Below, in pieces: positions 1-64,000 of a stretch of DNA of 64,000 nt; the stretch's first letter is position 1; every line of letters begins with the position of its first letter. The notes below the pieces were generated by a model. The model had not been told where the DNA came from and made no database searches. It worked only from the letters and a program-made list of their open reading frames with translations. The stretch comes from Harriotta raleighana (Eukaryota), in the NCBI GenBank assembly GCA_050575255.1, contig JBNZDD010013714.1, positions 6,674,959-6,738,958 of the forward strand, read 5' to 3'. Both the position numbers and the translations under genes were made by a program.

Positions 1-879
1 CTGGGAGGCCTCATGACTAAATGGAGGGAATCAACACATTGAAGGATTTAACAGCAATCAGTGTGGCATTTGGCACAAATTCACCAGATTTTTGTCTGAA
101 TCAACCAGGATATTTAATACTGGTAAGAATACAAATGTAATGGGGGCGGGCATTTTGTTCGATTAACCTGGTGTCTGGAATTAATTGGCGTCCGCCTAAA
201 GCAGATTCCACTGTGTTGCACAGATAAAGATTGATGCACTTCCATCTATCCCATGCTTTGTTTAACTCAGATGTGTTGGTTGGTGCTTTATAAGAGTAGG
301 AGAAATTCTCCACTTCCGTGCGCTCTTCAATTTATCGTTCTCACAGATTTTTTTGAAGTCAAATTCAGTCATGTTTTCTACATGGAAGATTTTGATGTGA
401 CTTTCTACAACTTATTTATTTTTGTGACCAACAGATGGGAGTTGAAGGCTATATATGTAGCTGCTAAGCTTCACTTATTTTGAGAATACTTTGATGTTTG
501 CAACAAATCTTTTGTTTCAGAAGATGTGGTTTAAATAACTGTGTTGCTGACCATGGGCTGTTTCCTTTAACATTCATGATTGCTGTTAGATTTCTAGGTG
601 AAGAAGAGTGGTGAGTTGTTTCGGTGAATTGTTTGAATTAACTAATTTGTTTGTTCTCGTTATTTTAGGACTAATGAAGTAATGGAATACTACAGTGGAT
701 ATCCTGAAGGTTATAATGCAGAAGAATACAACTATACTTGGCCCGGTATGACTAACCATTAACCCGTCCAATTTGCTTGAATTTTTCAAAGAATAATTGT
801 ATAGAAAGTGCAAATAAAAGTACTAGGGAGTGGGAGGAGAGAAATCCCTACATTTGGTATCGCACTTTTCATGTTGGGG

Positions 880-1205
880 GAAGTTTCAAAGCACTTCAGG
901 GACAAACTGTAAAGTGTAGTTATTGTGGTATTTTGGGGTAAAATGTCCCAGTTAATTTGCACACAAATAGTCATGTGCCACAAATGACAGGGGAAACATG
1001 TTGACCCATCTCTACAAATCGTGCTGAGGGAACTTTTAATGTCCACCTCAACAGGCAAACTGGACATTGATTTCATCTCATCAGGGAATGGCACCTTCAA
1101 CAATGGAGTGTCAGTCTAAACTATATTAGAGTTCACCTGATGCCTGAAATCACGTCTTTATGGTTCATGCGGAAGAATGCTACCAACTAAGTTGGACTGA
1201 CAACA
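880..1205 (-). mobile_element. Ancient Deu-domain SINE remnant (SacSINE1/AmnSINE-like)
   Basis: CTTTTAATGTCCACCTCAACAGGC...GGCACCTTCAACAAT...GTGTCAG is the reverse complement of the Deu core (CAGGTGGACGTAAAAGATCCC). Boundaries approximate. Confidence 0.55.
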
Positions 1206-1381
1206 TTTCCACTAAAATGTTAGAAATAGGTTCTTTTTATGTTTGTGGCAAGCAATACTGATGGAGTCATGAGTATGGATATTATCTTTGGCATCTTTGT
1301 TGATAGCAGGAGTTTATTGTAACATATTAAATTGTAGGTGTGGATTAAGCTGTGTAAAATGACCTATCTTGTGTATGACAG

Positions 1382-1508
1382 AGAGCTACAGACCAGATGA
1401 TGGCCGTCGAGATGAGCTTTATCAGCAGTTCTATAAGGAGATAGAGGATGACTACAGTAAAGAAAAGTACGCAGATTGTGTGGTTATAGCTTTAAGCAAG
1501 CAACAAGG
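1382..1508 (+). CDS. NCOA5-like gene, internal coding exon (127 nt; earlier exons not identified, probably upstream of the window)
   Basis: Acceptor GACAG at 1377-1381, donor GTAAGT at 1509. Translates SYRPDDGRRDELYQQFYKEIEDDYSKEKYADCVVIALSKQQG, matching NCOA5 RREELYRQYFEEIQRRFDAERPVDCSVIVVNKQTK as recalled. Confidence 0.88.
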
Positions 1509-1662
1509 GTAAGTATTTCCAAGGGTATTTCTTTTAATTTATTTCATACGTATATGGTCATAGTTTGATACATGCAGCTTCCTATCATGCAGAGGATGGT
1601 TGCAGCAATTTGTATGACTATAGTTCTGAAATTTAGTTTTGATGTAAAAACAATTCTTTATA

Positions 1663-2469
1663 CAGTAAATGCCCATTTATCCGGCACCCGCGGGACCTGG
1701 CCAATGCCGGTTAAACAGTTTACCGTACCATGTAAATAATAGACTAAATACACTACAACACAACAAAATTGCATTTATAAAGCATCTTTCACATCGGGAG
1801 GACGTCCCAAAGCACTGAACAATCAGGTCGGGACCCGAGCGGTGGGGGGGGGGCGTTGGGGTTGGGGGAAGGAGAGAGGGAAGAGTTAATGGTCGAAGAG
1901 GAAGGTCTTGAGACCGGCCTTGAAGGAGGAAAGGAAGGAAGCAAGATGGGAGGGGCTGCGGGATGGAGTTCCACAGTGTGGGAGCAGAGAGACTGAAAGC
2001 CTGGCCGCCGATGGTTGGGCGGTTAGGGCGGTGGACACGGAGCAGGCCTGAGTCTGCTGAACAGAGGGGGCGGGCAGACTGATAGACAGCAGGTTAGAGA
2101 GATAGGTGGGGGCAAGGCCGTGAATGGCCTTGAAGTTGAAGACGAGGAATAATAACACTAATAACAGGTACTGTAATAACAGAATATTGTATTGGTACTT
2201 TATTATTTATACTTCTGCAATGGAGGGGAAAAAAAAGGCAGCGCGACTTTTAAAAAAAAACAGCAGGCTTTACTAGACGAATTAACTGTACATTCGGCTT
2301 GCCATTAATAGAGTCTACCGTTTTTTTAATGCGCCACCGCATTCATTGAATGCGCCACCGCTATTGTGCCGGATAACTTCTGGTTAATTGGGTGGGGACT
2401 TTTTTTTTTGACGTGCCGGTTATACGGAAGTTCCAGTTAATCGAGTTACCGATACACAGGCTTTTACTG
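1663..2469. mobile_element. Tc1/mariner (pogo/Tigger-type) MITE carrying a nested L2 fragment
   Basis: TIRs CAGTAAATGCCCATTTATCCGG / CCGATACACAGGCTTTTACTG with TA on both sides. Same family as 61365-62252, in the opposite orientation. Confidence 0.8.
1756..2150 (-). mobile_element. L2 LINE 3' fragment inserted in the MITE
   Basis: Minus ORF FKAIHGLAPTYLSNLL...SFKAGLKTFLF is typical of the L2 ORF2 C-terminus. (TTG)n-type tail; approximate TSD AATA(A)CACTA. Confidence 0.85.
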
Positions 2470-2581
2470 TACATAACTGTTTGTGTTGTCATTGAAACAT
2501 CTGTGAGATATTAATATTGATTAGATTTATATTTGTTGCTGATCTAAATAACCATATGTATCCTATGTTTTGTATTTTAAG

Positions 2582-2781
2582 GGATTATGCCAAACTAGTA
2601 GGACGACGAGTGCAAGAACTGGGGCTTCTTGTTGACCTTATGTATCTTAAATTGGAGTTAGCACTTGAAGCTGCTTTGAAAGATGTTAAAGAAGAAGGTT
2701 CGCCATTTTGTGTTGTTATTAGTGCAGAACATCAGACTCTATCATCGTGCACAGTGATCATCCTGTGTGGTGGCCACAAAG
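2582..2781 (+). CDS. NCOA5-like gene, coding exon (200 nt), anticodon-binding-like domain
   Basis: Acceptor TTTTAAG, donor GTATGT, phase compatible with the previous exon. DYAKLVGRRVQELGLLVDLMYL...GSPFCVVISAEHQTLSSCTVIILCG aligns to NCOA5 DYAESVGRKVRDLGMVVDLIFL...GSPFAIVITQQHQIHRSCTVNIMFG. Confidence 0.92.
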
Positions 2782-2932
2782 GTATGTTTGTTTCCGTATA
2801 GAAAACATAGAGCATTTCATAAACATATACTGCCAGTAATTCATTTTGTTCAATTTATATTTTCCTTGAAAGTTTATATAAAATAAATAAATTTGCCACT
2901 TAGAGATTTGCAAGGCAGTTGGTCCTATTTCG

Positions 2933-3228
2933 GGAGTCCTGTAGCTCTGTAGTTAGAGCACTCACCTTACAAGTGATAGACCTGGGTTCAATTCCAGGCA
3001 GAGTGAAACCTCAGTCTAGTTTCCATACTCCACATACTTAATAATAATCCCTCAAAATTGGTCATTTCAATCCACGACTGTTTGTGGGACACTGCAGTGC
3101 GCAATTTGCTGCCGCGTTTCGCCCATGTATATACAGTCAATTCACTTTACAGTATATTCTGTGAAGTGCTTTGAGATGTCTAGAACACGTGAAAAGTGCT
3201 ATATCAAATGTGAGGATTATTATTATTA
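2933..3228 (+). mobile_element. tRNA-derived SINE, full length
   Basis: Box A TAGCTCTGTAG and box B GGTTCAATTCC, body GGTCATTTCAATCCACGACTGTTTGTGGGACAC, L2-like tail and (ATT)n. Near-identical to 52063-52355. Confidence 0.88.
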
Positions 3229-3463
3229 CTTGTTCTGGTGTCTGGCTGTAGGAAAACAGATTTTATAGATAGACTTCTATTTCTGCTTTGCTTTACATTG
3301 ATGGTGACATCCTGGCCAAACTAATTAAAAATAAGAAATTTAAGGAATACATCTCCTTCCTACCACTTTAATGAAATGAGTCAGCACATATGATTCCATA
3401 TGTTACCCAACCTAGAAAATGGACTTCAAAGCTAGTTCTCTTTTAAGTTACTGTATCTAATAA

Positions 3464-5641
3464 TGGAGGGAACCAGTAGATGTATATTTAGATTTTAAGA
3501 AGGCATTTGATAAAGTGCCACACAAAAGGCTGTTACTCAAGATTAAGGCCCAGGGGATTAATGGGAACATATTAACATGGATAGAAGAGTGGCTACTGGA
3601 TAGAAAACAGAGAGTAGGGATAAATGGGTCATTCTCAAATTGTCACAAGGGTCAGTGCTTGGGCCTCAGCTATTTACTATTTACATCAATGATCTAGACG
3701 AGGACATTGAATGTAATGTGTCTAAATTCGCAGATGACTCTAAACTAGGTAGGAGTGAACTCTGAGGATGGTGCAAAAAGATTGCAACAAGATATAGATC
3801 AATCAATCAATCAAAATTTTATTTATAAAGCGCCTTTCACGTCGGGAGGACGTCCCAAAGCGCTGTACAGCCAAATAGGGGGGGAGGGTTCAGGGAAAGG
3901 AGTAGGAAAAATTGACTGTATATTTGTGGGCGAAACGCGGCAGCAAATTGCGCACAGCAGTGTCCCACAAACACACACAGAAATGGGGGGAAAAAATGGC
4001 AAGGGGGAGAAATGGAGGGAAAAGCGGGGTGGGGTAAAATCAGGGAAGAAAAGGGGGGGGAGAAAGGGGGACAAGGGGGAAATCAGGGAGGGCAAAGAGG
4101 GAGAAATGTTGGCAAGTGGGAAGAGGGAGGGAAGGATGGGTAGGAGGCAAAACCAGGGAGAAAGGGGGGTAAGGGGGAAGAGGGAGGAAAGGGAGAGAGG
4201 GAAGGAGAAGAACAAAAAGGGGGAAAATCAGGGGGCAGGGGGAGTTTAAACAACAACAAACAACATCAACAATAATAAACAAAAAAGTAAACAACAATCA
4301 ACAACAATAAACAAACACAACAACAACACCCAACGACTGTCCAGCCACCGCTCCCTGTCCTCGCCGCCCGCCTGGACCATCTCAAAAAAGGCGGGAACCA
4401 GGCCATCGATGGCACCGGCCGATCCCCCTCTTCCCCACTGGGACGCCGGGTGCTCCCGGCCCTCCTCCTCCCGCTCCACCGCACACATCAGTCATCCGCC
4501 CAGGCCCGTGTCCTCGATTCTCAGGCCAATGACCTCGCCACTCAGGCCTGTGTCCCCGCTGCTCCAGCTCCACGGCCGCCGGTCCCTGGGTCGAGTCACC
4601 GGGCCTGTGCGGCTCCGGCTCAGCCACAGTCCGACTCCATACTCGACTCCCATCTCTAGCTCCAGCCGCAGCCCAGGCCAGGCCGAGCCGGCCCCCTGCT
4701 CCCAGCCGGGGATGGCAACTCCCGTGGTGTGCGACCGACCGACCCCCGAGCCCCCCGCAGACACACGGGGCGCAGCCCAGCTTCCCGCGCTCGCGACTGG
4801 GACCCCCTCTGGGGGAGTGGGAAAGTAGGTGGCAGATGGAATTTAATGTGGGGAAGTGTGAAATTATTCACCTAGGCAGCAAAAATAAAATAATAGATTA
4901 TTTTCTGGAGGGGGGAGAGATTAGATAGTGTTAGTATTCAAAGGGATTTGGGTGTTCTTGTGCACCAGTCTCAAAAAGTTAGTTTTCAGGTGCAGCAAAC
5001 AACTAAGAAGGCTAGCATTTGTTTCAAAATGTTTATAGAGTACAAGAGTAGGGAAGTCTAGCTGCAACTGTATAGGGCTTTGGTGAGATCCCACCTAGAG
5101 TATTGTGTGCAGTTTTGGTCTCCTTATTTAAAAAAGGACATACTTGCCTTAGAGGGGTGCAGCGTAGATTCACTAGATTAGTTCCTGGGATGAGGGGACT
5201 GACCTATGACGATAGGTTGAATAAACTAGGGCTGTATTCTCTAGAGTACAGAAGAATTAGGGGGGTTCTTATTGAAACATATAAGATTATTAAAGGGCTG
5301 GATAAAGTAGACACTGAGGGACTGTTTCCCCTGGTAGGAGAATCTATAACCAGGGGTCACAGTCTTAAAATTAAGGGTCAGCCTTTTAGAACAAAGTTGA
5401 GGAAACATTTCTTCACTCAGAGGGTAGAATTCACTACCAAGAAAGCTGTAGATGCTCAGTCCTTGAACATTTTCAAGGCTGAGACTGATAGATTTTTTTT
5501 AAAATAGAGGGGTTAGGGGATATGGGGATAGGACAAGTAACTATAGTTAGGTCAGAAGATCAGCCATGATCTTATTGAATGGCGGGGCAGGTTCGAAAGG
5601 CCGAATGGCCTACTCCTGCTCCTAATTCTTATGTTCTTATG
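3464..5641 (+). mobile_element. 5'-truncated CR1 LINE (RT C-terminal half plus 3'UTR), interrupted at 3798-4808
   Basis: Decayed RT motifs [54 protein letters not shown]; 3' (TTCTTATG)n tail; frameshifts. Confidence 0.93.
3798..4800 (-). mobile_element. Chimeric non-autonomous retroposon, copy 1 (5'-truncated), nested in CR1
   Basis: Highly similar to 40956-42090. (ATTG)n tail, L2-type 3' end, SINE-derived 60-bp segment and GC-rich 5' part. It splits the CR1 reading DID|LGEW. Confidence 0.85.
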
Positions 5642-5835
5642 ATAATACCACACGCCTAATAATAATCCGTCCAAAAAAAACCACAATAATAAAATTGGTC
5701 ATTTCAATCCACGACTGTTTGTGGGACACTGCCGCGTCTTGCCCACAAATATACTTTTGTGGTATATTCTGTGAAGTGCTTTGAGACGTTGATAAGATGT
5801 GAAAAGCGCTATATCAAATGCAAGAATTATTATTA
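5642..5835 (+). mobile_element. 3' half of the tRNA-SINE family
   Basis: Body and tail match 2933-3228. Confidence 0.8.
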
Positions 5836-6069
5836 CCGCCATCACACGTATAGCATTTGTGTCCTATTGCAATGTGCTAATTTGAAGACAGAATGCTGAT
5901 AGGCGACCTTGTTTTTGGACTGCGCACAAACTTTCCTCATGGAGTGATGGGCAAATTATATCTCCCAACTATACACAGGATGTTTGTTACATTTACTGCC
6001 AAACTGTTCTCTGGGAAGCCACAATTTGAGTTGGGTCAGTTCTGAATTAGAGAATGCATTTCCTATACT

Positions 6070-6100
6070 GTGCCATCTAGTGGTCTGACAAGGAGCTGCT
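6070..6100 (-). promoter_or_regulatory. CTCF motif (reverse orientation) with upstream module
   Basis: Minus strand reads AGCAGCTCC-TTGTC-AGACCACTAGATGGCAC: the core fits CCASYAGRKGGCRS, with a U-motif-like element at 5-bp spacing. Confidence 0.55.
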
Positions 6101-6608
6101 CCATCACCAAAGTTGGATCAAAACATTATGCATGTACATCATGTTAATTCTGAATTATCATCACTCAGTTGTGAGTGGAACAATTTAGTCAATTACTTTT
6201 TGACCTGGGTCAAAGTTCAAATAATTATTTAATTTTTACGCATCACGTTCTGTATGCTGTATATATTGTTAAAATCCCTTTCAAATAATTTCATATGAAC
6301 ATAGTTTTTCTGTATTGTGCTCCTGATCAATTATGTTCAGAGATTGTACATATTTTAAAACTCTCACTCACATTCTCGGAGCTATATCAGCAACCGTTTC
6401 TGCTGCACAAATTTCAGTGTAAGTTATAGCTATGACAAAGAGACCATGCCTTTGATTTGCCTCCTTCTGCCCTGCATCCTCCCCAGTCCCAACCCCCCAT
6501 CTCAAATCTGAAACAATGACTGTCCAGCACCTAAGGTCAATCTCCTGACGTGAAAAGAGCTCTTTTTACAAGAGTAATTTTGTTCTTAATGTTGCCCTTT
6601 TTCTATAG

Positions 6609-6890
6609 AGCATCGTAATATGCCTTTGGATGATGCTTTGGACCTGATTTCTCGTGAGCACAAACGTGTTTATGGTGAACAACAAGAAAAAGAACGACTT
6701 GAGATTGCATACAAAGCAGCTAGCTTGGCTGATGATTACCTACACCGTGAATATTATGAGGAAACCCACATTGTGCCAAGCCACATTCGCCATCTTCTGT
6801 TTCTGCTGGGTGATGGAAAACATCTTTATCCTGAAGAGATGCAGAAATTAGCTGAGTACTTGGGCCAGAGAAAGGAGCAGTATGAAGCGG
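6609..6890 (+). CDS. NCOA5-like gene, coding exon (282 nt) containing the LxxLL nuclear-receptor box
   Basis: Polypyrimidine tract plus TAG at 6606-6608, donor GTTTGT at 6891. EHRNMPLDDALDLISR...EKERLEIAYKAASLADD...IRHLLFLLGDGKHLYPEE matches NCOA5 EHRNMPQADAMVLVAR...EKEREEIARQAAKMADE...IQSLINLLADNRYLTAEE. Confidence 0.92.
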
Positions 6891-8422
6891 GTTTGTGATG
6901 AAATATAATAATTATATCCACTAAATAAAAAACACTTAACTGCATTTGTAGTTGTTATCTTTAGATTAATTAATTTCAATGGGAGTGAACAGACTTGGGT
7001 CCAATTGCAAATGCACCTGTTTTTAAATGTGCCTGAGATAAAAGTTAACACATTTGCAGTTGCATCTAAATGTTTTAAGTGAACTATTTGAATTCAACCA
7101 AATGCAATTTAAAAATTTGTTTTCAATGAAGCAATGAAAACCTGATGCTTCAGGTGACATGTGATATTTAATTACAACCCAGATACACTCGCATAGAGTC
7201 TGATGTGACTGCAAGCTGGTTCCTTCTATGCAAAACTGGGTTATGGAAATCATTAAACCGGCATTCTACATATGTTTGTAAATATTGTATTTGCATTTGG
7301 TGACAAAACGTTTATATTTAAATGAGGCGAAAGGGTGAAGTTTTTGAGTTTGCATTTGTAATATTACAGAACATTGAAATGACCTAATCTAGATTTGAAT
7401 CTAAGCTAATTTTTTCAGTCAAGTACAAGGTGACTCTATTCTAACAAGCTTCAATACTGCATGCCTTGTTTATAAAATGGATTTGTTATGAGCCCTTGCA
7501 TTTATTATTGTGTAGTACTTCCACAAGAGCAGTTGGCCAGCTTTCTATGAAAGTCATGAACCTGGATGCTCTGACTGCCAAAGTCTGTTTTGAATGCTCC
7601 TACATTGTGGTGTGTTAATGTTTTGTGGATCTTGACCAGTCACAGAATGTCGGCAAGGGTGCTGCCTTACCTGGCGAGCATTACGAGATCAATAGTTAAA
7701 ACGATTAATCTACTCATATCCCACACTGGTCTCACAATGCTCGCAGGAAGATCCATAGTGGCCTATTGAGAGTGGAAAAGTTGGGTAAGCCCCCTGTAAA
7801 TCTGTAAAGTGAGCGGGGTTGAGTGAAAGTGGGAAAGTGACTTGACATAGTACATATGTGATGGTCCATTTCCATGGTAACTGGCTAGTTGTTAGACAAA
7901 CACTGATTGAAGTTTATCAAAAAGATGACAAGCCAATGATCTCGATAATTGCATTATAACAGTTTTCCCTATACTGTATTAAATACCCTTAATGAACTAA
8001 GAACGGTTTTTGAATTAAAGTGTACATGTAACATTTTCAATGGTTTTTAACTACAATTTACTCTTGTACGGTGCCTTTTATAAATGATTTACAAAATAAA
8101 ATGATTAACAATGAATGTTTTGGAGGCAAACACTGCAGCTATTGGGCACAAGTAACATGTGAGAACGATAAAATAAGTTGGCGCAGAGCAGAATTGCCAC
8201 AACAGTTTTCAGTTATTTCCATTTTGGTTTCAGGATGGAATAGCTGAAACGGAAAATGATATTGATAATGATTTCCCATTCATTGGTATGCAATTCGCTG
8301 CAAATGTTTCCTTCATACAGTTTTGATAATTACACTATACTGATCTTACTGCTCTTAATGTTATTTTATGTTGGTATAATGTGTGTATTTTATAAATATA
8401 TATGTTTTTCCGCCATTGGTAG

Positions 8423-8620
8423 GTGTTGCTGCTGCTGCTCAAGCAACTGTTGCGACTGAGAATTACTATGATCAAGGCACAGTTTCACAATGCTCAAGCA
8501 AGCCTAAACCCCTTCTCCCAACACCAAGCAGGCCACCACTTTTGGGTCAAGCACCACTTACTCAGAAAAAAGCTTCACTCTTGGGTGATCGCCCAATAAG
8601 AGCTCTTCTGCCTGTTCCAA
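8423..8620 (+). CDS. NCOA5-like gene, penultimate coding exon (198 nt), Pro/Leu-rich tail
   Basis: Acceptor TAG at 8420-8422, donor GTTAGT at 8621, phase 1/1 consistent with neighbours. Encodes VAAAAQATVATENYYDQG...KPLLPTPSRPPLLGQAPLTQKKASLLGDRPIRALLPVP. Confidence 0.75.
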
Positions 8621-9741
8621 GTTAGTATACAATTGAAGTTTTATATTAAACCAAACTTTTTAGGTAAAGGTTAATGCATTGTCAACATTTCTGAACATTA
8701 TTCAGTGTATTCAAACTTGCATGACGGTGATATTTGTGATTCCTAAGTAATGTTATTAAATCACAATTAAAGTTATTGTTTCTGTCTTTAGCATAATTAA
8801 ACAAATAAAACTGGGAATACTTATTTTCATAATTTGAGGGGAAATATAGTTCATTCTAATAAATCCTCTTTCTAATAAGTTTGAGGACTGCTGTTCTGAA
8901 TTCTGAAATTAGATTTGCAAACCGCTGGTGTGTCACATTTGTGCATTTTGTATAGCAGTTGAGAAATTATAATAAAAATCCTGTGCTTTGAGATACAAGT
9001 TTCCATTCAATAGAAAAGCATCCCAATCCTTCACTGGTGTAGAACGAAACCATTGCAGATTGACAGGTTGAATTCCCATCTTTTCTGAGTAACTGATTTT
9101 AGCGAGGCAGTAGTTAGAAAATCTAGAATTGACCTTCACATCCCTGGAGTAAAAAGCACCTATGTGCACATTGGATGTAAAAACTACCACATGTTTATCT
9201 AGCCTGGAACATTCTTTCCTCATATTTGAGCTCAACTACTGTTGAGCGCTCTGAGATGCTATCCACATATATAAATGCAGATTATTTTAAGTCAATTTAG
9301 TGTTACTGTATTATTTTCTATTTAATCATGGACTAATTAACCAAAATGGGTTGCGCTATGTGGGAAAACCATCTGCTCATTGCTAACACATGAACAAATT
9401 TGACATCACCATAATAACCCAAGAACTAAATTGCCTCTTGGTTTTCTCCATTTCCGTATGTGATTTGTGGAGATTTAAAACTATCTCTCTAATTATAATG
9501 TAATGATAATAATAATTATTTTAGCAGAACATGGGAGGAGCTTGAATGTAGGATCCTTTTGAGTGCCCGTAATTTATTTAAAAAGTTACAGGCCTGTTTT
9601 AATTTTTCTTTCTGAACTTGAGTTTTATCCTATTTTGCTTGTTGTTCACTAAGCTCTCACCTGTTGCAAAGTATAGTTGTGAACTTTATATTGGATCTCG
9701 GTGTCCTGCATAGCAAATAATTTGTATTTGTTCCAACACAG

Positions 9742-9779
9742 CTCATTTAAAGTTAGGTACTAGGCCCCAGCCACAGTAA
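9742..9779 (+). CDS. NCOA5-like gene, probable terminal coding exon (THLKLGTRPQPQ*)
   Basis: Acceptor TTTGTATTTGTTCCAACACAG ends at 9741, in phase with the previous exon. TAA at 9777-9779, followed by an AT-rich UTR-like stretch. Confidence 0.6.
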
Positions 9780-10422
9780 GCAACAGCCACATGAAATATC
9801 CGAATGCACGCTGCTTTGGAGCGGAATTTGTATGTCCAACACAACAATGTTTGAAGAGCACCACAAGTATGATGCCAAGCCAATACCACAGGACTCCTTG
9901 GTGAATTGTCACAGACTGATTTGTAGTATTTTAGTATTTAAAATAAATCCCATTGTAAAGTTCAACAATTTCTTTTTGAAGATGTATGCCCACAATTGTG
10001 TAAGGACCATTTTTGTAATTTTTAAATGCCACCGTGAATGGTTTTAAAAAGTTAGGAAAAATTCTCGTCTTGCTCTATATCTTTAGAGTTGGTTGTTTAT
10101 TATTTGATTTGTTAGATGCTCATTGATATTCCCTCCATTCTGTTTCTGAGATCCTTTTTTTTAGTAAGATTTTATTGTACGGTGATATTTTTTACAGAGT
10201 CAAGAAAAATAAGATTGCCCTCAATTGGTGTGTAAACCATGTATAATTGAAAGTTCAACAAATATCATCTTACAGTATTATCTTATCCAGATTTGTAAAA
10301 CTGTTGTTCACTTGACTGCTTTTTTGTACTGAGCATTGTAAAAGTGCTGCATTGATTTGATAAAAGCAATGTTTAGTAAATCTCAATTAAAGTAATACAA
10401 TTTATTTACTGTATTTGAAACC

Positions 10423-10428
10423 AATAAA
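10423..10428 (+). terminator. Likely polyadenylation signal of the NCOA5-like gene
   Basis: AATAAA about 640 nt after the stop, preceded by TGTA/AT-rich UTR-type sequence. Confidence 0.5.
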
Positions 10429-10861
10429 ATTTCCAGTTATTTGGAGAGGAACTCACAATGATCATTTCAGAAACCTCAGTTCTCAATATTTTGCAATGTA
10501 TTGGGGTGTTTGAAGGAAAAGGGGATGTATTCTGTATCTACTTTGCGTAATAGGTAGGTGTTTGAGCTAAATAAAAAATCCTGTGTTACTTTGCAATGGT
10601 GCTTTTATTTAAACATTGAATTCAGTTGGTGTAATCTCACACTGCAGTTGAATGAAAAGCAGTATGCTGAAGTGTTCTACCAAGTACCATTGGCATGTGC
10701 TTTTTTGGATATTAGAATTCTCCATTCTTTTCTTTTCCAAACTTGGTAGAATTGAGAGATGAGTAAAATTATTACGCTTTATAAACAATTATATTGTCTT
10801 CTAGAATTGTGACTGTATCCAAATGTATATTAGGAAACAAAATTGCATTTTTCTAGGCATT

Positions 10862-11257
10862 CAACAACAACAAAATTACATTATACAGCGACTTTCACGT
10901 CAGAAGGATGTCCCAAGGTGCTGAACAGGCAGGTCAGGAATTGAACAAGGGAGAGGAGCAGGTTAGGGGAAAGGGGCCGGAGAGTCAGGAGAAGAGAGAG
11001 AGAGAGTTGGGAGGGCAGCAGAAGGCACGATTAAAGAGGAGGCCTTGAAGGAGACAAGGGAGAAAGTGAGGAAAAGGGAGTGTGGGGTGGAGAGGCTGAA
11101 AGCCCATCCGCCGATGGTAAGGCGAGTCGGGCGGATGACATGATGCAAACCGGAGCCCACTGAGGGAGCAGGTTCATGGGCGACAGCAAGTCGGACAGAG
11201 GAGGGGTCAAGGCCTTGAAAATGGCTTTGAAAGTGAGGACGAGGATCTTGAATTTGA
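10862..11257 (-). mobile_element. L2 LINE 3' fragment
   Basis: VKFKILVLTFKAI motif and the shared tail TGGGACATCCTTCTGACGTGAAAG...(TTG)n. Confidence 0.82.
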
Positions 11258-11436
11258 CACTTCCTCTCATGTTCTCAATTCTCCCTGTCATGCATCAGAT
11301 TTAACTTCTGATGGATAAGGAAAATCTGTTGGAGGGCATCTCTTGATGTTTAATCAAGAATGGAGCCTGGAAAACGTGTTTTGACACATCACTGAAATCT
11401 TATCACTGCCCTCTATAAACACGTTTGCTTGAAAGT

Positions 11437-23400: not shown

Positions 23401-26400
23401 AATTATAGGGAAATGAAAAAACATAATATTGCAGGTAAATTTGAAATGGAAAATATTTCCCTCAGGAGGCCAGTCTCAATTGTACAATGTGACTGAGAAT
23501 GGCTTCCTGGGGGAAAACACTTTCCATTACCATAGAGTCCTATTGATTTCACTGTGCCTCGTCTATACTGCATGGCACTGAGGGGAAAGTTGATTAAAAT
23601 GAGGAAGGTAAATACTGCGTGGATACAAATACTTTTTTACATGGTACAAAACTTCATCTAATTTAAACATTGTTATAAAGTACTGAAGATCCTAGCAGAA
23701 CATTCATAATGGATTTGTTGTATTAGCTCCTCTCTGAAGTTTACTAAAATTTCAGAGTACAGGTAGAATAATGAATATTCTAGTAAACACACCCTATTTA
23801 CTTTTCTGTGCTGGTAGAAAAATATGTATTGTCTCTTAACATTTTAGCTTTGTCTTTCATGGTGATAATGGAAAAACTGGTTAAGCAAAATATGGACTCA
23901 GATAGGACAGTAAAGAAAATGAATTAAAGATGCTTGTTGCAGGCTGTAACTTCTCAGGCATCCCGATTGCAGAAGTTAGTTTTGCTCTTGTGGCTTGATC
24001 TCATCACAAGCTATTATTTGTATACAAGCTTCTACCATGTGTAAGGACGAGCAATAGAAAGCAATATTGATATAATAATCCTAAAGAACTGGGATGGTGC
24101 GGTCTGGAAAGAATTTGAAGATTCAAAATTATTTTGTAGACTGTGACTCTGGCTATGATAATATATAGTGAAAGTTGATACAGATGATCCTTCTGGAGAA
24201 AAATGTTGAAGACGTGAGCAAGTGGATCCTTTTTTCTCTTCTCAGAATGGGGCTACAGAGGACCTTTGTGGGCACAAACTCAATAGCCTAGATCATTCAG
24301 TTTTATAAATTTAGTTATTATGAATGTAAAACTTGCACAATCTTTGGTTCACTGAATCTACTTTGATAAAGTCAAGTTCCCGTTACCTTTAGTGATGTTT
24401 ACTGTTGAAGATTATGAAATACAATGGAAGTACAAATCTACCACTATAGATTTGCTCTACACCTAAAGATGTATTTTCAAGTAAAATCTGTGACATGATG
24501 TTAGCAGTTTTAAAATGTTATTTAAAATAATTACACAGTACTGTAATTAGCATTGAATCCAGTTTCAGTGAATGCCACATTTCCAGAGTAATTCTAAATT
24601 TAATCTAAAATATGGTGAAATCATAACTTACTATTAAATCTCATATGCTGTGTACTATAACAGTTTTGGTAATTTTGATGAATCGTAATGTTTCATTATA
24701 TGGTGCATATATTGTCCTTGTATTGTGGTGGAAGAACTACCCTGAATATGGCTTCCTAATACTGTGTTCACACATGCAGTCGTTTCAGGGTACAACCAAC
24801 AGCCTTCACAGGGGTGACTCCATACTGTAGCTAAATCTGATCTGAACCATGCTACAAGCAGGTAAGGCGAGCTTGTAAACTTGCTGTGTAGACTTATGGC
24901 TAGTCTAGCTTGCTTGTTGGGGGTGAGTGTGGTACCAGGCTGATAATCTGGAACTCAACTAATTTTGGATTTACTGAAAAGTGACCGAATTCTGTTTTTA
25001 TAGAACTCTAAACCTAATTTACCAAAAAATATTGTCTAAGCCAAGTTATTTCTTTCAATATTACTTTCTAATTGTTACAGTTAGGATTTAGGTTCAAGTT
25101 TGTGATGGACTGAAGTCAGTTTGTGTTGAACTGATATGACAATTTTAAACCAAGGCTGGTTCACTCATCCCTCCTTGCTATAATGAAGGTATGATTGTGT
25201 GGGTGAAAATGTGATATTCTGTACCTCTTCTTGCAAATAGAGATGCATACTGGTAACTGGAAGTGCATAACACTGATTCACTGGAACTTTGTTCCAAAAG
25301 TAATTTGAATTCCTACGGATTAGTATGATACACATCTGGGTAGCTGTAGGAGTTGCTATTTGCAAATAAAGCTACTGAGTATTGCATTTTCAATCCTGGT
25401 ATACTATTCCAGGATGGTTTTGGGTTTAAATACAACTCCTAACTGGGTTTTGGAAGGCTTCAACTATTGAGGATTTGCACTATTCTTTCACGTTTTCATA
25501 AACCTTTTATAACGATCTTCAGTAAAACAATAGTTTGGAAATAACTTGGACAATGAAATGATTGCACTCCAGAATAAATATCTTCCTTTCAAACCAGAAC
25601 TTCCAAAATCCATTCTAGGACACTGTTCTACTTGTGTTGGTGTTACTTGTATCAATGTGAATGTAGTACGAGAAACTGATATTTTCAATGACACAAACAT
25701 CATAAGTAAGCATCGTATGTCAAATACACCATTCAATGATTGTGGAAAAGTTTAAATTTGGAACCAATTTTTTTCCAAAAAAAAAATATTTTGTTATCTT
25801 TATTTTACATGTCAATGGTAATTACCACGTATGCTGAAAATGGGTGTTAGTACTTAGGCAAATTATTACCTTTGCCAACGTACCATCACCCATTTTCATC
25901 ATGTTAACTTGCTAAATTTGAAAAGATCCGACATCTTTAGCTCACAACTAGTCCATTTGGCATAATGGTAAAAGAATCCTGACTGCAGAGTTAGTAACCT
26001 CAGTTGCTTTTTAACAGGTCGCTTTTGTTTATTGCATACCATCTGATATGAAATTGGTTCCTTTGAGATGCAGTAAAGCATTTGAGCACCACTCTTCCAA
26101 ACTGTTTTATTTCAGTGCCACTTTCACTAACTACATAATGGGGTAAAGGGATAATAGTCTGTGTCTCTGAAGATTACCCACGTGATGAGCTCCTGATTCC
26201 AATGATGCAACTGGCTGGTTGCCAAGTAGAGGCAGGCCCTTCTTTATAAGAGGACAGTGACTGTAGGATCAATAGCTTTCAGCAAACTATTGGCCATTTG
26301 GGTTTAATGCCTCTTTCACTTATTCTCTTGATATTGTGATAGCTTCATCACTTGTGAAGAGTATTTCCTGTTAATGAGACCTCAAAATGAAGAAATGGAA

Positions 26401-27659
26401 ATGAATTTGACCTCAATATCCTACAGTAGGTGAAGGGTATGAATGAAGGCATGGAGGAACGTGAGCCACAGGTAAAGAAAGGGAGATGGGCTGCAACTAC
26501 TCCCTGGCTATATTAAGAGTGCTTCTGTGCTGATTAAAAACAAAATTACTGTTTTATTAACATGCATTGTTAAGGCCAGAAAATAAAGCATTGAACTAAT
26601 GTTACTCTGAGATTTCAAATTTGTGTCCCAAGTACAATGAATAATTTTCAAAGCTGATTTCATCCAATTTGCTGATCAGGTTTTTCAAATGTTCCTTTTT
26701 CTTGTTTTTGTTTTTCTTATTTCATTCTCATATTTTGTCCCTTTCTTGATTAGTTTTTTTTACTGTTAATCTTCTCACAGTGACTATTGGGTGGCAACTC
26801 CTGTCTATTTTATTATTCATATTACTCAGCAGGAAAGACGCAAGGTTTCAGTCACCAACAACATTATGAAACAAAGAAGTGTCCTTTCGAGTGCAATATG
26901 TAATTTGTAAATCAGTGATCCTATGTAATTGTTTCAGAATGTAAATTAAACTTCAGCTGCAATGTTCAGTTATAAGCTTGTGATTCCAATATAATGCTTG
27001 TTTATCTATCTGTTATTCAAAACGCCAGAATATTCCTTATTCTTGCATTTCTACTTTTCATCTGTTCACTTCTGCCACTTTTTCTCCTCCCTCTTGTACT
27101 CAATTTCTGCCTTCCCACTGAGCATTTTCTCCCTGGTCAGCAAAACCCCACCCCCTCCTTTCGGATGAACTGATAAAACTGCTCTGCAATAGTTTTCATG
27201 CGTATAAGAAAGAGCTGGGGTTGTCACTGTTGGTGCTTGTGACCAGAGCAACTTGAGCCTTTCATTGGCACTCGGGCAATTTGCCTCCTCAGATAGTTTT
27301 TTGTGTTGCCTGTCTTGGCATTGACTCTATGATTGATCAAGGCTGAATTAAAGTGACTCAGCACAAAGTAGACCTGGCCACTGAAGCTTCGCTACAACAA
27401 AAGTTTTGCAAGTGAAAATTCAGATTCGGCAAGTAATGTTCTCTTCACTCCTTTGAAAGATTCCTTTGGTACATGTCCTCAACCACACACACATTTTCAA
27501 CACAATGAAAACTTATCCTTGAATGTTTGATCAAGCTCCAGACTAGGTAGAGTCATCTCATGGGATCTTGACCAGATTAGTGGTCAAACACTGAAAAACC
27601 AGGATGACCTCAGTGTTACTTGATATGTGGATGTTCTTCCCAAGCGGCTGTTCTAAGAT

Positions 27660-27960
27660 ATTAGCTTGGCTCTGTTGGCACTCTTGGATATAGATCAGAA
27701 AGAGGTGGGTTCAAGCCCCATGTGAGGACTTTGATCTGATAATCTACGCTGACACTCACATTTCATGCTGGATGAACAATGCATTAACAGAGGAGCTATC
27801 TTTTGAGTGAGATTAAACCCTCTGCCTAATCAGGTAAATGTTAAATATCCAGTGTCACTTTTTGAAAAGAAAGGATTTTCTCCTAATGTCCTGTTCCAGA
27901 TAAATTGAGTTCACGCGAAGGCTGGCTATTTGTAAAACATTCCTATACATGAATTGGCTG
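27660..27960 (+). mobile_element. Ancient Deu-domain SINE in ZNF423 intron 1
   Basis: Decayed tRNA-like head (GGGTTCAAGCCCC), then GCTGACACTC...CAGAGGAGCTATCTTT...CAGGTAAATGTTAAATATCC, the Deu core. Confidence 0.6.
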
Positions 27961-30900
27961 TCACGTCGACCTGCGAATAGATTCTACACCTGACAGCAAT
28001 TACCTGTAAAGTAGTGCAAACTGTTTTTGATGCTATAGCTGCCATATCAAATGCAAAAATAATTATAATAATTGCAGTCAGTGTTCCATCTTGGAATAAG
28101 AGCAGGATATTGGGAAGGGGTTCCAGAAAATTGAGTAAACATTTTGCAAACAGGAAGAAGTGTGCTGTTAAAGTGGCCTGGAAATTCACAGAAGGGGCAC
28201 AAGGTGAAATGAGTGGCCTGCTTGAATGACAGAGATACCATATACAATCTTCATTTTCCTGAGAACCAGGTACAAGTTAGCATTAGATAGCATTGGTCAA
28301 ATGACTAATGTGCTGCAATGATTCACCATGGAATATTTTCAATATACAAACCACAATGCACTTTTTTTGTGTGTGGCTAACTATCTCAATTTTCATCAGG
28401 TTGTTAGAAAAAGATGATTAAGCTTTTATTTCCTATTTTTTATTTTGTAACCAACAACCTGGAAAATTTGCACTGTAAATGGTATTAGCACAGACTACAA
28501 TTTGTTTTGGAACTGACTGAAAGAGTTAGTTTAATTGATAAAACATACTGCAAGGTCTATATAAGCTAAAGATCATGTCCCCGTTTATCAGCAGGGGACC
28601 CGGTGTCCTTGACGGGTTGGATAACAATCCTTGAAGGAAATGATGACTTATTCATTGGTTGGCTTTTTAAGTGGCGTATTGTAGTGGAAATGCTCAACAA
28701 CTTGCTATAAAGGAACAATTGTTGGGTAGACATTTGACAGGGCAATAAGAGATTTAAAGATGTTGACCAAAGACACAGTTGAAGACCTATGGCTTTGGAG
28801 GTTTTAGAGGCAGGTCATTAAAAAGATCCCTCTAAACTAGGGAAGTTTGAGACTTCATTCTCCTACCAAATTATTTATTTTGGGAAAGGGAAGAGTTTCA
28901 TTTAAGCTGATGGTAAAGTACTTTTTTTCCAAGATCAGTGTCCTCAAATACTAGGGCGAAGGCTGAATGTGTATGTGAAGATTGAACCTCTTTTAAAAGA
29001 CCAAGAAGGAATACATATTGTAGATAATCCAAATATTCTTTAATGGTCTCATTGTTTCAAAGAGCATTGTTTCTCAATTTTTATCTTGTCATTTAAGAAA
29101 AATTCCCCACATACATTGCATTTTTTTAAATTACTGTATAATGCACCTACTTGTGTAGAATTACAAGAAAAAAAGTATGACAAAATTTTGTGTGCAGTCT
29201 CAGTTAAAGCAGCTTGTACTTTGCAATCGCACAGTATAAGCACCTGTGTTACAGACCACAGCCTAGCCTTGGTGTGACGCACAAGAATTTGATCAGGAAG
29301 TGACAGAAACCTTCAGCTGTATGTTTTCCAATGACAGTTTATGAAATGCAATTGAAACAAACTTGAATTTTAAAGTTTTTGATACACCAGTTTTGCTTGA
29401 ATCTCTAGCTGAATTACTGTCTAACATCCTGAGTGAATTATTTTGTCCAGGCCAACAATCTGAAGCAAGACATTAATTATAAATATGCTGTACTTCATAT
29501 GTAAAATAGTAAACGTTCAACATTTCTAATTTTGATTTTCACCCTGTTTACTATAAATGAACATTTGAGTATGGTAAGTTTTGTAAATTATCATTTGTTT
29601 CATCAGCACAATTTGAAGGTGATTTGAATGCATTTTGAACTAAATATTGGCATTTCTATCTTTTCTACTCCCTCCCTTCCCCTCGCCCCCCCACCACCCC
29701 TCAACACAAAAATTACTCATTGAAATTAGTCATTAGTTTACTCTGTCCAGCAGCTGTTCACAAGACCTAGTTCACATGGCATTGGGCCATATCCAGAGCA
29801 GAACAGAAAAATATGAATCTCCAAAGGGCTGAAACATTTGGCAGATCAGAATCCTATTTTGATCCACCCATTGTATTTTATAGTTCATGAACTGCTTTAT
29901 TCTTGAGTGTGAACTCCTGCTTTAGCAACTTGGAATTTTTCATTCCGACATGGGAATATTTTTAATTGTGGATGTTTATGTTTTTTATGTCTCAAATTTG
30001 GGTTAGAATAAGTATTGCAGTTTTATTACATGGTCTCAGAAAACTCTGAGGACAGATTTTTAAAAAATACCTAATTGTTGCTATTCAATCAGGTAATTGG
30101 ATCTAAATGCTATTCGATCAGGTACTGGAAATATGTTTTAAGCAGATTGCAGTATCTTTTCTTTTGTCATATTTATTGTTTAAGATGGTACTTGTAGCTT
30201 TTTTATAATGTAATTTGTTTTGATTGCAAAGAAATTCTCATGAAATCAATTTGAGCATCTGACATTCTTGTGACCAGCAACTGCTGAAGTTTTGTAGTTC
30301 AGGCATTTTCTGTCTGGTATCAAATGTAGAAAAGAGATTGTCTTGTTACAATCTATGTCACTTCTTGCAGACTGATTTGATAACTGGTGTCAGCTACACA
30401 GTGCCATTCTATTGAATCCAGACAAAAAATGACCATCGTTGAACAGCAAAATTCTTCTATCTCATACTTCTATTTGTCCAAACATCTTTATTTGGGTTGG
30501 TGATTTAGTGGTTAAGTAAATCAGCAAGGAGATTAAGGATTAAAGAAATAATTCTGATTATCATAAACTGGGTAAGTGTAATTGAATTTCATTTTCTGTA
30601 AAGGGTATCTATATCTTCTAATTTCTCTTCAGCATATCTATTTGGATCCTATTTGGGACTTGGTTCTAGGATGCCTTCCCTTGGATGTGTGTTTGACAGC
30701 TAGGATGTTCGTTGACTACTACTTCCTTAATTTGTCTATGTCGGAAATGCCTCTAGTGTCTGATTTCCAAGCACTAATCGGGAATTGTGTTTATTTGTGT
30801 TGCCTATTTCTTCACTTGAATTTGCAAGCATAGGAAATGGTTCTCAATAATTGAATTCACTACAGGAATGAATACAAGTCACTGAAAAGTGCTGTGTGGT

Positions 30901-32555
30901 ATATTCAGATCTGACAGTCTGGTCGTATTTCAATTGAGAAAGTATTCAGATTTATTTTACTTTAGTGAAGATTGACAGGTATTAGACTTTAGAATTGGAA
31001 GATTGGTCTGGTGTTAGTTTATAGAGTCTTCTATGAATTATTTTGAAATGGATTCTGAAAACTGCTGAAATTTGGGCCAATCTGCAACATTGCAACATTC
31101 TGGGTTTTTGTTTAAAAGGGAATGAATGATAGTTGATCTATGGGTGACATCTGGAGGAACCATCATATTAATACTGCTGCCTAAACATGATTTGATAGAT
31201 TAGTATAGATTCTGGAGTATGGATTCTGCCGCTTCATTTGCTCTCTTTGTACTCTCCCCAAATCTCAAGGTACCTATAGACTTCCATTCAGTGTCAAAAA
31301 TGCTTTAATGAAGAAATTAAGCCTTGTAGAATTTTTCTATTTATAGAATTAAACCTGGACCATTTATGGACATTCCTCCAAACCCCTCATAAGTGTTCAT
31401 TTTTCCTGTCTAAGTATTTGTCCTTTATTTTGGTTTCTGCTTAAAAAAAATCCTAAAATACCTCTATTTAGTACAATAGATAGGTTCAACTGTATCTTAT
31501 TTTCAAGAACATTTTCAGGATCCCCTATGCCTTTACTTCTGCCAACCTGCATCTGTCAATTATGAATTGGGCATATTAATACTGGTTCAACTATTTTGTG
31601 GCTTGGTTTACTTTTGAATCTTCTTCTAACTTCAAAGATCTTTTTTCCTGTTGCATGTACTGTTCTCCTTCAATCTGGAGGGAATATATTTTGTTTGTAT
31701 GGTGTAATCAGCATTTCTGCTCTTGACCAAAATGGCATAGTAATGTATAATGTTTCATAATGTTAAATATTTTTAAAAGTGGGTTATTTTGCTGTTGCAA
31801 GCCATTCCATATTGTGGTCCAATCAAGAATAGGTGAGGCAAAGTTCAAATACCAGTTGAGACCGAGATTCTAAACTTTATATAAGGAATAGCAAACTGAT
31901 GACACGTTATTGCTAAGAAGTTTAAAATCAGTTGAATCCGTCTTGATGATTCTTAAATAATTGTTAACAGTATTGGATAGTAACATTTGGAGAGGCATAG
32001 AGCAGATCCCGTGTCTTATACATGAGTGAATTAGGGGACCAAAAGAGTGGAGAGCAAATCTTATTTTATAAAGGTACCCAAACAGAGGATATTTGTTATG
32101 CGTGATGTTTTATATATGCTATTTGTTTGCACAACAAATTAACAGATTCCTCTAAGTGTGTACTGCTTTTAAAAACGAAATTACATCAACATCTCAATTA
32201 CATCACCAGAATTATGTTGTGTCTGATATTCTTGGTACAGGACAGTTTCTTTTGAATTATTCTCTGAAGAAATAGCATTATCATTTTATGCTTATTGACA
32301 CTTTTTCAGACTGCCTAGTTGTCAATAACCAAAAGTATGTTTGTTTAATTAGAACCTATTGACTGTGTTTTCTTGATTAATTATTGATTAATGTTGCACA
32401 TTTCCTCCACCTTGGATGATTTGATATTGAAGGTGCAACTGTGCACATATTCAAGTAAAAAATGGTATTGAAATTCATGCTTCATCTTTTTGATCTTAAA
32501 ACATTCAGAGGGTATGAATCATGATATAACCAGCTCTCTTTGCATTTTGTTTCAG

Positions 32556-32615
32556 TTGAAGAAAGTGAATCTTCAGAATTTGACTTGACCTGGGACTCAG
32601 CAACTGTACAAGCAG
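32556..32615 (+). CDS. ZNF423: ZNF423 coding exon 2 (60 nt)
   Basis: TTTTGTTTCAG acceptor, CAG|GTACC donor. VEESESSEFDLTWDSATVQA matches ZNF423 [20 protein letters not shown], which distinguishes it from ZNF521. Confidence 0.93.
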
Positions 32616-34839
32616 GTACCATTATGTCATTCATGTCATCTCAGATTCTTTAATATCAGAAAACGAATAATTTATAGTTTAGAATATCAATAATAGTCCT
32701 TTGCTAAGAAAATCAAAGTCTTTTATAATTGCCAGATGCCCAATGCAAATGTTGCATTGTGCGGCCTTAATATATTGATTTATAATAGAGCTACAATTTG
32801 GGATTTTGCTTGACTATATTTACAATGATGATAGTTTCCAAACTATCCTGTTTTCTTTTAACCTCTTGTCTCCAGTTTTTATTTTATTAGGTTTTTTGCA
32901 ATTGATTAATTTTTCCCTACTGTATTTAAGTGTAATTTTTAGTATTTCTCAAAGAATTAAGGAACCAAACTCTCCAATTAATCTGATGGACTACATTACA
33001 TTTTCAAAATTAACTTTCTAAGAATTCTTTGATCTAATTTGTGGAATTTTTAGCGGAATTCTCTGATTGATTCCTTTTGATCTTCAGGAACTCTACTCTG
33101 GAATTTGATTGTGTTCGAACAGAATTTCTGTAGACAATGTGACCAGATATTGGAAGGTATCCCCATTTGCACTATGTGGGGTCCTTCTGAAGGAATACAT
33201 TAAAATACAAATTGAGCCTAATATTACTTGAATGAAAACACATTCTATTGTATTATTGAATGTACAGTTGGCTAGCAGACTAGCAGCATCCATTTCACCT
33301 GGGATTCTTTGGGTAGTCGGATTGTAAAGTATTAGACGTGATAGCAAACCTATCCCTTCAGTCGGCTTGGAGAGCAAGAAATAGGCAGGACTAGCTGGGT
33401 TTAGAAACAACATTTTAAGAAAAGTTACTTTGCATATAAAATGTACTTTGTAGAAAACGAAAGTTTGGAGCTCCTTTCAATTGTATTTCCCACATAGCGT
33501 TGAATTTTGCTACTAAATGAATCCTTGTAATGATTATACTTATGGAGGAGAGGTTTGTTTACAAAGAAACCAGAGCTTCTACCAGTTGCACGATGTGCTG
33601 CCCACTTCCTTTTCCTGGCTGGACTGGCTGCCAAAGTGACTGACTGGGTGTAAAACGCTGGCTTATTCTGCTGGACAGTTGGTTGTTTAGCTGATCAACA
33701 ACACTGTTTTGGTTTTCACACCTCCATATCTATACTTTAAGTATAACTATCCAAAAATGTTTAATTATTCTGTCTAATATGAATATATTCTGCCTAATAC
33801 TGATAGTTCTCAACTGACTATAATCTTACAAACAGTAAGTAATTTTTTAAATCCAGTTTGTCCTTTTCATGGATCTATTCAATCTAGCTGTGGTGACTGT
33901 GCTGTAGAGACATTTTATGCTTTTTATGCTTGTATTTCAAACCACACTGAATCTTTCCAGTGCTATCACTGGTTACTCCTGAAGCACAAAAAATATATTC
34001 CACAGATGTACTGTTATTTTTAACTTATTCTCACAATTCTACAGGCTTGGTTCTTTAAGAAGTAATGAATGGGATATCTGTTCTTAGGTGAATATTTTAT
34101 GTATTGAGTTACTGCTGGGGTACTTGACTCTCCCTCCTGGACAATCTGTGAATTGTGGATGAGGGATGTGGGAATTGAAATCTGGAAAGACTGATGGTGA
34201 TACATTTGTGAGGGCTTATCCAGAGCCACCAGGAATGTCTGATTGAAAGTAATACACATTATGACTTGAATAGAACTTATTGTACAGCTAGTTGACTTTA
34301 AACATGTTCAGTATAAGGATAGTGGTCAGGCATGTAATGCTCCTATGGGGGAGATGAGGGAACATTGCCTTGCTTCCTCTGGGACTTTCTGTTAGTCCAG
34401 AAGTTCTGATGAGAAGACGTAAACTTCCTGGGTAGATCCCTGGGGGTTCACATTCCTTTCAAATCTGCACTCTGTTCCTGGAGACTGTGTAGTCCAGATA
34501 GCAAAACTAGATTAGTTCTCCTGGGTCTACCAATTCCAAGAAACCCATTCAGTGCAACTGGAAAACGAAGGGTATACTCTAGTGGTTGCTTGGATAAAAG
34601 AACTAGCCCAATTTGGTGTGTGTGTCTGCCCACATTTTTTTCTAGAGTCATTCACATGGTTACAGAAGGGTCTACAGGGAGAAAACAGTTAAAGCTTTTT
34701 GATTAGGGACATTAGCACCAGTACTAGATGAAGCTTTAGTAATGAGGATTTGGGTGATTGTTAGAAAATGCTCAGATAAGATTAAAGGCGAGTATTTTTT
34801 TCTCCTTCTCCTCCCAATTAGTAAAGGTTCCACACTTTA

Positions 34840-35150
34840 CTGCAACAATAACTTGTATTTATATAGTGCCTTCCACGCTACTGGGCAGCATCTCAGTGCG
34901 CTTAACACTGGCAGAGCCTGAGGATAAGGCAAAGGAAGGGGAAAGGTGACCGTAAACTCAGTTGAACAGAAAGGTTTTCAGGCACAACCTGAAGATGAGG
35001 AAGGAGAAGATAAAGCAAAGGGGTTGATGATGGGAATTCTAAAGATTCGGGGTGGTAGTGGCTGAAAGCACAAAAGGTGGCGTAGAGAATTCGGGAGACA
35101 CGAAGGAGACTGCGGGTACTTCTGTAAGGAGAGCCCAGTCAACAATGATA
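34840..35150 (-). mobile_element. Degraded L2 3' fragment
   Basis: CAACAATAACTTGTATTTATATAGTGCCTTCCAC...CTCAGTGCGCTT tail followed by purine-rich L2-like sequence. Confidence 0.55.
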
Positions 35151-36599
35151 GGGGTCACTAGTTTTAACTCTGATAGTGACCTAAATATCTATGTAATTGT
35201 TGGTGTTGGGTCTATCTTACATGGGATTGAGGAGGGGAGGTTTTAAAAATATATATATTTTAAGCCGCCCATAGTGCAAAGATATAGGATCTGTTTCACC
35301 CATGTCCCGGGTAACTGTTTATACTGTACAGGGTTCAAAAGGAGAATCTGGAACATTCAATGCTTCAAGTTGATGGTTGAGATGATTGCTACAACAGGTG
35401 CCATTTTCTCTTGTGAGCACGCAGTTTAAAGGAGCCCTGAAAGATGTGAAAGATCCTATGTGAATGTAAGTTGTGGTTTATTCAAGTGTACCAACAATTG
35501 GTATCGGTGCTTAAACTAGGTCTTCTCTCATCAAAAACAAAGCAAGCATTTTATGTTTCCCTAAAGAGAAAAAGTGGATTTTTAAAAATTGTTTTCAATT
35601 AGCCACAAAGAGTATTGTTCTCCGAAGTATTCAATTGAGCTGGGAACAGATGCAGAAGTTATGGCAGTGTTGGGTGGCACCTGATGTGAATCATTTCAAG
35701 ATAGCTACAGCAAGTGGTTCTTTCCCTACAACAAAAGCCTGAAGATATTTGCTGCTTGCTTCCAAACAGTGTACTGATTGGTTCAGTTTGCACTGCATTT
35801 ACTGACTGACGATCCCCGAGGGATTGTATAGTATTTTTCCGGCATCAGTTTTGCATGCACAGAATATTGAAATTGGGAATTTGTTTTGGGACAGACGATT
35901 CACTATAATGTGGAGATGGATGTCTTATTCAGGTTTCCATGTCTCTACTAGTAAACAGGGTATACATTATTTTCTGACTAAGCTAAGTTTAGATCTTCAG
36001 TCTGCAAGTCAGAAAGATTCGGAAGAGTCTAGCAAGTTCAACAACAAGCAATTTTATTTGTCCAACAAGTACAAAGTAAACCTACACAAAAATTAAAGTA
36101 GTTTTACGGAGAAAATAGTATTACCTGGTTCCTCTGGGATGTGTGTTGACCCTGTTCATTCCTTTACTTGCTGCGCTTCAAATTTCTTGTGTTAAGTGCA
36201 CAGGTCTTATACCTCAATTCTCAATCTGTTTTACCAATAAATGGTTAAGGCATGACTCAATGTACAATGTTCAAGCGCCGACGTTTTGTCATCAGCAATT
36301 CCTCCTTGTCTGTTTGCCTCCAGATTCTAACCAGAAAACTCTGACTAATTGTATTTGGTGTTTTTTAACCTTGTTTTCTCACAAATTCTCTGCTTAATTT
36401 AATACTCCCTTTAACACTCAGATAAGAAACCAGTCAGAGAGATTGAGGTTGACAAGATCAGAACCAAAAAATCAGCATTGTTTGGGAAATTGGATTGACT
36501 AGATCAAACTGATGTAGGGGACCAAAGAGGAATATATCCTACAAGAATTTGTGACTCTATTGTGAAACCGTACTATTATATAGGTGCCTCGTTTTACTT

Positions 36600-36920
36600 G
36601 TTTTAAAAATCACCTGTTGGGAGAATGAAGGCTGATACTCCCAAGAAACGTTGTGGGTACGTTGCATTGTCAGAGGTGCTTCCTTCATGAAACATTGAAG
36701 TCTCATTTGCCTGTTCAGGTGGACATTAAAATCCCAAGGTCCTACTTGGAAAAAGGAATGGAGTTTCTTCTTTTGAGTAATAGTCCCCAATCTAAACTTG
36801 ATCATTCACTTAATGACTGTTTACAGGACATTCTTGCTTACAAATTGGCTGCAGTATTAGCCTTGATAGTTTAGGGAGTAGTTGCAACAATTTATGTGTC
36901 AATGACTGAACAAGTTGTGA
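36600..36920 (+). mobile_element. Ancient Deu-domain SINE in ZNF423 intron 2
   Basis: GCATTGTCAGAGGTGC...CCTGTTCAGGTGGACATTAAAATCCCAAGG...CAAATTGGCTGC. Confidence 0.65.
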
Positions 36921-39900
36921 AAATCCTAAATTGTGCGGATTACGGAGGAGAAAATTTAAATGGATCTTTCCACCCATGGGATTCATCTCCTAGTCAGTCC
37001 TAGCTTTTCGGAGCAGAGATATTAAGGAAGAAAATTTAAGTAAAACACTTATTGGATACAAAGCTTGTAATTATTTAACACTTTATGATCTAGAATGGAA
37101 TATATTTAAGTTGAAATATGTAGAGCTTTATATAAATTCTGTATGAAACGATTATAAAATATTAACAAAGTTAGTTTTCTTTTAATCTCCTGTATGCTGA
37201 GAAATGCACTGCAAAAGAACATCATGCACTTCAGGGTTAATTAAGAGTTTCCCTGCATAGCTTTCTTTAGCTTCATCAGCTAGATTACTGTGTGTAAATA
37301 GATCTAATTTCCTTGCACTTAAATCTTCATGTGGTTAATTACAGCAACAACAATGCTTTTTCATTAGTGAGTAGGTCATTATTAGATGTCTGGCTACATT
37401 TATTATGAACAAGCTGGGTGTACCTTTTGGAAATGTCTGGAGAGACCCACTGGAAATGATGGAAGTTTCTGTATATTTTTAAGAATCCAATTAAAGTGTA
37501 TTTGAATGAGCATGGAAGCAGAAGGTGCCAATGCAAATTAAATGGATGAAAAGGGGTTCTGGGAAATCCTTGTTAATTACTGTAAAATGTATTCGTTTCT
37601 GTTTTCTTGGATGTCTTTAAACATAATGTTCATGCTGAATTCCATCTTAAGAGTTTGCGGGAGTTGATCTCTAGGGCTGAATTACTGATAGCACTAGAGT
37701 CCGAGAAGGAACTTCAGCATATTTTGCATTTCTGTGCTGCTGGAAGCAATGTGAACTATGTCACAGCGCTGCCAGCTTGTTCATCTGACTGCCATGACCC
37801 AAAGTATAATATGTGCTACAATGAAAATGTACATACCCATGACCTATCATACTGTGAAAATGGATAGGTGTGGAGCAGACATGTTTTCTCCAAATCAGAC
37901 TTAGGTGAAGGAGAAAAGCAGAGAATGAGCATGTAACTGATTGGTTGGCTCGAAAGTGGCTACTTCTACCAATTCTTTATTTTCACTGTTGATTTTAGGG
38001 AACCAAGATAATCATTGTCTTGTGAGATCAATGACTGTCTTGCCGTAGTAAATTTTGGCAAACTAATATAAATGCCTTCTTATTGGGTTCTGATTTTCAG
38101 TTTCAAAATTGGTATTTGTGGACTTATCAAAGTTGTATTTGTGTATCTGGAAACAGACCTATTGTTAATTCTAAATGTTGCTCCAACCGTAGCTTTTTAG
38201 ATTTCCCCTGAAATATTTAAATTATTCAAATTCTATTATTAATTTGTGTAAATGTATCACCTGCAAGTCTTAAACAAATAATAGATAATGTTCCAGGTTC
38301 TCTTCATTTGCTGTTACCAGTCTGAGGTCTGTATCAGTTTGAGATTAATTTCAGTGCATTGTTATGAAACAATATTTTCTGTTTATTCTTTAATCTTACA
38401 TCTCCATTTATTAGTTTACCATATTCAAGATTTTCCACTGATTGAAAACATGAATTGTAGTTGATAACGGAGGCTATGCAAGATTTTCATTGGAAGCTAT
38501 GCAAGATTTTACAAAGCTCCATATCTTGGTATTATAGACTTGCACTGACACTTAAACAAAAGAAAAGATGAGTTGTGTTGCTCAATTTAGTAAGTTATAG
38601 TGGTTGCCACTGTGCAACTGTACCTTAGGAGCAAATATTGTGCAATGTGACAACTTAGTATTGACTGTGGTTTGCTGAACACATCTGCAGCTCTGCAAGA
38701 GTATTAAAAAGAAATGTTGCAAAGGAATGTAATTTAGTGGTCTTTTTTTTATATGGTAAGAATTATACAGCAGAGCCAATCTTGACACTTTCCAACCATG
38801 TATCCTGGTGAAGGTTTGAATAAAGGTTTTTCAGTCTTATTGAGAGGACCAGCTAACTGTTGTGCAACAAAATCTTAGTACAGTAGATCAGAAATATTGT
38901 ATCAGCTCTAGTTGGACAGGGTCAAAAATCTGTACCACAAAATTTAACTGGCATCCGACAGGAAGAGAAGTCACCAGTAAAAGTATTGATTATTTGGCTC
39001 ACTGACTTCCCAGGATACCAGATAGAAGGAAGAAAAGGCAAAGATTCTGCCAGCAGTGTAAAATCTATGCACTTTCATTTGACATCTAAGCAATCAGCTC
39101 ACACTTACTAATGTTTATATTTGATATTAATGACAGCGAAACTGAAACACTTATTACATACAAGTCAGAATAGATTCTGCGGGCCACCTGTTCCCTTTAT
39201 TAATCAAAAGATAAATATTTAGTGGTGGTTATGAAGTACTGGAGTGGATGCAGGAGATCCTCATGAAGTGAAAGGTGCTATACAAATGTAATTTGTTGTT
39301 GCTATTTAATTCCAACCTAAATATTCTGGTTTACAATTTAGCCACTCTTGAACTGAGATTAATGCATTTCTAATCTCTTGTCGTGGCTTGAACACAAATC
39401 TTTAATTGAGTAAAGCCTATTCTTCAGTATTGTACCATAAAATACCTTGTGGCACAGTATGGCTGGAGAGTTTTGTTTTGACCTGACAGTACTTCTATTG
39501 GATGCTTGACATGGATACAATTTGCATAATATCCCTCACACTGATATTTATAGCCTTGATTGGTGTGTGTATAAATAAATAAATAAATTGCCTTCACAAA
39601 TGCGTAGGTGGTGACTGATACATGAATCTGAGCCACTGTGTTTCAGGTGCTTGAGGCTACTTAAATTGCATTGCCCAGCTGCCAGAAATCTTTGTTCTGT
39701 TGAAAGTTCTTAACAAAAACAACTATGAGCCAAGGATGAATGATGAAATGTTTTGATGCCTAACTTTGGATCACCATTTAGACAGTGTATCTGAAGGGAC
39801 AGCTTGGAAAGATTTTTTCTCTCTTTTTTCCTGAGGTGTTAACTCGTGTTGAAAGTGTGGTTCTAAGGGTGCTGGTCACCTGCAGGGATCATAAACAAAT

Positions 39901-39949
39901 GGCTTATCTTCAAATGTGAGCCTCAGTTGTTACTGTTAGTTCCTTCTTC

Positions 39950-40655
39950 CATCGGCTGCAGATAATCCAGGACTCTGCAGCCCATGTCCTTTACCACTCC
40001 CAAGCTTTGTGATCTCATCTCCCCCATCCTCACCTGACTCCATTGGCTCCCCATCACCCAGCGGATTCATTTCAAGATCTTGGCCTTCACATTCAAAGCC
40101 CTACATGGCCTCGCCTCACGCTACTTCTGCCTACCGCCTACCAACCTGCCTGATCGCTCCTAACCGCTTACCAACCTGCCTGATGACTCTACTCTGGCCT
40201 GCTCCATGTCCCCCAACCCACCCGCCTTACCATTGGCAGGCAGGTCTTCAGCCACACTGCCCTAACCTCTGGAACTCCATCTTACAGTCCCAGCTGAGGT
40301 CCAAAACAATGTCCTTCGCCTTGGTAGTCCTCCTTGATATGAAAGGCACTATACAAATGTAATTCTGTTGTTGTTGTTAACCAGACTATTCCATAGAGGG
40401 ATCATCCCAGACAAGTTCAATTTGTCCTCATCTCACATCCACATTTAATGTTGTTGTTGCTCTGGCCCCTCCCCTTTTCCCCCCTTTCTTCTCCCTTTTT
40501 CTCCCCCCCCTCCGACCTCCAGACCCACCCCCCCTTCCCCACCTGCTCTGGTCCCTACCTTGGGACGTTGTCGTATTCTGTAAAGTGCTTTGGTACGTCA
40601 ATAAGATGTGGAAAGCGCTATATAAATCTTAAGTCTTAAGTATTATTATTATTGT
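39950..40655 (+). mobile_element. Two tandem L2 3' fragments
   Basis: CATTGGCTCCCC...TTCAAGATCTTGGCC...CTCTGGAACTCC; tails end at about 40378 and 40655. Confidence 0.7.
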
Positions 40656-40955
40656 TCCTGCAGTTGTAATTGGGTCCCTGGTTAATTTTTCTTTCCCTTT
40701 CAAAGTGATGCAAAATGCCTACATTGCTGTCTTTCTAGAAATCAATCAACAAATAATGTATAGACAAACAATTGAGTCTAGGATGCTCCAGATCCGTGTG
40801 ACTAAAGTTCCGCTCTATACTGTAGTTATGCCATCGGAGGCATCGAGAAGTTTTACTTTTTGTTAACTATTTTTTACATTGCATCTTATCCTGGAATACT
40901 CCATTAAAGGGCTACATCGGTGGTGCAGATTGACATTTGAAAATGTAACGTTTAA

Positions 40956-42090
40956 CAATCAATCAATCAATCAAAATTTTATTTATAAAGCGCCTTTCAC
41001 GTCGGGAGGACGTCCCAAAGCGCTGTACAGCCAAGTATGGGGGGAGGGCTCAGGGAAAGGAGTAGGAAAAATTGACTGTATATTTGTGGGCGAAACGCGG
41101 CAGCCAAATTGCGCACAGCAGTGTCCCACAAACACACACAGAAATGGGGGAAAAAAAGGGGGGAAAAAATGGCAAGGGGGAGAAATGGAGGGAAAAACGG
41201 GGTGGGGTAAAATCAGGGAAGAAAGGGGGGGAGAACGGGGGACAAGGGGGAAATCAGGGAGGACAGAGAGGGAGAAATGTTGGTAAGGGGGGAAGAGGGA
41301 GGGAAGGGTGGGTAGGAGGCAAAACCAGGGAGAAAGGGGGGGAAGGGGGAAGAGGGAGGAAAGGGAGAGGGAAGGAGAAGAATAAAAAGGAAGAAAAATC
41401 AGGGGGCGGGGGGGGGGGAGTTTAAACAACAACAAACATCATCAACAATAATAAACAAAAAAGTAAATAACAATCAACGATAATAAACAAACTCAACAAC
41501 AATAGAAAACACAACAACAACAATTAACGACTGTCCAGCCACCGCTCCCTGTCCTCGCCGCCCGCCCGGACCAACTCCAAAAAGGCGGGAACCAGGTCCT
41601 CGATGGCAATGGCCGATCCCTCTCCTCTTCCCCACTGGGATGCTGGGTGCGCTCCCGGCCCTCCTCCTCCTCCTCCCGCTCCACCGCACACATCCATCAT
41701 CCGCCCAGGCCCGTGTCCTCGACTTTCAGGCCAATGACCCCGCCACTCAGGCCTGTGTCCCCGCCGCTCCAGCTCCTCGGCCGCCGGTCCCTGGGTCAAG
41801 TCACCGGGCCTGTGCGGCTCCGGCTCAGCCACAGTCCGACTCCATCCTCGACTCCCATCTCTAGCTCCAGCCGCAGCCCAGGCCAGGCCGAGCCGGCCCC
41901 CTGCTCCCAGCCGGGGAGTGGGAGTCAGATGGTAACTCCCGTGGCGTGCAGAAGGAGCCGACCGACCCCCGAGCCCCCCGCAGACACACGGGGCACAGCC
42001 CAGCTTCCCGCACTCGCGACTGGCGATCATGGTGATGGTATTGGCGGCGGCGGCTCCTAACCCTCCTGTGCCACCGCCACCATCTTGGAT
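40956..42090 (-). mobile_element. Chimeric non-autonomous retroposon, copy 2 (probably full length)
   Basis: Colinear with 3798-4800 plus about 65 extra 5' bases beginning ATCCAAGATGGTGGCGG on the minus strand. Confidence 0.85.
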
Positions 42091-42259
42091 GACAACAAAT
42101 TATTTATGTAGGGTTTTAGCATGTAGAAATATCTCAATTGCTTCCCTCAAGCAGTATCAATTTTTGTTACAATTAGTGTAATACTGTAACAGTAAAGTTC
42201 CATAACTAACTTCCAGTTGAATGGCCAATTGATATTTTTGTTCATTTTGATTTTAAAAA

Positions 42260-42364
42260 TCCACAAATATACAGTCAATTCACTTTGCAGTATATTCTGT
42301 TAAGTGCTTTGAGATATCTGAATTTGTGAAAAGTGCTGTATCAAATGTAAGGATTATTGTATTA
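42260..42364 (+). mobile_element. 3' fragment of the tRNA-SINE family
   Basis: CCACAAATATACAGTCAATTCACTTT...GGATTATT. Confidence 0.7.
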
Positions 42365-42675
42365 AAGAAAAAATATTGTCTGGAGAATCAGAAACACTGC
42401 CTTTAAAATAATGGCATGGGATGTTTTGTATTAATTTGAATTTTGGCCAGATCTTGATTTAATATTTAATTTCATAGATGGCCCTTTTTACAAAGCAGCA
42501 TATCATCAATAACAAACAGTAATGTCAGGCTAGATTGAGAGAATCTTTAGGAGAGCACCATAATGCAGCATTATAACTTTTCCGTTTTCTACTTTAGTTA
42601 TCCTATGACTTTTCTGGTTTGAAGGTTCAGAATTACTTATATCCATTCAGGACCAGGTTGAGAGGACCCAAATGT

Positions 42676-42965
42676 GGAGTTCTGTAGCTCAATGGTTAGA
42701 GCATTTGCCTTACAAGCCAGGCAGGTCAGGGCGAAACCTTGGGCAAGTTTCCTTACTGATAATACCTCCCAAAAAAACACAATAATAAATTGGTCATTTT
42801 AATCCACGATTGTTTGTGGGACATTGCTGTGTGCATTTGGCTGCTGCATTTCACCCTCAAATATACAGTCAATTCACTTTACAGCATATTCTATGAGTGC
42901 TTTGAGATCTCCAGAAAACTATATCATATACACTATATCAAATGCAAGGATTATTATTGTTATTA
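42676..42965 (+). mobile_element. tRNA-derived SINE with box B deleted
   Basis: GGAGTTCTGTAGCTCAATGGTTAGAGC head with the family body and tail. Confidence 0.82.
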
Positions 42966-44239
42966 AATGTTCACTTGAGATCCCAGCATTTAAGGTCCCA
43001 GAGACGGGATACCTCAGTACCGATTGATAAGACAACCAACCAGTATATTTTGACTCCCTAGTTCTCAGAACAGTTTTCTGACCCACCTCATCATTATTTT
43101 TAATCATACAATAGTTACACTTCAACAGTTCAAAGACCTGTTTTACAAATATATTATGCTAAAGTAATATGTTGACAAAACTTGACACACATGGCATAAT
43201 ATTTTCAACTTAAAGTATAGTACTTTTAGGTAGAATATCTATAAATTATTGAAAACAAAATATAGCAGCAGTTATTTAGACTGTCAGGTGTGAAGACACT
43301 AGAATTTTCGGACATTAAGGATATATTGAATTGTTGCTCCATATTCTGGTCCACTGCATCCTACCACTGGCAGTCAGTAATTAGACATGATGGTTGCACA
43401 ATTGAAGTAAGTGCAAATTTGAAAGTGCCTAAACAAGTAGAAAATTACACATCTAACTCCTATTTGCCAATGCAATAAGATTTTGTTGAAAAGAAACAAA
43501 AAAATCAAAATTCTGGAGCTGGTATGGATGAGGATTATATAAGAACATAGTTACTGGATATACCAATCTGGTCAATTTGTATCTCAAAGAGAAAATAGTT
43601 GTTTTGGGGTATGATTCATCAGAACACTTTTTTTTTCAATCCCTGGTCAAGCCTGCCTGCCTAATTGCCCATCGTCCCCTTTCGCACTAATCGTTGCTGA
43701 AACTCTCATTTATGACTTTGTTGCTTTCCGTCTCAACTTCTCAACTTAACTGTCACCATTCTACCTATAAATTGTGGTTGACCAAAACTCGCCATTGCAT
43801 CCTCACACATATCAAATTCCACATGCTCACCATACCAGTCCTCACAAACTCCTTGATTCCAATTCATCAACTTCACATAAATTCCTTTTATGCTCTCTAT
43901 CTCTGTGATCTCCTACCCTGCTCTTCTGCTCATCCTTTCTGCTTGACTAATTTTGGCCTGCAGTGTTCCCTCTTCACCACCATTAGTGATGAAGCCTTCA
44001 CAAATCCATCCCGTGAGGCACGGGAGCAACAAAGGCATGAATGAAGGTTTCAGCAGGATTTGGTGTGAAATTGGGAGAAGTGAGCATTGTAGTGATGGTA
44101 AAGAAAAGATGTGGCCAAGGACAAAAAAAAAATTCTGTAGAACTCTCTCCTCTACCCCACACATTTCCTCTGTTTTTAAATCCTGCTTTAATAAACTACG
44201 TCTTCGATCAGGCCATGGTAACTTTCACTATCCTCCTTG

Positions 44240-44765
44240 CTTACATAAAAATTAGGAGCAGGAGTAGGCCATTGGGCCCTTCAAGCCTGCCATGCCATTC
44301 AATAAGATTATGGCTGATCTTCTGACCTAACTAATTACCTGCCCTATCCCCATATCCTCTAATCCCTCTATTTAAAAAAATCTTATCAATCTCAGCCTTG
44401 AAAATGTTCAAGGACTGAGCATCTACAGCCTTCTGGGGTAGTGAATTCCATAAATTCACTACCCTATGAGTGAAGAAATGTTTCCTCAACTCTGTTCTAA
44501 AAGGCTGACACTTAATTTTAAGACTGACCTCTGGTTATAGATTCTCCTACCAGGGGAAACAGTCCCTCAGTGTCTACTTTATCCAGCCCGTTAAGAATCT
44601 TATATGTTTCAATAAGATCCCCCCTCATTTTTCTGTACTCTAGAGAATACAACCCTAGTTTATTCAACCTATCCTCATAGGTCAGACCCCTCATCCCAGG
44701 AACCAATCTAGTGAATCTATGCTGCACCCCCTCTAAAGCAAGTATGTCCTTTTTTAAATAAGGTG
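44240..44765 (-). mobile_element. CR1 LINE 3' fragment
   Basis: Minus [33 protein letters not shown], near-identical to 5160-5640. Confidence 0.92.
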
Positions 44766-46199
44766 TCCAACTTTGGCTTTGTGATGTGCTCAGACCTAAT
44801 CACACACAATATACAGTCTTTGTGGGTGCTAAGGTCTTTACAATATATACATGCTTCACAGTGTATCCTGTGAAGCACTTTGAGACGTCTCAACAATATA
44901 GGGTGCCATATGAAATGCAAGGATTATTCTCCGTGAAGGATATTTTATAAATACAAGTTATTCTTACTTTCAATCTTGTCCATTAATACACTTTGCATCA
45001 ATTACCCCCAAACTCATTCACCAAGACAAGAGCCTAGGATGAGGTTGAATTGCACTTTAACATTCACCAAGAAATAAAAAAAACAATGAAGTCAGGAAAC
45101 GAATATGATGAATGAATAAAATTGCACTTGATTTACGAGTTCCAGGAGGAAAGTCATCAGAAGTGACTGGGGTCAGAAAGAGAGTGCCATAAGATCTTCA
45201 GTCTGGAATGTTTGAACCAGGTGCAGGAAGCTGATATTATTTCACTACGGAATTTGGTAAAAATCATCTCAAAATGTTTTGCCCTTGTTGAACATTTTCT
45301 AAAATCATAATGTTGAGAATTATTAACAGAAGTACAATGCCAATACTTTATGCCCCACAATAAATTGTCACTAAATATAAATTAATTTATTGCTGATGTA
45401 ATTGTGGACGTGGTGCATACTGTATATATCCATTATTTTTCATTCAGTAGATGAAACTGGATTGCCTGCAGTTGAAGAAATAGAGACTGTACGATGCACT
45501 ACATTTTTGTATAATGCAACATATAGCACAACCTCTACTTTAGCAAATACCAATTCATCAATTCACTTACACATGGTGCTGTTATACATCTCAGGGGCAC
45601 TTGCCCTGCTGTTAGAAAGTGTTGCTGAATGTCCCTCCATCCCTATACCCCAAATTATATGCTCTCATTTTGCCTCCTTCCTTCATTAGTACCACTACCA
45701 CAGGGGAGTCACAAGGGTCATACTCAGGGACACGTCAGTATTTAATGAGAAGAAGTGCAGAGATCTTGTGGATAAAACCTGCAAATGCACACAATAGGGA
45801 CACTCCAATAGTGACATTTTGACACAAAAGATCTTTCCAATTAATATTGTGGCTGTGCTGCATTTGTCAATGCATTTAAGGAATGACAATTGGCCATTCT
45901 GTGAAAAAGAAAGTACAGTATTTGGAGATCTTCCAGCCTTTGGTGAAAGTTTGCCTAGAACACGTAGGTATCTATGATGAAGGTTGGCATCTAGTTGCTG
46001 TAATAAGATGAATGGCTGGTTAAGGTCATACTGGAAAGATAAATTCTTTCAGGTGAAATATGACAAGATTGTTGCAACGTTCTTTCCTATTGCTCTCTCT
46101 TTGCCCGGGATAATGGAGTTTTTCTTTAACAATAGTAAGAATGTAGATGTATTTCTTGTCGTTGTTTTGTGGGTAACTATACTATCATAATTCCTTCTG

Positions 46200-46497
46200 C
46201 TGGAGGGAGGGGGGGGCGCAGAGAGCCGCTCGGGGGCAGTGGGGTACTCGGGAGTGGGTGGGGGGCAGAGAGCTGCTCGGGGCCGGGGGGGGCAGAGACG
46301 CTTGCGGGGGATAGAGAGCCGCTCGGGGGCAAGCAGAGGGGCAGAGAGCTGCTCGGGGATGGGTGGGGGTCAGAGACCGCAGGCCAGCCAGTGTGTATGC
46401 ACAAGTTTTCGGCGCTGCACAAAAAAGTTATGCCTTTGTTTCGTCACGTATACTTGAATTCCCAATCGATAAAGTTGCATTCGATGAGGGTTAACTG
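46200..46497. repeat. G-rich minisatellite (GGGGCAGAGAGCYGCTCGGGG-like units) within a truncated Tigger-like MITE end
   Basis: About 6 imperfect units at 46210-46380. Ends GAGGGTTAACTG|TA like a pogo-type TIR; the partner TIR was not found. Confidence 0.55.
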
Positions 46498-46659
46498 TAC
46501 TATCCTCTGGAATGAGCAGTGAGTACTGAATACACAAATCGGAAACACGTTTTTATTTTCAGAGGAGATGAGTTCAAAGCTAAGAAATAATAAGACTCTT
46601 CATAGTGTTATCCCAAGGAATACACTGCAAACATTCTACAGTGACAACTATTCAAGTAA

Positions 46660-47190
46660 CTTATTTCAACTGAATGCTTTGCGTAGTGTTCCGTAGACAG
46701 CCATCAAATAAATGGATGATTGATGGCCAGGGCACTGGGGGAAGCTCCCTTCTCTTAATAAGTTTCATGCGATCTTTAACGTCCATCACAACATTAAAGG
46801 TCAAGAAGACTCCATGTCTTGACCATGCAACTCCCTACATCAGTGTATTAACACTACACCAACCTGTCCCTCTCCCTTCTGCTGGGCAAGGACTGATTTG
46901 CTCCATACCCACCTCCCAACTCATCCCATCATTGGTGGTCAGGTATTCAGCCTTTCTGCCCCCATCTTTTGGAATTCCATCCCAGAATCCATCTGCCTTG
47001 ACCCCTCCCTTGCCTCCTTCAAGGCCCATTTCAAGATCTTTCTCTTTGGCTGTGCCTTCAACCACCTTCCCCACCCTCCAGGCCTCTTAATTCAAACCAC
47101 CAGCTTGGGTGCAAACTCTTAACTGTTCAGCACCTTGGCAAGTCCTTCCGATCTGAACGGTGATAAATAGCTAAGCTTTTGTTGTGGTGG
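46660..47190. mobile_element. Deu-SINE remnant (-) abutting an L2 3' fragment (+)
   Basis: GATCTTTAACGTCCA is the reverse Deu core; then GCCTTTCTGCCCCCATCTTTTGGAATTCC...TTCAAGGCCCATTTCAAGA of L2. Confidence 0.55.
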
Positions 47191-47997
47191 GTATTCCGGA
47201 AGGTTCAGATCAGGTAGTTTGAAGGGCCTTCTTTATCCAAACCAATCTTGTGATATTTAACCGGGTGGTCTCTAAGAACCTTTTTGTTAAATTGGTAAAC
47301 TCCCGCTGTTGAGTTTCACTCTTATTGCAGGGGAAAAAAACAATCTGACTATTAAGAGATAAATTACAATGTAACAAGCAATGCTAATATTTTTACAATA
47401 AAGCGGTGCTTGATTGAATATGTGGCAGTTAGTGGGTTAGTGATTAAAATCACTGAGTTGGTGATTAAAATCCTGAAATATACTTAAATATTGATTAGAA
47501 CCAAATTGCTGGAGAACCAGACTTATTCTATTACCCGATTAAATCAGAGTTACCATTTAAAAAAATATAAATTGAAGCAGTTCAATACATTCATTTATAA
47601 CTTGAAATAATATTGCACATTTTTATTTAAGATGACAAGATTTTCACTTATAACTTTGTCTTCTTTTCCTGTTGAGTTCAAAAAATGCCAATTTTTTCAA
47701 GCTGTGATCAGAACTGTATTGCATGTCATTACCATGGTTACATAAATTAGGAAATTATGATGTTCAAAATGAAGGCTGAAAATAGAAGATTCAGTAATAG
47801 CTTCATTTAGCTGATAAAACAAACTCGTTACTTAACAGTTTGTTCTGCTGTAATTTTATTGGTATGATTAGACTCTAGACACTCATGTCTTTGCTATACA
47901 AAATACTGCAAGTATCAGTGACTACAGACATGCCTCATTATCCAAACAAATTGTTTAATGTGTAGATTTGGATTTTATTGGTAGTATAAAGTTAGTA

Positions 47998-48427
47998 CAG
48001 TAAAAGTCCTTTAATCCGGCACTGGATAATCCGGAAAACCTTATAGTCCAGCATTTGCAACGGTCTGTTTTTTTGCAATCTGTGCATCTCTATGTGCATC
48101 TCTTCCCAGAGATCATTCACACTCTAAATTTTCCTCGGGGGCCTGTCACTGACATCACATATAATATGTGCGCATGCACGCTTTAATAAGTGTGCATGCG
48201 CGCAATTTAATTTTTTAAAAATTAACTTTCGGCGGGTATGATGCCTCTTTAGCCAGTCCACAGGGCTGGAGAGAGCTCTGGGTTTCGCTAGACAGGTATG
48301 GAATATAGATAAGAGCGCAGCACACTCAAATCCTCCCATCCCTAAGAGTAATGTCCAATAATCCGTCATATCTGCTAATCTGGCACCGCCTAGGTCCCGA
48401 CCGTGCCGGATTATTGGACTTTTACTG
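47998..48427. mobile_element. Tc1/mariner (pogo/Tigger-type) MITE
   Basis: TIRs CAGTAAAAGTCCTTTAATCCGGCAC / GTGCCGGATTATTGGACTTTTACTG with TA duplications. Internal palindrome TGTGCGCATGCAC..GTGCATGCGCGCA. Confidence 0.85.
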
Positions 48428-51222
48428 TACTTATATGTTCATTTGTATGGTTAATCGCTAAAAGGCAACATCTGCATGGAAGAAATATTAAAATACCTGA
48501 TAACCTCAAGCACATCTGCCTGACCTCAATAACTGGAAAATTAATCATTATGAGCAAGCCAAATGGAAGAGTATGGAAAGGAAGAGTGGAAGTAACCTAA
48601 TAACTCATAGCCACTATAACACAGAAGGTTAAAATCTTATCTGACCTAATAGACATTATTATTTGCCAATACTTTTAAAAGGCCTTTGACAAAGTAACAC
48701 ATGAGAGACAAGTTTACAAATTGGTATCAATGCAAATTAATAATTGGCTATAGGGAAGGATTCATGCCTATTCCAATACATACAGCTGCTCCATTCAAAT
48801 GTCATTCAGGAATTGCTATAGTTTTATGTTACATTATGTTATGTCCAATATATGTTGATAGCCATTTTATAGCTTGGGATGTTATCCAATTTTATATTTA
48901 CAAAATAAGGTTCCATAATAATAACAAATCGACGTCTATAGTTTATTGGTTGAGTATATATCTGGCAACTTAATTATTTGGATAACAACTCACACCATGG
49001 CAACTTTTTACATAGTATTGTTACACAGGAATCAGTCACTATACGTCAGAAGACACTGCATGAAGCAAGAGAATACAATGTTAGACTGCATATATTATTG
49101 CCGCAGTACCACATTGTTCAGGAAGCATAGCAGACGATTGCAGATGAGAGTAAATTAATTAAACCAGTCATTTTTAAATAGGCCAGAGTTCTCATTTAAA
49201 TGATCTAACCTCTTAATAAAGTAGAAAAGAACAGCTGATCCCAGTTGTACCAGATTGTAATATCCCCCAATGTTCACAGTGCTACCCATTTCATCATTGG
49301 AAAATAGTATATCAGTGAAAAATTAACTCTTCAAGTGTTGTTGGCTTTGAACGTACAGAATTTGTAAACATTACAGATAAATTTTGCCACAAATTAAGCT
49401 TCAGCTTTGTCAGCTCCCCCCCCTTCTCTCCTCCCCACCTCCCTTCCCATCCCTCAAACACACTCACGGGTGTCCAACTTAATGTAAAAACTTCCCTATT
49501 TGTGCATGTACTGGGATGTGTCAATACTTTATATCTTAAAGGAGGACGGTTATTGTTTTCACAAGGGAAAGAGACCAGAAGTCCATAGTGTGACATTTAC
49601 CACCACATAGTGTGCTAGTGTTGCCCTGTTGTTTTCATAAAGTGAATGATGTCATGGTTTATGAGCCAGGAAGGAGAAGGCTTTCCAAGGAATCCTTCCA
49701 GGCACCCATTCCCTTTATATGCATTAATAGTGGTGGGTTGTACATTCAGGGACCACATTTTCCTGTTTAATTGTTTTGCATAGTGTGCAGATAGGAAGCA
49801 CAGAAAATGATTTGCCATTTTCTACAGATTCAATGATGTATTTCAGGCTTGTTTTTTAGTGCTGTTAGTAGTGTTATAGTATTAATGTAGAAGGTAAGCT
49901 ATTAGTCAAGATAACACTGCGCATATTGCAAAAGTATCAGAATTAATTATAATTGGCATACTAGAATTTTAGAAAAGGTAATAGAGAATTTAAAAATAAA
50001 ATTTGTCTGGTCTTGTCATTCAGTTGATGTGATCAGTGAGGGAGAATTAAATTGGTTCTTGTAAGTTTTATTTATATTTGATGGAACTTCCATACATCTT
50101 ACATAGTTATTGTTTGTTGACACTGTTGAAAATTAATCCCATTGAAAGTTTTCACACATATGGAGTTCTTGGCATTTGATACAATCAACTGTCAAAGTCA
50201 GACAAATGACAGCTCAAGAAGGTCATAAAGGTCGGAGCTCCAGGAGGTCAAAAGCAGATAACAATGTACAAGTTGGAAAGTCGCTGAATCTTATTGTTCT
50301 AAAACACAGCAAGCCCTTTTCTTTATAATCCTGTAAAATTCTATAACCCCGGAAATATGTTTAGTGCATATTTACCAGAATATAATTTGTTGATTGTTTG
50401 ATGTGTGACTGTTTTTCGTAAAACCTGACTTGCACTTGTAATAAATATGTTTCAACATTTTATATGAATGTAACTTTATTGTTAGTATATTGAATTAATA
50501 AATGAGATGCACTGCACTTGTAACATAACTGAGAAATATATTCAATTGTATGGTTATTATAAATTATGTAAGATGTAGGAAATTAGAATTCTTCATGTCA
50601 AGGCAGGTTATAGCATAGATAGTTTGAATCTTGTACAGTTGTATGAATACAAATTCTTGATTTGATTAACAATCACAAACTGATTGCATTCAGTTGAATG
50701 CAGTTTCTTCAATAAAATAATGTGCTAAATGTAATTTCCCAATAAAAATAATTAAACTTCAATATATTATCCTGTTTGATCTTAATCTAAAAATTGGCAG
50801 GGTTTAATGTTTATTTTTGAGGGGCGATGATCCAGGATTTAGCTGAACCCAAACTGAATATGTCAATCTTTTTTTAAAAAGCATTTTTTGAACACTTCAA
50901 ATAGCTATATGTTGTTACAAGTGATGTTTCACTATATCTTTTCAATGATCCACATCTTAAATTTCTGTTTGTTATCTGCAAACATTTTTGATTGAAATAT
51001 AATTTCGTTGACTTTGACATTTTATTTGCAAGAGTTATTTGTAATTGCACTGTTGATTTCTGTTCTAGGACTGGGTTGGAGAATATTTCAATATACTTTT
51101 TACAAGCATGCCATATTATTTATTTAATTTGTGTGCTTCAATATTAATAATACTATCTTATTTTCTTAAATCTTTCCACACTATAATCTCACGCATTATG
51201 GTATATTCTGCTTCATCAGCAG

Positions 51223-64000: not shown

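Follow-up and report, generated by a model that had tools for sequence, protein, structure and literature searches.

We report a second NCOA5-type gene of jawed vertebrates, encoded near the start of a 64,000-nucleotide stretch of DNA (hereafter the window) from a chimaera close to Callorhinchus milii. The gene is real and spliced, and is almost certainly an NCOA5 ohnologue generated by vertebrate whole-genome duplication. It is already in the databases, and is unstudied rather than unknown; what is new here is its architecture, in which the NCOA5 core and LxxLL helix are retained, the RRM and the RD-rich repeat are gone, and the C-terminal tail carries LLPTP and LLGxxP words. We posit, with a probability of about 0.4, that the product functions as a nuclear adaptor, which would borrow RNA binding from splicing factors of the hnRNP L/PTB type via predicted docking of this tail. 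Studies of NCOA5 in liver cancer, in metabolism and in the sex determination of fish have treated it as a single-copy gene; most groups of jawed vertebrates have two NCOA5 genes.

Gene structure and the NCOA5-type core

The original prediction comprised five exons, all of which stand, in phase and with GT-AG ends; however, this model was incomplete, as three further coding exons bring the total to eight (1044 nt, 347 aa), likewise in phase and separated throughout by GT-AG introns. The first two, the initial one bearing the ATG, lie upstream of the window (G000:C13714:6673393-6673451 and G000:C13714:6674064-6674126). The third (669..745, on the plus strand, like all exons and motifs given below) encodes a Tyr-rich acidic N-terminal region. 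It is followed by exon 4 (1382..1508), coding for a helix at residues 73-93 and the first strand of an anticodon-binding-like domain, exon 5 (2582..2781), supplying the body of that domain, and exon 6 (6609..6890), which completes it and adds a long helix and a helical region with an LxxLL-type box (IRHLLFLL, 6785..6808) that aligns with the canonical NCOA5 LxxLL motif. Exon 7 (8423..8620) encodes a short poly-Ala run and then the Pro/Leu motif tail, and the coding part of the last exon, including the stop codon, spans 9742..9779. The 3' untranslated region (9780..10600) extends at least to 10600, with last-exon contigs running on to the edge of the stretch examined, and holds AATAAA at 9942, 10423 and 10570. 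A possible cassette exon at 8234-8285 was rejected as coding, being 52 nt long and bringing in an in-frame stop.

Four of the five junctions within the window (745/1382, 1508/2582, 2781/6609 and 8620/9742) are joined in all four runs, from two studies, in transcript-like contigs of a related organism; these runs are presumed to be RNA, none being recorded as such. The remaining junction, 6890/8423, is absent among the joints listed and was placed by collinearity with the predicted C. milii protein P0001, which is the same gene, differing at 9 aligned positions and by 6 extra Ala. The dN/dS ratio is roughly 0.04 rather than near 1, and all six exonic changes listed are synonymous, so that the paralogue, even as it evolves faster than canonical NCOA5, is by these measures under purifying selection.

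The core is 47% identical to that of the same genome's canonical NCOA5 over 194 columns and 44% identical to that of vole NCOA5, with exon 5 showing 49% identity to the matching canonical exon on contig C13721. Chance similarity is excluded by the match of a single exon to the C. milii protein (E 3.9e-51) and by the phmmer match to PDB 1V95 (E 6.8e-32); the latter structure was also recovered by Foldseek (E 3.2e-11, rmsd 1.4 A, 49% identity over 106 columns). These comparisons assign the protein to the core-defined NCOA5/Neosin family, characterized by a 1V95-like domain and a helical extension with an LxxLL-type box. With NCOA5 (CIA) and the invertebrate Neosin it has in common the anticodon-binding-like domain, the long helix, the LxxLL-type box and three intron positions. 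Unlike them, it has no RRM, few RD/RE dipeptides (1-4 in the paralogue versus 10-36 in canonical NCOA5/Neosin), an N-terminal region that is acidic and rich in Tyr, and a tail with LLPTP and LLGxxP words; both the conserved C-terminal motif and the RD-rich N-terminal repeat of the canonical proteins are missing. An RRM match was obtained in 0/39 paralogue rows versus four of the seven other canonical rows and five of the seven invertebrate rows; among canonical proteins it is present in those of fish, frog, chimaera and invertebrates and missing from the two rodent rows. No RRM remnant was detected near the paralogue by tblastn with five canonical-type proteins. After the core only 79 aa remain, the shortest such tail seen in a full-length member, versus about 200-340 in full-length canonical proteins, and the sequence is unrelated, in agreement with the shorter and different C-terminus described at the outset.

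Tail motifs and proposed function

The tail is likely to be disordered, given a pLDDT of about 50 in the structure model, and it found no meaningful match among PDB sequences. The word LLPTP occurs in the tails of 36 of 39 orthologues (70 copies), where shuffling predicts 0.27 rows, and in none of the 17 rows from canonical, cyclostome and invertebrate proteins; in wider sets the counts are 164/195 for the paralogue versus 1/79 for the others. Orthologues without it include those of Pimephales and Talpa; the chimaera tail has one copy, and those of bony vertebrates up to five. LLGxxP is found in 33/39 orthologues versus 2.4 expected by shuffling. In the window protein the first word forms a predicted docking motif, KPLLPTP (8506..8526), six of whose seven residues are those of the SETD2 stretch contacting RRM2 of hnRNP L. 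SETD2 binds this RRM2 via the Leu pair of its LLPTP stretch, the short peptide doing so at 12.4 uM and flanking N-terminal residues increasing the affinity. The second word occurs twice, as PLLGQAP (8536..8556), a loose PTB-interaction (PRI-like) motif, and as SLLGDRP (8575..8595), which fits the strict PRI consensus. This consensus, [S/G][I/L]LGxxP, is that of Raver1, which binds the back of PTB RRM2, and it is met by the window protein and 14/39 orthologues; close relatives have Pro at position 1 of SLLGDRP. A polar residue at PRI position 6 weakens PTB binding 7-fold, and this penalty applies to SLLGDRP, the best PRI match in the window, in which position 6 is a charged residue, Arg. As a separate observation, LLPTP is short and includes a TP site for kinases, and a different reader might recognize it.

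The resemblance to the SHI region of SETD2 extends to a Lys located two residues ahead of the Leu pair and to placement in a disordered region; SETD2, however, is a Pol II-tethered methyltransferase whose affinity depends on flanking residues, whereas the paralogue often repeats the motif and its docking is predicted. The paralogue also resembles Raver1, Raver2 and Matrin3, whose PRI motifs bind PTB RRM2, in that LLGxxP words recur in a C-terminal tail rich in Pro; the Raver proteins, however, possess RRMs themselves, and the paralogue's motifs mostly miss PRI position 1 or have a polar position 6. We propose that after duplication the paralogue lost the RNA-binding module of its own and acquired two-leucine motifs in repeated form, such that RNA would be contacted in trans by hnRNP L/PTB. 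The tail would attach to the back of RRM2 in hnRNP L/LL and in splicing factors of the PTB family, even as the acidic anticodon-binding-like core and its helical extension would keep NCOA5-type protein contacts with nuclear receptors or transcription complexes, and the adaptor might thereby link transcription to splice-site choice. A search of this genome for a whole hnRNP L/PTB RRM2 gave no match, and neither did the same search of control genomes. If docking holds, the gene would clearly exemplify a duplicate that exchanged a folded RNA-binding domain for short docking motifs, and two major splicing regulators would have a new co-factor, present in dogs, cats and opossums and probably not in humans. 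A more far-reaching form of the proposal, less likely than not, is that a first-round ohnologue replaced its RRM with multivalent RRM-docking peptides and became an unrecognised, vertebrate-wide bridge from NCOA5-type transcription complexes to hnRNP L/PTB splicing factors, overlooked because birds and the lineage leading to human and mouse lost it separately.

It is quite possible instead that the same ohnologue is simply a second nuclear-receptor co-regulator, with the tail acting as a generic Pro-rich activation or phospho-regulated region. Human NCOA5 binds and co-regulates nuclear receptors; NCOA5 is described as co-regulating ER, RVR and LXR and as carrying LxxLL and corepressor motifs. 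In keeping with this, TP sites recur in the tail, and the LxxLL box is strict in 34/39 orthologues, including 15/15 mammals. Yet the box is strict in just four of eight canonical rows (and five of seven invertebrates) and lies in a helix (233-243) confidently folded in the structure model, and hence it may be buried and play a structural role. Moreover, the exact LLPTP and LLGxxP words, but not the spacers, have been kept and multiplied over about 450 million years, and both resemble ligands that bind a single RRM subfamily. The window protein lacks the FBXW7 degron pattern, and the degron reading was rejected for this protein.

The anticodon-binding-like domain could also bind RNA directly, making this a stand-alone tRNA- or stem-loop-binding protein, which we consider unlikely. 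The fold matches next after 1V95 are domains of His/Thr/Gly/Pro-tRNA synthetases, an Atlas structure search returned only the same family and synthetase domains, and the presence of the RRM in ancestral members indicates that the NCOA5 family is RNA-linked. The whole protein also matches Pfam PF03129 (HGTP_anticodon) at 20.4 bits (E 5.7e-4), but this falls just below the cut-off of 21; scanned exon by exon, the four NCOA5-like exons gave no Pfam match, and only whole proteins scored. The synthetase domains show 9-22% identity, only about 100 residues align with them, the window protein has no class IIa aminoacyl-tRNA synthetase catalytic domain, and its anticodon-binding-like domain is net acidic (10 K+R versus 15 D+E), as are those of the six paralogue rows shown (7-10 K+R versus 12-15 D+E).

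Origin and distribution of the two NCOA5 genes

Exactly two NCOA5-type loci were found in this genome, the canonical NCOA5 being on the separate contig C13721. A tree of 57 rows places the window gene within a clade of 39 rows (100/100) and unites canonical NCOA5 with the gene on C13721 (96/95). Both clades include cartilaginous and bony vertebrates, and the seven invertebrate rows form one side of a branch (100/97). Hagfish P0204 joins the stem of the paralogue without firm support (91/83). AU tests rejected a single clade of the two chimaera genes (p 2.5e-5) but not a gnathostome-only clade (p 0.109), and the tree alone leaves the split undated. The two genes have three core introns in common in both position and phase, and C13721 and C13714 carry further paralogue pairs, namely PX-TPR sorting nexins, FN2-repeat genes and SLC12. 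The tree, the intron positions and these three flanking pairs together identify the window gene as an ohnologue, in agreement with the original prediction of a second family member arising by vertebrate genome duplication. The sequence data place the duplication after the divergence of amphioxus and before the split of sharks and bony fishes. It probably belongs to the first rather than the second genome doubling: the SLC12 exon adjoining NCOA5 is 93% identical to the copy on C13705 versus 83% to that on C13714, and Lamb 2021 assigns SLC12A6, A4, A5 and A7 to paralogon 10, where the first round separates the members as ((A,B),(C,D)). It is highly improbable that the window gene arose as a duplicate specific to chimaeras or as a retrocopy, is a decaying pseudogene or represents the genome's only NCOA5, for although RefSeq gives the C. 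milii protein the unqualified name 'nuclear receptor coactivator 5' and the copy evolves faster than canonical NCOA5, these readings are refuted by the C13721 locus, the common introns, the AU rejections, the open 347-codon frame, the spliced contigs and the uniformly synonymous exonic changes listed.

The clade spans chimaeras, sharks, frogs, turtles, marsupials and carnivores. Fifteen mammalian proteins are nested within it (99/96), and a mammalian retrocopy origin is rejected (AU p 3e-46); full-length predicted orthologues occur in monotremes, marsupials, xenarthrans, insectivores, camelids, pangolins and carnivorans. Retention is thus not limited to the chimaera lineage, and the original description of the gene as not known from mammals is wrong; the statement that no NCOA5-like gene is known beside mammalian ZNF423 may apply to human and mouse alone. 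The matches listed included no copy from birds, primates or rodents, and humans probably lack this gene. A human pseudogene, NCOA5LP, may exist at 16q12.1. No mention of NCOA5LP was found in the literature searched or in nine searched supplement files of PMC6886504; the supplements of PMC10176861 and PMC12822150 mention NCOA5 itself only, and that of PMC13437121 does not mention NCOA5.

Automatic annotations name these proteins 'NCOA5-like', si:ch211-216l23.2 in fish and LOC100145527 in Xenopus, all of which belong to one clade and are alike in core and tail. Because records often call the paralogue simply 'nuclear receptor coactivator 5', data from fish and sharks could be assigned to the wrong gene. 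The expectation that it would be uncharacterised appears to be borne out: the literature searched yielded no functional paper on it, nor any results on the binding, localisation or expression of an orthologue, and a single preprint mentions it in one sentence.

The neighbouring ZNF423 locus

The orthology of the mammalian and fish copies is supported by the tree, and the linkage to ZNF423 is that seen in this genome. Here, as originally stated, the paralogue lies upstream of ZNF423, and the two are on the same strand. A third contig, C13716, carries the closest paralogue of ZNF423 and gave no NCOA5 match. The first coding exon of ZNF423 (19952..19991), named from a zinc-finger exon 8 kb beyond the window, is covered by a CpG island (19043-20042), and an open frame at 51069..51455 contains another ZNF423 exon, which encodes a C2H2-like finger.

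The window gene and its canonical counterpart

The gene adjoining ZNF423 is an intact NCOA5 ohnologue without an RRM or an RD-rich repeat and with a motif-bearing tail. The five exons of the original prediction (1382-1508, 2582-2781, 6609-6890, 8423-8620 and 9742-9779) are correctly placed but do not make up the complete gene, which has three more coding exons: one inside the window (669-745) and two upstream of it, G000:C13714:6673393-6673451, which carries the ATG, and G000:C13714:6674064-6674126. The spliced gene has 1044 nt coding for 347 aa with a single terminal stop, and 7/7 introns have GT-AG ends. By itself, one exon retrieves a 353-aa protein of Callorhinchus milii at 98%, which marks the genome as that of a chimaera near this species; against the predicted C. 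milii orthologue P0001, the full-length product shows nine aligned differences and a poly-Ala run that is 6 residues longer in C. milii. This run lies at 8425-8445 of the window; at the corresponding place, the shark and ray proteins show an acidic stretch containing Trp. A 52-nt AG/GT-bounded stretch at 8234-8285 with an open acidic frame was rejected, as its inclusion adds a stop and support for it was not found. The intron at 2782-6608 contains SINE-like and LINE-like repeats, over which contig cover is very deep, and its GC-rich element at 4250-4830 is found again at 41487-42060 (region 40867-42099).

Splice support was drawn from 4 of 11 listed runs, comprising contigs from two studies of a related organism whose RNA status is guessed; none of the listed runs covering the gene is recorded as RNA. 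The junctions 745/1382, 1508/2582, 2781/6609 and 8620/9742 are joined in all four of these runs, which supports the proposed splicing at these points. The 6890/8423 junction was not found among the joints listed (523 more being unlisted); the contig pieces stop at 6892 and resume at 8427, flanking the poly-Ala run.

As had been supposed, the window gene is not the sole NCOA5 of the genome: two genome searches each returned two matches, this gene and one at 6.20 Mb on contig C13721. The latter (G000:C13721:6215907-6200253, minus strand; sub-stretches L004 and L005) is canonical NCOA5: it carries RRM exons (Pfam RRM_1) and an RD/RE region and ends in the canonical C-terminus, and the identity of its core is 77% with vole NCOA5 and 47% with the window gene. 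The two loci have three core introns in common in position and phase and must therefore have arisen by copying at the DNA level. The RRM of the C13721 protein is N-terminal, as in fish, frog and invertebrate proteins; since neither of two rodent NCOA5 rows gave an RRM match, mammalian NCOA5 seems to have undergone an RRM loss separate from that of the paralogue.

Protein architecture and a candidate docking tail

In a structure model of P0001 (60-row alignment), a disordered, Tyr-rich acidic head (residues 1-65) and a helix precede an anticodon-binding-like domain (~97-190), which is followed by a long helix, a helix with the LxxLL box (233-243), another helix and a disordered tail. The top fold match is the human NCOA5 domain (PDB 1V95, rmsd 1.4 A). 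RRM matches number 0/39 in paralogues versus 4/7 in other canonical rows and 5/7 in invertebrates, and RD/RE dipeptides 1-4 versus 10-36 in canonical rows. The tails contain LLPTP in 36/39 paralogues (70 copies; shuffling predicts 0.27 rows) and in 0/17 canonical, cyclostome and invertebrate proteins (164/195 versus 1/79 in wider sets), and LLGxxP in 33/39 (2.4 expected) versus 2/17 others; as these patterns were picked post hoc and the rows are related by descent, the counts reflect conservation rather than independent events.

Both words resemble known RRM ligands. In the SETD2 study (10.1101/2021.05.22.445248), hnRNP L RRM2 is contacted by SETD2 residues whose last part reads K-V-LLPTP. Binding requires the Leu pair and was measured at 12.4 uM for a 13-mer, and PTB is not bound by the peptide; the window protein carries K-P-LLPTP. 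Raver1 motifs of the form [S/G][I/L]LGxxP attach to PTB RRM2 on the same face, 7-fold more weakly when the residue at position 6 is polar (PMC3420021); 14/39 orthologues show this strict consensus, and the one strict match in the window protein has Arg at position 6. Given these differences, hnRNP L is the better bet as the predicted tail partner and PTB the weaker one.

We posit, with a probability of roughly 0.4, that the paralogue is a nuclear adaptor whose tail would recruit hnRNP L/LL, perhaps PTB, while its core would keep NCOA5-type protein contacts; because of such recruitment, its RNA binding would be borrowed and not built in. That it is a plain second nuclear-receptor co-regulator is a tentative but serious alternative: NCOA5 has a receptor role (PMC5746116), and the strict LxxLL box, aligned with that of canonical NCOA5, is found in 34/39 orthologues, 4/8 canonical rows and 5/7 invertebrates; the conserved tail words stand on the other side. 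Direct RNA binding by the core appears improbable: class IIa synthetase domains are the next fold matches, but at 9-22% identity, and the anticodon-binding-like domain of the window protein is net acidic. The degron pattern described in PMC8955265 was not found in the window protein.

The gene was suspected to be uncharacterised, and it is annotated in databases but unstudied among the papers listed. In searches short on subscription journals, no paper was found for NCOA5LP or for ncoa5 together with znf423, and none on the paralogue among the 30 listed of 331 for ncoa5 alone. A search for ncoa5l, ncoa5-like, coactivator 5-like or ch211-216l23.2 gave one relevant paper, another match being a coral paper. 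The carp siRNA target in PMC9275722 reads by eye as canonical NCOA5. What is new is the changed architecture and a testable docking idea; the gene itself was already annotated.

Selection, age and distribution

Of 40 listed substitutions (262 in total), six fall in coding exons and 6/6 are synonymous. The three core exons hold 6+6+10 = 22 differences, with three amino-acid changes relative to P0001; over 480 non-synonymous and 129 synonymous sites, hand computation gives pN 0.006 and pS 0.15, a ratio of ~0.04 that is rough, because the organism of the runs is assumed to be the species of P0001, and that points to purifying selection, being far from 1. In a tree of 57 rows and 193 columns, hand-picked for taxon spread from ~330 proteins, the window gene groups with the copies from sharks and rays in a clade of 39 rows (100/100). 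Its branching matches the species tree, leading from bichir, gar and teleosts by way of coelacanth, amphibians and reptiles up to 15 mammals (99/96). The gene on C13721, by contrast, groups with canonical NCOA5 (96/95). Topology tests on a 26-row subset rejected both a duplication confined to chimaeras (p 2.5e-5) and an origin as a mammalian retrocopy (p 3e-46), and did not reject a gnathostome-only paralogue clade (p 0.109). With an intact reading frame as well, a recent copy or pseudogene is scarcely credible.

The clade, the second locus, the common introns and the paired blocks uphold the original interpretation of an ohnologue from vertebrate genome duplication; the accompanying view that it is not known from mammals is overturned by the 15 nested mammals. 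The best 120 of 222 matches to a turtle query include platypus, echidna, four marsupials, tamandua, mole, desman, shrew, alpaca, pangolin and many carnivorans (mammalian proteins mostly 380-530 aa); armadillo, camel and partial whale models also matched. Birds, primates, rodents, lagomorphs, bats, ruminants and afrotheres are missing from these 120 and from the best 120 of 266 in another search. This is a fair hint of absence in birds, because alligator and turtles head the list, and a weak one for the placental groups, because placentals fill its bottom and 102 matches are unlisted. Many of the paralogues from sharks, chimaeras and teleosts bear the bare name 'nuclear receptor coactivator 5', which is likely to cause mis-assignment.

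The neighbours of canonical NCOA5 are an SLC12 gene, arranged tail to tail with it, and, close by, an EF-hand gene and a PX-TPR sorting nexin. The nexin has a single paralogue, located on C13714 at a distance of 360 kb from the window gene. FN2-repeat clusters lie at 5.88-5.90 Mb on C13721 and at 4.47 Mb on C13714, out of 16 matches spread over 8 contigs, and SLC12 copies on both and on two other contigs. Judging by their domains and by the order of genes in human, we take these to be SNX21/SNX20, MMP9/MMP2, SLC12A5/SLC12A4 and TNNC2. The SLC12 exon beside canonical NCOA5 is 93% identical to the copy on C13705 and 83% to that on C13714. Paralogon 10 has the order SLC12A6, A4, A5, A7, and an ((A,B),(C,D)) pattern marks a first-round split (Lamb 2021, PMC8040251); together with these identities, this leads us to infer that the two blocks, with both NCOA5 genes, parted at the first genome doubling. 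That set omits two-member families, and NCOA5 was not found in part 17 of 127 of its supplement. Among the cyclostome rows (P0204, Eptatretus; P0219, Myxine; P0210, Petromyzon), the hagfish pair has a core identity of only 34% and may represent distinct paralogues; P0204 combines a paralogue-like box with RD repeats and the C-terminal motif of canonical NCOA5, and sits weakly on the paralogue's stem.

Flanking genes

ZNF423 starts at 19952, next to the window gene as predicted; it is the name of the seven best Atlas matches to the zinc-finger exon, ZNF521 following. Its nearest paralogue is on a third contig (C13716), where the genome search found no NCOA5 match. Upstream, on the opposite strand, are CNEP1R1 (PF09771), head to head and 8 kb from the ATG, a HEAT/SYO1-repeat gene, presumably HEATR3 from the gene order, and a further frame, probably TENT4B. 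The sole CpG-rich block between CNEP1R1 and the window gene (G000:C13714:6665001-6666000; L007:1-1000) could be their bidirectional promoter. Between canonical NCOA5 and the troponin C-like gene, a single 575-aa minus-strand frame (L016:3398-5122) codes for a RING/B-box/coiled-coil/PRY-SPRY (TRIM) protein. FN2 exons are repeated on both strands, with frames duplicated a few kb apart (G000:C13721:5882597-5898531; L006:7736-9604; L023-L024), which suggests local or assembly duplications. The teleost models P0017 and P0079 fuse the paralogue to a RING-SPRY (RSPRY1-like) protein, a hint that the two genes are adjacent in those fishes.
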